DNA of 64,000 nt from a virus (Duplodnaviria > Caudoviricetes). Positions 1 to 64,000 of this stretch are shown piece after piece. The stretch covers positions 16,081 through 80,080 of IMG/VR virus record IMGVR_UViG_2747842506_000001; one strand, 5' to 3'. The position numbers and the translations under genes were made by a program. A model generated the notes under the pieces. The model was not told the origin of the DNA. It searched no databases and was given only the letters and a program-made list of their open reading frames with translations. Numbering within the stretch: position 1 is the first letter of the stretch; every line of letters begins with the position of its first letter.

Positions 1-1
1 C

Positions 2-2008
2 GTCGTCAATGTGCATTCCCAGGTCATGCTGCTGGAAAAGCATCTTCATATTGGCTTCGATTTCCTTGGCGTACTTCTTTGTGTCCGAACCGTACTTTCT
101 GGATTTTTCATACTTGGCGATGGCGTCGTCCAGATGTTCAAGCGTCTTGGGGAGGTTTGTTCCCATGGTTGCCTTGAGTTCCGGCAGGGTTACATTCCCA
201 AACGGGACGCCCCCAGCCGTTCCGCTCTTGATCTTCTTCAAGCGTTCGCGAAGTTCCTTGGCTTCGATTTCAGCCTTTCTTGTTTCGGCCTTCTTCAACA
301 GCTGTTGAAGCTCCGTTCTTGCTGCGGCGTCACCCTTTGCAATCGCGGCGTCCATATCCTCCGCCAGCTTCTTGATGATCCCGGATTTCGGATGCTTGGC
401 AAGAAAGTCCTTGATTTCGTCCACGCGTTGAATGTCGGATTCCCATAGGATTTTCTGTTCCACCTCGCGAAGCGCCTTCTTATAGGCGTCCTGTGCGACC
501 TTCCAGCTGGAATACTTCTTATGGTCCTCCACCCACTTGATTTCAAATTCAAGGTCATGCTTTCGGCTGGAAAGGGAACGGGGCATCCCGTCGAGTTTCT
601 TCTTGACGGAATCATTGACTAGAATGGCTGTGTCATAGTCGAAATCCCTGGCGACCTGGATCGGGTCCTCAAGGTAGGTACAGGCCTTGAGCTTCTTGAG
701 GGATTCCTCCAGCTTGGCGCTCTGGGCTTCCATTTCGCTGTAGGCGCTTTTGCCGCCCTTCTGCAGGGCTTTTTCCAGTTCGTCCTTACCGGACAATCCA
801 TGAAGCCCGTTTGCTTCCTGTAACAGCTTGTGCGCCTCTGTACGGATGGCTGTTCTGCGTTCCAGCTCCTTCCTGATGGCGTTTTCCTGTGAAATAGTCC
901 TTTTTTCATGCCTTTTCTGGGCAATTTCGGCAATTCTGCGCCTGCGGAGCCTTTCTTCCCAGCGGTTTTGGATATCCGCGATCTGCTGGGGCGTCCTTTC
1001 GTGGCGTTTTTCTGCGGCCTGGATGAGCCTTTGCCTGGATAACAGCGTTTCCTGCTCCATTTTAAGCGCCTGCAGCTGTTTTTCTTGCTGGGCGATAGTC
1101 TGTTCCATCTTTTCAAGCTGGACGCTTGCAGCCTCGCTTGCGCTTTGCTGTGGAGGTTCCGGCTGTCTGACCTGGTATTTCCCGTCGATTTCTGGCTCCC
1201 AGGCGACCATGCTGCAACGGCATTGGAAATCCTCGCCGGGCGTTCCGTGGAACATATCCGAGGTTCTTTGGTGTTCCACAAGCCCTTCCGGGGTTTCCTC
1301 GTAATAGACGTCCGGATTGTCGACGCTACAGATCAAACCGTTCATTTTTGCATGGCTGTCGCGTTCGCGCCCGTCCAAGGTTGTCATCCAGACGTAATAC
1401 TGGATTCCGACCTTCCTGTAGATGGATAGGTTTGCCGCGCTGTTGAGCTTTCCCATTTCCGTTCTGGCGATAAGTTCTGCTCGGTGTTTGGTTTCAAACG
1501 GCAATTCCCTGCGAATCGCAGATTCCAGTTGCGATTTGCTCCAGCCTTTCATCCTTGCGTCTGTCGCGAGCCTTGAAATCTTTGCCTTGGCTTCCGTTTC
1601 CGCGCTGATGCAGAGCTGCTGGAAATTGGATTTCCAGGCGTCAAAGATGGACTTTTCCGCTTCCGGGGGGAAATAGGGCTGTCCGACGAGCATCTTGGAG
1701 TATTCGCTGAAATTCCAGCCCGTCTTTACGCCAAGGGCGTCGGCAAGGCTGGAAACCTTCTTGACAAATTCTGGAGAGAGTTCGGTCGTCGCTTTCGCAA
1801 GATCGTCCAGGTCGTCCACAAAGCCCATGAGGGCAATCTGGATATTCTGTTCAAGGGCGCGCGCAAATTCCTCGCGTGTCGCCCTTTGCAGGTCTGCCTC
1901 GATTGCGCTGGGATAGAACTGGTGGGCGCTGAAAATGGGTCTGCGTCCACGCTTCTTCTGTCCGATGCGTTCCACGTTCCTTACGAAATTGAGAAAGCTG
2001 CCTGCCAT
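2..2008 (-). CDS. Phage minor head protein, MuF/SPP1 gp7 family, with long C-terminal extension (3'-partial, runs off window)
   Basis: Missing from the ORF track because no stop lies in the window. Manual translation from ATG 2008 (MAGSFLNFVRN...) is open to base 2. It contains the MuF motifs RAELIARTE, YVWMTTLDGRERDSH and HGTPGEDFQCRC, and directly follows the portal gene. Confidence 0.85.
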   Translation of the reverse strand, partial: MAGSFLNFVRNVERIGQKKRGRRPIFSAHQFYPSAIEADLQRATREEFARALEQNIQIALMGFVDDLDDLAKATTELSPEFVKKVSSLADALGVKTGWNFSEYSKMLVGQPYFPPEAEKSIFDAWKSNFQQLCISAETEAKAKISRLATDARMKGWSKSQLESAIRRELPFETKHRAELIARTEMGKLNSAANLSIYRKVGIQYYVWMTTLDGRERDSHAKMNGLICSVDNPDVYYEETPEGLVEHQRTSDMFHGTPGEDFQCRCSMVAWEPEIDGKYQVRQPEPPQQSASEAASVQLEKMEQTIAQQEKQLQALKMEQETLLSRQRLIQAAEKRHERTPQQIADIQNRWEERLRRRRIAEIAQKRHEKRTISQENAIRKELERRTAIRTEAHKLLQEANGLHGLSGKDELEKALQKGGKSAYSEMEAQSAKLEESLKKLKACTYLEDPIQVARDFDYDTAILVNDSVKKKLDGMPRSLSSRKHDLEFEIKWVEDHKKYSSWKVAQDAYKKALREVEQKILWESDIQRVDEIKDFLAKHPKSGIIKKLAEDMDAAIAKGDAAARTELQQLLKKAETRKAEIEAKELRERLKKIKSGTAGGVPFGNVTLPELKATMGTNLPKTLEHLDDAIAKYEKSRKYGSDTKKYAKEIEANMKMLFQQHDLGMHIDD

Positions 2009-2012
2009 TTCG

Positions 2013-3254
2013 CTATTCCTTTACCGTTACCTTCCAGCTGTGACCGTTTACGAAGATGCTGTCGCGGATGCTGTCCGCGTCGATGGCTCCCATCTGATAG
2101 TAGATGTTGAGCGTTTCGCTCTGCAGTTTCAAAGCCTCCAGTTCCTCCTTCAAGGACATGACGGAAACTGCACCCCATTCAAACTCGCAGCAGGGGGAAT
2201 GACAGTTCCTTTGTGCAAGTTCCTCGATGAGCCTTGCTGCGGGACGGTAGAGGTAGCGTGAGCGCCAGCTTTCCACCAGCTCGCCATAGGCCTTGGTGTC
2301 GCCCTCGTTCGTCTGGGCGAGTCCGGTCGCGCTCTGTCCGAAAAGGATACTCATGGGGATGCGGGAATCCGCGCTGACCATGTTCATCGCCTTTTGCAGA
2401 ATTTCCGGAAGGCCTGCAAAGTTGTGGCTGAGAATCTGGAACTTGTCATTTGCTCCGCTGAAAACGCCCCGGAAGGAACTCATGGATACTTTTACTAGGC
2501 TCATGAGTTCCTGGGCGTCCCTAATACCACAATCCGGCTTTGAAAGCATTTCGTTGAACCCTTCCAGCGAGAAGAGCATGACGCCAGTTTCGGAAGCCAT
2601 GTTTACGATGCTTGCCATGACGTTGGCGAGGTTCTTTAGGCTATGTTCGCAGGATTTGAGGGCAGGGGAACCGAAGAACCTTTCGCGGAGGGAAACTCCC
2701 TGGAGAAGGTCGGGAGCCTTCTTTCCGTGGATCACGGTGCATCTTGAAGGGTGAATGTCCCTGCGCTGACCGTCCAGAAGCGAGACGCGGAACAGGCGTG
2801 GATTGTCGCCCTCAAAGTCGCTGGCCTCCAGCTCCACCTTTCCCGTGCTATAGACTCGGTACTGTTTTACTTTCGCACTTGGGGAGGGCGGGTTGATAAG
2901 GTTTGCCGCATCCAGGTCGTTTTCGTATTCCGTGACAATGAGCGCGCCTCCCGTGAGTCGCTGGTATTCTCCAGCGACCTGTAGCGCCTCGATAAGCCCA
3001 AGGGCGAGACATTCCTTGAGGACAGTCCCGTCTTCGTCACCGATGATGGAAATATCCTGCTTGAAGGCTGTTTCCGGAACGCATTCCACGATTCTTGCCG
3101 CGATACCGTCCTGTACCTTCATTCTTGCAAGTTCCTGGAGGTCCGTTCCGCCATAGGGCTTTGCAAATGTGTCTTCCGTCTTGTCGGTGTCCTTTCGACC
3201 CATTCCTGTGACAAAGTTGCCGTAGGCACCGTCCTGAATCTTCTCTGTATTCAT
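2013..3254 (-). CDS. Phage portal protein (DUF1073/HI1409-like)
   Basis: 413 aa between terminase and MuF; motifs DIHPSRC, RIPMSILFGQSATGL, NEGDTKAYGE typical of this portal family. Confidence 0.8.
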   Translation of the reverse strand: MNTEKIQDGAYGNFVTGMGRKDTDKTEDTFAKPYGGTDLQELARMKVQDGIAARIVECVPETAFKQDISIIGDEDGTVLKECLALGLIEALQVAGEYQRLTGGALIVTEYENDLDAANLINPPSPSAKVKQYRVYSTGKVELEASDFEGDNPRLFRVSLLDGQRRDIHPSRCTVIHGKKAPDLLQGVSLRERFFGSPALKSCEHSLKNLANVMASIVNMASETGVMLFSLEGFNEMLSKPDCGIRDAQELMSLVKVSMSSFRGVFSGANDKFQILSHNFAGLPEILQKAMNMVSADSRIPMSILFGQSATGLAQTNEGDTKAYGELVESWRSRYLYRPAARLIEELAQRNCHSPCCEFEWGAVSVMSLKEELEALKLQSETLNIYYQMGAIDADSIRDSIFVNGHSWKVTVKE

Positions 3255-3268
3255 GAATGATACTCCTG

Positions 3269-4663
3269 TTAGATGAAGCTGACCATGCCGGAGCCTGTCC
3301 CGGTCGATAGGTAGTTGAGCGCCTGCGTGGTAGAGTCCACGCGGTCGTCGTGAGGCGCTGTGGGGAAGGAGACGAGTTCCTCGATGTAGTCGCGAACCCA
3401 GGGGTGTTCTGCATCCTGCTTGGGGATGAACACGTTGCCAGCCTCAAAGAGGGGGCTGACAGCGAAGGCTCTCGCTTCCTTTGAACCTTGCGGAGTGTAG
3501 GGGACGATTCCGCTGATCTGGTTCTTCAATGCGCTTATGATTGCAGGGCCGTTGGCCTTGTCTTCTATGATTTTTTTCAATGCCCTTGGGTGTTTCACTG
3601 TGACCCTCTGCAAAGTCCTTATGCTGGAGACGAAATCCATCTTCTCGCAGACGCAATCGATGAGGTAGTATCGCGCGCCTACCTTTCCCCAGACAGTTCC
3701 CGCCACGTTGTCGCTGGAGGCGCTGTCCGTGAAGGTGAAGTCCCAGCTTTGAATGATCTTGTCGAAAACGGTTGGCAGGATTTCATATTCCTGCAGCCAT
3801 TCCCTCTTGATGATGCTCCCGCCGACTGGTGCGGGATGCTGTTGGTAGAGTGCGTTCCAGTCGTAGCTTCCGACGTTTGCCCGAATCTTCTGGAGCATTT
3901 CCACGGGGTATCTGTCCGGGTGGAGTGCTTCTCCAATCTTTCTGTGGGGTTCGTCCACTTCCGCGATAGCGGGGTAGTTGATTACCGTCCACTGGTCTCC
4001 ATCGCCACGCTTCATGGCATTGAGCAATCTTCCTGCAAGGTCGTCCTCATGCCAGCGCGTCAGCGTGACCAGAACGCCTCCGCCTGGGGAAAGTCGCGTA
4101 TAGGCTGTTGACGTGTACCAGTCCCAAACCCTGTCACGGATCGTGATGCTGTTTGCTTCCTGTCTGTCCTTCAACGGGTCGTCGATACCGAGAATGTCAC
4201 AGCCCATGCCCGTGATACTTCCCCCGATACCCGTACTTCTGAAACTTCCTGTGTAGTTGGGAATTTCGATAAGGTTGGTGGAGCGTGTGAATCGGCTTCC
4301 TCGCGGGGGGAGGTGTACCTTGGGGAAGATTCTATGGAACTCGTTCGAGTCCATGATTCTCTGCACGTCCTTATTGACTCGCTTTGAAAGGCTGTCGCTA
4401 TAGCTGCAGGCCATGAACGAAATGTTCGGATTGACGCCAAAGCACCAGGCCGGAAAATGCTTGGAGACTAGCTGGCTCTTTCCGTGTCGCGGAGGCATTG
4501 TCAGGATGAGGCGCGGACTTTTCCTTTCCATGACGTCCACGAAGAATCCCATGAGCCTTGCACAGATTTCCCTGTGAACCCAGCCGATGCTATAGGTTGG
4601 CATTGTCGCCTTGACGAAGGCGAGCAGGTTGCTTCTGGCAAGCGATTCAATCTGTGGAGTCAT
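3269..4663 (-). CDS. terL: Terminase large subunit
   Basis: Walker A-like MPPRHGKS, GIDDPLKD, TRWHEDDLAG, LYQQHP, IEDKANG, FPTAPHDDRVDS nuclease motif. Confidence 0.93.
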   Translation of the reverse strand: MTPQIESLARSNLLAFVKATMPTYSIGWVHREICARLMGFFVDVMERKSPRLILTMPPRHGKSQLVSKHFPAWCFGVNPNISFMACSYSDSLSKRVNKDVQRIMDSNEFHRIFPKVHLPPRGSRFTRSTNLIEIPNYTGSFRSTGIGGSITGMGCDILGIDDPLKDRQEANSITIRDRVWDWYTSTAYTRLSPGGGVLVTLTRWHEDDLAGRLLNAMKRGDGDQWTVINYPAIAEVDEPHRKIGEALHPDRYPVEMLQKIRANVGSYDWNALYQQHPAPVGGSIIKREWLQEYEILPTVFDKIIQSWDFTFTDSASSDNVAGTVWGKVGARYYLIDCVCEKMDFVSSIRTLQRVTVKHPRALKKIIEDKANGPAIISALKNQISGIVPYTPQGSKEARAFAVSPLFEAGNVFIPKQDAEHPWVRDYIEELVSFPTAPHDDRVDSTTQALNYLSTGTGSGMVSFI

Positions 4664-5099
4664 TTTCGTAGATGCCTAGTTCGCGAGCCTGCCTTCTGAT
4701 TTCACCCAGTTCTTCCGGAGTTGGGATTTCTCCGTTGGCGTCGATCGCGACTGTATCCGGGCAGTCCACCATCTTGTCGAGCATCTTGCGCTTTGCGCGC
4801 GTGAGCTTTGAATCCTGTGTCTCCTCCGCTATGTCAAAGACGAAACGAGCCGCCTTGATGTTTCCAGAAAGTGCCATGCCACTCATGACAGAAAGGATGG
4901 CTGCTCGAATCTGGATCGGCTTGTCGACCTGGATTCCTATGTTCCTCAGTGATTCCTTGAGCTTTCCTTCGCCAAGCGAAAACCTGGTGCCGAGAACGCT
5001 CCTAGCGACCTCGCGCGCCTCCTTGGCCTTCTGCTTGCTCCTGGACGCGGCAAGCCCTCCCAGCTTGCCGAGCTGTCTCATATCCACTGGTTCGTTCAT
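4647..5099 (-). CDS. Probable terminase small subunit
   Basis: 150 aa immediately upstream of and overlapping terL; N-terminal GKLGGLAASRS motif; positional inference. Confidence 0.6.
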   Translation of the reverse strand: MNEPVDMRQLGKLGGLAASRSKQKAKEAREVARSVLGTRFSLGEGKLKESLRNIGIQVDKPIQIRAAILSVMSGMALSGNIKAARFVFDIAEETQDSKLTRAKRKMLDKMVDCPDTVAIDANGEIPTPEELGEIRRQARELGIYENDSTD

Positions 5100-5102
5100 A
5101 CA

Positions 5103-5306
5103 TTAGTCGTTCCTCAAGTCCTTCCACCAGCGCAGAAAATCCGGCCAGTAGATGGTAATGCGTCCGCGCTTGCAACTGCGACGTACTGGCATCCCGCGCG
5201 TATGAATCCACTCATAGACGGTAAACGGGTTGAAGCCGATTTTCTTTGCGACCTCCTTTACGGTGAGGTAGTCCGTTTTTTGTGTTATTTGGTCTTTTTC
5301 AGCCAT
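5103..5306 (-). CDS. Excisionase/MerR-like helix-turn-helix DNA-binding protein
   Basis: YLTVKEVAKKIGFNPFTVYEWI is a classic HTH_17 pattern. Confidence 0.75.
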   Translation of the reverse strand: MAEKDQITQKTDYLTVKEVAKKIGFNPFTVYEWIHTRGMPVRRSCKRGRITIYWPDFLRWWKDLRND

Positions 5307-5345
5307 TGGCTCCCTTCACGAAAGAATTTTTTATATACGGATTCC

Positions 5346-5897
5346 ATGGCTATTACCACATTTGAAGAACTGCGCATGAAGTTCAATGCGCTCAAGCAGC
5401 TGAACGAAAAGACGATTGTCGCTGGCTGGATAGACTCCAACGGCACCGCGCGAAAGGCGAAGCAGAATCTGGACTACCGGAGAAAAACGGGAAAGAGGAC
5501 TGCGGCTCTGCGCGAGCCTCCATCCAATGCGCTTATCGCGAGAACGCTGAATTACGGACGCAAGGAGGGGACAACCCTTGAGGGCGTCCACTATAGCGCC
5601 ATTCCCGCGCGTCCGTTCCTGCGCTTCGCCATGGAGCGGTACAGGGCCTTGATGCCAAAGATCGAACAGAAGTATATCCCCCTTGTGATTGCTGGAAAGT
5701 TCGATATTGATGCCCTATGCCTTGAGCTGGGCGTAAGATTGAAGGACTGCATCACGCTCGCCATGCGCGACAGCGCAAGATACGAGGCGTTGCATGAGGC
5801 TACGCTTATCGCGCGACGCAGGGAGAAGAACGACAGTCCGACGCCCCTCATCGACACTCATCAGCTGATTGATTCGGTGACGTTCGAGGTCAAGTGA
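5346..5897 (+). CDS. Phage neck/virion morphogenesis protein (HK97 gp10-like)
   Basis: Likely start MAITTFEEL (ATG 5346); motifs LNYG, IPARPFLR, PLIDTHQLIDSVTFEV are typical of this structural family. Confidence 0.65.
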   Translation: MAITTFEELRMKFNALKQLNEKTIVAGWIDSNGTARKAKQNLDYRRKTGKRTAALREPPSNALIARTLNYGRKEGTTLEGVHYSAIPARPFLRFAMERYRALMPKIEQKYIPLVIAGKFDIDALCLELGVRLKDCITLAMRDSARYEALHEATLIARRREKNDSPTPLIDTHQLIDSVTFEVK

Positions 5898-6424
5898 TTG
5901 CGGAAAACTCCGCTGGAATGAACAGTCCGAGTCACCATGGAGACGTTCCTTGCGCCTCTTGCTGTGACACAGGCGTGCTTTCCTTCGATGCTCACTTCGA
6001 CGTCCTCTGAACCAGTCGCAAGGTGAATGACCTCGGCAATGTCGCTTCCTATCTTTTCCTGGAGCTGGAGACGCTTTCCCACCATTTCCGCGATACGGGC
6101 GAACTTGGAAAGTCCGAGAACCTTGCCATGGGGAATGTAGCGGATGGAAACCTTCATGTCGTACATGAGCGCCAGATGATGCTCACAGTGGCTGAAAATC
6201 GTTATATCGTCAACCTTGACAATCTGCCCGTCCGTCTTTTGCTTGAAGCACTTGCCGAACTTCCTTGCAATCTGTTCGTTGGTGTAGTTCTGGCCTTCGA
6301 ACATTTCCGCATAATAGTCCGCAACGCGGCGGGGCGTCTCCCGAAGCCCCTCGCGATTCGGATTGTCGTTGAGTGCCTGGAGAAGCTGTCTTACCAGGCT
6401 CTCAATTTTCTTCTTCTCGATCAT
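5861..6424 (-). CDS. folE: GTP cyclohydrolase I
   Basis: REGLRETPRRVA, SHCEHHL, GLSKFARI, RLQLQE, HACVTARG. Confidence 0.95.
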   Translation of the reverse strand: MIEKKKIESLVRQLLQALNDNPNREGLRETPRRVADYYAEMFEGQNYTNEQIARKFGKCFKQKTDGQIVKVDDITIFSHCEHHLALMYDMKVSIRYIPHGKVLGLSKFARIAEMVGKRLQLQEKIGSDIAEVIHLATGSEDVEVSIEGKHACVTARGARNVSMVTRTVHSSGVFRNHLTSNVTESIS

Positions 6425-6743
6425 ATTCCGCGATGTTTCCTTCGCTTTCCTGTACGACGACGCGATAGCAGAACGGCACCTGTTCGCAAATCCATCTTGC
6501 GATGTTTTCCGCAGTCGGATTGAACGGGACTACGTCATTGATGTAGGCGTGGTCCAGCTTCTCGGAAATGCTCTGCTTGATCTGCTTGAAATCCACGACC
6601 ATTCCCTGGGCGTTCAGGGTCTTGCTCTTGCAACAGACCGTAATAATCCAGTTGTGTCCGTGGAGGCCGTTGCACTTGCTTTCGTAGGGTAATTCCAGAC
6701 GGTGCGCGCCTGCGATTTCAAAACGCTTGCTTACCTTGAACAT
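6402..6743 (-). CDS. queD: 6-carboxytetrahydropterin synthase
   Basis: AHRL, CNGLHGHNW, GMVVDF, LDHAYIN, PTAENIA; start MFKVSK overlaps the queE stop. Confidence 0.93.
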   Translation of the reverse strand: MFKVSKRFEIAGAHRLELPYESKCNGLHGHNWIITVCCKSKTLNAQGMVVDFKQIKQSISEKLDHAYINDVVPFNPTAENIARWICEQVPFCYRVVVQESEGNIAEYDREEEN

Positions 6744-7318
6744 TATTCGATTCCTATGAACTTGTGCCATTGAAGTGAAAGAATCCAGCCCGGATTCTGC
6801 TTGACCAGCTCAATACAGTGGTCAAGATTCTCGCGAACAAGATTGTCGCCATCAAAACAGGGGGAAAGGCACATTCTTCTCGCTGTCTTGCATGGGGTAG
6901 GTAACGGTTCGCCAGCCTTTATGACGAAACGAAGCTCGTCGATATTGTCCGGCTCGATCCTGCTTGTCTTGGGGCTGCAAACGATGTAGTCAATCCCTGC
7001 GGGAACTGGCTTTGTGCCGTTCGTCTCGATGGACTTGTACCAGCCTTCGAAGGCCTTGATAAGTTCCGCGTCAAGCTGGAGCGTCGGCTCGCCTCCGCAG
7101 AAGGAGACGCTTCGGCAATTTCCGCCAACTTCCTTTGCCTTTGCAATAATCTGTTCCGCGGTCATTTCCGTGAAAGGTTCATGATCCGTATCGCAGAAGG
7201 GGCATTTCATATTGCACCCGCTGAAACGCACAAAGACCTGCGGCGTTCCCACGCGCTTGCCTTCGCCCTGGATGCTGAAAAAGATTGTGTTTATCCTGTA
7301 GGTCCTAGCCATTTTCAC
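6743..7318 (-). CDS. queE: 7-carboxy-7-deazaguanine synthase (radical SAM)
   Basis: FFSIQGEG, FVRFSGCNMKCPFCDT (CxxxCxxC), GGEP, IETNG, SLQWHK. Confidence 0.95.
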   Translation of the reverse strand: MKMARTYRINTIFFSIQGEGKRVGTPQVFVRFSGCNMKCPFCDTDHEPFTEMTAEQIIAKAKEVGGNCRSVSFCGGEPTLQLDAELIKAFEGWYKSIETNGTKPVPAGIDYIVCSPKTSRIEPDNIDELRFVIKAGEPLPTPCKTARRMCLSPCFDGDNLVRENLDHCIELVKQNPGWILSLQWHKFIGIE

Positions 7319-7973
7319 AGCCTCCCAGTTTCAAAGCGCGTTCGCGCTGTTTGCAGCTGTCGCACTTTCCACAATGGCGGTCTCCATTGTTGTAACAGCT
7401 CCAGGTGTTCTTTTCATAGTCGATTTCGATCTTGCGCCCGGCCTTGACGATTTCAGCCTTTTCCATCATGGAGAAGGGTGCGCGGATACGGACGTTGAAG
7501 GCTGGGCTTGTGCCAAGGTTTGCAGCCTTCTCGAATGCCTTGATGAAGGGAAGGGTGTCGTCATAGTATTGACCGCTTGCAAGCCCGTTGAAGCCTCCGT
7601 AGATTTCGCCTATGCCGTTCACTTCCGCGAACATGACCGCGTAAGAGAGCAGGATTCCGTTCCTGAACTCCACATAGCTTGTGGGTATGGAGGAATCTAT
7701 CTGCTTGAAGTCCCTGTTTACGCTGATCTTCGTCTTGGAAATCAGAGAACACTTGCTTCCGGCAAACCCCAGGTCGATGGAGATAATCTTGTAGGGCTGT
7801 TTCAGTCGCTTCGCGTTCTGCGCGGCATAGGCGATTTCCTTGGATAATGTCTGCTTGTAGTCGAAAATGAGGCAGAAAACCTTCTTGCCCTGTTTCGTAA
7901 GCTGTTCCAGAACAGTCGTGCTGTCAATCCCGCCGGATAGCAGCAACACCGCATCACATTTTGATTTTTGCAT
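7305..7973 (-). CDS. queC: 7-cyano-7-deazaguanine synthase
   Basis: LLSGGIDS PP-loop, SYVEFRN, TWSCY..HCGKCDSC zinc site; likely start MQKSK (7973). Confidence 0.93.
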   Translation of the reverse strand: MQKSKCDAVLLLSGGIDSTTVLEQLTKQGKKVFCLIFDYKQTLSKEIAYAAQNAKRLKQPYKIISIDLGFAGSKCSLISKTKISVNRDFKQIDSSIPTSYVEFRNGILLSYAVMFAEVNGIGEIYGGFNGLASGQYYDDTLPFIKAFEKAANLGTSPAFNVRIRAPFSMMEKAEIVKAGRKIEIDYEKNTWSCYNNGDRHCGKCDSCKQRERALKLGGCENG

Positions 7974-8694
7974 ATTGCATTGCCTTGAACCATTGTTGTT
8001 TGTTGTGGAATCCAAGAGTTTTCTTGTCCTTCTTGAATTTCTTTGGCAGATGGATATTCTTCATGACTCCATCCTGAAAGAGGAAGCAGTTTCCGTACCT
8101 TTCGCCGAGGCTCCAGGTGCTTGAATCGCTGCTGAAAAAGTGGAACTTGCGCAAAAGGGGCCAGTTCGTACAGCCCAGCGCGTGAACCTTCGTGTTGTAC
8201 TTCGCAGCCGTTTCCAGGAAGAAGTGGAGGGGCTTCCAGTCATTTGCCTTGAGCCACTTGCTGGAATCCGTGAATCCGGAAAGCGAGAGCGCGACGTAGG
8301 AAAAGTTTTGGACCATGTCTAGCCAGCCTTCCTTCTTGCGTCCAAGATGCCAGACGGGGATGCTCTGCTTGCCTGTGGCCCGTTCTATGCGGTTTCGGAT
8401 TTCCTTGACCTTCTCGTAGCCCACAATCTCGTCAATATCCATTTCGATATAGTTGTCGATATGCTCGCACTTGATCCAGTCGATATAGGCGTCGATGTAC
8501 TTGTCGTCAATCTTCTTTCCGCTCGCCATGGCTGTGAAGGCGCCACTATCCGCGATGAAGTGGTTAAATTCACGAACGTCGTTGCCCATGAGCGACGACT
8601 TGTATTCAAAGGACGTAAGGATATTGAGTTCCTTCTTGGGGAACTTTGTGTAGAAATCGCCTACGAGTCCATCTGTTGCCATGTGGAGAAGCAT
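7954..8694 (-). CDS. dpdA: TGT-like DNA 7-deazaguanine transglycosylase (DpdA-like)
   Basis: FIADSGAF, IEMDI, IPVWH, VHALG, SSDSSTW resemble the TGT/DpdA core; it lies directly upstream of queC-E-D-folE. Confidence 0.72.
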   Translation of the reverse strand: MLLHMATDGLVGDFYTKFPKKELNILTSFEYKSSLMGNDVREFNHFIADSGAFTAMASGKKIDDKYIDAYIDWIKCEHIDNYIEMDIDEIVGYEKVKEIRNRIERATGKQSIPVWHLGRKKEGWLDMVQNFSYVALSLSGFTDSSKWLKANDWKPLHFFLETAAKYNTKVHALGCTNWPLLRKFHFFSSDSSTWSLGERYGNCFLFQDGVMKNIHLPKKFKKDKKTLGFHNKQQWFKAMQYAKIKM

Positions 8695-9164
8695 TATTTC
8701 TCGAAGCTCTTTCCACAGTGGGGGCAGGTGATTGTCTTGGGCTTCTTTTCCGGATTTTCCTCGTTGGTAAGGAAACTGTCGAAGTCCACGTCCTCGCTTG
8801 GGTTGAAGCCGAACTGTTCGACATCAAATGCGATTTCGTTGAGGAAGGACAATTCCTCATTGAGCTTCGTAAAATCCCAGCCACTAGCTTCCGCCACCTT
8901 ATTGTCGGCAAGTCGGAAGGCCTTGACCTGGTTTGGGGTGAGATCGTCCGCCATGATGCAGGGGATTTTCTCCATTTCCAGCTGCTGGGCGGCGAGGTAG
9001 CGGGTATGGCCGCAGACGATTACATTATCGCGGTCGATGATGATTGGAACCTTGAAGCCGAAATTCTTGATGCTGGCGACAACCTTTTCAATCGCCATCT
9101 CATTGTTGCGGGGGTTATTCTCGTATGGCTTTATGTCCGAAATTGGAACTTCTTTTATATCCAT
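8694..9164 (-). CDS. ParB/Srx N-terminal domain protein with C-terminal zinc ribbon
   Basis: IKPYENNPR, SIKNFGFKVPIIID, IVCGHTR, AFRLADNK; TCPHCG; TAATG stop-start coupling to dpdA. Confidence 0.88.
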   Translation of the reverse strand: MDIKEVPISDIKPYENNPRNNEMAIEKVVASIKNFGFKVPIIIDRDNVIVCGHTRYLAAQQLEMEKIPCIMADDLTPNQVKAFRLADNKVAEASGWDFTKLNEELSFLNEIAFDVEQFGFNPSEDVDFDSFLTNEENPEKKPKTITCPHCGKSFEK

Positions 9165-9375
9165 AAAAATTGAATCCTATGCAATTTCAATTAAATATAA
9201 TGCAATAATAATTGTTTGTAAATAAAATTATTTGCATAGAAGTCAAATTTTTGTGGGTTTACACTCAAAAAAAGAAAACCTAACTTTAGTTAGGTTTTTG
9301 AATGGGGCAGAACTCATTTATAAATCAAATGACTATTGACTATCCTTTGACTATCGAAAAATATCGGAGAAACAG

Positions 9376-9540
9376 ATGCCTGCTAAATGTCCCTGCTGTG
9401 GAGCGATCTTGACGGATGCACAGGTGCGATCCATTCATTCACAGATGATAGGGAGCCGACCGAAGCCTTCTTCCGCAGAAAACGGAAAGAAGGGAGGCAG
9501 GCCCAAGGGTTCAAAGAACAAGCCGAAGGAAAGTGCATAA
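9376..9540 (+). CDS. 54-aa protein with CPCC knuckle and AT-hook-like tail
   Basis: Manual translation MPAKCPCCGAILTDAQVRSIHSQMIGSRPKPSSAENGKKGGRPKGSKNKPKESA*; GGAGA RBS upstream and terminator immediately after. Confidence 0.65.
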   Translation: MPAKCPCCGAILTDAQVRSIHSQMIGSRPKPSSAENGKKGGRPKGSKNKPKESA

Positions 9541-9576
9541 AAAAAGCCTCGTTCCAAGTGGAGCGAGGATTTTTTT
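9541..9576 (+). terminator. Intrinsic terminator
   Basis: AAAAAG-CCTCGTTCCA-AG-TGGAGCGAGG-ATTTTTTT hairpin plus U-tract. Confidence 0.7.
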
Positions 9577-9600
9577 GTCAATTTTTAGTTTTTCCTTAAA

Positions 9601-9643
9601 AAATTCAAAAAAAACTTGACTTTGTTTTTTTTTGTTTACATTA
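9601..9643 (+). promoter_or_regulatory. Repeated moron promoter module, copy 1
   Basis: TTGACTTTG-T9-GTTTACATT; near-identical modules at 11984-12030(-), 12612-12655(-) and 17770-17811(+). Confidence 0.7.
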
Positions 9644-9675
9644 CTATCTGAAATTTCATTTTAAGGAGTTATTAT

Positions 9676-9996
9676 ATGGATTATTTTTGCAAGAAATGCG
9701 GCTATAAGTGCAGTGATTTATGGACTCTGGTAAACAACCCTTGCTCTATGGGCGGAAATCATGAAGCATATGAAGGACATGAAAATGGCCCGTATCACTG
9801 CAAGAAGTGCGGCTACCAAAGCAATGATTTTTGGACTCTGGTAAACAACCCTTGCTCTAAGGGCGGAAATCATGAAGCATATGAAGGACATGAAAAAGGC
9901 CCCTATCATTGTAAGAAATGTGGCTACCAGAGCAGTGACTTTTGGACACTAGTCAACAATCCTTGCTCTAAGGGCGGAAATCACGAAGCTATGTAG
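9676..9996 (+). CDS. Protein of three tandem 37-aa C-x2-C-x14-C-x5-H (zinc-finger-like) repeats
   Basis: Three ~111-bp direct repeats encoding CKKCGY...WTLVNNPCS.GGNH; AAGGAG RBS. Confidence 0.8.
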   Translation: MDYFCKKCGYKCSDLWTLVNNPCSMGGNHEAYEGHENGPYHCKKCGYQSNDFWTLVNNPCSKGGNHEAYEGHEKGPYHCKKCGYQSSDFWTLVNNPCSKGGNHEAM

Positions 9997-10010
9997 TTCA
10001 AAATTTTTGA

Positions 10011-10844
10011 GTGATACTTATGGAAAATGAAGAATTAAAAAAACCTTCTGTTTATGAAAAACAACAAATCGAAGCTATTACTACCTGGGAGAAAGAGCCG
10101 CCTTCTGTAGTGAATCAGGCTTTTGGAGTGGTGAGTAAACCAGTGGCTTGGGTTGTTCAGAAGTTAGTTCCTCAAAAGGCTATTGAAGGTGCGCTAAGTT
10201 TAGCAAATGGCGCAGGGAATCTTCTTGCGGATACGAAGGACATTCTTAGGGATGGCAAGGTTTCGTCAATTGAAGATTTGAAACATGTAAATCTGGAAGT
10301 CTGTGATGGACTCGCCAATAGCGTCCACAACTGGGCTTTAGGAATTGCAGCCGTAGAAGGCGGCGCTGCAGGATATTTTGGCTTGCCTGGCATGGCTGTC
10401 GATATTCCTGCGTTAATTACATTCTCGCTCCGTTCAATACATAAAGTTGGACTTTGCTATGGATATGAGGCAAAGACTTCTGAAGATGAAAAGTTTGTGA
10501 TGATGGCTCTTTCTTCCGCGGGTGCAAACAATCCTGCTGAAAAAGCCGCTTCTGTTTTGGCAATGCGTGAAATTCAACAAACCATTTTGAAACAGACTTG
10601 GAAAAAGATGGCGCAAACCGCGGCTGAAAAACAATTAAGCAAAGAAGCGGGAATTATCGCGGTCAAAAACCTTGCTAAACAACTGGGTATCAACATCACA
10701 AAACGAAAAGCATTGCAAGCCATTCCCTTCATTGGCGCTGGCATTGGAGCCACGATGAATGTTCAGTATATAAATGACATTTGTTGGGCCGCTAGAAGAT
10801 CGTTCCAAAAAAGATGGCTCGAAGAAAACATGATTGAATTGTAG
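10011..10844 (+). CDS. EcsC-family protein
   Basis: EGGAAGYFGLPGMAVDIPAL, GLCYGY, KALQAIPFIGAGIGATMN pattern. Confidence 0.75.
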   Translation: MILMENEELKKPSVYEKQQIEAITTWEKEPPSVVNQAFGVVSKPVAWVVQKLVPQKAIEGALSLANGAGNLLADTKDILRDGKVSSIEDLKHVNLEVCDGLANSVHNWALGIAAVEGGAAGYFGLPGMAVDIPALITFSLRSIHKVGLCYGYEAKTSEDEKFVMMALSSAGANNPAEKAASVLAMREIQQTILKQTWKKMAQTAAEKQLSKEAGIIAVKNLAKQLGINITKRKALQAIPFIGAGIGATMNVQYINDICWAARRSFQKRWLEENMIEL

Positions 10845-10874
10845 AAACTAGAATTGCATAATATGGTTTGAATT

Positions 10875-11522
10875 ATGTTTTCCATTGCTAATGTCTCGGA
10901 GCTGTTCAAGGATGCTGAATATGTGAACTTTTACCCCTTTGTGGGTGAAAGTTATTTTTCTGCGTCACATAAAATTCTTGTATTGGGAGAATCTCACTAT
11001 GGTTCCAAAACCATAAATTCCAATCGTGATTTTACGAATTGGATTGTGGGTGATGATTATCTTTTGCCTAAAATAGATGGTAAGGGTTTTCCTCGCTACA
11101 CACGAGGCTTTGATAATACAGCCCGTGTTCTAGCTGAATGTTCCAATAGGGATTCATACAAGGTTTACCGAGAAATTGCATTCTACAACTATTTTCAAGA
11201 AACAGTTGGTGAAGGCAATCATCGATCCAAGGCATTTCTGACTCCACAGCTTGTAGAAATATCACGCAAGGCTTTAGCAGAAGTATTGGAAATCCTGAAA
11301 CCGGATTTGGTTGTGGGTTGGGGTTATAGTAGGCTGGAATGGGAATGGCTCCCTCATGATCGGAAACAAATTTGGCAAGTTCCAGGCAAACTTCACCTGT
11401 TTACCATTGATGAATATCCGCCAGTTCCTTTTTGGTGTATGAAGCATCCCTCGAATTTCTTCCCGGTGGACTTGCATAGGGAATTATTTGCACTTGTAAA
11501 AGAACATCTCTGGGGCAAATAA
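10875..11522 (+). CDS. Uracil-DNA-glycosylase-like superfamily protein
   Basis: ILVLGESHY, AFYNY, LKPDLVVGWG and HPS match the UDG-like motif order. Confidence 0.55.
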   Translation: MFSIANVSELFKDAEYVNFYPFVGESYFSASHKILVLGESHYGSKTINSNRDFTNWIVGDDYLLPKIDGKGFPRYTRGFDNTARVLAECSNRDSYKVYREIAFYNYFQETVGEGNHRSKAFLTPQLVEISRKALAEVLEILKPDLVVGWGYSRLEWEWLPHDRKQIWQVPGKLHLFTIDEYPPVPFWCMKHPSNFFPVDLHRELFALVKEHLWGK

Positions 11523-11534
11523 TAGATTGTTTCC

Positions 11535-11568
11535 AAAAAAGCCTCGCTCCATCTGGAACGAGGCTAAA
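11535..11568. terminator. Terminator between convergent moron operons
   Basis: AAAAAAGCCTCGCTCCA-TC-TGGAACGAGGCT hairpin; same family as the 9541 and 12276 hairpins. Confidence 0.65.
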
Positions 11569-11571
11569 TTC

Positions 11572-11739
11572 TTACTTCGCTTCGTGATTGCGAATGTTTT
11601 CTAGGGACGCGTAGAGGTGTTTAGCTCTGGCGTAATGTTCTCCGCCTTCGCCCTGCTTTGCCTTTGCCCATTCTCTATCAGCTTGTTTCTTTCTGAGAGC
11701 TAGCAGACGCTCTTTTCCAGCTTCTGTCATTTGGACCAT
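11572..11739 (-). pseudogene. Small gene, possibly frameshifted
   Basis: GAGG RBS + MVQMTEAGKERLLALRER. A one-base shift in an A-rich run gives KQADREWAKAKQGEGGEHYARAKHLYASLENIRNHEAK*, which ends right at the terminator. Confidence 0.35.
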
Positions 11740-11749
11740 TTAGGAACCT

Positions 11750-11938
11750 CTAGTCATCTCTGCGCAATCTTTCTGCTGCTTCGTAAAGACCAGCAGCTTT
11801 TTGATTTGCAATGTTTCTTTGAGAACTGCTCAGTTTGCGATCACCGACATAGCCGCTTCTTGCTGCGTTTTCGTAGCTTCTTGCGGAGGTTTCTGCACAC
11901 TTGGAAGCAAAATTCGATAGCTTATCAAAAAATCCCAT
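11750..11938 (-). CDS. Small hypothetical protein (62 aa, MGFFDKLSNF...)
   Basis: GAGG RBS; lies downstream of promoter module copy 2. Confidence 0.65.
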   Translation of the reverse strand: MGFFDKLSNFASKCAETSARSYENAARSGYVGDRKLSSSQRNIANQKAAGLYEAAERLRRDD

Positions 11939-11983
11939 ATTTTTTCCTCTCGTGTTTTCGATCAGTTCATTCCGACCATCCTT

Positions 11984-12077
11984 AATGTAAACAAAAAAAA
12001 ACATTGTCAAGTGTTTTTTGAATTTTTCTCAAAAAAGTTGTGGATAAACAAAAAAATCCGCCGAAACAGCGGATTTT
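11984..12077 (-). promoter_or_regulatory. Terminator + repeated promoter module, copy 2
   Basis: Minus strand: AAAATCCGC..GCGGATTTTTT hairpin, TTATCCACA (perfect DnaA-box sequence), then TTGACAATG-T9-GTTTACATT. Confidence 0.7.
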
Positions 12078-12101
12078 GAGTTGGGTTTTGGCAACAAATA
12101 A

Positions 12102-12248
12102 TTATGGCATACTCTTGCTTAAATCTTCCATGAGTTTTGAAAGTTTTTCTAAAAAGGCAGGGAGTCGTTTTAAGATCGCCCAAAGAACCTTAAATGGAAC
12201 TTTGATTATTTTTAAAAGAACTTGCCCGATTTCTTTAGTAGTTTCCAT
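12102..12248 (-). CDS. 48-aa basic amphipathic peptide
   Basis: METTKEIGQVLLKIIKVPFKVLWAILKRLPAFLEKLSKLMEDLSKSMP; flanked by terminators. Confidence 0.5.
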   Translation of the reverse strand: METTKEIGQVLLKIIKVPFKVLWAILKRLPAFLEKLSKLMEDLSKSMP

Positions 12249-12325
12249 GGTCTTTTCCCTTTTTTTGCATGATTTAAAAAGCCTCACTCAAAACTGAGCG
12301 AGGTTTTTCGCTTGAAGATGGAATG

Positions 12326-12523
12326 TTATCCAACGTAGTGGGAATCCTTTTTATTTCCGTTTTCATCATAAACTTCAATCCAACCATTTGCCTTTATTGA
12401 AACGGTTGTCGATGTGAATCCTTGGAGATGATCACCACTCCCAAGGTAAATGGATGCTGATCGATTATTATTTTCATCATAAATTTCAACCCAGCCATTA
12501 TGTTCGTATGCAGTAGAAATCAT
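12326..12523 (-). CDS. Small beta-rich hypothetical protein with internal duplication
   Basis: NGWVEIYDENNN / NGWIEVYDENGN repeat; AAGG RBS; downstream of promoter copy 3. Confidence 0.7.
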   Translation of the reverse strand: MISTAYEHNGWVEIYDENNNRSASIYLGSGDHLQGFTSTTVSIKANGWIEVYDENGNKKDSHYVG

Positions 12524-12611
12524 GTTTAACCTTCTTATTCAAAGCCTCTTTTGCAGATGCTGTGGTTGAGGCTGACCGAACAGCACTGCAGAATATTTTT
12601 CTGCATTTCCT

Positions 12612-12705
12612 AATGTAAACAAAAAAAACATTGTCAAGCTTTTTTTGATTTTTCCTCAAAAAAGTTGTTGATAGATGAAAAAATCCACCGTTTCTGGTGG
12701 ATTTT
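12612..12705 (-). promoter_or_regulatory. Terminator + repeated promoter module, copy 3
   Basis: Minus strand: AAAATCCACC..GGTGGATTTTTT hairpin (ends the lysis operon), then TTGACAATG-T8-GTTTACATT. Confidence 0.7.
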
Positions 12706-12710
12706 CTGCG

Positions 12711-13148
12711 TCATTTGAACAGTTTCTGTCCTCTGGGTGTTCCAACAGTCCAGCCGACATGAATGAACTTAATGGTCGAGGATTTGTCCCCGGCTTTTTT
12801 GTTATACATAATCAACTGGTCAATCTGCATTTCCTTCATCTTGCTTTCCAGAAGCGCATAAAGCTCGCGATTGTCGCTCTCCTTTCCGGAATAGGCGCAA
12901 ATGTCCGCTGCAAGCGCCTGCAGGTGCATGGAAGTCTTTGAACCGTCCACAGCTTCATTTACCAGCCTGGAACGGTACACGCTGTTTACGCGGATGGCGC
13001 GTCCAAACAGGTTTCTTACAGTTTGAAGTCTCTTGGCTGTTTCCAGAACATTTTCCAGCTGCTCAAGGGTTGAGGGAAAGTTTGGGAGACCTGTGTTCGT
13101 CACCAGCATTTCAGCCAGCGTGAAGTTCTTTATTTCCTTGGCGATCAT
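12711..13148 (-). CDS. Endolysin, peptidase M15 family
   Basis: NSVYRS..VNEAVDGSKTSMHLQALAADI (SxHxxxxAxD) and FIHVG; located at the end of the late operon. Confidence 0.85.
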   Translation of the reverse strand: MIAKEIKNFTLAEMLVTNTGLPNFPSTLEQLENVLETAKRLQTVRNLFGRAIRVNSVYRSRLVNEAVDGSKTSMHLQALAADICAYSGKESDNRELYALLESKMKEMQIDQLIMYNKKAGDKSSTIKFIHVGWTVGTPRGQKLFK

Positions 13149-13600
13149 ACTTTCTCCATCGTGACAAGTTTTGAACATTTGAGGTTATCGTCACCCCAGT
13201 GCAGACAGGCGAACCATTCCAGTGCCTTATCGGCACAGCCAGCCTTGAAACGGCTTATTCCGGAAATACGGAGGATGCCTCGGAAGATGCTGTCGCATTG
13301 CTCCCGCGAGAAAACGCCAAAACCTTTGTTTCCGTAAAGTGCATCGTGAATGATGCCTGCCCAGTTGTAGATTTTGTTGTTATCATCCCAGCTAGGCAAG
13401 AACCATTGGAAAATCTTGGGAACACTTAAACCGTCGCATTTATAGTCTGGCTTGAACTTGAATATGACCTTGTATTCCTTTCCGTCCAGCGTGTACGAAA
13501 CGCAGACTTTCGTTGCGATTTGCAGCAAATAGCAATCACGTTTCTTTAGCCAGCAGGTCGGAGGGGCCTCGATTGCCGTTACATGGAGTTCCTGTTTCAC
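13145..13600 (-). CDS. DUF1353-like phage protein
   Basis: CDGLSVPKIFQW, AGIIHDALY, SREQCDSIF pattern. Confidence 0.7.
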   Translation of the reverse strand: MKQELHVTAIEAPPTCWLKKRDCYLLQIATKVCVSYTLDGKEYKVIFKFKPDYKCDGLSVPKIFQWFLPSWDDNNKIYNWAGIIHDALYGNKGFGVFSREQCDSIFRGILRISGISRFKAGCADKALEWFACLHWGDDNLKCSKLVTMEKV

Positions 13601-13857
13601 TTGTGACCCGCCCTTATTTCTCCGATAAGCTGGTTCAATGATTCGTTCATCCTGTCAATCTTGCTGTCGAGACTCTTGAAATTGGAATCCCCATCATCAA
13701 GACGTTTGTCATTATGCTTCATGCGTTCCTCAAGAACTGCAAATCTTTCGTCGATGCTTTTCTTTGCCGAGGCAACCTTGCTGTCGGAGTGAAGTGCTTT
13801 CACGACAGCGCCTATGGCGGTGGCTACCGCGCCTACGTCAAGTCCTGTAATTTCCAT
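13597..13857 (-). CDS. Small hydrophobic/coiled-coil protein, possible holin
   Basis: N-terminal hydrophobic stretch then coiled coil; position before the lysis genes. Confidence 0.45.
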   Translation of the reverse strand: MEITGLDVGAVATAIGAVVKALHSDSKVASAKKSIDERFAVLEERMKHNDKRLDDGDSNFKSLDSKIDRMNESLNQLIGEIRAGHK

Positions 13858-13866
13858 GGTTGCTCC

Positions 13867-14646
13867 TTACGGAATGACATATCCGCGCCAGCTTACCTGG
13901 GGACTTCTGGAACCGCTGAAATTGGTGTCGCCTTCCAGCTTGAGATAGAGATTTGAATGGTCCTCGCTACCTCCGAAAGCGTATCTTCCGACGATTCGTC
14001 CGTAGTGCCATTCCTGATCCGTGTAGCCGGAAAAGTCGAAGGAGTCCACAAGATTATTGTTCCTGTCGAACAGCTTCACGACTGCATGGGAAAGCGGATA
14101 GGTAGTGATGTTCTTGAATCCAATGGTAAAGTCATAGAAGCCTCTGTAATACACTGGATTGAACAAGGTAACGTCCGCCAGAACGGTACTTGCGGAACCG
14201 CCGCCTGTGATTGTGACGCTCTTGCTTCCCTTGCTTGCAGAGAAATCGATATTGTCACCGCTTACATTCCAAATCTTGTCGGAGGTGATGGCGTTTTTTG
14301 CAATCTTATCTTCCGTGACAGCGTTGTCCTTTAGCATTTCCGTTGTGATTCGGTTGTCGCGGATTGTTGTGGAAAGCTGTTTGCCTCCTCGCGTATCAAT
14401 GACAGAAAACCAGATATCGCCATGACGATGCTCCGGGCTGTCCGACAGGGAAAATTTCTGTTCAAGGGGGGCTGGGTATTCATCCTCGGAATTGACGATT
14501 ACCTTGGCACAATGCAGCTGCAGTCTGGAAAGTTTCAGCTTTCTATCTCGGTTGCTTCCACTTCCATGGACGATGTAGATGAGGTCGTTTTCGGAAAGTT
14601 CGCCAGCGTCCAACAGTTCCAAAAGGGTTGTAATATTTTCTGCCAT
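13867..14646 (-). CDS. Putative tail fibre/receptor-binding-associated protein
   Basis: DNRITTEML/DNAVTEDKI/KNAITSDKI repeats seen in fibre shafts; post-baseplate position. Confidence 0.55.
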   Translation of the reverse strand: MAENITTLLELLDAGELSENDLIYIVHGSGSNRDRKLKLSRLQLHCAKVIVNSEDEYPAPLEQKFSLSDSPEHRHGDIWFSVIDTRGGKQLSTTIRDNRITTEMLKDNAVTEDKIAKNAITSDKIWNVSGDNIDFSASKGSKSVTITGGGSASTVLADVTLFNPVYYRGFYDFTIGFKNITTYPLSHAVVKLFDRNNNLVDSFDFSGYTDQEWHYGRIVGRYAFGGSEDHSNLYLKLEGDTNFSGSRSPQVSWRGYVIP

Positions 14647-14661
14647 TATGAAGTCTCCTTG

Positions 14662-15729
14662 CTACACGTCGGAAGCGCCGAAGGAAATGAATGGAATCTT
14701 TGCGGCTGTGTTGAAAGAACCGTTGATGGGGTCCATGAAGTCAACGCTGTTGCCGAGGGTTGATTCCAGGTTCTGACGGAGGTCAAAATCGTAGAGGTAG
14801 TTCGCGTTCTCGCGATCTTTTGCCGCGAGCTGTACGCCGACAGACCAGACTTGGACTATGTAGCGGGTGTTTCGCTTGATCTTGAGCGTTCCCTGCGATG
14901 TTTCTCTCATGTCAAAAGAACAGAACTGCGTCCCGCTGGTAAAATCCTTGCCGACGTGGCGCAGACCTGTATGGCCCAGCAGATTACCCCTTGTGTCAAA
15001 GACCCCGATGCAGAGGCAGGCCCAGTCAAGGACGCTTCCAGCAAGAGCGATGGTGCATTTGGTGATGGAACCCTGGGCGTCCGAAATTCTCATGCACTGG
15101 TAAATTTTAGCGTTGCAATAGCTGTAGGAACGGAACTCGTTATCGCCCCATTCTAGTTCCTCGAAGCCATCTTGAAGCCCGTAGGCGCCATAGTTGTTTG
15201 TGTTGCTGTCAATCTCGCTTTCCGGCATTGTGGTGAGTTTCGGGTCACTTTCTCCCGTCAAGTTCAGTCCGATGCGTAAAGTGCCGTTCATGGGCGTAAG
15301 CGTGATTTCGTCCGCGTCAGAAACGAGAATGTCTTTCAGGAAGCCAGCGACAGAATCTTCGTCGATGGAAACCTTGTGATCGCCGGAAGTAGAAACATCA
15401 TCTTCCCAATGGATTCCGTTTGGTCCGCCAATCTTGAGAACCTTCATGTCCTGGATTCCGGGAACGTCAATTTTGGGTACTAGGTAGCCAGCGACAACTC
15501 CGCCGACATTCAGCTGGATAACGGTAGGTGTTCGGACAGTATTCACGCTTACGTCCCCATGGACGGTGGGGGCGTAGGTGCTGGAGGAATAAGTCGCCAG
15601 CGAGGCGAACTGTGCGACCGGAACCTTGAAAGTTTTTCCGTCAATGCTTACGGGAACGTAGCCCTGCGCCTTGATCTCCGCGAGGGTGCTTTCTTCCAGC
15701 TCTAAAATCTTGACATTTTCTTCCGTCAT
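14662..15729 (-). CDS. Putative tail fibre/spike protein
   Basis: 355-aa beta-rich ORF directly after the baseplate wedge genes. Confidence 0.5.
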   Translation of the reverse strand: MTEENVKILELEESTLAEIKAQGYVPVSIDGKTFKVPVAQFASLATYSSSTYAPTVHGDVSVNTVRTPTVIQLNVGGVVAGYLVPKIDVPGIQDMKVLKIGGPNGIHWEDDVSTSGDHKVSIDEDSVAGFLKDILVSDADEITLTPMNGTLRIGLNLTGESDPKLTTMPESEIDSNTNNYGAYGLQDGFEELEWGDNEFRSYSYCNAKIYQCMRISDAQGSITKCTIALAGSVLDWACLCIGVFDTRGNLLGHTGLRHVGKDFTSGTQFCSFDMRETSQGTLKIKRNTRYIVQVWSVGVQLAAKDRENANYLYDFDLRQNLESTLGNSVDFMDPINGSFNTAAKIPFISFGASDV

Positions 15730-15738
15730 TTTCTGTTC

Positions 15739-16359
15739 CTATAGGATGAAGTGCCTGCCATCTTCCGTTAGCAGGGGCAATCCCTGTTCGCTTGAGAGGT
15801 ATCCGTTGTCGATGATGTTCTTGTCCTGTGCGACAGCGAGAATGAGCTTGTGTGGCTGTTCCACCGTTGCGAGCGCCTTTCCGGAAGTCAGTCTGAATGA
15901 AGCTCCGGGTAAGCCAAGGACGCCCGCAGGCGCCAACGAGGCGACAGTCTTGCGACTTAACTGTTTTCCCTTGGGTGTATAGACGAAAAAGACGCCATCA
16001 ACCTCGTCAAGGTATTGCGGGTTTCTGTCCTTTGATAGGTCCGCCGCATTCTGGATGATGTTCTGGGGCGTTCCCGCGGTACTCTGCTTGAAAAGGATTT
16101 TCAGCCTGTCGCGGTAGCTTTTGTCACTTTCGCCATCATCGCGCGGCAGGTTTCGCAGTTTTCCGATAATATCAAGCCAGTTCCCGTCAGCTTCTTCGAT
16201 ATTCGCGAAGTTCGCAAGTCTGTAGGAGCTGTCCTCGATGTCCTGAAAACAGTTGGTCACCTTCTCTATCATGGAGAGAAGGTTGGTGGATTCCTTGTAC
16301 TGGGTGATTACAAGGCTTTGCAGCTTTTTCCAGAGATTGTCTATATGTTGGAGAGCCAT
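15739..16359 (-). CDS. Baseplate wedge protein (DUF2612-like)
   Basis: Start MALQHID overlaps the baseplate J stop; ITQYKES, ADGNWLDIIGK, ESDKSYRDRL. Confidence 0.7.
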   Translation of the reverse strand: MALQHIDNLWKKLQSLVITQYKESTNLLSMIEKVTNCFQDIEDSSYRLANFANIEEADGNWLDIIGKLRNLPRDDGESDKSYRDRLKILFKQSTAGTPQNIIQNAADLSKDRNPQYLDEVDGVFFVYTPKGKQLSRKTVASLAPAGVLGLPGASFRLTSGKALATVEQPHKLILAVAQDKNIIDNGYLSSEQGLPLLTEDGRHFIL

Positions 16360-17339
16360 TATCCCTCCAGCGTTACGGAAACGTCCTCTGCAGCGATTGT
16401 AACCGTCGTGTCGTCGCTGACGGGGATTCTGCTGCTGGACCAGTTCTCGGAATAGACTTGTGCGACCTGGACCGTGATTGCATCCACGCCTGTGATTCCG
16501 CTGTAGATCGGGACGCACATTCTCTGCGGGATGATATCCTTTCCGCTGGTAAATTCATTTGAAGCCCAGTCTGAAATGAGCTGCTGGATTTTTTCAGCAT
16601 AGTCTGTGGGTAGGGCTTCCTCATCATATTGCGTGATGGAGACCTTGACCTTGTAGGCGATGCCCTTGATGAACTGGAAACAGACCTTGTGAAGGAAACC
16701 TGCCGCATCCCTGGCAATGCCGAAGCTGTCTCCTGTTCCCTTGATTCCCGCAGGCTTGCAGTTCCAAATCTTCTGGGCTATATAGCTTTCCACGCTGTTT
16801 TCGCGCGTGGCATCCTCAAGAATGGAAATCCAGTCCTTATCCGTCTGGTCAATCATGTCGGTTGAAAAGCTGGAAGGGACATAGATGGCGAAATGGTGGG
16901 GAGGAATACCTTCGGTTTCCACGTCCTCGCAGTTTTCCTTGAGGGCGACGCTGGCGGTGATGTTTTCGCGAAGGTAGGTCAGCATCCCGTTTGGAGTAGC
17001 CAAGCCCTCAAAGGTCGCCTGTTCAATTCTTTCACGCAGCGATTCGTCGCTTTCGCCCTCGTTTCGCGTAAGTCCAGCAATGGAGGCGAGCATATCCAGG
17101 AACGCGCCTGTTGCTGTGGAAACGTCGATGTTTGCGCCTACAGTCTGGATCGCCTGGGCAAGTTCCGTGTACATATAGGCGAGAAGGTCCACCAGCATCC
17201 CGTCGGGGGCGCTGGGGTCAAGGTTGATGCCTGCGCCAAAGACTTCCACAAAGGCCGTGGCTATGGCCTGGCGTATTTCACGAAAGCTCTTGATTGAAAT
17301 TCCGGAATTGCTGTCGATTGCGACTGCGCCTATCGCCAT
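16359..17339 (-). CDS. Baseplate J-like protein
   Basis: DPSAPDG, TATGAFLD, ESDESLRERI, GIPPHH, IAQKIWNCKPAGI. Confidence 0.8.
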   Translation of the reverse strand: MAIGAVAIDSNSGISIKSFREIRQAIATAFVEVFGAGINLDPSAPDGMLVDLLAYMYTELAQAIQTVGANIDVSTATGAFLDMLASIAGLTRNEGESDESLRERIEQATFEGLATPNGMLTYLRENITASVALKENCEDVETEGIPPHHFAIYVPSSFSTDMIDQTDKDWISILEDATRENSVESYIAQKIWNCKPAGIKGTGDSFGIARDAAGFLHKVCFQFIKGIAYKVKVSITQYDEEALPTDYAEKIQQLISDWASNEFTSGKDIIPQRMCVPIYSGITGVDAITVQVAQVYSENWSSSRIPVSDDTTVTIAAEDVSVTLEG

Positions 17340-17341
17340 AT

Positions 17342-17692
17342 CTAAAACGCTCCGATGATGTATTCATCGTCCTTGCTTCGGACGCTGAACTTTCCGGAAA
17401 TGTTTCTTCCGTCTGCCTTGATTTCTATGGAGACCACCTCCTTGACGCCATCGACTTTTTCGATCTTCTCGCGGAGTATTTTCTGGGCGACGTCAAGATG
17501 GTTCATGGGAAGCCCCGCGACCTTTTCAAGCCAGGGGACGCCATGCTCTCGGTTCGTGAATGCTTCGCCTTCTTCTGTCCTTAAAAGACAGTGAACCGCC
17601 TGCTGGACGCGCTTCTGCATACGCGAAATGCGGCAGATATGGTCTCCTTGCAGGAAAATGTCGTGGGAACTGTTGAGGGCCAATTCATTCAT
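17342..17692 (-). CDS. Baseplate/sheath-initiator protein (gp25/gp46-like)
   Basis: LRTEEGEAFTNREHGVPW, VDGVKEV; precedes baseplate J. Confidence 0.7.
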   Translation of the reverse strand: MNELALNSSHDIFLQGDHICRISRMQKRVQQAVHCLLRTEEGEAFTNREHGVPWLEKVAGLPMNHLDVAQKILREKIEKVDGVKEVVSIEIKADGRNISGKFSVRSKDDEYIIGAF

Positions 17693-17769
17693 TCCCCCTA
17701 AATTAGGCACGAAAAAGGCGCCCCTCAATGGAGCGCCAAACTAAGCCAAAAGACACCAAAATTTGAGAA

Positions 17770-17811
17770 AAATTCAAAAAGGACTTGACAATGTTTTTTT
17801 TTGTTTACATT
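17770..17811 (+). promoter_or_regulatory. Repeated moron promoter module, copy 4
   Basis: AAATTCAAAAAGGACTTGACAATG-T9-GTTTACATT. Confidence 0.7.
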
Positions 17812-17843
17812 TGAATGGTGGATGAAAAATTACCAAAATAATT

Positions 17844-19311
17844 GGCTCTTCATCAACATGTGTGGGTGGCTTCGCCACCCTTTTTTGTTGACTTTAGCCT
17901 AAATTAAACAAAAAATGGGCTATTTTCTAAAATTTAATCGCAAAAAAAAACAGAAGAAAAAAGCCCATGTCAAAATTATACAAATCCATCTTCAATGTCA
18001 ACGGCTGTACTGTCGTCAAGCAGGAGCAAACCGACACCACGGTCACCATCACGGTAAGACTCACCAAGGGCAACGCCAGCAGGTGCGGCTGTTGCGGGCG
18101 AAAAGGGAAACTCTACGACAACGGCCGGGAACAGAGGATATGGCGGACGCTCGATCTCGGCACGAAAATGGGCTTCATCAAGATGGACACCTACAGGGTG
18201 AAGTGCAGGAAGTGCGGCGTAAAAACCGTGAAGGTGCCGTGGGCAAGCCACAGGTCAGGCTTCACCGACGCCTTCGAGCAGCAGGTCGCATGGGCCGTAT
18301 GCAGCATGTCGAAAAAGGCTGTCGCAAAGCAGCTACGCATCGCCTGGAATACCGTGGGAGAAATCGCCGACCGCGTATGGGAACGCCTGGACACAAGGCC
18401 TATCAAGGCAGGCTGCATCTTCAGGCGCATAGGCATCGACGAGACCAGCTACAAGAAAGGGCACAAGTACATAACGGTGGTAGTGGATCACGACAGGCGC
18501 TGCGTGATCTGGGTGCACGAGGGCTACGGGAAGGAGGTGCTGGACATCTTCATGAGGGATCTCAGCGAAGAGCAGCGCAAGGGCGTGGAGCTTGTGACTT
18601 GTGATGGCGCCAAGTGGATAAGGTCAAGCATCGAGGAGTTCCTGCCCAATGCCGAACGGTGCGTGGACAGCTTCCATGTCGTGCAGTGGGCGACGGATGC
18701 CCTGGACAAGGTCCGTGTGGAAGCCTGGAGGGAGGCCCGCAAGGAACGCTGCAATCCAAAACGGGGCCGAGGCAGGCCCACGAAGGACAGCGTCCCGAAG
18801 GACCGCACCGCGGAGGGGATAAAGAACTCCAGGTACGCTCTGGGCAAGGCTCCGGAAAACCTTAACGAAAGCCAGCAGAGAAAAATAGAGCTCATAGCCA
18901 GCCGCTATCCGCGTCTCTACAGGGCATACCAGCTCAAGGAGGAGCTGCGCATCATCCTGAAGATGGGCTATGCCGATGCCAGGGAAAATCTGGACAGGTG
19001 GCTGTGGCGGGCAAGTCACTCACGCATCGGCCCAGTAAAGGATCTGTACGCAAAGATCAAGCGCAACTACGACGGAATCCTCAACACAATCAGGCTAGGC
19101 GTGTCAAACGCAAGGATCGAGGCGACGAACAACAAGATAAAGCTACTGATACGGACTGCCTATGGCTTCAGGAATATGAACAACATGCTGTCGCTGATAA
19201 TGTTGAGCTGTTCCTATGTAGATGTAAAGATAGCCTACGAATGGGAATCGGAATCGAGAGAATCATCTAGCAAGGCTGCCTAAATGCTTCCACACATGTT
19301 GATGATGCCTC
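17844..19311 (+). mobile_element. ISL3-family insertion sequence, copy 1 (1468 bp)
   Basis: Imperfect terminal IRs (GGCTCTTCATCAACATGTGTGG / CCACACATGTTGATGATGCCTC); 8-bp target duplication AAATAATT. Confidence 0.95.
17967..19283 (+). CDS. ISL3-family transposase
   Basis: N-terminal zinc finger, IGIDETSYKKGHKY, DSFHVV, SNARIEATNNKIK..AYGFR. Confidence 0.95.
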   Translation: MSKLYKSIFNVNGCTVVKQEQTDTTVTITVRLTKGNASRCGCCGRKGKLYDNGREQRIWRTLDLGTKMGFIKMDTYRVKCRKCGVKTVKVPWASHRSGFTDAFEQQVAWAVCSMSKKAVAKQLRIAWNTVGEIADRVWERLDTRPIKAGCIFRRIGIDETSYKKGHKYITVVVDHDRRCVIWVHEGYGKEVLDIFMRDLSEEQRKGVELVTCDGAKWIRSSIEEFLPNAERCVDSFHVVQWATDALDKVRVEAWREARKERCNPKRGRGRPTKDSVPKDRTAEGIKNSRYALGKAPENLNESQQRKIELIASRYPRLYRAYQLKEELRIILKMGYADARENLDRWLWRASHSRIGPVKDLYAKIKRNYDGILNTIRLGVSNARIEATNNKIKLLIRTAYGFRNMNNMLSLIMLSCSYVDVKIAYEWESESRESSSKAA

Positions 19312-19341
19312 AAATAATTGCAAAAAAATAGAGGATTGAAT

Positions 19342-19491
19342 ATGGGATTCTTCAAGTTATTAGTCGCCATTGGAGCTGCCGCATACGGAATTTCCCCGGT
19401 AGACATAATTCCCGATGTCGTTCCAGTTGTTGGCTGGGCGGATGATGTGGGGGTGATTTTGACTGCATTAGCTATTATAGCGAAAGCGTAG
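19342..19491 (+). CDS. DUF1232/YkvA-like small membrane protein (49 aa)
   Basis: Manual translation MGFFKLLVAIGAAAYGISPVDIIPDVVPVVGWADDVGVILTALAIIAKA*; SPxDxIPD..GxxDD motif; GAGG RBS. Confidence 0.8.
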   Translation: MGFFKLLVAIGAAAYGISPVDIIPDVVPVVGWADDVGVILTALAIIAKA

Positions 19492-19511
19492 AAAATAATA
19501 TATATTAGGGA

Positions 19512-19618
19512 TGAAGAACGTACTGAGTTAGTGGGACGAGGTTATCCACTTGAGCCAACTACTTCTTGAAAGCAAGTGCCTGTATGCAGGAGTTTACCGC
19601 CCTGCCTTACGTTCTTCA
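19512..19618 (+). ncRNA. Candidate structured ncRNA 1 (four-way junction)
   Basis: 11-bp closing stem TGAAGAACGTA/TACGTTCTTCA and three inner hairpins; TATATT at 19501; terminator at 19628-19657. Confidence 0.65.
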
Positions 19619-19792
19619 CTTTATTATAAAAGACGTTCCTGATGGAGCGCCTTTTTGTATGATTTTTTTTAACGTTAAATGCCTAGCAAACCCGCATTAA
19701 ACAAGGGTTTCGTTTTCTTTATGTTTTATAGGGGCTGTTTTTGAACCTGGATAAATCTTGATTTTCTCCAAGGAAAGTGGTATATTAGTGGT

Positions 19793-19890
19793 ATAGGATA
19801 TGCAAGTAAGCGTAAAGTCCGAAACGCTTGGGAATCTCTAGGAAACTAGAACTTCGTATGGTGAGGTAACGGGCCACCTGCATGTCCTAT
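19793..19890 (+). ncRNA. Candidate structured ncRNA 2 (same fold, diverged sequence)
   Basis: 12-bp closing stem ATAGGATATGCA/TGCATGTCCTAT; hairpins AAGCGT/ACGCTT, TCTAG-GAAA-CTAGA, GGTG/CACC; promoter TTGATT-N17-TATATT; T-rich tail. Confidence 0.65.
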
Positions 19891-20009
19891 TTTGTTTTAT
19901 TTAGGTTGTTTTGATGCTTAGGTAAATCTTAGGGTGATTTTCACCTTTTTGTCGTCAATTTCTGTAGTGACCATTTGCATTTCTCTAAGAAAAGTGGTAT
20001 GTTGATGGT

Positions 20010-20120
20010 TGAAGAACGTATGAGTTAGTGGAAAGAGGTTTACCACTTCGGAAGCTAAGCTTTTTGAACGAAGCCACAGTACCGTATGCAAGAGTTCGCC
20101 GCCTTGTCTTACGTTCTTCA
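20010..20120 (+). ncRNA. Candidate structured ncRNA 3 (paralog of ncRNA 1)
   Basis: Same 11-bp closing stem and AGTGG/CCACT hairpin as ncRNA 1; promoter TTGCAT-N17-TATGTT; terminator at 20130-20160. Confidence 0.65.
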
Positions 20121-20169
20121 CTTTATTATAAAAGACGTTCTTGATGGAGCGTCTTTTTTTGTATAACTG

Positions 20170-20856
20170 AAAACTACCGGCTAGGCCGGTAGTTCCGTAA
20201 AAGCCTTCTGGCGGTCATGAAAAAAGAAATCCTTTGATTAATATTGAAATGCGGTCTGCCAACTGCATCACAATAAAATCAAAGGATTTAAAATGAATGA
20301 TAGAAATAAATCAACAGCCCATACCACATGGAATTGTAAGTACCATATCGTGTTCGCACCCAAGTTTAGAAGGAAAATTCTATACAATCAGAAACGAGAG
20401 CTTGTAGGAAGAATTCTCAGAAAATTGTGCGAATGGAAAGATGTGGAAATAATAGAGGCCGAAGTCTGTCCAGACCATATTCACATGCTGGTCGCCATAC
20501 CGCCGAAACTCTCCGTTTCGAGTTTCATGGGGTATTTGAAAGGAAAGAGCAGCCTGGAATTGTATGACACGATTCCTGAATTGCAGAATAAGTACAGGAA
20601 CCGAGTCTTTTGGTGCCGAGGATATTATGTTGACACGGCAGGAAAAAACGCAGACCGAATTAAGGCGTATATCCGGCAACAGTTAGAGGAGGACAAACTA
20701 GGAGAACAACAGTCAATGTTTGGCAAGTAGTGCCCGTTTACGGGCGGCCTAGTAAGGACCCTAGCAGGTGGCAGATCGACGTGCGTGCCCTTGCACGCAG
20801 CTAGTATTGTAGGGCTACGCCCGTATATGAAGAACCACCGGCTTCGCCGGTGGGTG
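20170..20856 (+). mobile_element. IS200-type element (tnpA only), copy 1; ends approximate
   Basis: Subterminal hairpins ACTACCGGC-TAG-GCCGGTAGT and CCACCGGC-TTC-GCCGGTGG flank a Y1 transposase gene. Confidence 0.85.
20293..20730 (+). CDS. tnpA: IS200/IS605 Y1 (HUH) transposase
   Basis: CKYHIVFAPKFRR, DHIHML, LKGKSS, FWCRGYYV, YIRQQ. Confidence 0.95.
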   Translation: MNDRNKSTAHTTWNCKYHIVFAPKFRRKILYNQKRELVGRILRKLCEWKDVEIIEAEVCPDHIHMLVAIPPKLSVSSFMGYLKGKSSLELYDTIPELQNKYRNRVFWCRGYYVDTAGKNADRIKAYIRQQLEEDKLGEQQSMFGK

Positions 20857-20906
20857 CCTTTTTTGTTTAAATCGGTATTTTTTGAGATTAGGGAAATCTT
20901 TTGTCC

Positions 20907-21725
20907 TTATACAATAAAAAAGTCGTCTTCTTTGGCGTTGGGTTCATAGCTGCAATCAACTTGGTTTTTGCTGAGGGGAAATTCTGTGTTAAACCTGCAG
21001 TTCTTGTAAACTGATTTAGATTCGTGGGGTTTGTCGAGGATGATTGCGCCTTTAGGAAAAAAGAAGTTGCAAGAGTGAAAATTTGCGTCTCCTTTTCCTC
21101 CAATGCAGAATGTGTAACGCCCCTGTTCGTCTGAACCAAAAAAGCGACATTTTGTAAAGATTGTTTTTTCAACGATATTATCCAATAAGGTAACTGGGCC
21201 AACAGGATGAAATTCGTCGATAGTGTAAAAGTTGCTGAAAAGACAATGATCAAAAGTTGCGAAAGATTCCTTTCCAATTATGACGCCATCGTTTGGTATG
21301 CAACAAAATGCACATTTTGAAAAGTTAGCGCTTGAACCTTCGTCGATATATGCACAAATGGGATCATTTGCGCCATCGGAAGATAAGCGACAGTTTGAGA
21401 AATTGCCTGATCCTCCATTGGATATGTTGAGGCTTACCTCGTCAAGGCCTTCGATCAGAATATCTCTAAAATCACCAAAAGAATCCTTTCCGTCGATGCG
21501 AACTTTAAAAAATTCTTCTTCTTTTTCGTCTCTCTCAACAAAGAGGCCTTTGCCGCCATTTTGAATAGAGACTCCCTCATAACAAAAAGTGCATTTAAGA
21601 AAAGTTGGCGATGCTGGTCCATCAATAACAACTTCGTCCAAAAATACACAGTGGTCGTATATATCACAACCATTGTTAATAACGAATCGTTCTTCAAAGA
21701 TTTTTCCTTCGATTTTTTTCTGCAT
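20907..21725 (-). CDS. Acidic protein with probable right-handed beta-helix repeats
   Basis: Recurring 'xFxxCxF' units (TFLKCTF, NFSNCRL, NFSKCAF, TFDHCLF, IFTKCRF, NFHSCNF, VYKNCRF); own AGGAG RBS. Confidence 0.65.
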   Translation of the reverse strand: MQKKIEGKIFEERFVINNGCDIYDHCVFLDEVVIDGPASPTFLKCTFCYEGVSIQNGGKGLFVERDEKEEEFFKVRIDGKDSFGDFRDILIEGLDEVSLNISNGGSGNFSNCRLSSDGANDPICAYIDEGSSANFSKCAFCCIPNDGVIIGKESFATFDHCLFSNFYTIDEFHPVGPVTLLDNIVEKTIFTKCRFFGSDEQGRYTFCIGGKGDANFHSCNFFFPKGAIILDKPHESKSVYKNCRFNTEFPLSKNQVDCSYEPNAKEDDFFIV

Positions 21726-21970
21726 GATGAACTCCTTTGCTGGACGGTCGCTTGATTAACATATATTTTTTTTGTGACAAATAATGACTTGCTTGATTCT
21801 GTTGGAATGTTTTTTGAAGTCTGGAAATAAATAAGCCCCTTCAAAAGAAGGGGCTTGTAAAGGCTGTGCCAAACTACACACAGTTTGGCTCTACATGAAT
21901 CTATAGAGGTGTGCCTCAAATCCATGCAGCTTCTCTAATTTACCTTTTCCTGTGACAAATGTCAATCCCA

Positions 21971-22672
21971 TTATGGCTTCGGCGGCGAATATGCCATAGG
22001 AGGTGCAGGAGCACCAGTTGCAGCTGTTGCGTGGGTATGGCCCAGGAACGACAGAGTAGGCGTGGAAAAGTCCGCGCCTTTTACGTTTCCCGACGCTTCT
22101 ACATCGCCCTTGCTGCTGATGTTTCCATCGGAGCTGATTTCCCCTGTGGTTTCAATGTCGCCATCTACGCTTAAAGCTCCTGTGATTTCCACGTTTTCCG
22201 CAGAAAGTTCAACTTTTTTCGCATTTATTTTGACATTTCCCTCACGATCAACCGATATAGTGGTGGAGGCGTCCTCGTTTATACGCCTCATGGGAATCGC
22301 CAGAAGATTCAGAAGGTCATTCCCGGAAAAACTCATGGGGAGCGCAGCATCTTCGCTCCAGGTTTCCTTCTTCCAGTTTCGTATATCGCGACTGCTGCTT
22401 ATGCAAAGAACGGTATCGCCTGCATCCAGCTCATATTCCACATGAACTGTCTTTGTGCCGATCCATAGGACTGGCACATTACGGATTGCCATCAGCTTGT
22501 CGTCCTTCAAAGGTTCCATTTGCATATTGCGCAGACAGTTTCTCACGCTGGGACGAACATTGACTGTTCCATCATCGTTTACGGCATCAATGACAGCGGG
22601 GAAGGCTGTTTCAAAGTCCTCCATCTTATTGTCAAAGAAACGGTCCAAAATTTTTGCGATGCTGTTAGCCAT
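21971..22672 (-). CDS. Baseplate central spike protein (Gp138/gpV-like)
   Basis: ETAFPAVI, NVPV, GDTVL..SSRDI..W, beta-helical repeats and terminal HTH metal-binding motif. Confidence 0.8.
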   Translation of the reverse strand: MANSIAKILDRFFDNKMEDFETAFPAVIDAVNDDGTVNVRPSVRNCLRNMQMEPLKDDKLMAIRNVPVLWIGTKTVHVEYELDAGDTVLCISSSRDIRNWKKETWSEDAALPMSFSGNDLLNLLAIPMRRINEDASTTISVDREGNVKINAKKVELSAENVEITGALSVDGDIETTGEISSDGNISSKGDVEASGNVKGADFSTPTLSFLGHTHATAATGAPAPPMAYSPPKP

Positions 22673-23670
22673 TACCAGCTTACCTCACTTGCTTCACATT
22701 CAACGGTAAAGTCGCCACCATGGTTTGAGCCGCGGAAGCAACATTCAGTCACGATAAAGTTTCCCTTGACACAGAGCGATTCTACGCTGTCGTAGGAGTC
22801 TCCACAGCTGGAATCCAGCTTTACATATATGTTGGGAGCGAACTTTGGCGAAATAAGCGCAGTAAAGCGTACTTTCCTTGTACGGTCGATTTCCTTGCTG
22901 GGCTTGTTTTCAGCCGACTGTTCGTCATTTTCGTCCTGGGAGAACAGGTAGAACTGCGGATCGTCTCCAAAATTCACCTTATTTGCACTTTCATCGCGCA
23001 TTTCCTCCGCATGGAGCAGACCGCTTGCATGGTTCAGCTCAATCTGTTCCAGTTCCATCGTCTTTTCATCCTCGTTGACCACAATCATTTCGTTATTGTC
23101 GAAATAGAGGTGAAGTCCGAACTTGGGGATCAGTATATTGTCCCTAAAACTTATGACAGCCTGCCGGAATGTTGCCGAAACGCCATATTCTATTCCAATG
23201 GGTTCCGACAGTTTTGTCTGGCTTCCAGCTCGAAGCGCGATACCAGCGTAATCGCATAGTTCCTGCAGGCATTTCTTGGCGGTTGTGTCCTCCTTGAACA
23301 GGAAGGCGCAATTCAGACGTGCAAGCTGGTAGAACGTTCCACGCGCAGAAACGCAGGTGAGGATCAGCTCAACGTCCTTTCCGACGCGCCTGGGGACAGC
23401 ATAACCGATTTGACCGACGAAGATGTTTCCGACGGTTTCGTCCTGATATCCAGCCTGCAACAGGACGCTGTTTCCTTCACTCATGACAAAGTTGATTGTG
23501 TCTGGGGAAGGGTTGAAAACGGTAATTGTGGCCTCGTTGTCATACCATTCGATGGATCGGGTCACTTCAAATTCAATGTCGAACTGTGAAAGGTCCTTGC
23601 TGTCCTGCGTCGTGAGGTTTCCCACAGCGAATTTGCCGATAAAGAGACGGACTATCCTTCCGAAAGCCAT
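22672..23670 (-). CDS. Baseplate hub protein
   Basis: IEFEV, NEATITVFN, LQAGY..IFVGQI, FRGSNHGGDF. Confidence 0.72.
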   Translation of the reverse strand: MAFGRIVRLFIGKFAVGNLTTQDSKDLSQFDIEFEVTRSIEWYDNEATITVFNPSPDTINFVMSEGNSVLLQAGYQDETVGNIFVGQIGYAVPRRVGKDVELILTCVSARGTFYQLARLNCAFLFKEDTTAKKCLQELCDYAGIALRAGSQTKLSEPIGIEYGVSATFRQAVISFRDNILIPKFGLHLYFDNNEMIVVNEDEKTMELEQIELNHASGLLHAEEMRDESANKVNFGDDPQFYLFSQDENDEQSAENKPSKEIDRTRKVRFTALISPKFAPNIYVKLDSSCGDSYDSVESLCVKGNFIVTECCFRGSNHGGDFTVECEASEVSW

Positions 23671-24014
23671 TAGAGCATCCCAGCCTTTTCAAAAACGGTT
23701 ATATCCTGCTTTGTCAAGTAGTGGAGAACGTAGGCCACGCCCAGGTTGTCATGCCCAAGGGGGTTCTTGCAGGTCTTTTCACGCTTGAAGATTGCAAGAT
23801 CGCCATTTTCAAGAACGCCATTCCTGCTTTTTAGAAGCCTGCTGTTGGGAACGAGGCGTATTCCACATCTTTTTCCGTTGACGGTCTCGAAGTCCGCAAA
23901 CCAGCTTCCATCCCGCCAGTTCCACAAAAGACGGATGGAGAGCATGACGCCCTCAATGTTGACGCGCTCAACCAGATAGGAACCACCGTTGGTTTCTATG
24001 GGAATCTTTATCAT
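23670..24014 (-). CDS. Small baseplate protein
   Basis: LLWNWRDGSWFAD..GIRLVP pattern; position between Dit-like and hub genes. Confidence 0.6.
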   Translation of the reverse strand: MIKIPIETNGGSYLVERVNIEGVMLSIRLLWNWRDGSWFADFETVNGKRCGIRLVPNSRLLKSRNGVLENGDLAIFKREKTCKNPLGHDNLGVAYVLHYLTKQDITVFEKAGML

Positions 24015-24730
24015 GCGTACTCCCTGGCAAGAGATTCGTTCATCTTGTTTACCGCCTCGTCGGCGCTTTCGCTCCCGTCTCCACTGACGTTTCCAGCGTT
24101 GGCCTTCTTACTCATTGCCTGTGACTCGGCGCTGTTCTGTACGCCTGGTTCCGGGGCGTTCCATTCGCCATTTAGGTTTTCACTTTCAAAGGTCGCTGTA
24201 CGGATTTCCCGGAGAGTCATTTCGAACTTTATGGATTCACCATCTTCCGCACCACGCGACGCTTGCAGGCTTTCGATAATCATTTCCTCATAGACTTCAA
24301 GGGAGGTGATGATCCGAAGTTTCTGACGCGCCTTGGCTATGGAACAGAGCTGTTGCCAGCGTGTAAGTGCGGTGTTGGTGACAGCCTCCGCTTCCTCGAT
24401 TTCAACCTTGTCCTTCCAGGTTCTGTCATTACGTGTTCCGTCCTCGTTGAGGAAGGCGCCCGTTCCGTTTATGGAATGGTTCGTGAACAAACCCGTCACC
24501 TTGACGCTTCGCAGTTTCTGCTGGACGTGATCGCTGATTGTGGCACCGTTTTCAACGGCATGGTCGGTAATGTCAAATTCCAGCTCATGGCTTTCGTCCA
24601 CAAGCAGGTCAAAGGGGAGGTTCTCAAGTCCGAAACGCTCATTCCTCATGAACAGGGACGCAGGAATGACCTGGGGCGGGTTCTTGTAGCGGGAATATAT
24701 GGCAAGGCCAGTATTTATGAAGCCAATCAT
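24011..24730 (-). CDS. Dit-like/tail tube-initiator protein
   Basis: ESHELEFDITDHAVENGATISDH; follows the tape measure gene. Confidence 0.7.
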   Translation of the reverse strand: MIGFINTGLAIYSRYKNPPQVIPASLFMRNERFGLENLPFDLLVDESHELEFDITDHAVENGATISDHVQQKLRSVKVTGLFTNHSINGTGAFLNEDGTRNDRTWKDKVEIEEAEAVTNTALTRWQQLCSIAKARQKLRIITSLEVYEEMIIESLQASRGAEDGESIKFEMTLREIRTATFESENLNGEWNAPEPGVQNSAESQAMSKKANAGNVSGDGSESADEAVNKMNESLAREYA

Positions 24731-26589
24731 AGGGCGAGTGCCTTGACGCCTTCCGCGCGCAGGTTGAACGTCAGTTGGGACTGGAGAAGCGTGCGAAGGT
24801 TCTCCTTGATAAGTCTTGCCATCATGTCGCTGTCGGTCTTGATATTGTTCGTGTAGTCGATGTTCGTGATGTTGGTAGTTCCCTTTGCGTTCTTGGCAAC
24901 GGATTGCATGGCCTTCTGCATTTCCGCCTCAAGGTCAACGGGCGTATAGCTGAAATCCGTCGGCTTGAAATCTACTCCGGGTTCCTTGCTGTTCTTCCAG
25001 GGGAGGGAATGATTCCTGTTCATCTTGGCTTGTCCCTGTCCGACTAGCTTTTGATAATAGTCCTTTGCGCCTTTCGCTGTAGCCCATTTGATAAGCAGGT
25101 CTGTCGCACCCGCAGGGACGCTTCTCATGTCGAAGCCGTTGCCGGAAGCGGGGTCCCATCCCGGATTCCAGGGGATGCTTGGCATCTTCTTCATGAGTTC
25201 CTTTTCCTGGGCTGTCATCTTGCTCTCATATTCCTTCATGGAACGTTCCCAGCTACCTCTTTCCTTTATGGCTCGGTCAATTTCGCCTGCGGCTTCCTCC
25301 CTTCGGGCTTCGCGGAGTTTCTCATTGGCGAGATCGACAAGCAGGTTTCCCGCTTCCCAAATCTTCTGGAGTCCCCAGACGGTTGCGGTAAAGAGACCTG
25401 CCTTGAGGAATCCCTGCCAGCTTGTTCCTAGCCCGTTAAGGGACTTTCCGAATGCGATTGTTCCCTTCTGGGCGCTATCCATCAGAGGGACGACGAACTT
25501 GAACGCGCCAACGAAGGCCATTGTGGAGACCGGAGCCTTGGCGAACAGGTTCAAGACGTTGGAAATGCCGTTTGCGAAGGTGGAAATTGCGCCAATGTTC
25601 TGCGAAACTGTCCCGATAAGCGATTTCAGGACTTCGCCGAAGCTGTGGAACAGTTTCCTTATCGAGGGCATATTTGCCTTGATTTCGCGAGCTAAATCAG
25701 CAAAGACGGGCAGAAGCTCCTTTCCGACTTCTTCCTTTACGTCGCCGATTTCATTCTGTAGCTGGGCGATCCTGCCAGCATCCGTACCCGCCATTTCCTT
25801 TGCAAAGCCCCGGACGCTCTCGAGCGTCTTTTGCAAGGCGGCGACCTGCATATCCTCGGTGACGGTTGCTCCATCCTGTCGAAGTTTTTGCAGTTCCTTG
25901 AGCGCGGTGGTATCAAAACCCTGTTGTTCCAGCGTCATTGTGCGCCCTGTAGTGACCGCACCAAGCAATGTCTGGGCATATCCCTTCAACTGTTCAGCGT
26001 TGGCTTCGCCCCCGTTTGTGGAACGTGCAGCATAGTCTGCGACAAGCTGCATCATGCGCTTGCTGTTATCGACTCCCTTTATCCGGTTGCTCCAGGTGGA
26101 GGCCGCAGTAAGCAGCCCTTCGTCCCCGTACATGCTGTTCGCCTGTATTCGTCCGGCAAATTCCTTGAGTTCATTGAAACGGTTGGCTGTGCCATTCCGT
26201 TCCATCTGGAACTTTAGGCTTCTTTCTGCACGATCCTGAATCTTGAAGGCGTCCATGGTTTCCTTACCGAAGCCAATGAGCTTGGAAATGCCCTGGAACC
26301 CAGCATAGGCGGCGACAGCCCCTGCTATGGCCTTCTTGAGTCCTCCGAAACTCCCTTCGAGCTTCTTTGTCTCCTTCTGTGCATTTCTGGTGGCTTCGCC
26401 AATCTTTTGAGCCTCGCTTGCGGCCTTGCCAGCTTCCTTTCCGACTTTTTCCGTTTCCTTGGCGACCTTGGCTGCATCAGCGTTGGTTTTGCCCATGGAG
26501 TCCTGGAAACGTCCGAGTGCAGCATTGAGTTCCGCATCCTCGATCTGGAAGCGCACCGTTTGCACAAATTCGTTTTCGTCAGCCATCAT
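24727..26589 (-). CDS. Tail tape measure protein (620 aa)
   Basis: Ala/Lys-rich helical protein after the tail chaperones. Confidence 0.8.
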   Translation of the reverse strand: MMADENEFVQTVRFQIEDAELNAALGRFQDSMGKTNADAAKVAKETEKVGKEAGKAASEAQKIGEATRNAQKETKKLEGSFGGLKKAIAGAVAAYAGFQGISKLIGFGKETMDAFKIQDRAERSLKFQMERNGTANRFNELKEFAGRIQANSMYGDEGLLTAASTWSNRIKGVDNSKRMMQLVADYAARSTNGGEANAEQLKGYAQTLLGAVTTGRTMTLEQQGFDTTALKELQKLRQDGATVTEDMQVAALQKTLESVRGFAKEMAGTDAGRIAQLQNEIGDVKEEVGKELLPVFADLAREIKANMPSIRKLFHSFGEVLKSLIGTVSQNIGAISTFANGISNVLNLFAKAPVSTMAFVGAFKFVVPLMDSAQKGTIAFGKSLNGLGTSWQGFLKAGLFTATVWGLQKIWEAGNLLVDLANEKLREARREEAAGEIDRAIKERGSWERSMKEYESKMTAQEKELMKKMPSIPWNPGWDPASGNGFDMRSVPAGATDLLIKWATAKGAKDYYQKLVGQGQAKMNRNHSLPWKNSKEPGVDFKPTDFSYTPVDLEAEMQKAMQSVAKNAKGTTNITNIDYTNNIKTDSDMMARLIKENLRTLLQSQLTFNLRAEGVKALAL

Positions 26590-26830
26590 CGCTCCTTTGC
26601 TGTTGATAGTATTCGCCCCAGGCGCTCCTGTAGTCGTTTTCCATATCCATGTAGGCGCAGAAGGCCATTATCCTGTCAAAGGTCCAGTTCTGCTCTATAT
26701 CGGAAAGCGGAACACGCGCCTTGCTGACTATTCGCCAGATTGGAGCGTATTCCGCTGCTGTGCCGCCCAGCGTCCCGATCCTGCCAAGGCTTGCAATATC
26801 CCTGGTGTCGGAATCGCTGAACGAGGACAC
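26579..26830 (-). CDS. Tail assembly chaperone C-terminal (gpT-like) frame
   Basis: In the -1 frame of the upstream chaperone and open back to slippery heptamer CCCTTTC (26890-26884). Confidence 0.65.
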   Translation of the reverse strand: MSSFSDSDTRDIASLGRIGTLGGTAAEYAPIWRIVSKARVPLSDIEQNWTFDRIMAFCAYMDMENDYRSAWGEYYQQQRSDDG

Positions 26831-26847
26831 GATTGGATTGGAATAGT

Positions 26848-27249
26848 CTAGGTTCCAGTCAGCTCCGTTTCCGGAGCCTTTGCGAAAGGGGACAGTTTTT
26901 CCAGCTTCCAGACCTTGAGAAGCACCGCGTACAATTCGTTGCGATTTGCAGCAAATTGTTCCGAAATGCAGTCACTGTTTGCAAGTCGCACAGATTTCTT
27001 GCCCCTGTTCACGACTGTGACGGTGGAAAGGGTGGTTTCCACAAGCCAGCGGAAATCGGAGTCCGACATATCGGAAATCGTACTCGCGAGCGTTGCAAAG
27101 GCGTTCATTTCGTCGGAAAAGTCCATTCCATATTGAGCCATGCGCCCGATAAGGCCAAGAACCTTTCTGTCGAGGTTTAACGCCTCGAAACCAGTGTGGG
27201 GAATGAGCTGATAGTCGCTTTCACCGATTCTGAAATTTATGACGTCCAT
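26848..27249 (-). CDS. Tail assembly chaperone (gpG-like)
   Basis: Between tube and tape measure; ends with a slippery site. Confidence 0.7.
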   Translation of the reverse strand: MDVINFRIGESDYQLIPHTGFEALNLDRKVLGLIGRMAQYGMDFSDEMNAFATLASTISDMSDSDFRWLVETTLSTVTVVNRGKKSVRLANSDCISEQFAANRNELYAVLLKVWKLEKLSPFAKAPETELTGT

Positions 27250-27252
27250 TCC

Positions 27253-27666
27253 TTACCCCTCGAATACGGCTTCGCCCTTGACGCGCAGGGTGACTGTTCT
27301 TGCCGTTGCAGCGCGTCCTCGCGTTGCGTCGCCCATGCTATGAATCCAACACTGGCCCAGGATGGAAAATGGGCCGTTCAAGTCCACGAAGGCAAAGACA
27401 TAGGGACCCGCCTTGGTTGTTTCGTCTGCGATACGCAGGGTTTCCAGCTTGGCGAGCTGGGGGCTGGTCTGCATGAAGGGAAGGGTGACCTTGTAGAGCT
27501 TTCTCACCATTCGGGAGCGTTCGACGCAGCCGTTGCTACCCTCGGTGACTTCCCATTCGTCACCCTCCTTGGTGATAACAACATCGCCGACAAAATCGGA
27601 AAGTTCGACTCCTTCGACGGAAATGTTTACCAGCGTGTGGTCATAGGTTCCAACAAGATTAGACAT
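27253..27666 (-). CDS. Tail tube protein (DUF3277-like)
   Basis: TYD..V.ISV.G, EGSNG, VTLPFMQTSP; follows the sheath gene. Confidence 0.75.
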   Translation of the reverse strand: MSNLVGTYDHTLVNISVEGVELSDFVGDVVITKEGDEWEVTEGSNGCVERSRMVRKLYKVTLPFMQTSPQLAKLETLRIADETTKAGPYVFAFVDLNGPFSILGQCWIHSMGDATRGRAATARTVTLRVKGEAVFEG

Positions 27667-27678
27667 TTGGTGTTCTCC

Positions 27679-28779
27679 TTACAGGGTGACTGTGAGTTCC
27701 ACGTTCTTGACGGTATGAATGGAGTTGAGCCTGGAATAACGGCCCTTTACAAGCGGCAGATTTCGCGCCTGCACATCCGATGCATAGTTGGTCTTGAGGT
27801 ATTCATAGTTCTTGACGTCAACGGTGAAGCCTTCCATGATGTACTGGTGATCGGTGTCAGAAGCCTTGGCGAATACCTGGAGAATGGCTGCAGCGATGCT
27901 GTTGATGCCGCTGTCATTGTAGGTGACGCCATGACCGTCATTTGCTTCGCCAAGAAGGCTGTAGATTTTCGTCTGGACGTTGAAACGAATCCAGTCGTCC
28001 TTTGCGATATTGTCGATGAAGCTGGCCGGGGACTGTTCCCCGGTACTATCCAGCAGGACATTCTTTCCGCTAGTGCTACCCATGAAAACGCGAGCTTCGC
28101 CAGCTGCGTTTGCATAGACGTTGATGTTGGCGGCGACAAGTGCGTCAAAGACGGATTTCTTGTAGCTGTCATATTCCACGTTCTTGACCTTCTTATGGGC
28201 GAAAGTGCCGCGAGCGGAGTCAAGGGCGCATCTGCTGGAGACAAGGGAGGCGGCAAGGTTGCCGGATGCGTGGTGCTGATAGAGAGCCACGCGTTCGCTT
28301 GTGGACTTGAGAAGTGTCTCGGAAAGCGCGATGATTGCAGCGAAGCCTTCGCTAGCATCGTCAAGTTCCAGATGGAGAATCTTGAAATTCTCGCCAAGAT
28401 AGGTGTTCCAGCCACCAGTCTTTGTAAACTCGGTGGCGGCAGGAATGACGTTCCCGTCGAACTTGGCTACAATATGGTAGAAGTCCAGGGAGTTATCCTG
28501 GGCGAGCTTGATTGCAGCAAGGGCGTCCGTAAAGGACTGGGCCTTGATTGCGATAACCTTGGCGGGGCAGGCTCCCTGGGAGAAGGCGCTTGCCACCATT
28601 CCATAAAGAAGGCTGTCCGTTCCGAATACCTCCGCATCCTCGGAGCTGGAACATTCAAGGAAATCCGGGCCGTTTTCGGCGGGACCAACGACCGCCATGG
28701 TATTGACGCTTGTAGTGGAGACTGTGGAAATAGCCTCGTTTATGCTGATCTTGACGATGGAGTCGATAATCTGCGCCAT
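27679..28779 (-). CDS. Tail sheath protein (DUF3383-like)
   Basis: IVKISI, FGTDS, GTFAHKKVKNV, NINVY, FIDNIAKDDW, VTYNDSGI, SIHTV. Confidence 0.8.
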   Translation of the reverse strand: MAQIIDSIVKISINEAISTVSTTSVNTMAVVGPAENGPDFLECSSSEDAEVFGTDSLLYGMVASAFSQGACPAKVIAIKAQSFTDALAAIKLAQDNSLDFYHIVAKFDGNVIPAATEFTKTGGWNTYLGENFKILHLELDDASEGFAAIIALSETLLKSTSERVALYQHHASGNLAASLVSSRCALDSARGTFAHKKVKNVEYDSYKKSVFDALVAANINVYANAAGEARVFMGSTSGKNVLLDSTGEQSPASFIDNIAKDDWIRFNVQTKIYSLLGEANDGHGVTYNDSGINSIAAAILQVFAKASDTDHQYIMEGFTVDVKNYEYLKTNYASDVQARNLPLVKGRYSRLNSIHTVKNVELTVTL

Positions 28780-28787
28780 CTGTTCTC

Positions 28788-29258
28788 CTATTGTTTTTCG
28801 AATGTTAAGGGTGAGACGGTTTCAATCCTCTGCAATTCGACCGCGACTTCATCCGTGAAGTTCGCCTGGAACGAGAAACGCCATTGTCGCACATAGAACT
28901 TGCCATCATAGGTGTCTATGGCTGTGACGTCTGTCGGTTGCCAGACTGTGAAGCCGTTCTCCCTTGCGAACTGGGTGAATTGCGGAAGTTCCAGCTCGTT
29001 TCTTACGCTTCGGAGCAGGTTGCCATCGCCTTCAACCTCGACGAGGTGGATGTTGGCGACTTGGCTGAATCGGTAGGCGTCAACGCCTGGGGATGGCGTC
29101 AGCTTGCGTCCATATTGTTCCACTGAATCGATTCCAACAGCGACATAGCACCCAACGGGGGCGGGACTGTTGGTCGGGCTTTTCAGGAACTGGACGGGAA
29201 ATCTTTCGCTGGTGTTGAAGTACCTGCAGATCGCTCCCTTTATGTCCTCGACGTTCAC
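28788..29258 (-). CDS. Neck/tail-terminator protein
   Basis: Position immediately before the sheath; 156 aa. Confidence 0.55.
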   Translation of the reverse strand: MNVEDIKGAICRYFNTSERFPVQFLKSPTNSPAPVGCYVAVGIDSVEQYGRKLTPSPGVDAYRFSQVANIHLVEVEGDGNLLRSVRNELELPQFTQFARENGFTVWQPTDVTAIDTYDGKFYVRQWRFSFQANFTDEVAVELQRIETVSPLTFEKQ

Positions 29259-29626
29259 TTGAGCGCCTCCGGAATCTGGGCTGGCGGGACCTTGCTCGCG
29301 ATGTACTTCCAGTGGGTAATATTCGGAAGATTGCCGTAAACAAGCTCATCAACGATTTCATACCAGTAGCCGCCTTGCTTGACATATCCGATTGCCTCTA
29401 TACCGTCCTGTGTCCTTGCTGCAAGTTTCTCGCTGGAATAGACCTTGACCATGCCCGTATTGCGCGAACCTTCGCTGTACGCGATAGCTTCTTCGCCTGT
29501 AACGGGTTGAATTGTTCCGCGAACAGTCCTTTGAGAAAGTTTGCCAGGAACGGAGTTCCCTTCCAGATCGGCGGTAGGCTTTCCCAGTTCGCTATAGAGG
29601 AATGTCCTAGCGAATAACGTTGCCAC
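29255..29626 (-). CDS. Head-closure protein
   Basis: VRGTIQPVTG..EGSR..VKVYS pattern; position. Confidence 0.6.
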   Translation of the reverse strand: MATLFARTFLYSELGKPTADLEGNSVPGKLSQRTVRGTIQPVTGEEAIAYSEGSRNTGMVKVYSSEKLAARTQDGIEAIGYVKQGGYWYEIVDELVYGNLPNITHWKYIASKVPPAQIPEALK

Positions 29627-30017
29627 CGCAGAACCCCTGCATCCTTACTGCGCCCGTAACGCCCGGACGCGGTGAATACTGTTTTCTCAACAGAAGGAAC
29701 TGTTGTCCGAAGCTGGTGCTGGAAAGCCAGGCATCATCGTCGTTGCCTTTTGTGCTTCCATAGGAAACGGAAATGTCGCCCTCGCGTTTGCTGGTGACGG
29801 TTCCTGCATCCCCGTCAGTTCCCCTTGACTCAAGGGCGGCAAGATGGCAGACGAGAAGCGAAAGAGCATAGACGTAGGCCTTCTTGAAATAGCAGGCGCT
29901 TACATGGTGGGAGGCTCCCATGATCCAGGCGTCAAGTCGCTTGCTGTCCGCGTATTCCGGCGGAAGGTAGGCTATGAGTTCGTCCTTCTGTTCATCACTT
30001 ATTGGAAGCGGAATCAT
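29607..30017 (-). CDS. Head-tail adaptor (DUF4054-like)
   Basis: LLVCHLAAL, GTVTSKREGDISVSY, WLSSTSFGQQF; likely start MIPLP. Confidence 0.75.
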   Translation of the reverse strand: MIPLPISDEQKDELIAYLPPEYADSKRLDAWIMGASHHVSACYFKKAYVYALSLLVCHLAALESRGTDGDAGTVTSKREGDISVSYGSTKGNDDDAWLSSTSFGQQFLLLRKQYSPRPGVTGAVRMQGFCGGNVIR

Positions 30018-30381
30018 TGAGCTTCTTTGCCTCCATTTCCTGCTTCTGCTGTTTCTGTTTTTCCTTGGCGGCGTCCCATTCGCGGTCAAAGTCGTCAAGT
30101 TCCTTCTTCCTTGCGTCAGCGGCTCGTTTTACGCCAGCGTCCTTCTTCTTGACGCTGTTCTCGATTTCATCCACAATCTTCTGGCTGTTTGCCTTGGAAA
30201 TGGCGATGGTTGCGACGCCTGCGGTGACCTTGGACTCAAAGGAAAGGCGACCCTGTTTTTCCAGGGCCTTGATGATTGGGTGATTCCTGTCGATGCTGTT
30301 GTCCGGCACAATGTTTGAACCCGGAAGCAGAAGGACGCTTCCGATGTGGACTGTGCATTTCTGGTTGTTCATGACGAGCAT
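29995..30381 (-). CDS. Phage protein downstream of capsid
   Basis: Likely start MLVMNNQ; LLPGSN motif and coiled-coil tail. Confidence 0.55.
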   Translation of the reverse strand: MLVMNNQKCTVHIGSVLLLPGSNIVPDNSIDRNHPIIKALEKQGRLSFESKVTAGVATIAISKANSQKIVDEIENSVKKKDAGVKRAADARKKELDDFDREWDAAKEKQKQQKQEMEAKKLNDSASNK

Positions 30382-30418
30382 GGGGATATTCCTGTGGATC
30401 ACAAATGGGGAAGGGGGT

Positions 30419-30474
30419 AAAAAAAACTCCACCGCGACGGAAGGCTGGCCTGGAGAGGTGTCGTCGCGATGGAG
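30419..30474 (-). terminator. Terminator after major capsid gene
   Basis: Minus strand CTCCATCGCGACG...CGTCGCGGTGGAG followed by a T run. Confidence 0.65.
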
Positions 30475-30492
30475 CCGGGGAGGTATGCCCTA

Positions 30493-31410
30493 TTAGAGGC
30501 CGTCGGCGTAGGCTACGGCGTTGATGTTCTTGAAGGCAACGCCACCAATGCGGGTATAGCAGGGAACCTTATAGTGCAGCGCATCCTTCTGCGGTTCCTC
30601 CTGCTTGAACGGGATGGGAAGGCAGCGGGTGACCACGCTTGGGCTGTACTTGTAGATCATCGCGCGGGTGACGCCATCGGTTCCTGCGGAATCCAGCTTG
30701 GAACATTCTCGCCAGTTGGTGATGCCCTGTCCCTTGAAAATCTTTTCCAGGTATTCAAGGATGGTGAGGTCGCCGCCCTTTTCATCCTTGGGAGTGGTGG
30801 AGAGATAGACAAAGGCGTCATGGGGGAGCAAAACGGTGTCCGGCTTGACGGTGCGATGGGTGTTCGTCCTGACGGTGTCAATCATGGCCTGGAAGGTTGC
30901 GATGATTTCGTTCAGAGTCTTGGTCTTGATGGCGGTATCACCGGAAGCACCAACAGGAACAACGACGAGAGGCACGTTGGGGTTGTTGAGGAAGCCAGTG
31001 GTATTGGCTTCGGTATCGCCAACGAACAGAACTTCGTCCACCTTTTCGTCAATCTTTCGACGGGCGGTATCTGCTTCGTCGCGGGAAAGGTCGATGCCAG
31101 CGGTGAGCCACTGCATGAGTTCAAATTCGCTGTAGCCATAGGAAAGGCCGTATTCGCGGATTTCGTTGGTCTTGAGTTCGATTCCGCGGGAAACGGGCGG
31201 GAAATCCTCGGTATAGTCGCTGATGAGCTTTGCAACGCCCATTTCATTGACGATTTTGTAGCTCCAGGAACGGAGCCAGGGACCTACGCCAACCTGTGCT
31301 GGGATGAAGGAAAGCGCATCGAGGCTTTCACGTTCTAGCCCGTAGGTTTCCACGATAATCTGGTTGAACAGGCGGCTGATCCTGTTGAGTTCATTGTCTT
31401 GAAAGACCAT
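30493..31410 (-). CDS. Major capsid protein (DUF2184/encapsulin-like HK97 fold)
   Basis: YGYSEFEL, GFLNNPNV, PDTVLLP, TILEYL, RIGGVAF..AVAYADGL. Confidence 0.85.
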   Translation of the reverse strand: MVFQDNELNRISRLFNQIIVETYGLERESLDALSFIPAQVGVGPWLRSWSYKIVNEMGVAKLISDYTEDFPPVSRGIELKTNEIREYGLSYGYSEFELMQWLTAGIDLSRDEADTARRKIDEKVDEVLFVGDTEANTTGFLNNPNVPLVVVPVGASGDTAIKTKTLNEIIATFQAMIDTVRTNTHRTVKPDTVLLPHDAFVYLSTTPKDEKGGDLTILEYLEKIFKGQGITNWRECSKLDSAGTDGVTRAMIYKYSPSVVTRCLPIPFKQEEPQKDALHYKVPCYTRIGGVAFKNINAVAYADGL

Positions 31411-31424
31411 TGTTCTTCTGCTCC

Positions 31425-31859
31425 TTAAATGATTTCCAGTTCTGCGAGTTCGCCATCTGCGGCGTCAGTCTTGAACATTCCGCCAGGGATTTGAACCGCG
31501 CCTGTGGAGGTTGCGGTGATGGCGTTGTTGGTCTCGTTGACGTAAGCGGAGTCACCAGCCTTGACTTCGCCAAGCACGCGTACATAGAGACGTCCCTTCT
31601 TGAGGACATTGACGGTCATGCCAGCCTTATAGCTGTCGTTATAGAGGGTGCGCTGGGCAATACCGAGGAAGGCGCCGTTTTCCGGCTTATCCACATAGAC
31701 CTTGCCAGCTTCGCCAGCCTCGCCAGTCTTGATCCAGAGAACGAAACCGCCCTCGGAATCCTTATCCTGTTGCATTACGCCAGTTTCAATGGAGTGGGTG
31801 ACGCAGGGAAATGCAAGTCCAGGTGCGCCCTTCATGCCATGCTGATTTTCAAAGGACAT
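31425..31859 (-). CDS. Capsid decoration/cement protein
   Basis: FLGIA, VNVLKKGRLYV pattern; directly upstream of the capsid gene. Confidence 0.7.
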   Translation of the reverse strand: MSFENQHGMKGAPGLAFPCVTHSIETGVMQQDKDSEGGFVLWIKTGEAGEAGKVYVDKPENGAFLGIAQRTLYNDSYKAGMTVNVLKKGRLYVRVLGEVKAGDSAYVNETNNAITATSTGAVQIPGGMFKTDAADGELAELEII

Positions 31860-31861
31860 TT

Positions 31862-32989
31862 TTAGCCCTCCTTCTTGATGGAGACTTCGCTGTATTTCTT
31901 GTTCATGGCCTGGAATGCTTCTTCCGGGTCAGCGCCATCCGCCATGTGGGTCATGTTCGGGGCGAGCGGGGACTTCTTGTCCTTGGGGGAGGTGGAATCC
32001 GCGAGCTTAATCATGGCGGCGTCATAGGCTGCAGCGATGTAGTCTGCGCTCTTGCCATCGAGAACCATTTCCGGGTAGGCGCTCTTTACCAGCGCGCTTC
32101 TGATGGAATCCACGCTGTCAGTAGCCTTGACTTCCACGCCAAACTTCTTTGCATTGTCAAGCAGGGCGACCTTCTCGTTTACGAGCTGGTTGATAGTGGC
32201 TTCGTCCTTTGCCTTCGCCTTGAGCTGATCCCGTTCGGAGAGGGCTGCGTCGCGAGCTGCAGTCATGGAGTCCAGCTGACCTTGGAGCGCCTTGGACTGT
32301 TGCTGTGCTTCGTCGCGAGCTTTCTGCGCGGCATGGAGGGTGTCAATGACTTTCTCGTCGGCTTCGTATTCGGCACCGTCGATAATGAGCTTTCTTGCCA
32401 TTCTGTTTTCTCCTGGCCCGTTCTGGGCTGTTCGTTTTTCACTAAAGATTCTGTCGAAGTCGGCGCTGTCGCCGATTCTAAAGCGCACTCCGTCACCAGC
32501 GCGCCCCTCGCGAACGAGAGCGATATGGTTGTAACGGATATCCTTCATGGCTTCGTCATAGGCGACGCCCTGCCAGTTGCCCTTGCCACGTTCCAGCCCT
32601 GCGTCATATCCGCAGGAAACAGCTCTTACACGACCCTCGCGCATTTCCTTGATGGCTTCTGCGTCCGTGATCGTCATTGTGACATAGGCGTTCAACCCGT
32701 CCCAGCTTGCATCCGTTCCGGTAAAGCCTACCTGGAGTTTCTTGGCGTTCTCTGGGGAAACGTCCTGCATGGGGTGGAGAAGCGTTACGGGCTTTGAATT
32801 AAGGCTGTCGATGCTGTCCTGTGAGGAAACTTCCTTGACGGGGCGCAGTCTGCGCTTTATTCCGTCCGCGGTCATGTAGCTGAAAACGCCAGCGCCTGTG
32901 ACGCGGATTTTGCCCGTGAGATAGCCCTCCGGGGTAGTCCTGAAAACAGTCTGGTCGAAATCGTTATAATCGCGGAGCGTTTCGTTCAT
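31862..32989 (-). CDS. DUF2213-type head maturation protease/scaffold
   Basis: TPEGYL, GVFSY, KPVTLLHP, VSCGY, YNHIALVREGRAG; coiled-coil C-terminus. Confidence 0.85.
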   Translation of the reverse strand: MNETLRDYNDFDQTVFRTTPEGYLTGKIRVTGAGVFSYMTADGIKRRLRPVKEVSSQDSIDSLNSKPVTLLHPMQDVSPENAKKLQVGFTGTDASWDGLNAYVTMTITDAEAIKEMREGRVRAVSCGYDAGLERGKGNWQGVAYDEAMKDIRYNHIALVREGRAGDGVRFRIGDSADFDRIFSEKRTAQNGPGENRMARKLIIDGAEYEADEKVIDTLHAAQKARDEAQQQSKALQGQLDSMTAARDAALSERDQLKAKAKDEATINQLVNEKVALLDNAKKFGVEVKATDSVDSIRSALVKSAYPEMVLDGKSADYIAAAYDAAMIKLADSTSPKDKKSPLAPNMTHMADGADPEEAFQAMNKKYSEVSIKKEG

Positions 32990-33169
32990 GCCCCAAATTT
33001 AGAGGCGCAAACAGTCTGTACGGGGATTTCACCAAAAGGCGTATAAACAGCCCCAAAAACACCAAAAAACAGCGTAAGCGTCGCTACAAGCGCGGTATAG
33101 CCTGTGCGGACTGGGTACAAAAAAAGCCCCGCTTTTTAGCGAGGCTTGTGGAATGAATTGAATGTCTTT

Positions 33170-33571
33170 TTACCTGGACCTTCCTGTACTATGCCCATAT
33201 TGGTCATAGTAATTTACAGAACCGTCATTGTTGATTTGGGCGCGTCCCGTGCTGTGCCCATATTGGTCATAATAGTTGATTGTGTTCCCGTTTCGGACAG
33301 CTCTGCCTGTGTTATGTCCGTACTGGTCATAGAACGTGGACTGGTTGCCATTATAGGAAGTTCTGCCAGTATTATGCCCATATTGGTCATAATGAACAGA
33401 TTGGTTCTTTCCATGGCTTGAACGTCCTGTGTTATGTCCGTATTGGTCGTAATATTGGGTTTGATTTCCATTAGTGGAAGATCGTCCGGTGCTGTGACCG
33501 TACTGATCGTAGTAATTTTCTGCAAAAGCAAGGGCTGCAGAAGCAATAATGCAAAGCAAAATTTTCTTCAT
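33170..33571 (-). CDS. Secreted protein with six ~20-aa YDQYGH(S/N)TGR repeats
   Basis: Signal peptide MKKILLCIIASAALAFA; ~60-bp tandem repeats; GGAGG RBS; terminator at ~33121-33147. Confidence 0.85.
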   Translation of the reverse strand: MKKILLCIIASAALAFAENYYDQYGHSTGRSSTNGNQTQYYDQYGHNTGRSSHGKNQSVHYDQYGHNTGRTSYNGNQSTFYDQYGHNTGRAVRNGNTINYYDQYGHSTGRAQINNDGSVNYYDQYGHSTGRSR

Positions 33572-33687
33572 GATGAACCTCCGATTTGTTTACCCTTAAT
33601 TTAAATCCAGGTGACTGACATAAAATGTCAAATTGCAGCAAATCGCAAAATGTCGCCAGCCAAGCGACAAAATTTTTCCTACATTAT

Positions 33688-33745
33688 GGTTCCTCCTAAC
33701 CCCCAAAAGCTGGCGATAGTTTCGACTGTCGCCAGTTCTTTTTTT
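33688..33745 (+). ncRNA. Candidate small RNA with anti-Shine-Dalgarno seed
   Basis: TACATT at 33680, then TTCCTCCTAACCCCC, 11-bp hairpin CTGGCGATAGT-TTCG-ACTGTCGCCAG and U-tract; no credible plus-strand gene upstream. Confidence 0.4.
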
Positions 33746-33802
33746 ATGGAAAACAAAAATCCCCCAGCCGTGAGGCCAGGGGAGACAAAATTGGAATACT
33801 GG

Positions 33803-34396
33803 TTAGATTCGTTGAGCCATCTGCACAAGATTGTTTTTGGCACTTACATTGAATTCTACAAATCCGTTATCTTGATAGAATTTGATAAGCTTCGGATTAT
33901 TTTCGCATTCAAGAAAAACTATCCCTCCACCGACCATATGCTGACATTCCTTAATGACGCCCATGCAAATGTTCATCAGGTCATTTCCACTCAACGCATT
34001 GCTTGCCTTATCAAGGCAATTTTTTCCAAATTGTGCTATAAGATAGGCAGAAGCAACGTAAACTTTACGACTGCTGTCGTATGTGGCGAACTTTGACCAT
34101 TTTTTCTTTACGACGTTCGATTTTTCAACAAATTTTGCGGGGATTGCAATCGGCTTCACGGTAAGGCTAAAGTAGCCTTGCAAACCTAGACCATCTTCGC
34201 ATAGAACAAGATAGGTGACCGACAGTTTTTGCTTAGAAAAATCAAGAGCCTTTTTCTTCAGAAAGGATTCCACATCCTCGTTTTTTTGGCCCTCTTTGTA
34301 TTCGCTGGAAAAATTTTTTATTTCTTCCTGAATTTTCAGTTTGCCTTCCGATTCAAGTAAATCTTCAAGCCTAAAATGCAAAGAGGTTGCACTCAT
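33803..34396 (-). CDS. GNAT-family acetyltransferase (toxin-like)
   Basis: NEDVESFLKKKA, TYLV, GYFSL, AYLIAQFGKN, VGGGIVFLEC, LIKFYQDNGF; ATGA overlap with the upstream small gene. Confidence 0.8.
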   Translation of the reverse strand: MSATSLHFRLEDLLESEGKLKIQEEIKNFSSEYKEGQKNEDVESFLKKKALDFSKQKLSVTYLVLCEDGLGLQGYFSLTVKPIAIPAKFVEKSNVVKKKWSKFATYDSSRKVYVASAYLIAQFGKNCLDKASNALSGNDLMNICMGVIKECQHMVGGGIVFLECENNPKLIKFYQDNGFVEFNVSAKNNLVQMAQRI

Positions 34397-34560
34397 TTTG
34401 CAAACAGCTTGTTGATTCGTTTCAGGTCTGATGTTTTCTTGGAACACGCTACGGAAGTCCACTTGGACTTGCGTCCGGACTTTTCCAAAGCGTTCAACAA
34501 GGAATCAGCAACGGACTGACTCCTTACAGAAAAATCTTTTGAAATGCTTGCAGTAGACAT
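34393..34560 (-). CDS. 55-aa putative antitoxin partner of the GNAT
   Basis: MSTASISKDFSV..ADSLLNALE; GAGG RBS; translationally coupled to the GNAT gene. Confidence 0.6.
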   Translation of the reverse strand: MSTASISKDFSVRSQSVADSLLNALEKSGRKSKWTSVACSKKTSDLKRINKLFAK

Positions 34561-36028
34561 AAATGACCTCTTGTGTAAATATAATAAATCCAAGCAAGAA
34601 ATGCAAATCAACCGTACCCACAAAAGCAGGAAATGTAGCTTATTTCTTTAAAATCAACGCATTCCTGAAGGCCCTGTCAATCTTGAAATGGTTTGTTTCC
34701 TGGTAGATTTCTTCCTTCTGTCCGCCAAGACCAATGCTACGCAGATAAACATTTCGCGGATTGTTGTTGGTCTGGATTCCAGACAGGCGGATATAACGGT
34801 TAGAGGCGTTGGTCGTCGTAAAAATCAAGGAATCCTTACGGATCATTTCAAGAGGGCGCAGGTTGTGTGACGTGAACAGCAGGCGACCCTTGGCCTTGTC
34901 ATCTATGATATTCAGGATTTCTCCCAACAGGTATTCATAGATACCCGCATCCAGTTCATCAACAGCCAGGAATGTCGCCGGATTGTTGTAAACGGCAATA
35001 AGGATGCTCAGAATGGAGATAATCTTCTTGATGCCTTCGGATTCGTAACGTAGAGGAATTGCGTCGGCATCGCCCTTTTTGGAAAGAAGCTCGAAGCGGA
35101 CACCTTCTTCTCCCTTTGGAGTCTGCTGGGCACCCTTGTTGTCCACAACGACATTGAGGCCAGGAACGATTTCCTGCAGAACCACGTTCATTTCATTGAA
35201 GGACTTGTCGATAATGTCGAAAAGCTCCTTGACGACGATGTTTGCGCCCTGTAGGGAAATCTGGACGGTTCCGAAGGACAGGTCCCTGTTTTCCTTATGC
35301 AGGAAATTGAACGGGAATGCGAAGTCGATGTTGAACGGACTTTTTCCGTTGCTCTTGATAACAAACAGGTTGACCTGCGCAAAGAAACGGATTCTGTCAA
35401 TTACGGAAAGCCTGGCGGCGGGGCTTTTGTCGGAAGCCTTCATAAAGGCGTCGAAGTCCCTGGAGAACAGCATTGACCTGTGTTCGCGGGAAGTGACTTC
35501 CTTTTGGACTTCAAACTTGATTGAAGATTCCTTGGTTTCAAAAGCGAAAGCGAAGTCCTGGGCCGGGCAAATCCAGTCATTCTGCATGGACTTGTCGATG
35601 CTAACCAGAACCTTCGAAGCCTTTCCCTTTTTCCTTTCGGAAACCTGTTCAAAGAAAACCTCTACACCTTCCTGCTCAATTCGCTTGATTCGGAAGGTAT
35701 ATTCCACAATGCCTTCTGCTTTGCCATCTGCGTCAAGAACGTCAAACGCGACAGTGCATTCGGCGAAATCCTTTCCGCACATGATCAAGTTCTCGTAGGA
35801 ATTAGGAAGCGCTTCGCCCCTTGCGACCTTCTGGAACATTTCCAGGGCGTCAATAAGGGCGGTCTTTCCGGAGCCGTTCTGGCCATAGACCCCAAGAATG
35901 TTGTTCTTGAAGTCGACAGAGCCGGAAACCACGTTCTTGAAGTTCGTGAGAGCTATAGACTTGATCTGGACGAAAGTGTCTTATCCTGAAAAAAGTTGAC
36001 ACTATACAAAAAGGCAGGTATAGTGCAA

Positions 36029-36460
36029 ATGGAGACAAAACAGGTCACAAAGTCGGTTCTCGCATACGACGAAAACGGCAACCATTTTTGGAAGGACGTG
36101 GTCAAGGAAAAGTTCATCTTTGACGACGAGGACCGGATAAAAATCGTCGCCGAATACAACGCGGGCAGGATGACCGCGGCGCAGATCGCGGAGAAATACC
36201 ACCTCAGCAGCAAGCAGGTTCTCTTCAGCTGGATGGACAAGTACCTGCGCGAAGAATCGCTATCTTTGGAGAGCCAAGACGGAGATGCGATGGCGAAGCC
36301 GCCCGAAGAACGGATAAGAGAACTGGAGCTGGAGAACAAGCGCCTGCAAAAGGCACTGGAGGCCGAGACGCTGAGGTCCAGGGCCTTCGACACGATGATC
36401 GAGCTTGCCGAGAGCAAGTTCAACATACCCATCAGAAAAAAATCTGGCACCAAACGGTAG
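36029..36460 (+). CDS. IS3 transposase OrfA (HTH)
   Basis: HTH plus leucine-zipper RIRELELENKRL; ends IRKKSGTKR. Confidence 0.85.
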   Translation: METKQVTKSVLAYDENGNHFWKDVVKEKFIFDDEDRIKIVAEYNAGRMTAAQIAEKYHLSSKQVLFSWMDKYLREESLSLESQDGDAMAKPPEERIRELELENKRLQKALEAETLRSRAFDTMIELAESKFNIPIRKKSGTKR

Positions 36461-36582
36461 GCCTGCTGCGCACGCGGCTTCCGGGAACTTCCCTGGAAGC
36501 GCTCTGCGGACTGTTTGGTTATAGCAGGCAGGCGTTCTACAAGAGGGATGACGACGACTTCGGGAACGAGGCTGTCGAGTCC

Positions 36583-37458
36583 ATGGTCCTGGACGCAGCC
36601 AGGGAATATCGCACGGCCTGTCCGGGCATGGGATGCACAAAAATCTACAGACTGGTCGCAGGCAAGCTTGGCGGCACGGGCCGCGTGCCCGGTCGCGACT
36701 CCTTCACGGAACTCCTCCGCGAGAACGGCCTGATGGTAAGGATGCGCCGCCGTCGGCACTACAGGACTACATACTCGGATCACAACTACCGGAAGTACAA
36801 GAACCTGATCAAGGGAGTCGTCCCCAGCCGTCCGAACCAGATATGGGTCGCCGACATCACCTATGTCGAGACGGACGAGGGCGTGTGCTACCTGTCCCTC
36901 GTAACGGACGCCTACTCGCACAAGATCGTGGGCTGGGCGCTCGGCCCGACGCTGGAGACACGCTACCCTCTGGAAGCCCTGAGGATGGCACTCGCGCAGG
37001 TTCCCGAATCATCGTTGCCGTTCCTGATCCACCACTCGGATCGTGGCTGCCAGTACTGCAGCTACGAATATGTCGGCGAACTGAAAAAGCGCAACATCGG
37101 CATCAGCATGACGCAGAGCGGGGATCCGCTCGAGAACGCCGTGGCGGAACGCGCAAACGGAATCCTCAAGACGGAATGGCTATACAAGATGAAGCTCAGG
37201 ACGCGGTCGGAGTGCCGCCGTGAACTCGAGAGAATCATCAGGTTCTACAACGAGGAACGCCCGCACATGAGCATCGGCTGGCAGACCCCGGAAAAGGTCC
37301 ACAGCCAGGAAGGCCCCCAAAGAAGATGCTGGAGGAACCCGTGGGAACGAAGGCTCGCGAACAAAAATATATCTTTGGAAGAAGATGTCGGACTGGACAA
37401 CGACAACCATATCGGTGATAGTGTCAACCAGATCCGTGATACCGAGGGAAAGGTGTAA
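36583..37458 (+). CDS. IS3 transposase OrfB (DDE integrase core)
   Basis: WVADITY, HHSDRGCQY, ENAVAERANGILK, YNEERPH. Confidence 0.92.
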   Translation: MVLDAAREYRTACPGMGCTKIYRLVAGKLGGTGRVPGRDSFTELLRENGLMVRMRRRRHYRTTYSDHNYRKYKNLIKGVVPSRPNQIWVADITYVETDEGVCYLSLVTDAYSHKIVGWALGPTLETRYPLEALRMALAQVPESSLPFLIHHSDRGCQYCSYEYVGELKKRNIGISMTQSGDPLENAVAERANGILKTEWLYKMKLRTRSECRRELERIIRFYNEERPHMSIGWQTPEKVHSQEGPQRRCWRNPWERRLANKNISLEEDVGLDNDNHIGDSVNQIRDTEGKV

Positions 37459-37622
37459 ACCATATCAGTGAAACTGTCAACTCGGTCAGTAAAAACACCC
37501 CAAAAGTGTCAACCTTTTTTAGGGAAGGTCAAAGGAATCATAAAAGTATCGAAAAAGTTGAGAAAAACTATGCAAAATGTATAAATTTTATCTTCATTTT
37601 TCAATTTTTTATTAAATAAAAG

Positions 37623-37838
37623 TTAAAAAATAATACAAAATGTATTGAAAATATTTTGGTATGCGTGTGAAAACGCAATTTTGATTGTTTCATAGCTTTT
37701 TCCGATTCCTTCAAGCCCATTCTGGTCAATGTACCTATAAGTGGCATAAATGAGCCAAATTGGGCTAAACAGAGTGAATTTGATAACAACAAAAACGAAC
37801 AGAAGCGCAGTCCACACCCAAATTTTTGCATCGCTCAT
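37623..37838 (-). CDS. Small predicted membrane protein
   Basis: AGGAGG RBS; hydrophobic N-terminal half. Confidence 0.5.
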   Translation of the reverse strand: MSDAKIWVWTALLFVFVVIKFTLFSPIWLIYATYRYIDQNGLEGIGKSYETIKIAFSHAYQNIFNTFCIIF

Positions 37839-38032
37839 CGATATTCCTCCTGTGGATATTGTTTAACGGGGGAAAGATAGCTTGTGGAAGGGACTTTTTG
37901 TGACAACAATAGTTTGCAAAATGAATGAAAGATTAGTGTTCGAATGTATAGATATTTTGTTTTGTAGTCAAAAATCATTCAAAAAATTTTAATGTCACAG
38001 TAGTGTCATTTTAATGAACTATATTGTACTTA

Positions 38033-39111
38033 CGCGGATTCTCATCGTCAAGTAAATCCGATCTAGGCTGAAAACAAAAAAAATCCCTAGAAAGAGAATT
38101 CTAGGGATGGTTAGGTTTCTAACTTGCGTTTTCGACCAAGAAAAGGACAAGCGATGAGACTTAACCGAGACATAAGATACCAAATTAGCGCACTGTTGGC
38201 TGCCGGACATCAACAAAAAGTCATAGCAAAACTAATCGGAATTTCTGAAGGTGGACTCAGCAAGGAGATTTCCAGAAACGGAGGTCGTAAAAAGTACGAT
38301 CCGGACAAGGCTGACAAGAGGGCCCTAAAGCTCCAGCACAAAGCACACATTCACTATGAGTATAGCGATGAAGTTTGGGAGGAAACTGAAGCCCTGATAA
38401 AGGAGGACTTGTCACCGGAGCAAGTTGTTGGACGCAGGGGGTTGGAGGGTAAGAAAACTCCAAGCGTTCCAACGATATACCGCCATATCAAAGGCAGAGA
38501 CGAATTCAAGCCACACCTTAGGCATGGGGACAAGAAATATCGAGAGCGGGGTCCTGCAAAGGATGGAAGAGGCTCCATTACGGGACAGGTGCCCATAGAC
38601 CTGCGTCCGGCGATAGTCGACGAGAAAAGTCGCTTCGGCGATTTTGAAATAGACTTGATCAACGGAGCTCATCATAAGGGAAACCTGCTCACCGCCAACG
38701 ACAGAATGTCCATGCTTTGCATCCTGGAGCCTCTACCGACAAAGGATGCAGCCGCCCTGGCAGATACTCTGATAGCGGCCTTTTCGCCCTACAAGAGGCT
38801 GCTACACACGGTCACTTCCGACAACGGAAAGGAGTTCGCCGATCATGTTCGGATAGCCCAAAAGTTGGATGTCGGTTATTACTTTGCCCACCCTTACCAC
38901 TCGTGGGAACGAGGTGCAAACGAAAATATGAACGGTCTGATTCGCCAGTACCTGCCAAAGGGAACCTCGTTTGAGGACCTGACGAGAGATGAGGTCAAGT
39001 GGATTGAGTGGAAATTGAACAATCGGCCGAGAAAACGACTTGGATTTCTCACCCCATTAGAGTATATTTCTAGGCAAGTTAAACAAATTTACTTGGCGAC
39101 TTAAATTCGCC
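38033..39111 (+). mobile_element. IS30-family insertion sequence
   Basis: Imperfect IRs (CGCGGATTCTCATCGTCAAGTAAAT / ATTTACTTGGCGACTTAAATTCGCC) flanked by TTA on both sides. Confidence 0.85.
38154..39104 (+). CDS. IS30-family transposase
   Basis: LSPEQ, RFGDFEID, TSDNGKEF, PYHSWERGANENMNGLIRQYLPKG, LNNRPRKRLG. Confidence 0.95.
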   Translation: MRLNRDIRYQISALLAAGHQQKVIAKLIGISEGGLSKEISRNGGRKKYDPDKADKRALKLQHKAHIHYEYSDEVWEETEALIKEDLSPEQVVGRRGLEGKKTPSVPTIYRHIKGRDEFKPHLRHGDKKYRERGPAKDGRGSITGQVPIDLRPAIVDEKSRFGDFEIDLINGAHHKGNLLTANDRMSMLCILEPLPTKDAAALADTLIAAFSPYKRLLHTVTSDNGKEFADHVRIAQKLDVGYYFAHPYHSWERGANENMNGLIRQYLPKGTSFEDLTRDEVKWIEWKLNNRPRKRLGFLTPLEYISRQVKQIYLAT

Positions 39112-39187
39112 TTATTAAAAAACGAGGAGTTTATAAGGTATAAAGCGCGTAAAAAATCCAATTATCTTTTATTGAAGTTGATTTACT

Positions 39188-41743
39188 GTGTTAAGGGTAT
39201 CGAATGCTTCAAGTTTAAGTGTTACCTACAAAAGAGCATTTATGGTCGCAAGTTGGAATAAGACATTTGAAAAACATCAATATGATTTTTCAAAATTAGG
39301 TGTCGTGTTGCAAGAGGCTGATCTCTCGCAAGGTGTTTCATTCACAGGAATGAAGCCCGTCGCTTTTTGTATAAAAAGTAACGTTTTTGAATTAAATGAA
39401 CAAACGTGGAAATCTTTGTACATCATAACCCTTGCCACTTTATATGCACTGGATTCCTATAGAGTACGCCACGCGATTTATAACGCTCTCTCCGGAAGAA
39501 CAACTGAATTTGATCATTACGCCAAGATTTCTGATCACATGTTTGCAAATATCGGGTTGTCGGCTACTGCGATGATTGGATACATAAAAAAGGCATTGTC
39601 TGCTTGTAACATACCTTTGGATAGATTCAAAATTGCGTATTATTCGGCAAAAGATTCTGTCACGAGATTCAAAATCGCCAATCAGCTGGCTAGTGAAAAT
39701 TCTCGGCAAGGCATCAAAAAAGAAGTTACTGAAATCTTGAAAATGCGACTGGCACCAAAGGAAGGAGCTATTGCGAGCAGCATAAAACAGGATCAATCTT
39801 TCAGGCAAGAAAATTCCGTTGAAAAACTTCTTGATTTTGACAAGTCTTACGACAGCATTGTACCTCTTTACTTTATTTACTTCGATGAGAAGAAGGAAGT
39901 TCTTAACTGGGATGATTTGCATAAAAAAGTTCTGCGAGAAATTTGTGGAGATTACCCTGCGCTTACGAAAGCAAATCTGCTTGGTAGAGTTATTTTCGAC
40001 AATCCGTTTGTAGGTGAATCTCTCGAACGATTAAATGAGAAATTTTACGTTGAGGGAAATCTAAGCCAGCAAGATTCCTTGGGGCAGATTCGTACTGCGC
40101 TATATTTGTGCGGAATTCCGTTCGATAAGGTGAAAGTCTATTATCGTGAGCTGGAATATACAAGTAAACCTGCTAAAGTCATCCTTAATTCTTCTGACGA
40201 GTCCTTGCCTCAAAAAAATTCTTTTGATATTGATATCGAACAGAAGCAGCCTGTACAAGTAGAAATTTTCAACTCATTTGAAATCCAGGATGAAAATCCT
40301 TTAATGAGTGAGTTTAAAAAAGTTCTAAAAGAACGATTTTCTAATGGCTTTAAGTTGGGTAATTCAATTCAGTTGATGCGCTTCAAGAAGTTCTATGAGG
40401 AAATAAACGGTTCTCCTCTGAATATTTGTGATGAAGAAATATCTGAAGGTATTGCAAACTGTGGCCTTGTACATGAAGACCGTCTTTATGTTACAGAGAC
40501 AATGCTTGAAAATGAACTGAAATCAAGGTTGCTTCAGTATATTTCAGATAATTTTTACTCTGGAATCCAACGTTTATATTTGACTAAAATTTTTGATGAT
40601 TTTGCGGACGATTTCAGAAATACGCCTATACAAAACGCTGATATTTTGCAAACGTATCTGCAAGAACTATCAAATGAAGAATTTCCTTACTATCTGTATC
40701 GAAAAAGTGTTTTCAAGTCTCCCGAAGACGTAAAAAATTGCAGACCAAGAGATGAAATTCTCCGTTTGCTTCAGGAAGCTCGGGGCCCTGTTTCTGATAA
40801 TGAGATTTTTGAACAGCTTTCATACATTCCTCAAAATAAGATTAGAGATGCTTTTATAAACTGTTCTACAACGCGAGAAATTTTGAGCAATGGAGACCAT
40901 TCTCGATTTGTTCTTGATAGTTTTGATATTGCCGGTGATCAACTAGATTGGATTGACTCATGGCTGGAAAGCTCTTTAAAAGGCTGTAGTTTCATTACAA
41001 GTGCGATGCTTATCGATGCTGTAAAGAAAAATTATCCAGATATTGCAGAACGAAATGAGGCGTTCTCTGACATTGGCATTAGAAACGCCATTGCATGTCA
41101 TCTGGAAGATCGATTTAATTTTAGGGATAACCTTATTAGTCCAAAGAATGTCGAAATCAGTAATGATCAACTTATTGCTGAATTCTGCAAAGAACACGAA
41201 AAGTTCACTATATCAGATGTTGAAGACTTTTGCGAATCACTAGGATTAGCGCTTCAGAGTTTTTATTTCGAAGTCATATATGAAAATGCATTCCGAGTTA
41301 GCGAAGAACTTTTTGTAAACGAAGTGCCCTACATAGATGTTCATGCCGTAGATTGCGCCATTGCTCAATTCATGGATGGTAGAGATTACATTCCGGTCTC
41401 TAAAGTTCAGTTTTTTGTAGGAGCATTCCCTGATATCGGTTATAAATGGAATTCGTTCTGCTTAGAAAGTTTCCTGTGCAGGTGTAGCCAAGAATACAAG
41501 CTTGTCCACAGCAACTTTGCAAAGTCTGCTTGTGCAGGGGCTATTGTTCGAAAAAATGTGAATATGGATTTTAACGAGATTCTTTCCGATGCGCTTTCTC
41601 ACGAAGACTGGACCGAATCCTCTGCAAAAGAGTACCTGAAATCAGAAGGGTACTTGTCACGCCTAAAATGTTCGAATATTGCTCAACTTTTAGAACGAGC
41701 AAAGCAAATTCGTACACAACGTAACTTAAAGGATTTTGATTAA
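39188..41743 (+). CDS. Large hypothetical protein, first gene of the BREX-4 operon
   Basis: 851-aa ORF abutting brxP; internal duplicated domain (WKSLY..L / WDDLH..VL; SACNIPLD / YLCGIPFD); start uncertain. Confidence 0.7.
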   Translation: MLRVSNASSLSVTYKRAFMVASWNKTFEKHQYDFSKLGVVLQEADLSQGVSFTGMKPVAFCIKSNVFELNEQTWKSLYIITLATLYALDSYRVRHAIYNALSGRTTEFDHYAKISDHMFANIGLSATAMIGYIKKALSACNIPLDRFKIAYYSAKDSVTRFKIANQLASENSRQGIKKEVTEILKMRLAPKEGAIASSIKQDQSFRQENSVEKLLDFDKSYDSIVPLYFIYFDEKKEVLNWDDLHKKVLREICGDYPALTKANLLGRVIFDNPFVGESLERLNEKFYVEGNLSQQDSLGQIRTALYLCGIPFDKVKVYYRELEYTSKPAKVILNSSDESLPQKNSFDIDIEQKQPVQVEIFNSFEIQDENPLMSEFKKVLKERFSNGFKLGNSIQLMRFKKFYEEINGSPLNICDEEISEGIANCGLVHEDRLYVTETMLENELKSRLLQYISDNFYSGIQRLYLTKIFDDFADDFRNTPIQNADILQTYLQELSNEEFPYYLYRKSVFKSPEDVKNCRPRDEILRLLQEARGPVSDNEIFEQLSYIPQNKIRDAFINCSTTREILSNGDHSRFVLDSFDIAGDQLDWIDSWLESSLKGCSFITSAMLIDAVKKNYPDIAERNEAFSDIGIRNAIACHLEDRFNFRDNLISPKNVEISNDQLIAEFCKEHEKFTISDVEDFCESLGLALQSFYFEVIYENAFRVSEELFVNEVPYIDVHAVDCAIAQFMDGRDYIPVSKVQFFVGAFPDIGYKWNSFCLESFLCRCSQEYKLVHSNFAKSACAGAIVRKNVNMDFNEILSDALSHEDWTESSAKEYLKSEGYLSRLKCSNIAQLLERAKQIRTQRNLKDFD

Positions 41744-42120
41744 ATGTACTCGTATACTTGGGATATAGAAACTGGAGGCTTATTACTGAATTCAACACCT
41801 CTTGAATTCAGTGCAGAGCCTCGTCCGGTTTATTATAAGGAACTTGATTTACTTGGTTTTGATAAATTTTGGAACTATCCTAAGGACGACTCTAAGCCTT
41901 TGTTGTGGGCTGCGCATAACAAGTATTTCTATTTTGGACGTATGGTTGCTCAGATAAAGGGAGGCTCTTTATATACTCCTCCAGAGTTAATTCTTCATGA
42001 AGAACCAGAAGCAGCAGGAGTTGAGTTAAAACCTGTTGACATTGAAAAGATGGTCGAAAAAAATCGTGAAATATTGGATCTCCTTGTTCAAGAGACAATA
42101 AAAAAAATCTACAATACTTT

Positions 42121-43588
42121 GGCTCTTCATCAACATGTGTGGGTGGCTTCGCCACCCTTTTTTGTTGACATTCGCCTAAATTAAACAAAAAATGGGCTAT
42201 TTTCTAAAATTTAATCGCAAAAAAAAACAGAAGAAAAAAGCCCATGTCAAAATTATACAAATCCATCTTCAATGTCAACGGCTGTACTGTCGTCAAGCAG
42301 GAGCAAACCGACACCACGGTCACCATCACGGTAAGACTCACCAAGGGCAACGCCAGCAGGTGCGGCTGTTGCGGGCGAAAAGGGAAACTCTACGACAACG
42401 GCCGGGAACAGAGGATATGGCGGACGCTCGATCTCGGCACGAAAATGGGCTTCATCAAGATGGACACCTACAGGGTGAAGTGCAGGAAGTGCGGCGTAAA
42501 AACCGTGAAGGTGCCGTGGGCAAGCCACAGGTCAGGCTTCACCGACGCCTTCGAGCAGCAGGTCGCATGGGCCGTATGCAGCATGTCGAAAAAGGCTGTC
42601 GCAAAGCAGCTACGCATCGCCTGGAATACCGTGGGAGAAATCGCCGACCGCGTATGGGAACGCCTGGACACAAGGCCTATCAAGGCAGGCTGCATCTTCA
42701 GGCGCATAGGCATCGACGAGACCAGCTACAAGAAAGGGCACAAGTACATAACGGTGGTAGTGGATCACGACAGGCGCTGCGTGATCTGGGTGCACGAGGG
42801 CTACGGGAAGGAGGTGCTGGACATCTTCATGAGGGAACTCAGCGAAGAGCAGCGCAAGGGCGTGGAGCTTGTGACTTGTGATGGCGCCAAGTGGATAAGG
42901 TCAAGCATCGAGGAGTTCCTGCCCAATGCCGAACGGTGCGTGGACAGCTTCCATGTCGTGCAGTGGGCGACGGATGCCCTGGACAAGGTCCGTGTGGAAG
43001 CCTGGAGGGAGGCCCGCAAGGAACGCTGCAATCCAAAACGGGGCCGAGGCAGGCCCACGAAGGACAGCGTCCCGAAGGACCGCACCGCGGAGGGGATAAA
43101 GAACTCCAGGTACGCTCTGGGCAAGGCTCCGGAAAACCTTAACGAAAGCCAGCAGAGAAAAATAGAGCTCATAGCCAGCCGCTATCCGCGTCTCTACAGG
43201 GCATACCAGCTCAAGGAGGAGCTGCGCATCATCCTGAAGATGGGCTATGCCGATGCCAGGGAAAATCTGGACAGGTGGCTGTGGCGGGCAAGTCACTCAC
43301 GCATCGGCTCAGTAAAGGATCTGTACGCAAAGATCAAGCGCAACTACGACGGAATCCTCAACACAATCAGGCTAGGCGTGTCAAACGCAAGGATCGAGGC
43401 GACGAACAACAAGATAAAGCTACTGATACGGACTGCCTATGGCTTCAGGAATATGAACAACATGCTGTCGCTGATAATGTTGAGCTGTTCCTATGTAGAT
43501 GTAAAGATTGCCTACGAATGGGAATCGGAATCGAGAGAATCATCTAGCAAGGCTGCCTAAATGCTTCCACACATGTTGATGATGCCTC
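42121..43588 (+). mobile_element. ISL3-family insertion sequence, copy 2 (transposase 42244-43560)
   Basis: Same IRs; 8-bp duplication AATACTTT; a few SNPs versus copies 1 and 3. Confidence 0.95.
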
Positions 43589-43617
43589 AATACTTTTGTT
43601 AAATATCGAAAAAAAAT

Positions 43618-45085
43618 GGCTCTTCATCAACATGTGTGGGTGGCTTCGCCACCCTTTTTTGTTGACTTTAGCCTAAATTAAACAAAAAATGGGCTATTTT
43701 CTAAAATTTAATCGCAAAAAAAAACAGAAGAAAAAAGCCCATGTCAAAATTATACAAATCCATCTTCAATGTCAACGGCTGTACTGTCGTCAAGCAGGAG
43801 CAAACCGACACCACGGTCACCATCACGGTAAGACTCACCAAGGGCAACGCCAGCAGGTGCGGCTGTTGCGGGCGAAAAGGGAAACTCTACGACAACGGCC
43901 GGGAACAGAGGATATGGCGGACGCTCGATCTCGGCACGAAAATGGGCTTCATCAAGATGGACACCTACAGGGTGAAGTGCAGGAAGTGCGGCGTAAAAAC
44001 CGTGAAGGTGCCGTGGGCAAGCCACAGGTCAGGCTTCACCGACGCCTTCGAGCAGCAGGTCGCATGGGCCGTATGCAGCATGTCGAAAAAGGCTGTCGCA
44101 AAGCAGCTACGCATCGCCTGGAATACCGTGGGAGAAATCGCCGACCGCGTATGGGAACGCCTGGACACAAGGCCTATCAAGGCAGGCTGCATCTTCAGGC
44201 GCATAGGCATCGACGAGACCAGCTACAAGAAAGGGCACAAGTACATAACGGTGGTAGTGGATCACGACAGGCGCTGCGTGATCTGGGTGCACGAGGGCTA
44301 CGGGAAGGAGGTGCTGGACATCTTCATGAGGGATCTCAGCGAAGAGCAGCGCAAGGGCGTGGAGCTTGTGACTTGTGATGGCGCCAAGTGGATAAGGTCA
44401 AGCATCGAGGAGTTCCTGCCCAATGCCGAACGGTGCGTGGACAGCTTCCATGTCGTGCAGTGGGCGACGGATGCCCTGGACAAGGTCCGTGTGGAAGCCT
44501 GGAGGGAGGCCCGCAAGGAACGCTGCAATCCAAAACGGGGCCGAGGCAGGCCCACGAAGGACAGCGTCCCGAAGGACCGCACCGCGGAGGGGATAAAGAA
44601 CTCCAGGTACGCTCTGGGCAAGGCTCCGGAAAACCTTAACGAAAGCCAGCAGAGAAAAATAGAGCTCATAGCCAGCCGCTATCCGCGTCTCTACAGGGCA
44701 TACCAGCTCAAGGAGGAGCTGCGCATCATCCTGAAGATGGGCTATGCCGATGCCAGGGAAAATCTGGACAGGTGGCTGTGGCGGGCAAGTCACTCACGCA
44801 TCGGCCCAGTAAAGGATCTGTACGCAAAGATCAAGCGCAACTACGACGGAATCCTCAACACAATCAGGCTAGGCGTGTCAAACGCAAGGATCGAGGCGAC
44901 GAACAACAAGATAAAGCTACTGATACGGACTGCCTATGGCTTCAGGAATATGAACAACATGCTGTCGCTGATAATGTTGAGCTGTTCCTATGTAGATGTA
45001 AAGATAGCCTACGAATGGGAATCGGAATCGAGAGAATCATCTAGCAAGGCTGCCTAAATGCTTCCACACATGTTGATGATGCCTC
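43618..45085 (+). mobile_element. ISL3-family insertion sequence, copy 3 (transposase 43741-45057)
   Basis: Same IRs; 8-bp duplication AAAAAAAT; transposase identical to copy 1. Confidence 0.95.
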
Positions 45086-47108
45086 AAAAAAATCGATGTT
45101 TTCTACGTTGCCTTTAGTGGTGGAAAAGACAGTGTCGTTGCATTAGACCTTGTTCAAAGAGCATTGCCTCATAATGAATTCAAAGTCTTGTTTGGAGATA
45201 CTCGCATGGAGTTTCCGGACACATATAAGACCGTTGATAAAATCGAGCTTCTTTGCAAAGACATGGATGTTGAATTCCTTAGGGCTCGCTCAGACTATGA
45301 ACCGGATTTTACCTGGTCAAAATTTGGCCCCCCCGCTGTAACAAACAGATGGTGCTGCACAGTACATAAAACAACACCCCAGATAAGGCTCTTAAAAAAA
45401 GCCTCAAAAAATGAAAAGTTTACTGGAATGGCTTTTACAGGAATTCGCGGAGACGAAAGTGCTAGCCGTAGCGAGTACGATTCTGTAAGTTTAGGAGAAA
45501 AACATAACGGACAATACAGCTGCCACGCAATTCTTGATTGGAATTCTGTTGAACTTTTCACGTATATTTATCAAAATCATCTTATCTTAGGTGAAAGTTA
45601 TAAGCGTGGAAATTCAAGGGCGGGCTGCTTGGTGTGTCCTATGTCGTCCGGAAAACACGAGTTTTTCAAGGCGAGCTGCTATCCTGAAGAAGTTGATTCT
45701 TTTGTAGAAAGAATTTCATCGACTAGTGGGAAGCATTTCACTAACAGTGAAATGAAAAAATTCATTGAAGATGAAAATTGGAAGTCAAGAAAATCAGGAC
45801 GAGAATTAAATTTTGGATTCGACAAACATATTTTTGTCGACAATAAAGATGCTCTATCTATCAACATAGAGGGCTCGTTAAATCCGGTTTGGAAGGAATG
45901 GTGCAAAACAATAGGCTTGTTAGTCGAAATTTCGAGTAATGAATACCAATTGGAATTTAAGAAAAAAGAATATACAATCAAGTTTGAAACTGTCGAAGGA
46001 AACAGTGTCTTGACTTTTCCGAATTGCGAAAGATCTCGCGATGATATGGAATTTTGGTCACTGTTCAAAAGCGTTATTATAAAAAGTCTTTATTGTGTTT
46101 ATTGCGGTGTATGCGAAGCAGAATGCTCTTTTGGCTGTATTGACATGTCTGAAGGATTGAAAATAAAAGATGACTGTAAACATTGTCATAAATGCCACGA
46201 AGTTCATGAACATTGCGTGCGCTATAATTCAATAAGAAACAGAATAGGAACGGAGTCAAAAATGAAAAAAGGTCTTGGAAGATATTTCACGTTCGGAATT
46301 CAAGGTGAATGGCTGAGGATATTCCATCAGTATAAGGGAACTGCAGAATTCTGGCATAGCGATGGCAATGGAAAAGTTCATAACAAGAAAAAACAAGCCT
46401 TTGCAAATTTCTTAAAGGATGCTGACATCGTTTTCCAAAACAAGAAACTTGGCGGCGATTCCTATGAAAAACTCGACATGACCGCTTTTGGAAATAAAAT
46501 TCTTTCATTCAATTCAACCGAAGATACTTCTCTTTGGGCACTGATTGTTTGCAATTTGGCGTATGCTCCTGATTTCAATTGGCTAATCAAAACAGTAAAA
46601 ATTAACGAAACTATTGAGCCGAAGCAAATGGAACTTTTGCTTAACGATGTTATGCCTAATGATGTAAAAGGAGCTGGCAAAAGAAATGTTGTTGATGGCC
46701 TAAAAAATATTTTAATAACAACGCCGATTGGTAAGGAAATTGGATTGGGAAATTGTGATTACGAAATGAAAAATGAAAAGATATTCTTCAAATCGTTAAC
46801 AAGAACTTCCTGGGATAATCCAAATCCTGTGGTTATTCTTTATTCTCTTTATAAGTTCGCTGAAGCTTGTGGAGACTATTACCAGTTTACATTGTCAAGA
46901 CTTTTAAATCATGATATTGATAGTGCAGGCGTATCTCCAACAGAGATATTCGGTTTAGACGCAGACCAAATGAAAAAGATTTTGACAGGTTTGTCTGCAA
47001 ATTATCCTGATTTTATTTCTGTCAGCTTCACGCTCGATCTAGACAATATCAATTTGCGTAAAGACAAAAAATCTTCCGATGTTTTGGATTTGATCTAAGG
47101 AGTTTACA

Positions 47109-50100
47109 ATGGCTTTTGGCGACAAGTATGCAGCGTATTTCGATATCAACCCTGACTATTTTCCGGTAGTTGATCAAAACGTCATCAAACAAAATCCTGA
47201 CATGTGGAAAAGCTTTTACCCGCATGAAACATTCCAGAATTTGCTACGAGACGTTGAAAAAATCCTTACTAGAAAAAATAAACTTTCTCTTTGGGTCGAA
47301 GGTGCTTATGGTACAGGTAAATCCCATGCCGTTTTGACTCTCAAAAAATTACTTGATGCAAATGAAAACGAAGTCAAAGAGTATTTTGAAAAATTCCAAT
47401 TAGAAAATGACTTTTTGAATAAGTTTCAAAATGCAAAAAATGGTGGCAAGATTTTAACTGTTCACCGCTATGGTTCTTCCAAGATTAAGGGTGATGCCGC
47501 CCTTGCATTTGCTGTTCAAGAAAGTATTGAACACGCAATGAAAGATGCGTGTATAGAAAATAAAGAATCAAATGCATTAAAGGAAGGTTTGCTGCAATGG
47601 CTAGAAGATTCGGCAAACAAATCTTATCTGAATAATATTCTTGAACAAGAAAAAACTCGCTTCGGCGGCGACGATGTAGAATCCGTTATAAAGAAGCTTG
47701 CCACCCTTGAAGGTGATGCCTTGATGGAATTGATGGACAAACTGTTCCAGGTTGCTGAGAAAAGACAGCTCAAATTCCTAGACTTGGACACGAAAAGGCT
47801 TGGTGCTTGGATTCGTGAAATCATCGAAAAAAATGATTTGAAAGCTTTGGTGTTCATTTGGGATGAATTTACCGAATTTTTCCAGAATAATTTACACAAC
47901 CTTACTGGGTTCCAGGAACTTGCAGAATTGAGCGCTTCAATTCCGTTCTATTTGATCATTGTCACGCATAAGAGTGAAGGTCTATTTAGCGATTCCGATA
48001 GTGACAAAAAGAAAATTCTTGGAAGATTCGTTTCGCCAACATGTAATATTGAATTGCCTGAAAATATGGCTATTAAACTTATCGGCCAGGCTCTAGAAAA
48101 GAAGGACGATCCAACTCTTCGTAAAGAATTTGAAGAGAGCATTGAAGCCGTTGCTGATGATACTCGCGAGCCAAGAATGGCTTTGGTCAAGAAAATGCAT
48201 CTGGATGAAAACGACATGGTCAAGGTTCTGCCGATTCATCCGTATTCTGCTATTTTGCTGAAATTTATCTCTGCCGCATTCGAATCAAATCAACGAAGCA
48301 TGTTTAAATTCATTAAGGATGGCTCCGACGATGAGGATATGAAAGGTTTCCAATGGTTTATCAAAAATTATGGTCCAACAGATGATATAAACCTTTTGAC
48401 CATTGATATGCTTTGGGATTTCTTCTATGAGAAAGGAAAGGATGGCTTAAGTCACGATGTTCGCATGATTCTGGATTGTTTTAATCATGCAGAAAATAAG
48501 AGGCTTAATGGACGAGAACAGCGTATTTTAAAAACAGCTCTCCTTTTGCAGGCGATCTCTGAACGTACTGGCAATAGCGTAGATATTCTTATTCCTACAG
48601 CGGAAAATATTCAAAATGCCTTTAAGGGAGATAATGAAATATCTTCTGTAGAAGCAACATTGAATCAGCTTGACAAGGATCAAATTTTATTCAAGAAAAA
48701 TGCTGGCGGAAACAAGTATATTTATTCAGCCCTCATGGGAGGTGGTGTTGATCCTGATGAAATGAAGAGATATTTGGAAGAAGCTTCCAAAACAACAACA
48801 CAGGCGTTACTTGCTGAAGGTTCGTTTGATAGCTCGATGCTTAGCTTGCCTGGAGATATCCAGCTGCGTTACAATGTTGATATCGCAACCTGTGACAATA
48901 TCGAAGCGATAAAGCAAAAGGTTCGTGGTCGAGAAAACGGAAATAAGATCTCAGTCATTTTTACTTTTGCAAAAAATGACAACGAACAGGCCGTTCTTTC
49001 TAAGAAACTGAAAACCTTTGCTGCTGATCCGGCATTAAACAATATTGTTTTTGTAGACTCTTCTGTAACACCTTTGGGCGCTGATGGGTGGAAGCAATAT
49101 GTCGAAGCTAAGGCAAATGTTAAGTATTTCACAGGAAAAGACAATAACCAAGCAAATCAGTACAGTAAGTCTGTAATGGAAATTCTCCAGAAATGGAGAT
49201 CCCGCATAACATCTGGCGAATTTCTCGTTTACACAAAAAATGACCAGGGCGGAGAACGTGTCAGCAAGTTAGATGATTTGCATAGCAAGTTGAAGGGAAT
49301 CAACAAGCAAGAATATCCCGATTCCCTGGAAGCCTCTTTCAACGTTACAGATTATATGTGGAAGTCTGCATCCATGCCGATGGGTGTTGAACTCGGTGCA
49401 AAACAGGAAATAGTAAATGCGTTCCGTTCTTCAAGCGAGGCCACAAAAATCGAAAATCAGCTTTCCGGGGCATGGCAGGTTTCCGAATATTGGGAAAAGA
49501 GTCCCTATTTGACTATATCTAAAATAAAAATTGCAGTTGACAAATTGATTGCTGAACGATTCAAGGCAGAGGGGAAGATCGCTGTTGGCGATATTTTCGA
49601 TATGCTGTCGGGGAAGCCGTTTGGTTTCATTCCTTGTAATTTATCCGCATTCATGCTTGGCTTTGTTTTAAAGGAATATGTAGACAAGTTTAGTTATAGT
49701 GATGGAACAGTAAGTGAATCTTTAACAATCACAAAATTAAAAGAAGCTGTATCAGAATATTTGAAGAACGTTCAAGTTCCGAATAATCATTATAAGCCCA
49801 AATACATTGTAACGATGTCTAAAGAAATGAAGGCTTTCTTTGACATTACTGCAACTGCATTCAATGTTCCTAAAAGTTCTTTAGTTTCTATTGAATCTGC
49901 TCGAGATAAGATTCGAATGAAAATGAAAGAATTTGCGTTCCCTGCATGGGTTTTCAAGTCTCTTATAACTGCAGATCGAGTAAAGTCCGACGCTGCGCTC
50001 GTTGAAAAGGTTATTACCAATTATACCGGAATCGCAAACAGCAATAATTTGGGACAAGAGGGTGCCGAATCAACGTATGCTCATTTCATTGGTAGTGAGT

Positions 50101-51299
50101 CTTTAAAAAATCCTGGACTTGCCGAGGATTTGAAAAATCTTCTGACCAAGGAAAATAGTATTGAAGCGATGAAGGTTTATTTGCAAGGCTACGAAAATGG
50201 TAAGTTACCTGCATTGGCCGAAAGCATCGGTGATAGCGCTTTTGAATACATTTCTTCCATCAAAGAAAAACTAAGCGCAGAATCTTCTAACTGGTTGTGG
50301 AATGAAGAAACTTCTATTAGGAAGATTAACGAAACAATTCTTGAATATCAGATTGTGGAAGAATCCAATAAACTGATGAGTAAAACGAGTTCTCTCCGAG
50401 ATTGTTTGAATGATTGGAGAAGTCGCTGCGACCGTATTAAGGTTTCATATGCTGCTGCTAAAAATGAATTAACCCACATATCTCACATTCTCGAAGCTTT
50501 ATTGGAAGTAAAACGCACACTTTCGTTGCAAGAAAGTCAAAAACAAAAGTTTTATGATGCTGTATGTGCAGAAGGCTCCGCTTTCTTTGAGTTCTATAAC
50601 AACCAAATTTCCATTTTTAGGTCTGTTTGCAAAGACTACCTAAACGGATTTGGCGATGATAGTGTTCAAACAATCTATGACAAGATCTCTGTAAATGCTT
50701 TTACAAAAGACAAACCTGAATTCATGAATGAAATCGGGCGTCTAATTGATGATTTCAAGCGCTCGATGGGTGCTGAAAAATTGAAAAAGCTTTGGAAAGA
50801 TAAAACTGGTACAACTTCGCCAAAGGAATGGTCTAATAAGAACTCCATGCCGATCTTGGCGATGGTTCCAGAAAATGAAGTCGTCCTTGCCCGTCGCGTT
50901 TTTGATTGCATTAACCGAAAGAGTTCCGACGAGCATAGTGTCAATGAAGCTCTTGATTATTTAAATTCTGCAGAATTCTTTGATAATTTAAAGAACGAAA
51001 ACTCACGCAATGAAGCTTTCCAAAGGATTATTCTCAAGGATTATTCTGTTTTATTGTCTAAAATCGAGACTGTCAAAACATCCCTAAAGGGAGAGCTTTC
51101 TGCAGAACCCTATGATTGGTATGGTTTACCGGAAGTTGATGCAAAGGTTAAATACCTAGCGGAACGCAATTACAATCAGAATGGATACCAAAAGGCCCTT
51201 GAAAAAATTGAAAGTATGGATACCGAAAAGGTTAAGGAATACTTGAAAGATCTTATTAAGGGCAATATGAAAGTTGGTATGGAAATTATCAAAGGATAA
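47109..51299 (+). CDS. brxC: BREX ATPase BrxC-like (1396 aa)
   Basis: Walker A GAYGTGKSH, Walker B LVFIWDEF, LPIHPY, SNQRSMF; between brxP and pglZ. Confidence 0.8.
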   Translation: MAFGDKYAAYFDINPDYFPVVDQNVIKQNPDMWKSFYPHETFQNLLRDVEKILTRKNKLSLWVEGAYGTGKSHAVLTLKKLLDANENEVKEYFEKFQLENDFLNKFQNAKNGGKILTVHRYGSSKIKGDAALAFAVQESIEHAMKDACIENKESNALKEGLLQWLEDSANKSYLNNILEQEKTRFGGDDVESVIKKLATLEGDALMELMDKLFQVAEKRQLKFLDLDTKRLGAWIREIIEKNDLKALVFIWDEFTEFFQNNLHNLTGFQELAELSASIPFYLIIVTHKSEGLFSDSDSDKKKILGRFVSPTCNIELPENMAIKLIGQALEKKDDPTLRKEFEESIEAVADDTREPRMALVKKMHLDENDMVKVLPIHPYSAILLKFISAAFESNQRSMFKFIKDGSDDEDMKGFQWFIKNYGPTDDINLLTIDMLWDFFYEKGKDGLSHDVRMILDCFNHAENKRLNGREQRILKTALLLQAISERTGNSVDILIPTAENIQNAFKGDNEISSVEATLNQLDKDQILFKKNAGGNKYIYSALMGGGVDPDEMKRYLEEASKTTTQALLAEGSFDSSMLSLPGDIQLRYNVDIATCDNIEAIKQKVRGRENGNKISVIFTFAKNDNEQAVLSKKLKTFAADPALNNIVFVDSSVTPLGADGWKQYVEAKANVKYFTGKDNNQANQYSKSVMEILQKWRSRITSGEFLVYTKNDQGGERVSKLDDLHSKLKGINKQEYPDSLEASFNVTDYMWKSASMPMGVELGAKQEIVNAFRSSSEATKIENQLSGAWQVSEYWEKSPYLTISKIKIAVDKLIAERFKAEGKIAVGDIFDMLSGKPFGFIPCNLSAFMLGFVLKEYVDKFSYSDGTVSESLTITKLKEAVSEYLKNVQVPNNHYKPKYIVTMSKEMKAFFDITATAFNVPKSSLVSIESARDKIRMKMKEFAFPAWVFKSLITADRVKSDAALVEKVITNYTGIANSNNLGQEGAESTYAHFIGSESLKNPGLAEDLKNLLTKENSIEAMKVYLQGYENGKLPALAESIGDSAFEYISSIKEKLSAESSNWLWNEETSIRKINETILEYQIVEESNKLMSKTSSLRDCLNDWRSRCDRIKVSYAAAKNELTHISHILEALLEVKRTLSLQESQKQKFYDAVCAEGSAFFEFYNNQISIFRSVCKDYLNGFGDDSVQTIYDKISVNAFTKDKPEFMNEIGRLIDDFKRSMGAEKLKKLWKDKTGTTSPKEWSNKNSMPILAMVPENEVVLARRVFDCINRKSSDEHSVNEALDYLNSAEFFDNLKNENSRNEAFQRIILKDYSVLLSKIETVKTSLKGELSAEPYDWYGLPEVDAKVKYLAERNYNQNGYQKALEKIESMDTEKVKEYLKDLIKGNMKVGMEIIKG

Positions 51300-51302
51300 C
51301 TC

Positions 51303-53585
51303 ATGAAGCTGGACGTCTGCATAAAAAAGGCTAAATCGTACCTTTGCTCTGATAAAACATTCCCTATTTGGATTGATTTCCAAAATGTGGATGCGATGAA
51401 TGAGTTTCTCAACGAAGTTCATGGACCGCGAAAGAATGCGTCAAAATATTGTTTTGAAGATCAAACACTTCGTTTTGATGATCTACTTTCTGGCTTTTGC
51501 ATTGATGATTACCAAATTTTATGCGGACTATCCGGTTTTTTGATGCTTGAAGGCGCCAACCGCATTCAGGAATGTATATCTACACTATTGCAGCAAAATG
51601 TAGGAAATCAAAAAAAGATTATTGTCACTTTGCACTGTAGCGATTACTACCAGATTCTTGACCCAAGACAAAAGGAAAGACAAATCCTTTTGGTTGATGG
51701 AATTTCCGAAGATCATCAAAAAATAATTCTTGTTCGGAAGGAATTTTTCCTTAGTGAAGGAGCACATCCTTATCATGGCATTAACTCTATTGGGGATGTT
51801 TACGCGTCGAATAGCTCAGGAACGAATTATATCCTTACTGAAAAACGCAAAATAGATTTTCCGGAATCTCTAATTCCAATAGAGGAAATCAACGATGCGT
51901 ACGACGTCCTTTGCAGTAAGGATTCCTTGACATATAAACTTTCAAAGATTGTGGGTTCTTCAGAACAATGGAATTTCGCACTTGACTTAATGTCAGTGCG
52001 CGGAAGTTGGATTCAGATTTTTGATCAGGAATTTGGAAATAGCAAATCTTTAAATAGTGAATTTTCAAAGTATTGCAGCTGGGACGAAAATTTCAAGTGG
52101 CTCTATTTCATCGGTCTGAAATTGTTCGGTTCCCAAAACATCTGTTTGAATAGCGTTGTTGACGATATTGATTTCGACTGTGACCTTGTTAAAGCTGTCG
52201 TTAGAAGTCCTCTTGAAAAAGACCCAAGTGAGAGTGATTATTGGATCTTTTACGAATCTAGATTGGCATTACTAAGGAATGTTGAAGAAACCAAGTCTTC
52301 TGAAATCGCTTCTTATGTTGCAATAGTTGAAACAAAAAAAGAAGCCATGCTTCCTTATCTTTCTTCGTTATCAAAGATTGAACGAGAGAAGGTAATTGAA
52401 TACTTGGATTTATATGGTTCATCATTGGATTTGAATGAACTGAAACGCATTCTTGAACATGTATATCCAGAACTGGTTTGGTATCTCTCTGAATATGATT
52501 TGTCGAATGATTTTACAAACAGTTATTTCAACCAGTACAAGTTGCAGAAATTGCTTAATCATTTGAATGGTGACTTTATCAATTTGGTTCATGAAGAAGC
52601 AAAAAATCGTTCTTTCTTCAAACTATGGCAACCCCGTTCCTCGTATCTTGAAAAACTTGATCCTGAAAATGTATCGGTGTATTTCATGGATGCAATGGGC
52701 GTGGAATTTCTTGGATATATCCACAAGAAGTGTGAACAAAATGGTTTGTTCATGAACGCAGTGGTTTGTCGATCGGAATTACCGTCTTTGACCAGGTTCA
52801 ACAAAGACTTTGTTGACTATTTTACGTCCAAAAACGTTAAAATAAAAGATGTTAAAGACATAGATGAAATTAAGCACGAAGGAAAGCAAAATTTCAACTA
52901 TGAAAAAACAAAGTTACCTTTGCATTTGATTTCTGAGCTGGAAATTTTAGACGAAACAATCCTTTCTGTTAAAAGAGAACTGAATTCCGGAAAAATATCA
53001 AAGAGCTTCCTAATTGCAGACCATGGCGCATCTAGGCTTGCCGTTCTATACGAACAGGATTACGAGTTGGAAGTTGATTCTGTGATAAGTCATGGCGGGC
53101 GAGTTTGCGAATACTCCGATAAGTCTGCCAGCTTAGAAGAAACAACTGTCGCAGAGTTGGATGATGGTTCAAAGTTCTGTGTAGTTGCTGGGTATCGACG
53201 CCTTAAAGGCGGGAGAAAGCCTAGCGTAGAAATTCATGGAGGCGCAACTCTTGAGGAAGTTGGAGCTCCTATTATTGAAATCACTTTAAAACGTGATGAC
53301 ATTGAAGTTTGGGCTGTTGAAAAGAACATCACTGCAGGCTTTGGAATAAAGGCCTATTTTGAAATCGGTTCTAATACAATTTTGAAAAATGTTTCTATTG
53401 AAATTGATGGTAAAATGCTCAATGCTTTAGAAAATTCTGGAAAAACGTTCAAGTTTGAAGTCCCCAAATCAATCAAAGCAGGCGATTATAGCATAAAAGT
53501 TTATGAAGGGAAAAATTTGATTTACTCCGGTGTGAAATTTACATTGAAAAAGAAGCAAGGTTCTGAAAGGAATATGGGACTTTAG
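51303..53585 (+). CDS. pglZ: BREX-4 PglZ alkaline-phosphatase-fold protein
   Basis: YFMDAMG, LPSLT, DEIKH, IADHG, HGG metal-binding motifs. Confidence 0.85.
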   Translation: MKLDVCIKKAKSYLCSDKTFPIWIDFQNVDAMNEFLNEVHGPRKNASKYCFEDQTLRFDDLLSGFCIDDYQILCGLSGFLMLEGANRIQECISTLLQQNVGNQKKIIVTLHCSDYYQILDPRQKERQILLVDGISEDHQKIILVRKEFFLSEGAHPYHGINSIGDVYASNSSGTNYILTEKRKIDFPESLIPIEEINDAYDVLCSKDSLTYKLSKIVGSSEQWNFALDLMSVRGSWIQIFDQEFGNSKSLNSEFSKYCSWDENFKWLYFIGLKLFGSQNICLNSVVDDIDFDCDLVKAVVRSPLEKDPSESDYWIFYESRLALLRNVEETKSSEIASYVAIVETKKEAMLPYLSSLSKIEREKVIEYLDLYGSSLDLNELKRILEHVYPELVWYLSEYDLSNDFTNSYFNQYKLQKLLNHLNGDFINLVHEEAKNRSFFKLWQPRSSYLEKLDPENVSVYFMDAMGVEFLGYIHKKCEQNGLFMNAVVCRSELPSLTRFNKDFVDYFTSKNVKIKDVKDIDEIKHEGKQNFNYEKTKLPLHLISELEILDETILSVKRELNSGKISKSFLIADHGASRLAVLYEQDYELEVDSVISHGGRVCEYSDKSASLEETTVAELDDGSKFCVVAGYRRLKGGRKPSVEIHGGATLEEVGAPIIEITLKRDDIEVWAVEKNITAGFGIKAYFEIGSNTILKNVSIEIDGKMLNALENSGKTFKFEVPKSIKAGDYSIKVYEGKNLIYSGVKFTLKKKQGSERNMGL

Positions 53586-53593
53586 AGGTACTT

Positions 53594-55033
53594 ATGTCAG
53601 AAAAATTAAGAGAATGTTTTGACGAAATGGTCGTTTTTAAGGACCTTAGAAAAAGCAATTTTTTTGCAGCTTTAAGTTTGCCTTCTTTTTTACGTGATTG
53701 GATGTTAAAAAAGTTTGAAGATGAAAACGGTGAATTTGATACTGAAGAAATCGGTGAGTTCATTCGCAAATACTACCCTCGTAAGGAAGAGTGGATTGGC
53801 ATCAAAGATCGTATTATAACCGATGGCGAGCACGTTAAGATTCTTGCTAAAATTTCAGTTGATATTGATATCAAAACTGGAGAAAAATCTTTCGCACTTC
53901 CTGATTTTGGACTGATGAATAAGGAGACCATCATTGACGCAAATGTTTGGGAAGATTGTAAGGAAGAGTTAAAGAAAGCAAAAGAACAGTGGGGCATTGT
54001 AGAGTTGGGGTATCGATATCCAGATGAAACTTTGCATCAGCATGGAAAGATAAAGCTTGTTAGTTTTACGAATTTCTGCCCTTATGAAATTGATCTTGAA
54101 TTTTACAAGGATGTTCGCAAGGAATTCTCGACTGAAGAATGGTTGGATGTTTTGCTTGGCGCCATTGACTATAATGCAGCTGGTTACTCTTCTCGTGTAG
54201 AAAAGCTAACTATGCTCACAAGATTGCTTCCTTTTATTGAAAAAAGGTTGAATTTAATTGAGTTGGCACCGAAAGGAACCGGAAAATCTTATTTATTCGG
54301 TCGAGTCAGCAAATTCTGCTGGCTTTCGTCTGGCGGAACAATGACTCGCGCAAAAATGTTTTATGACATAAGCAAGCGTGCAGAAGGTTTGGTTTGTAAC
54401 AATGATTTTGTCGCTCTTGATGAAGTTCAGACCATTGACTTCGGAAATGTTGATGAAATGCGCGCTGCAATGAAAGGATACATGGAGGCGGGTGAATTTA
54501 CCGTCGGAACTTATAAGGGCGTAGCTGATTCTGGTATCATTCTCCTGGGAAACATTTCTCAAGATTCAATGGATGAATGCAAGAACATGCTTTTCGAACT
54601 TCCCGAAGTATTCCATGAAAGTGCTTTAATCGATAGATTTCATGGGTTTATTAAGGGGTGGGATATTCCCCGTATGCATGATGATTTGAAGATTTCAGAA
54701 TGGGCATTAAATTCAGAATACTTCTGTACAATCTTGCACATGCTTCGTGATGATGGAAGTTACAGACATATTGTTGATTCATTGATTGAAGTTCCTGAAA
54801 AAGCTGATACTCGAGATACTGAAGCTGTAAAACGCATCTGTACAGCTTATTTGAAGTTATTATTCCCGAATGTTCGAAATGCCCACGATGTGGACCTGAG
54901 AGACTTCCAGGATTATTGTTTGCGTCCTGCAAGAAGGATGCGCCAAATCATTAGAAACCAGCTGGGATTCCTCGATCCTGAATATAAGGGAAAAGATGTT
55001 CCTTCTTACGGTTTGAGAACAGACTATGTCTAA
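53594..55033 (+). CDS. brxL: BrxL AAA+ protein (short form, no C-terminal Lon protease domain evident)
   Basis: NLIELAPKGTGKSY, VALDEVQ, ILLGNI, SALIDRFHGFIKGW, RDTEAV. Confidence 0.88.
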   Translation: MSEKLRECFDEMVVFKDLRKSNFFAALSLPSFLRDWMLKKFEDENGEFDTEEIGEFIRKYYPRKEEWIGIKDRIITDGEHVKILAKISVDIDIKTGEKSFALPDFGLMNKETIIDANVWEDCKEELKKAKEQWGIVELGYRYPDETLHQHGKIKLVSFTNFCPYEIDLEFYKDVRKEFSTEEWLDVLLGAIDYNAAGYSSRVEKLTMLTRLLPFIEKRLNLIELAPKGTGKSYLFGRVSKFCWLSSGGTMTRAKMFYDISKRAEGLVCNNDFVALDEVQTIDFGNVDEMRAAMKGYMEAGEFTVGTYKGVADSGIILLGNISQDSMDECKNMLFELPEVFHESALIDRFHGFIKGWDIPRMHDDLKISEWALNSEYFCTILHMLRDDGSYRHIVDSLIEVPEKADTRDTEAVKRICTAYLKLLFPNVRNAHDVDLRDFQDYCLRPARRMRQIIRNQLGFLDPEYKGKDVPSYGLRTDYV

Positions 55034-55223
55034 CAAATGCGTTGCATGTGGAAAAGAAAAGTTGGAAAGGGACGAAATTGCAATCTGCAAGAAACTCCTT
55101 GGAACTAAAACTCCATCTTTTTTCTGTCTTGATTGTCTAGCGGGTCATTTAAATACAACCGTTGAAGAAATAAAAGACAAAATCGAAGAATTTAAATCTG
55201 AAGGTTGCAAACTGTTCAAATGA
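55026..55223 (+). CDS. Small zinc-binding protein (65 aa)
   Basis: CVAC...CLDC plus C-terminal GCKLF; overlaps both neighbours. Confidence 0.75.
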   Translation: MSNKCVACGKEKLERDEIAICKKLLGTKTPSFFCLDCLAGHLNTTVEEIKDKIEEFKSEGCKLFK

Positions 55224-56335
55224 CGGAACCCCGAATGATTTACGCGGATAATGCAGCGACAACAAGATTGGATGATGACGCCCTTGAAGCGATGCTTCCT
55301 TTTTTAAGGGGGCAGTTTGCAAATGCTTCTCAGCCTTATTCCTTTTCAAGGACTGCAAAGAAGGCCTTAAAAGAAGCTCGAGAGAATATTGCGTCTTGCA
55401 TAAATGCAAATCCGGAAAACATATTGTTTACGTCCTGTGGAACGGAAAGCGATAATTGGGTGACTAAAGGACTTGCATTAGCTCATTCCAAAGATTGGAA
55501 AATAGCAACAAGCTGTATCGAGCATCATGCAATTCTCAATCCATGCAAATGGTTAGAAACTGCAGGATATAAGGTAGACTATTTTCCTGTTGATTCAAAG
55601 GGAATTGTTGTTGTAGATTCTTTTGAAGGAATCAGTTTAGCGTCTATAATGTTTGCAAACAATGAAATCGGTTCTATTCAGCCGATTAAAAAGTTGTGCC
55701 GTATGGCTCATGATTCCGGAGCTCTGTTTCACACTGACGCAGTCCAGGCTGTAGGGCATCTTAAAATTGATGTCAAAGAACTGGATGTAGATTTTTTATC
55801 CGCATCGGCGCATAAATTTAATGGTCCCAAAGGAATAGGCTTTCTTTATGCGAAAGAGCCTTCTAAATTGCCTGCATTGATAAATGGTGGTGCTCAAGAG
55901 TTTGGCCTTCGTGCAGGAACAGAAAATGTAGCCTCTATTGTTGGTATGGCTGCTGCACTCAGGAAAAATTGTTTGGAAATTGAATATAATTCAAGAAAAC
56001 TTTTATCTCTAGAAAAAAAATTGCTCCAGATGCTGAGAGATAAAGGGATATGTTATATTAGAAACGGTGCAGAAAACCATATTCCCGGAAACATCAGCTT
56101 ATCCTTTAAGGATCAGGATGGGGAAGCTTTGCTCCATCGCCTTGATTTTGCTCATATTTGTGTGTCAACTGGGTCCGCATGCGATAGTGAAAATACCCAG
56201 GTTTCCCATGTGTTGCGTTCTATTGGTTTACCAGATGTTTATGCAAGAGGAACTATAAGAATTTCTCTTGGACGCGATAATACAGAAGAAGATGTTGTTG
56301 CGATTTCAAATGCGCTCATTTCTATTTTGTCATAA
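55220..56335 (+). CDS. Cysteine desulfurase (IscS/DndA-like)
   Basis: YADNAAT, IEHHA, HTDAVQ, SAHKFNGPKG (PLP lysine), RAGTEN, STGSAC. Confidence 0.95.
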   Translation: MTEPRMIYADNAATTRLDDDALEAMLPFLRGQFANASQPYSFSRTAKKALKEARENIASCINANPENILFTSCGTESDNWVTKGLALAHSKDWKIATSCIEHHAILNPCKWLETAGYKVDYFPVDSKGIVVVDSFEGISLASIMFANNEIGSIQPIKKLCRMAHDSGALFHTDAVQAVGHLKIDVKELDVDFLSASAHKFNGPKGIGFLYAKEPSKLPALINGGAQEFGLRAGTENVASIVGMAAALRKNCLEIEYNSRKLLSLEKKLLQMLRDKGICYIRNGAENHIPGNISLSFKDQDGEALLHRLDFAHICVSTGSACDSENTQVSHVLRSIGLPDVYARGTIRISLGRDNTEEDVVAISNALISILS

Positions 56336-56457
56336 GAAAATGAATCTTTGAAAAATGCTGTAGATTTCATTTCCCAATCTAGTATTTTAGGTATTGTCAA
56401 ATATAACAGAGTACGTTAATCGTCGAAATATTTTTATCCGTCTTTTTTTTCGTACAT

Positions 56458-58362
56458 CTATTTTGCAAGTGCGTAGGCCTTATGGAAGGGGAGGCCCAGT
56501 TCCAAAACTTGATCCGGCTCTGCAATAGCCCAGCTCACGTAGAAATAGGCTAAGAACTCATATCCTGTAAACTGTTTGCCTGGGAAGGCGTTCAGCGTGT
56601 ATTTTGCATCTGTTCCGGGCTGGATTCCGTTCATGCCTTTGAAGGCGCAATCGCGAGCGACAGCGGATATTTCTTCCGGCGTCATTTCGTCAAACGCAAG
56701 CATCGCGCCAAGCATATACTCACTCATCATCGCATTTACGATGGGATCGTCTTTTTCGTGAGTCTTTTCAAATGCTTCCTGATTCTGCTCGACTTTTGTC
56801 TTGAAACCGTTTTCCTGTGGCTTGCCAGTCTGTTCTGTTATGCGGAAGTATTCAAGGATATTTTCCTGTCTTGCAAATTCCTTGAACAGGGTGTATTCGT
56901 CACCAGCGCTGAACGAAGAAAGCATTTCCTCAAAACGGCTGTACATATCGAGAGCCTTCTGCCTTGCAAAACTGGAGGCCTGGTAGCTTTCGAAGTTGCC
57001 TGCACCAAAATTCTTCTGCATGAACAAGGATTGAACCATGTTCAGCAACTTGTTTACGTCCTTCGTTTCCTGCGGGAAGTAGGGGACGTTTGCAGCGGAT
57101 TCTACGGACTTTAAGTTGTTTTGTTCCATAGACCACAGGGAGGCAAATTGAGCCGCGTGGAACTTGGGGTAATCATTGAAAATCTTTGTTTCTACAAACA
57201 GGTCCAGCGGGACGCTCATCATCTGGATGGAGATTCCGTTGAACAGCTGTTTTGCAAGACCGTCCGCAGTCTGCGCGTCTGTTTCGTCGCGAAGGCGATC
57301 CAACACTTTTTCATGACGTTCCAGGAACAGGTCAAAGTTATCCTGTGCAAATCCGATTGTTTCCAGCTTTCCTTCGGCTTTCGCTTCCTGCATCATGACG
57401 AGGTGCATAAGTTCATGGAGAGTCAAGTGGGCGTAATGGGCGCCCTCGCGGTATCTCACTACATGATAGTCCCTGTGATGATGGTCTGCAAACTCCATGT
57501 GAGCAAGGACCTTTAGGGAACCATCCTCTACGAACTTGATTGTGGTGTTGTACTTTTGCTCGATTTCCTTTGCGATCCGCTTAACTTCCTCCAGCAGGTC
57601 GTTATCCTGTTCAAGGATTTCTGCGGCATCTGCGGCGAGCTGTGCCAAGTGGGGACGCACTGGCGCATCTTCCGGGCGTTCGTTGCCCAGTTTTAGCCCC
57701 TTGAGGCATTGGTCGAAACATTCTGTATATTTGCCCTGGTTGTAGCGTGCAAGCGCAAGGCCGTAATAGGCGCTGATGTACCCGCCTTCAATGGCAAGAG
57801 CTTTTTCAAAGAACTCCGCACCGCGCGCGTAATCCTTGCGCTTGCAGTAAATTCCGCCCAGGTTGTTCAATGCAAGTGCATTTTCCGGATGGAACTCAAG
57901 AACCTTGCTGTAATAGGTGTCTGCAACTTCGGGCTTATCCTTTGCCGCGAAGATGTTCCCCATAAGGATCAGCGCCCAGAGATTCTTCGGATCGAAGCGA
58001 AGTGCATCCAGGTTTGCGTCCACAGCCTTATCCAGCTGCTCCTGGTTGAAAAGGGACTGTGCACAAAGTCTGTAGGCATCCGAATAGAAGGGCCATGCCT
58101 TTATTGCCTTTTGAAGTGAACTACGGGCTGTTTCAAATCGACCCTGTTCACAACATTCAGCTGCCTTCTCGAAATGACGTACAGCCTTTTCAGACTGTTT
58201 TTCATCCACATAGACCTTGATTTGGGTTTCGGAGACTTTCTCAAGGGTAGGAGAGGAATCCTTGGCTTTGCAAAAGCCAAGGATGGAGTACTCCATCGCG
58301 GAAATCGAATCCGCCTTGAAGGGCGGCTCGTTTATGTCAAAGGTCAGTTCAAAGGCTTCCAT
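56458..58362 (-). CDS. Tetratricopeptide-repeat protein with HExxH zincin-like motif
   Basis: About five TPRs in the N-terminal half; LTLHELMHL; downstream PLDLFVE. Confidence 0.8.
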   Translation of the reverse strand: MEAFELTFDINEPPFKADSISAMEYSILGFCKAKDSSPTLEKVSETQIKVYVDEKQSEKAVRHFEKAAECCEQGRFETARSSLQKAIKAWPFYSDAYRLCAQSLFNQEQLDKAVDANLDALRFDPKNLWALILMGNIFAAKDKPEVADTYYSKVLEFHPENALALNNLGGIYCKRKDYARGAEFFEKALAIEGGYISAYYGLALARYNQGKYTECFDQCLKGLKLGNERPEDAPVRPHLAQLAADAAEILEQDNDLLEEVKRIAKEIEQKYNTTIKFVEDGSLKVLAHMEFADHHHRDYHVVRYREGAHYAHLTLHELMHLVMMQEAKAEGKLETIGFAQDNFDLFLERHEKVLDRLRDETDAQTADGLAKQLFNGISIQMMSVPLDLFVETKIFNDYPKFHAAQFASLWSMEQNNLKSVESAANVPYFPQETKDVNKLLNMVQSLFMQKNFGAGNFESYQASSFARQKALDMYSRFEEMLSSFSAGDEYTLFKEFARQENILEYFRITEQTGKPQENGFKTKVEQNQEAFEKTHEKDDPIVNAMMSEYMLGAMLAFDEMTPEEISAVARDCAFKGMNGIQPGTDAKYTLNAFPGKQFTGYEFLAYFYVSWAIAEPDQVLELGLPFHKAYALAK

Positions 58363-58942
58363 ATTCGTGGGTAAAGATATTAAAAGTTATACGTTTGCGA
58401 ATGTCTGCGATTTGCAACAAGTCGCTAAAATTGGTTTCTTGGGCTTTTTACGCGCTGTACGCGTTTCTAATTCTCCAGGTGAGCATTTGCTTGGCTTTAC
58501 CAAAAAAACGTCTGCAGCGTTGCCTACAGCCCATTACAACAAAACTAAATTCAAAATCCTGTCACTTAAATGACAAAATCACAGTCTGTGATCTGGATAA
58601 CCACTGTCACAAAATGTCAAAACCAGAAATTATTTTTCTGTAGCGAGCGAAGGGGACGCGGAAAAATAATTTTTGATATTTATATCGCCCTCATCTCATT
58701 TTTTTTCTTCGCAGGGCACTATGAGTTGAGTATGAGGATTTTTTATATAAAGATTACTGTTTATTCTTGAGTAATGGTAATACTCATACTCCTACTAACT
58801 ACTCATTCTCCTAATACTACTACTACTATATAAGGCTTGCAAATTTTTGTTGCGACCCGTTGCCAACTTTTGCCAGTTGCAACGGGCGTTTGCGTTTTGT
58901 AGCCAATCGCTGCAATTTGCAAAAACAATCAACAAAAAAAGG

Positions 58943-59620
58943 AACCCACCGGCGAAGCCGGTGGTTCTTCATAGACGGGCAAAGCCCTATGTTACGGCAC
59001 GCGCTAACACGCGTACGCAGTCTGCCACCTGCGATGGTCCTTACCCGGCTACCCGTAAACGGGTTATTTCTTTCCGAAGAAACCTAACTGTTCTCCGTAT
59101 TCATCTTCTTTCAATTGATTTTCAATATACGACTTGATTTTTTGCGTATTCTTTCCAGTCGTGTCCACATAATATCCTCGACACCAAAACACCCGGCTTC
59201 GGTATTTTTTCTGTAGTTCAGGATACTTCTCGTTGATCATCAAACTGCTTTTGCCCTTCAGGTATCCGACGATTGATGATGGAGAGTATTTCGGGGGAAT
59301 CGAAAGCAGCATGTGTACGTGGTCGACGCAGACCTCGGCTTCTACAATTTCAATGTCCTTCCATTCGCACAATCTTCGCAGAATCTTCCCTATTTCAAGT
59401 CTGCGTTCCCCGTAAAACACCTTCCTTCTAAATTTTGGGGCAAACACAATGTGATATTTGCAATTCCACGTTGTATGGGCGGTTGTATTTCTATTATTCA
59501 TACTATTCCTTTGGTTTTATTGTGATGCAGTTGGCAGACCGCACCATCAATTTAGCCAAAGGATTTTTTTTCATGACCGCCAGAAGGCTTTATTTGAACT
59601 CCCCAGCATAGCTGGGGGTT
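58943..59620 (-). mobile_element. IS200-type element (tnpA only), copy 2; ends approximate
   Basis: Hairpins CCACCGGC-GAA-GCCGGTGG and CCCCAGC-ATA-GCTGGGG; related to but diverged from copy 1. Confidence 0.85.
59064..59501 (-). CDS. tnpA: IS200/IS605 Y1 transposase
   Basis: CKYHIVFAPKFRR, DHVHML, FWCRGYYV, YIENQ. Confidence 0.95.
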   Translation of the reverse strand: MNNRNTTAHTTWNCKYHIVFAPKFRRKVFYGERRLEIGKILRRLCEWKDIEIVEAEVCVDHVHMLLSIPPKYSPSSIVGYLKGKSSLMINEKYPELQKKYRSRVFWCRGYYVDTTGKNTQKIKSYIENQLKEDEYGEQLGFFGKK

Positions 59621-59699
59621 TTCGTTTTTATCCAAAAAATTGGGTTCCCGAAGGAACCCAAAGGATTGATTATGCCAAAACTCAAAGACTGTCTCAAAG

Positions 59700-60023
59700 T
59701 CACTTTGACTGGACTTGAACATCTGTATCTTTCCCCTGCAGAGCAAGCAGGCCGTTCCGTACGATTGCAGCGCATTCCTCCGGAGAAAGAACAACCTCCC
59801 CGCGAATCTCCTGTGCGTGACGCTCCTTTATCGCCTGCCAAAGCTCCGGAGTAAATAACTCGTCAATATCCATGCCAGTTTCCAGGAGGCGCTGGCACAC
59901 TTCATAGCTGGGCGTGGACTTGCCTTTCTTCCAGGCGGTGATGCTTGAGGCGTTCAAGCCCAGCTCTGCAGCCAGGCTGTTAGCGTTACGATTTGTACGG
60001 GAGAGAAATTTTTCGATGTTCAT
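59700..60023 (-). CDS. Phage repressor-like XRE/Cro-C1 HTH protein
   Basis: ANSLAAELGLNASSITAWKKGKSTPS; divergent from the early operon. Confidence 0.85.
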   Translation of the reverse strand: MNIEKFLSRTNRNANSLAAELGLNASSITAWKKGKSTPSYEVCQRLLETGMDIDELFTPELWQAIKERHAQEIRGEVVLSPEECAAIVRNGLLALQGKDTDVQVQSK

Positions 60024-60146
60024 GCAATAAATTTAAACAAAAATTGCATAATAGTCAAATATTTTTTGATAAAATTTAATTTTCCTCTTGAATTTTTGCA
60101 TAGAAGTGAATAAATCTTGTAAAGAAAGCAAAATTAGTTGGATAAT

Positions 60147-60329
60147 ATGCAAAATAGTTTGAATATAAAGCAAAAAGTTTGGCAGGTCGGCATTACCGAA
60201 CAGGCCAAGCAGGCGCTGATGGAACTTTCCAAGCGAAACAGGGACAAGGGAGTGCCAACCACTCAAGGTATGATCGCTTCCGCTTTGATTTTAAGGGCCT
60301 ATGAAAATGGCGAATCCGTTCTGGGCTAA
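60147..60329 (+). CDS. Small Cro-position DNA-binding protein
   Basis: First gene divergent from the repressor; strand-helix-helix-like pattern; positional inference. Confidence 0.5.
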   Translation: MQNSLNIKQKVWQVGITEQAKQALMELSKRNRDKGVPTTQGMIASALILRAYENGESVLG

Positions 60330-60777
60330 GGTTTCATTCAGTGACTTCATAAAGCATTTCCGTAAAATGACGGACGATCAAATCGTCGCCGATATCAAGG
60401 AGTCCATGGACGTTCTTGAGGATGCCGTTTCAGACGGGACCAGCTTTGGCGCGTTCCTAGTTCGCATTTCCCAGGAAAGGATAAAGCTGCGGGGCGAAGT
60501 GAACAGGGCGAACGCTCTTGCAGGCCATGAAAAGGCTGGTCACGAAATCAAAAATCCAAGGCCCCCAAAACCACAGCCAAAGTTTCCGTCAAAGGAAGAA
60601 CTGTACGATTTCTGCGCAGAAAGTTCGCTGGATGAATCGCTTGCGCGGGAATGGTTCGAAATAACACTCAGCAGAGGAGGTAAAACCCGTGAAGGAACAC
60701 TAATCGAAAACTGGAAGGGCGCTGTCACAAGATATGTGGAGGCGCGTCTGAAAAACCTTGAAAAGGACACCAAATGA
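60301..60777 (+). CDS. Hypothetical early protein, possible replication initiator
   Basis: PKFPSKEELYDFC...W.....GG...IENWKGAV resembles C-terminal domains of phage replisome organisers. Confidence 0.45.
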   Translation: MKMANPFWAKVSFSDFIKHFRKMTDDQIVADIKESMDVLEDAVSDGTSFGAFLVRISQERIKLRGEVNRANALAGHEKAGHEIKNPRPPKPQPKFPSKEELYDFCAESSLDESLAREWFEITLSRGGKTREGTLIENWKGAVTRYVEARLKNLEKDTK

Positions 60778-60965
60778 ATAACGAAATCCAGAACACCAAT
60801 GGATTAAAGCTCAATGACCTGTCCCGGACAGCGGTTCTTATTGCAAACATCGTTTGCACTTTGCCTGCAATGATTTTACGCGAGTTTCAGCTTGATGGAT
60901 TGGTCAATGAATTTCAAGAAGAAAAGAAAGAGTTCAGAAATATGAATCTCGAAAGGAGCAAATAG
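60774..60965 (+). CDS. Hypothetical phage protein
   Basis: ATGA overlap with the upstream gene. Confidence 0.55.
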   Translation: MNNEIQNTNGLKLNDLSRTAVLIANIVCTLPAMILREFQLDGLVNEFQEEKKEFRNMNLERSK

Positions 60966-60969
60966 AAAA

Positions 60970-61884
60970 ATGTCGAACGAAATGATTTCTCAAAGCCAGG
61001 GCACCAGCGGAATGCTGGTAGATACAGGTTTCATGATGAGCTTGAGCGAACTCAAGCTGCGCGCAAATATGGTCGGACAGCTCAAGCGCGAACTGATGGT
61101 GGATAAGGTCCACTTCGGTACTATTCCGGGCTGTGGCGACAAGCCCACGCTCCTGAAAAACGGAGCAGAACTCCTGTGCATGGCGTTCCGTCTTGCAAGC
61201 GGAACCCACGCGGACATTAACGATCTGGGTAATGGTCACCGCGAATACACCGTCACGACCACGCTCACCAGCGGTGGCGAACTTGTGGCAACTGGAATCG
61301 GAAGCTGCAGCACCATGGAGAGCAAGTACCGTTATCGTGGAAGCGAGCTTGAAAATACCGGAAAGCCTGTTCCGAAGGAATACTGGAACAAGAAAGACCC
61401 CTCGACCCTTGGTGGCAAGGGCTTTACCGCGAAGAAGGATGAAAACGGTCGCTGGATGATTTTCAAGAAGGGCGACAAGAAACTTGAAAATCCGGATATT
61501 GCGGACGTCTATAACACCGTCCTGAAGATGGCCTCGAAGCGTTCGCTCATTGACGCGGTTCTCAAGGCAACAGGCGGAAGCTGTGAGTTCACCCAGGACC
61601 TTGAAGATACTGTCGAGAATGTTCCGATGGATCAGCCGCCGGAATATTATGGCGAAGAACCGTTCCAGAATGCGGCTCCCCAGGCGCCACAGCAGGAACA
61701 GGCTGGCGACCGCAAGACAAAGTTCATTGGCGTGTGCAACAAGATGAACCCGCCTGCAATCAAGGAGGCTCTGCGCAGATTCAACTGCGAGAAGCTGGAG
61801 GACCTTAACGAAGGTCAGCTGGACGATTTCTATCGCGAAGCGAAGAAGATTGAAAACGATATGATGCAGGAGGTGAATTTCTAA
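60970..61884 (+). CDS. Phage protein, putative single-strand annealing/recombination protein
   Basis: HFGTIPGCGDKPTLLKNGAELL, GIGSCSTMESKYRYR, NTVLKMASKRSLIDAV, FTQDLED; function inferred. Confidence 0.55.
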   Translation: MSNEMISQSQGTSGMLVDTGFMMSLSELKLRANMVGQLKRELMVDKVHFGTIPGCGDKPTLLKNGAELLCMAFRLASGTHADINDLGNGHREYTVTTTLTSGGELVATGIGSCSTMESKYRYRGSELENTGKPVPKEYWNKKDPSTLGGKGFTAKKDENGRWMIFKKGDKKLENPDIADVYNTVLKMASKRSLIDAVLKATGGSCEFTQDLEDTVENVPMDQPPEYYGEEPFQNAAPQAPQQEQAGDRKTKFIGVCNKMNPPAIKEALRRFNCEKLEDLNEGQLDDFYREAKKIENDMMQEVNF

Positions 61885-62924
61885 TGGAAGCGACAATCAA
61901 GAATGCAGAGGCCAAGATGATTACCGAAAACGTTGAAGAATCCGTTGAAATCCAGGTGATTGAAATTGAAAATCCCAATGCCGTTATGCTTGTGGACGAA
62001 GGAAAGCAGTTCGTAATCAAGACGGACTGCAAGGACCCGGAAACCCTGTTCATGGATAAGGACAATTTCCTTCCCATGATTAAGCAGGTCAAGAAGATCG
62101 CGCGTGGACTTGTTGCAGACGTGCATACCGAAAATGGCTACAAGGCTCGCAAGGCTTTGAACGCAAAGCTCGCGAAGCTCAAGAACGCCATCGAGGACGA
62201 AGGCAAGAAGGTCGCTGCAGCGCTCAAGGCGAAACCCAAGAAGGTTGACGAAACCCGTCGAACCATCAAGGAAACGCTGGAAATGCTGCAGGAGGAAACC
62301 ATGGCTCCGATCCGCGCGATTGAGGCGCGCCAGGCGGAAATCGTGGATATTACCAACCTTCCGGCAACAGCCATCGGCTGTGACAGCGCAGGCTGTCAGC
62401 AGGTGCTTGAGGCGATCAGCAGCCACGAACATGATGCGGACTATTGGGATGAAAGCTATGCCGAAGCGATGGACGCCATCAAGGACGCAAGGCGCCAGGT
62501 TGAGGGCATCAAGGCAAGCGCTGAAAAGCAGGAAGCCGAACGCGCCGAACTTGAAAAGCTGCGCGCCCAGCAGGCTGAATTTGAAAAGGCGGCAAGGGAA
62601 AAAGCGGAAGCCGAAAAGCGTGAAGCCGAGGAACAGCTTCGCAAGGCACAGATGGAGGCGCAAGCCGCCAAGCTGGATGCAGAACGCGCAAAGCAGGCTG
62701 CAGCCGAAGCGGAGAAGTTGACCCACGTTGATTGTGGCGAGGCGGATGCCAGGGCTACGCGTGAGTCCATGCTTTTCCCCAGCGATGAACAGGAATATAA
62801 GCGTCTCGTAAATCGCGAGGTGCTTGAGGACTTGCAACGTTATGGCATTGGCGAAGAACTTGCCAAGCAGCTCATAACGGATATCGTTCATGGCAAGGTG
62901 CGTCACCTCCGCGTGATGTACTAG
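61884..62924 (+). CDS. Coiled-coil phage early protein
   Basis: Ala/Glu/Lys-rich coiled coil ending IVHGKVRHLRVMY; TAATG coupling. Confidence 0.7.
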   Translation: MEATIKNAEAKMITENVEESVEIQVIEIENPNAVMLVDEGKQFVIKTDCKDPETLFMDKDNFLPMIKQVKKIARGLVADVHTENGYKARKALNAKLAKLKNAIEDEGKKVAAALKAKPKKVDETRRTIKETLEMLQEETMAPIRAIEARQAEIVDITNLPATAIGCDSAGCQQVLEAISSHEHDADYWDESYAEAMDAIKDARRQVEGIKASAEKQEAERAELEKLRAQQAEFEKAAREKAEAEKREAEEQLRKAQMEAQAAKLDAERAKQAAAEAEKLTHVDCGEADARATRESMLFPSDEQEYKRLVNREVLEDLQRYGIGEELAKQLITDIVHGKVRHLRVMY

Positions 62925-63016
62925 ACTCTGGACGACACCTATTGCAGGCGCGTTTCCGGTGCGCGATATCACCGGATTTTTTTCTGACTAAAAAATCAAA
63001 ACCATAAAAAAGAGGT

Positions 63017-63292
63017 ATGACCATGCACTATGAATCCCGTGCAAAATTTGATGAAACTTTCGCCAACGTCGCTGGCGTAACAGCAAGCGAGATGAAGGCC
63101 AGCTTTGACGAAGTACAGCAGGCTTACAGATGGATCGAGGCTGTTGCCGCCGAATGTACGAACGTCGCGCTTGAGGGAAGGATTCGCTTTACCATTTTCC
63201 ATCTGGACGGGGAGAGGCTTGTCGAGAGGGAGTATTTCACTTACGAACATAAGGAAAAGGTTTCGTGGAACAAGATAAAAAGCATAACATAG
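63017..63292 (+). CDS. Hypothetical phage protein
   Basis: GAGG RBS; ORF track. Confidence 0.55.
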   Translation: MTMHYESRAKFDETFANVAGVTASEMKASFDEVQQAYRWIEAVAAECTNVALEGRIRFTIFHLDGERLVEREYFTYEHKEKVSWNKIKSIT

Positions 63293-63711
63293 ACGAACGT
63301 TATGTGCGGGAACTGGAGCGGACTGTGGCCCAGCTCAAGGAAGAACTGCGCATTGCGAACGCCAACTGTTCCGTCAATGTTCAGGAGAGGAACTGTGCCC
63401 TTTCCAGTCTCGCAGAATCCAAGGATGTGAACAGCATCCTTGACTTTAGGAATTGTCAGCTTCACAAACTGGCTCTCCATGCGTTGCACGCTTGCTTTCT
63501 CTGGAGAGCAAGATTTCTTCAAGTTACGCTGGAACAGTTTGAGAAGCCCGACGCTAAAATGTTACGCCATCGAAATGAACTCCTGGTTTGGAGTGCCATT
63601 TTCGAGGATGCATGGAAAAGGGACGTGAAGAAATTCCGTTCCTTTTTTCCACAGGACTTTATGAGACGCATGAGAATGCGTCACAATCTTGAGGGCGTGA
63701 ATCATGGATGA
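63265..63711 (+). CDS. Hypothetical phage protein
   Basis: Overlapping operon arrangement; ORF track. Confidence 0.55.
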   Translation: MEQDKKHNIDERYVRELERTVAQLKEELRIANANCSVNVQERNCALSSLAESKDVNSILDFRNCQLHKLALHALHACFLWRARFLQVTLEQFEKPDAKMLRHRNELLVWSAIFEDAWKRDVKKFRSFFPQDFMRRMRMRHNLEGVNHG

Positions 63712-64000
63712 TTTTGAAAAGGAAATCTGTTCAATCATTGCCATGGTTGACGCAAATAACAGGCTGGAGTGCCTGCGCAAGGTCTATCGAGAGACCGTAC
63801 TTGAAGATGGGGAAGGGAAGAATATCCCGCTGGAGCGAAAACAGTTCGCTGTGGCGGAAAGTCTCACGAAGGGCTACCTGGAAGCCGCCTTTCGTCTAGG
63901 CGTTCCTGTGGAACGTCTTTTGAACGGGCTTATGATCAATTTCACGCTGCCTTTCGTGGCGGCGATCCACAAACTTGAAACGAAGGAAGGCGAAGAATGA
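63704..64000 (+). CDS. Hypothetical phage protein
   Basis: GAGG RBS; stop at 63998-64000. Confidence 0.55.
   Translation: MDDFEKEICSIIAMVDANNRLECLRKVYRETVLEDGEGKNIPLERKQFAVAESLTKGYLEAAFRLGVPVERLLNGLMINFTLPFVAAIHKLETKEGEE

Follow-up and report, generated by a model that had tools for sequence, protein, structure and literature searches.

Arrangement of the three RNA units

In the window (the whole 64,000-nt stretch of Fibrobacter phage DNA that was analysed), three units of ~100-110 nt lie on the + strand between the end of a DUF1232 ORF and an STnc490 element, at the positions that a preliminary description of this DNA had assigned to them (Table 1). The only ORFs over the units encode 44 aa (19566-19700, +) and 67 aa (19918-20121, -), the latter consisting of a gpG-start remnant and the antisense of unit 3. 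This remnant, which is divergent from unit 3, is by itself a weak match, yet it fits a pattern seen in seven other loci. Searching a phage collection with blastn returned no match to the units, and the window's own record contains no further copy or complement of them, only the units themselves.

Table 1. Features of the RNA units and their surroundings in the window.
Feature	Position	Strand	Evidence or remark
DUF1232 ORF	19342-19491		Pfam; ends shortly 5' of unit 1
Unit 1 -10-like element, TATATT	19501-19506	+	Sequence; upstream context of all members
Unit 1 (type 1 RNA)	19512-19618	+	R1 111 bits; R2 99.8 bits; alignment A8
P1 of unit 1	19512-19522 with 19608-19618	+	
Unit 1 loop 5-mers	L2 GAGGT 19538-19542; L4 ACCGC 19596-19600	+	Alignment A8
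Unit 1 hairpin terminator	19634-19655	+	Terminator scan
Decayed 35-nt CRISPR-like repeat copy	19723-19757	+	8 mismatches relative to a related genome's copy
Unit 2 promoter, TTGATT-N17-TATATT, TG extension	19758-19786	+	
Unit 2 (type 2 RNA)	19792-19891	+	R1 20.9 bits, E ~0.003; R2 59.2 bits
Unit 2 loop 5-mers	L2 GTCCG 19817-19821; L4 CGGGC 19870-19874	+	
Second, more decayed repeat copy, GTTTTATTTAGG...GGTAAATC	19894-19928	+	Read by eye
gpG remnant, first 18 codons, Mu-like (virion morphogenesis)	19927-19980	-	tblastn 67% over 18 aa, E 0.004
Unit 3 promoter, TTGCAT-N17-TATGTT	19975-20003	+	Sequence; conserved in family
Unit 3 (type 1 RNA)	20010-20120	+	R1 124.1 bits; R2 106.8 bits
Unit 3 loop 5-mers	L2 GAGGT 20035-20039; L4 GCCGC 20098-20102	+	
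Unit 3 hairpin terminator, 12 pairs then T-run	20130-20160	+	Terminator scan
STnc490 (IS200 5' element)	20172-20285		Rfam match; starts after unit 3 terminator

Each unit had been described as carrying its own promoter and terminator signals. Across the family, inspection by eye shows a TTGCWT-N17-TATATT promoter in 24 of 26 members, and 22 of 26 have a T-run where P1 ends, whereas a simple promoter scan of the window performed at chance (3 promoter-like sites against 3.9 +/- 2.1 expected). In unit 2 the T-run follows P1 immediately. Unit 1 is without a -35 element and the DUF1232 ORF ends just upstream, so that this unit may be read through from that ORF. As for the repeat copies, the one at 19723-19757 had no match in a control scan of five shuffles of the window; the second was missed by a scan tolerating 10 mismatches.

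Metatranscriptome contigs from three runs, each with a small share of this stretch, covered 19352-19507, 19635-19742 and 19888-20072, that is, the DUF1232 ORF and the inter-unit spacers rather than the units, and are possibly DNA-derived; one run searched as raw reads gave 0 reads. Taken together, these results weigh neither way on transcription. In other samples the two repeats flank a cassette other than the one seen here, with the joints of these swaps starting at 19742/19759 and the joints of the metatranscriptome contigs ending exactly at 19894.

A four-way junction maintained by compensatory changes

The fold is a four-way junction with 11 pairs in P1, 5 pairs each in P2 and P4, and a variable P3. 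Model R1 was trained on units 1 and 3 and one outside homolog, with unit 2 left out; when 71.7 kb were searched on both strands with filters off, unit 2 was the best non-training match and was recovered at full length (20.9 bits, E ~0.003). Judged by sequence and predicted fold, the assignment of units 1, 2 and 3 to one RNA family holds.

MAFFT and RNAalifold applied to the three units alone misaligned unit 2 (-2.27 kcal/mol), and a model-based alignment was therefore used instead. Among 21 distinct rows, 91.0% of the paired cells were complementary, compared with 68.4 +/- 1.3 in shuffles, and both-sided (compensatory) changes occurred in 25 of 30 pairs; together with the recovery of unit 2 by a model built without it, these changes confirm the four-arm architecture proposed earlier for all units. 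The covariation score was 0.603 against 0.216 in shuffled alignments (0 of 500 reached the observed value) and 0.06-0.10 with the partners slid, these values being drawn from an alignment that had been fitted to the model and is biased toward structure. Helix cells contained 28 G.U and 5 A.C combinations, which fixes the strand of the RNA as +; single-sequence folding gave modest z-scores (-2.4 to -3.7), with little difference between the strands. Conserved bases cluster at the junction (J1/2 xGAGUWAG, J3/4 UAU and the start of L4). P3, by comparison the least conserved part, is free in length and sequence and is closed by GAAA, UUCG or other loops. Comparative sequence evidence indicates that the RNA family is real, because relatives in other Fibrobacter phages have accumulated many compensating mutations and still preserve this fold.

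The preliminary description had also proposed that loops L2 and L4 are complementary in one register, and the family extends this observation to further 5-mer pairs. The combinations (L2/L4) are GAGGU/ACCGC, GAGGU/GCCGC, GAGAU/GUCGC, GAGAC/GUCGC, AUGGU/ACCGU, GAGGC/GCCGA, GUCCG/CGGGC, GUCCG/CGGAC and UCCUC/GAGGA; type 1 retains an A.G mismatch at position 2. The co-variation spans at least three unrelated 5-mer pairs in addition to single-step changes, in agreement with the idea of a diversified set with several loop specificities. Since a 13-sequence MAFFT alignment had shifted the type 2 L2 by one column, the loop statistics were scripted. A measure based on the longest duplex failed to separate cognate (4.9) from non-cognate (4.2) or shuffled (4.0) loops and was replaced by a fixed-anchor 5-mer score. 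When L4 was dealt among the loop classes, the observed score was 3.96 against 3.01 +/- 0.20 in one test and 3.81 against 2.95 +/- 0.18 in a second, with 0 of 20,000 deals reaching the observed value in either, a significance that kinship among the sequences inflates.

Distribution and comparison with known RNA classes

A total of 27 distinct family sequences were gathered from Fibrobacter genomes, viral contigs and metagenomes. The RNA is present in 15 of 101 Fibrobacter species genomes, in one more (G010) with filters off, and in one further carrier among 151 genomes sampled across the phylum; the family is narrow in distribution. Two unit-specific patterns retrieved one contig only among the viral contigs, and a search with the promoter pattern yielded 32 metagenome loci and 6 viral ones, one of the latter new and without the RNA; the RNA occurred in 17 of the 33 promoter-pattern loci searched.

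At gathering score, the sole match of Rfam 15 (4227 models) in the window was STnc490, outside the units. Over the units, a threshold of E <= 10 gave chance-level overlaps only (AdoCbl-II at 15.4 bits, with a gathering score of 36.5, and mir-654 at 14.5 bits), and in 11 other loci the units had no match at E <= 1. An IS200 5' structure was ruled out, STnc490 beginning past the unit 3 terminator; in a related Fibrobacter genome these units occur but both IS200 and ISL3 are missing, homology jumping from window position 20166 to 20859. Neither an Rfam match of the units nor an IS200 end structure, two of the findings named beforehand as counting against the proposal, was obtained.

Several other classes could be set aside. 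ARAGORN called 0 tRNA or tmRNA genes in the whole window, P1 has 11 pairs rather than a 7-bp acceptor, and the loop of P3, the anticodon-like arm, varies freely; the earlier suggestion of a tRNA-like decoy finds no support in these observations. The same applies to an orphan RNA antitoxin mimic, as genes for nucleases or toxins are not a recurrent feature next to the homologs. ToxI-like RNAs of type III toxin-antitoxin systems consist of tandem short repeats beside an endoribonuclease toxin gene, and the units are instead ~105 nt long and have promoters of their own. A riboswitch, in which an aptamer precedes an expression platform for a downstream gene, does not fit, with units that end in terminators and are followed by a promoter or a convergent gene. 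A tracrRNA or an RNA anti-CRISPR that mimics the repeat was ruled out by RNAduplex, in which seven unit-repeat pairs, tested against the local repeat and against the complement of that repeat, had z values between -1.8 and +1.4 relative to shuffles. No description of the RNA was found in the full texts searched, PMC5737381 included, motif lists in supplements lying outside their scope. The RNA family is undescribed, as the preliminary description had supposed, and set apart from every known family testable here.

A cargo slot between MuF and gpG

The native site of the RNA is the gap between the head genes MuF and gpG, on the antisense strand, in one clade of Mu-like Fibrobacter prophages (gene order TerL, Portal_Mu, Phage_Mu_F, the antisense RNA, Phage_tail_S). 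It was present in 10 of 10 close loci, defined by a gpG at least 55% identical, and absent from 17 of 17 distant Mu-like prophages whose head genes are the same. In each of the 12 distant MuF-gpG gaps that were read, the promoter is kept and the cargo is a different one, either other small RNAs or small proteins. A 75-aa protein (phrog_6473) occupies seven gaps and also adjoins RNA units in arrays; it had no usable match in the ESM Atlas, and Pfam returned nothing for 8 of the 10 proteins, mostly small ORFs, scanned from cassette loci. Apart from MuF and gpG, no protein family recurs beside the RNA in the neighbour survey; a GNAT acetyltransferase considered as a partner was dropped, lying beside the RNA in two loci only. 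The earlier statement that no cognate protein is adjacent is accurate within the window, and for the family it has to be amended by its home between MuF and gpG.

A conserved promoter and T-run, insertion between MuF and gpG, and other cargo in relatives mark the RNA, at the level of sequence, as a phage moron, an autonomous extra gene. In our reading, to which we assign a probability of about 0.9, each unit is a self-contained small-RNA gene of ~100-110 nt, composed of a sigma-70-type promoter, a P1/U-run end and the four-way-junction fold. Transcription would start at the first P1 base, P1 would form a long closing stem from both RNA ends, and the 3' end would be set by the P1 3' strand with the U-run or by an added hairpin, while the P2 and P4 loops would pair with each other over ~5 bases. 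The antisense slot between MuF and gpG is read as the home in which the RNA behaves as a moron, and the window units as cassettes of this kind brought together in another phage's tail region. A similar locus was reportedly described by Bondy-Denomy and colleagues in 2013, with anti-CRISPR genes in the head operon of Pseudomonas Mu-like phages, beside gene G. Both are fixed slots by the G gene with their own promoter and swappable small cargo; the Fibrobacter slot differs in lying between F and G on the opposite strand and in including RNAs among its cargo, and its units neither pair with nor resemble the local CRISPR-like repeat.

The position of the native gene raises the alternative of an antisense regulator, in which the RNA would pair with the MuF-gpG late mRNA of its own phage and tune or silence the head genes; by extension, copies carried by the window phage or residing in host arrays would block superinfecting related Mu-like phages, in the way that the C4/CI immunity RNAs of P1/P7 and P4 act against related superinfecting phages. 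The RNA fills the gap exactly antisense to the late mRNA in all close loci, its -35 abuts the gpG start codon with the gpG ribosome site inside the promoter spacer, and arrays combine variants matching different Mu-like phages (unit B in the array of a related genome, for example, is almost identical to the native RNA of viral contig L078). However, compensatory changes would be unnecessary in a cis-antisense RNA, yet they maintain the fold here, with G.U on this strand only, and mutual L2/L4 pairing would hide the loops that are normally used to seize a target. Furthermore, the predicted native transcript ends at the MuF stop codon and leaves ~25 nt between its start and the gpG ribosome site, and because distant phages place protein genes under the same promoter, an antisense RNA is not a requirement of the slot. 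We consider this reading unlikely. C4 RNA itself (RF01695; P1, P7, P4) pairs its loops with mRNA sites and is cut from a longer transcript; the present family is likewise a small structured prophage RNA with specificity variants and a possible link to immunity against related phages, but its loops pair mutually, a primary transcript is predicted, and the model gave no match.

Copies in CRISPR-like repeat arrays

Other copies of the RNA sit between 35-nt CRISPR-like repeats, in some genomes adjoining type II cas1-cas2. The repeat core was found in 82 of the 101 Fibrobacter species genomes. In the arrays, kilobase inserts of phage DNA lie between the repeats, beside type II cas1-cas2 without cas9; the full texts searched (supplements outside the scope) contain no description of such long-spaced cas1-cas2 arrays, which are possibly a new kind of array. 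The PeSLs of T4-type phages, promoter/stem-loop cassettes that shuffle extra genes, offer a parallel in that short repeats bound small autonomous cassettes differing among related phages; they differ from the Fibrobacter case, where a CRISPR-like element of 35 nt is the repeat and, in some genomes, comes after type II cas1-cas2.

Away from Mu-like prophages, many copies lie within captured phage fragments between repeats and may be passengers rather than working genes. Applied to the window, this would mean that the three units are inactive now, carried as cassettes by recombination or repeat capture, and that function is confined to the native copies in Mu-like prophages. Decayed repeat copies lie between the units, the gpG remnant precedes unit 3, repeats cut both ends of the phage fragment that forms the homologous segment in a related genome, and the cassette between the two repeats differs in other samples; even so, full-length folds, promoters and terminators are kept in all three units. 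In addition, the UCCUC/GAGGA type, found only in inter-repeat cassettes, occurs with two unrelated P3 hairpins and still keeps the fold, and several cassettes are trimmed to just promoter and RNA (175-187 nt). We regard inactivity of the window units as distinctly unlikely.

It is quite improbable that the units are pieces of an arms race in which Mu-like phages face a cas1-cas2 system of Fibrobacter, type II-derived and lacking Cas9, that would store whole phage fragments of 0.2-3.9 kb between CRISPR-like repeats. Under such an arrangement the stored fragments would include complete promoter-plus-RNA units, and the RNA would be either a phage counter-measure sequestering a defence protein or signalling molecule of the host, or a captured gene of phage origin, expressed in the host from its own promoter so as to sabotage related phages on arrival.

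Possible modes of action

For the small-RNA gene favoured here, we tentatively suggest, at somewhat less than even odds, that the RNA acts in trans via its folded core, a loop-loop clamp shaping the junction into a putative protein or small-ligand site. The L2/L4 contact would clamp P2 against P4, as in riboswitch aptamers; those for purine and lysine are organised by a distal loop-loop contact. The conserved junction bases and the retention of loop pairing solely as complementarity support this aptamer-like logic, and trans action agrees with a window phage that has no cis target. The likeness to riboswitch aptamers extends to a multi-helix junction with conserved bases, side-by-side hairpins paired through their loops, and a P1 that closes the domain; in contrast to them, the RNA stands alone, without downstream gene or expression platform, has a four-way instead of a three- or five-way junction, and matches no Rfam riboswitch model. 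Because the RNA is swappable accessory cargo, phage-host or phage-phage conflict would be the likely arena.

Covariation of L2 and L4 fits pairing within one molecule or between molecules alike. Complementary, co-varying loops, a long stem from both ends and a gene within the head-morphogenesis module would also suit an RNA that assembles through intermolecular L2-L4 pairing into dimers or rings, as a scaffold for head assembly or an RNA-only particle. A known example is phi29 pRNA (RF00044), whose loops pair between molecules and which is essential in phages without a classical terminase; it resembles the present RNA as a phage RNA of ~120 nt whose two ends form a long helix and which has two complementary co-varying loops. 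Here, in contrast, a large terminase is present in the phages with the native RNA, the Rfam pRNA model gave no match, and the RNA is unneeded for assembly because 17 distant prophages with the same head genes lack it, for which reason an essential packaging RNA was also dropped. With linker lengths that by geometric estimate, rather than computation, permit an intramolecular contact, self-assembly is very improbable.

Still less credible, and highly improbable, is a riboswitch-like terminator in which P1 would serve as both aptamer closing stem and terminator stem, the ligand-stabilised fold stopping transcription and the ligand-free state letting polymerase continue antisense into MuF and the portal gene: a U-run right after P1 in 22 of 26 members, the aptamer-like architecture and an 8-mer of the P1 3' strand, ACGTTCTT, repeated in the 5' arm of the extra terminators of units 1 and 3, and therefore offering two possible partners for the P1 5' strand, are outweighed by the lack of a same-direction gene downstream, by strong extra terminators in array units that argue for a fixed end, by a context that points to no ligand and by the confinement of the 8-mer repeat to one sub-lineage.

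Implications

The family adds to the known repertoire a compact RNA fold with covariation down to a tertiary loop-loop contact, and folds of such grade have usually proved to be aptamers, ribozymes or RNAs with specific protein partners. The fixed antisense slot in the head operon provides a candidate list of phage-host conflict genes in Fibrobacter, an important fibre-degrading genus of the rumen. Furthermore, the repeat arrays with kilobase phage inserts, if real, would bear on what Cas1-Cas2 integrases capture.

Three units of one RNA family

Each of the three small RNA genes in the window (units 1–3) comprises an 11–12-pair closing stem (P1) and three inner hairpins (P2–P4); single-sequence folding z-scores were modest (−2.4 to −3.7), and the opposite strand scored equally well. 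A covariance model (R1) was built from units 1 and 3 (type 1) and a homolog located in a viral contig, the first outside the window, with the structure drawn by hand. In a filter-free search of 71.7 kb covering both strands, R1 recovered unit 2 (type 2) at full length as its top non-training match (20.9 bits, E about 0.003). Unit 2 therefore has the same architecture as units 1 and 3 despite its different stem sequences, and the three are a real RNA family, as the preliminary description had proposed. R1 matched 11 of the 101 Fibrobacter species genomes; a second model, built from 15 matches, found 15 of these 101, and 7 of 151 genomes in a phylum sample (six known Fibrobacter genomes and one new). 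With viral and metagenome contigs included, the collection held 27 distinct sequences out of 49 aligned hits. Conserved bases gather at the junction, while P3 varies in length and its loop is GAAA, UUCG or others.

No Rfam 15 family fell on the units at gathering scores, with only chance-level overlaps at E ≤ 10, and ARAGORN called zero genes in the window. The family matches no Rfam 15 family or tRNA model, as its designation as undescribed had implied, and is absent from the main text of the papers searched. The suggested role as a tRNA-like decoy gained no support; nor did that of an antitoxin mimic, the recurrent nuclease or toxin neighbour sought beside homologs being absent.

Variant arrangements occur in other contigs. 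At L107:1027-1218(-), two units stand head to tail behind a single promoter; because the first lacks a U-run and the second, with a short 6-bp P1, ends in one, a dimeric transcript is possible. At L029:1306-1398(+), a partial copy (21 bits, E 0.009) precedes a full unit by ~100 nt; it matches type 1 in the 3′ half alone (P4 to P1), the 5′ half being unrelated.

Covariation, strand and loop contact

In the family alignment (A8, 21 distinct rows), which was fitted to the model and is so biased toward the structure, 91.0% of helix cells pair, compared with 68.4 ± 1.3 in shuffles. Compensatory (both-side) changes were seen in 25 of 30 pairs, and the covariation score was 0.603 versus 0.216 in shuffles (0 of 500 reached 0.603) and 0.06–0.10 with slid partners. 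Helix cells held 28 G.U against 5 A.C, all of the latter in the poorly aligned P3, which identifies the window + strand as the RNA strand.

The reported contact between loops L2 and L4 also co-varies, the L2 5-mer pairing with the 5-mer immediately 5′ of the P4 3′ strand (GAGGU/ACCGC, GAGGU/GCCGC, GAGAU/GUCGC, GAGAC/GUCGC, AUGGU/ACCGU, AUGGU/ACCGA, GAGGC/GCCGA, GUCCG/CGGGC, GUCCG/CGGAC, UUCCG/CGGGC, GCCG/CGGU and UCCUC/GAGGA). When L4 was dealt among loop classes, the observed score was reached in 0 of 20,000 in each of two tests, a significance inflated by kinship, with one row wrongly parsed in the second. A naive longest-duplex score for L2/L4 failed; type 1 retains an A.G mismatch, and some pairs have only 3–4 matches.

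Transcription signals

A promoter for each unit, as previously described, was borne out for most of the family: TTGCWT-N17-TATATT, at a position predicting transcription from the first P1 nucleotide, was read by eye in 24 of 26 members, and unit 1 has a −10 alone, downstream of the DUF1232 ORF. The consensus scan of the window was by itself at chance level. The described terminator or T tail was found as a T-run at the P1 end in 22 of 26 members; in three others, units 1 and 3 among them, a separate hairpin terminator takes its place. In units 1 and 3 the sequence of the P1 3′ strand recurs in the 5′ arm of this extra terminator (ACGTTC in unit 1, ACGTTCTT in unit 3), so the P1 5′ strand could pair with either. 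Metatranscriptome contigs fell on the DUF1232 ORF and the spacers and left the units uncovered; one run checked at the level of raw reads yielded none.

A native slot in Mu-like prophages

Four Fibrobacter genomes, five viral contigs and the viral contig found first share the order large terminase, Portal_Mu, Phage_Mu_F, the RNA on the opposite strand and Phage_tail_S (Mu gpG-like). At this native site the −35 lies directly against the start codon of gpG, whose ribosome site falls inside the promoter spacer. The RNA was present in 10 of 10 loci with gpG at least 55% identical, some of which may be one phage lineage, and in 0 of 17 distant loci with full-length gpG (26–36% identity; E ≤ 1, filters off); two distant viral loci likewise had none. 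The MuF–gpG gap is still there in distant loci (130–300 nt), with the same kind of antisense promoter in 12 of 12 gaps read. Its cargo is non-coding-looking sequence with terminators and no Rfam match, a 75-aa protein (phrog_6473; seven loci) or an acidic 58-aa protein (two loci). Since distant gaps keep the promoter and differ in cargo, the slot is a hot spot for accessory cargo, of which the RNA is one kind.

The gaps of L054, L057, L059, L060, L064 and L067 pair the antisense promoter with ~100-nt non-coding-looking sequences with terminators, of at least two kinds, one sharing GGTAGCCGGGTG and the other CGATAGTCATG, none in Rfam. The phrog_6473 gene also occurs as three tandem copies and adjoining RNA units in repeat arrays.

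Copies in CRISPR-like repeat arrays

Units outside Mu-like prophages have gpG-start remnants upstream and MuF-end remnants downstream, and are flanked by 35-nt direct repeats (GTCTTAYAGGGGCTCTTTWTGAGC...AAAAC). Repeat copies have sharp edges, a single orientation per locus and a spacing of 190–3100 nt, and their inner palindrome shows compensatory changes between genomes; units and repeat show neither pairing nor resemblance. One genome carries nine identical copies, the first 60 nt after cas1-cas2, its Cas1 being type II (TIGR03639, 284.6 bits; cut-off 120), and Cas1 genes, complete or broken, adjoin four further arrays. Searches found no Cas9 in four of these five genomes, and in the fifth a cas9-cas1 locus stands apart. 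Of the 101 Fibrobacter species genomes, 82 contain the 21-nt core of the repeat, whereas a reversed control scored in almost none.

In a related genome, a 3.86-kb inter-repeat segment matches window 17180-22083 at 95–97% identity, without ISL3 and IS200 and with a phrog_6473 gene and two additional units; homology ends exactly at both repeats, cutting two window ORFs. A second such segment, 3.07 kb of Mu-like sequence, begins within the portal gene and extends past gpG. Both look like captured phage fragments.

In some genomes the arrays of identical repeats come directly after type II cas1-cas2, with no cas9 close by; what lies between the repeats is either phage DNA cut off at them or a small cassette of promoter and gene. 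In two genomes (L036:644-1090(+), L043:6282-6728(+)) an RNA cassette has a GNAT acetyltransferase, and behind it a DUF4421 protein, as divergent neighbours ~200 nt away. One segment encloses an ORF (L030:9007-9501(-)) whose product has an ADP-ribosyltransferase exoenzyme domain; beyond that array come a restriction-modification gene of the MmeI type and one for an LRR protein. At L039, L040, L041 and L033 (four genomes), array and RNA cassette share one host site, between a thioredoxin-TldD/PmbA block and clpB.

The window belongs to an 80-kb IMG/VR provirus record whose host was put in Fibrobacter by pattern matches in genome records, and tail and baseplate-like genes lie on both sides of the unit stretch. 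ISL3 (17844-19311), directly upstream of the DUF1232 ribosome site, and IS200 (20167-20858) are later insertions, the same flanks being joined without either in a related genome. Two metatranscriptome contigs have 204–222 other letters in place of the stretch from 19742/19759 to 19894, indicating that in other samples the cassette of unit 2 has been exchanged.

Coordinates of features in the window and at other loci (L numbers)
Feature	Position	Remark
ISL3 transposase	17967-19283	flanks unit stretch
DUF1232 ORF, 49 aa	19342-19491	flanks unit stretch
Unit 1	19512-19618(+)	type 1
Terminator arm repeat, unit 1	19608-19618 with 19630-19645	
Decayed repeat copy between units	19723-19757	
Unit 2	19792-19891(+)	type 2
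Decayed repeat copy between units	19894-19928	by eye
gpG-start remnant before unit 3	19927-19980	E 0.004
Unit 3	20010-20120(+)	type 1
Terminator arm repeat, unit 3	20110-20120 with 20130-20145	
STnc490 (IS200 5′ structure)	20172-20285	
IS200 tnpA	20293-20730	
Small-protein cargo (75 aa and 58 aa)	L055:1209-1436(-), L072:1257-1433(-), L046:4064-5027, L038:9062-9280	
Repeat arrays	L030 (Fibrobacter genome G001, contig 12) 1938-10570	also L034, L036, L038, L039, L041, L046

Possible function

The fold, strand, conserved signals, native slot and swappable cargo of the RNA are established. Antisense action on the MuF–gpG mRNA is unlikely. Somewhat less probable still, the window copies would be passive passengers. 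Self-assembly through the loops is improbable, and a riboswitch-like terminator, for which the alternative P1 partner of units 1 and 3 could speak, is the least credible. The RNA would function through its folded core, a reading to which we give a probability of about 0.4 and which is favoured by conservation at the junction, a loop contact kept only as complementarity, a P3 left free, the lack of a complementary target in the window phage and the ability of protein genes to stand in for the RNA in the slot.
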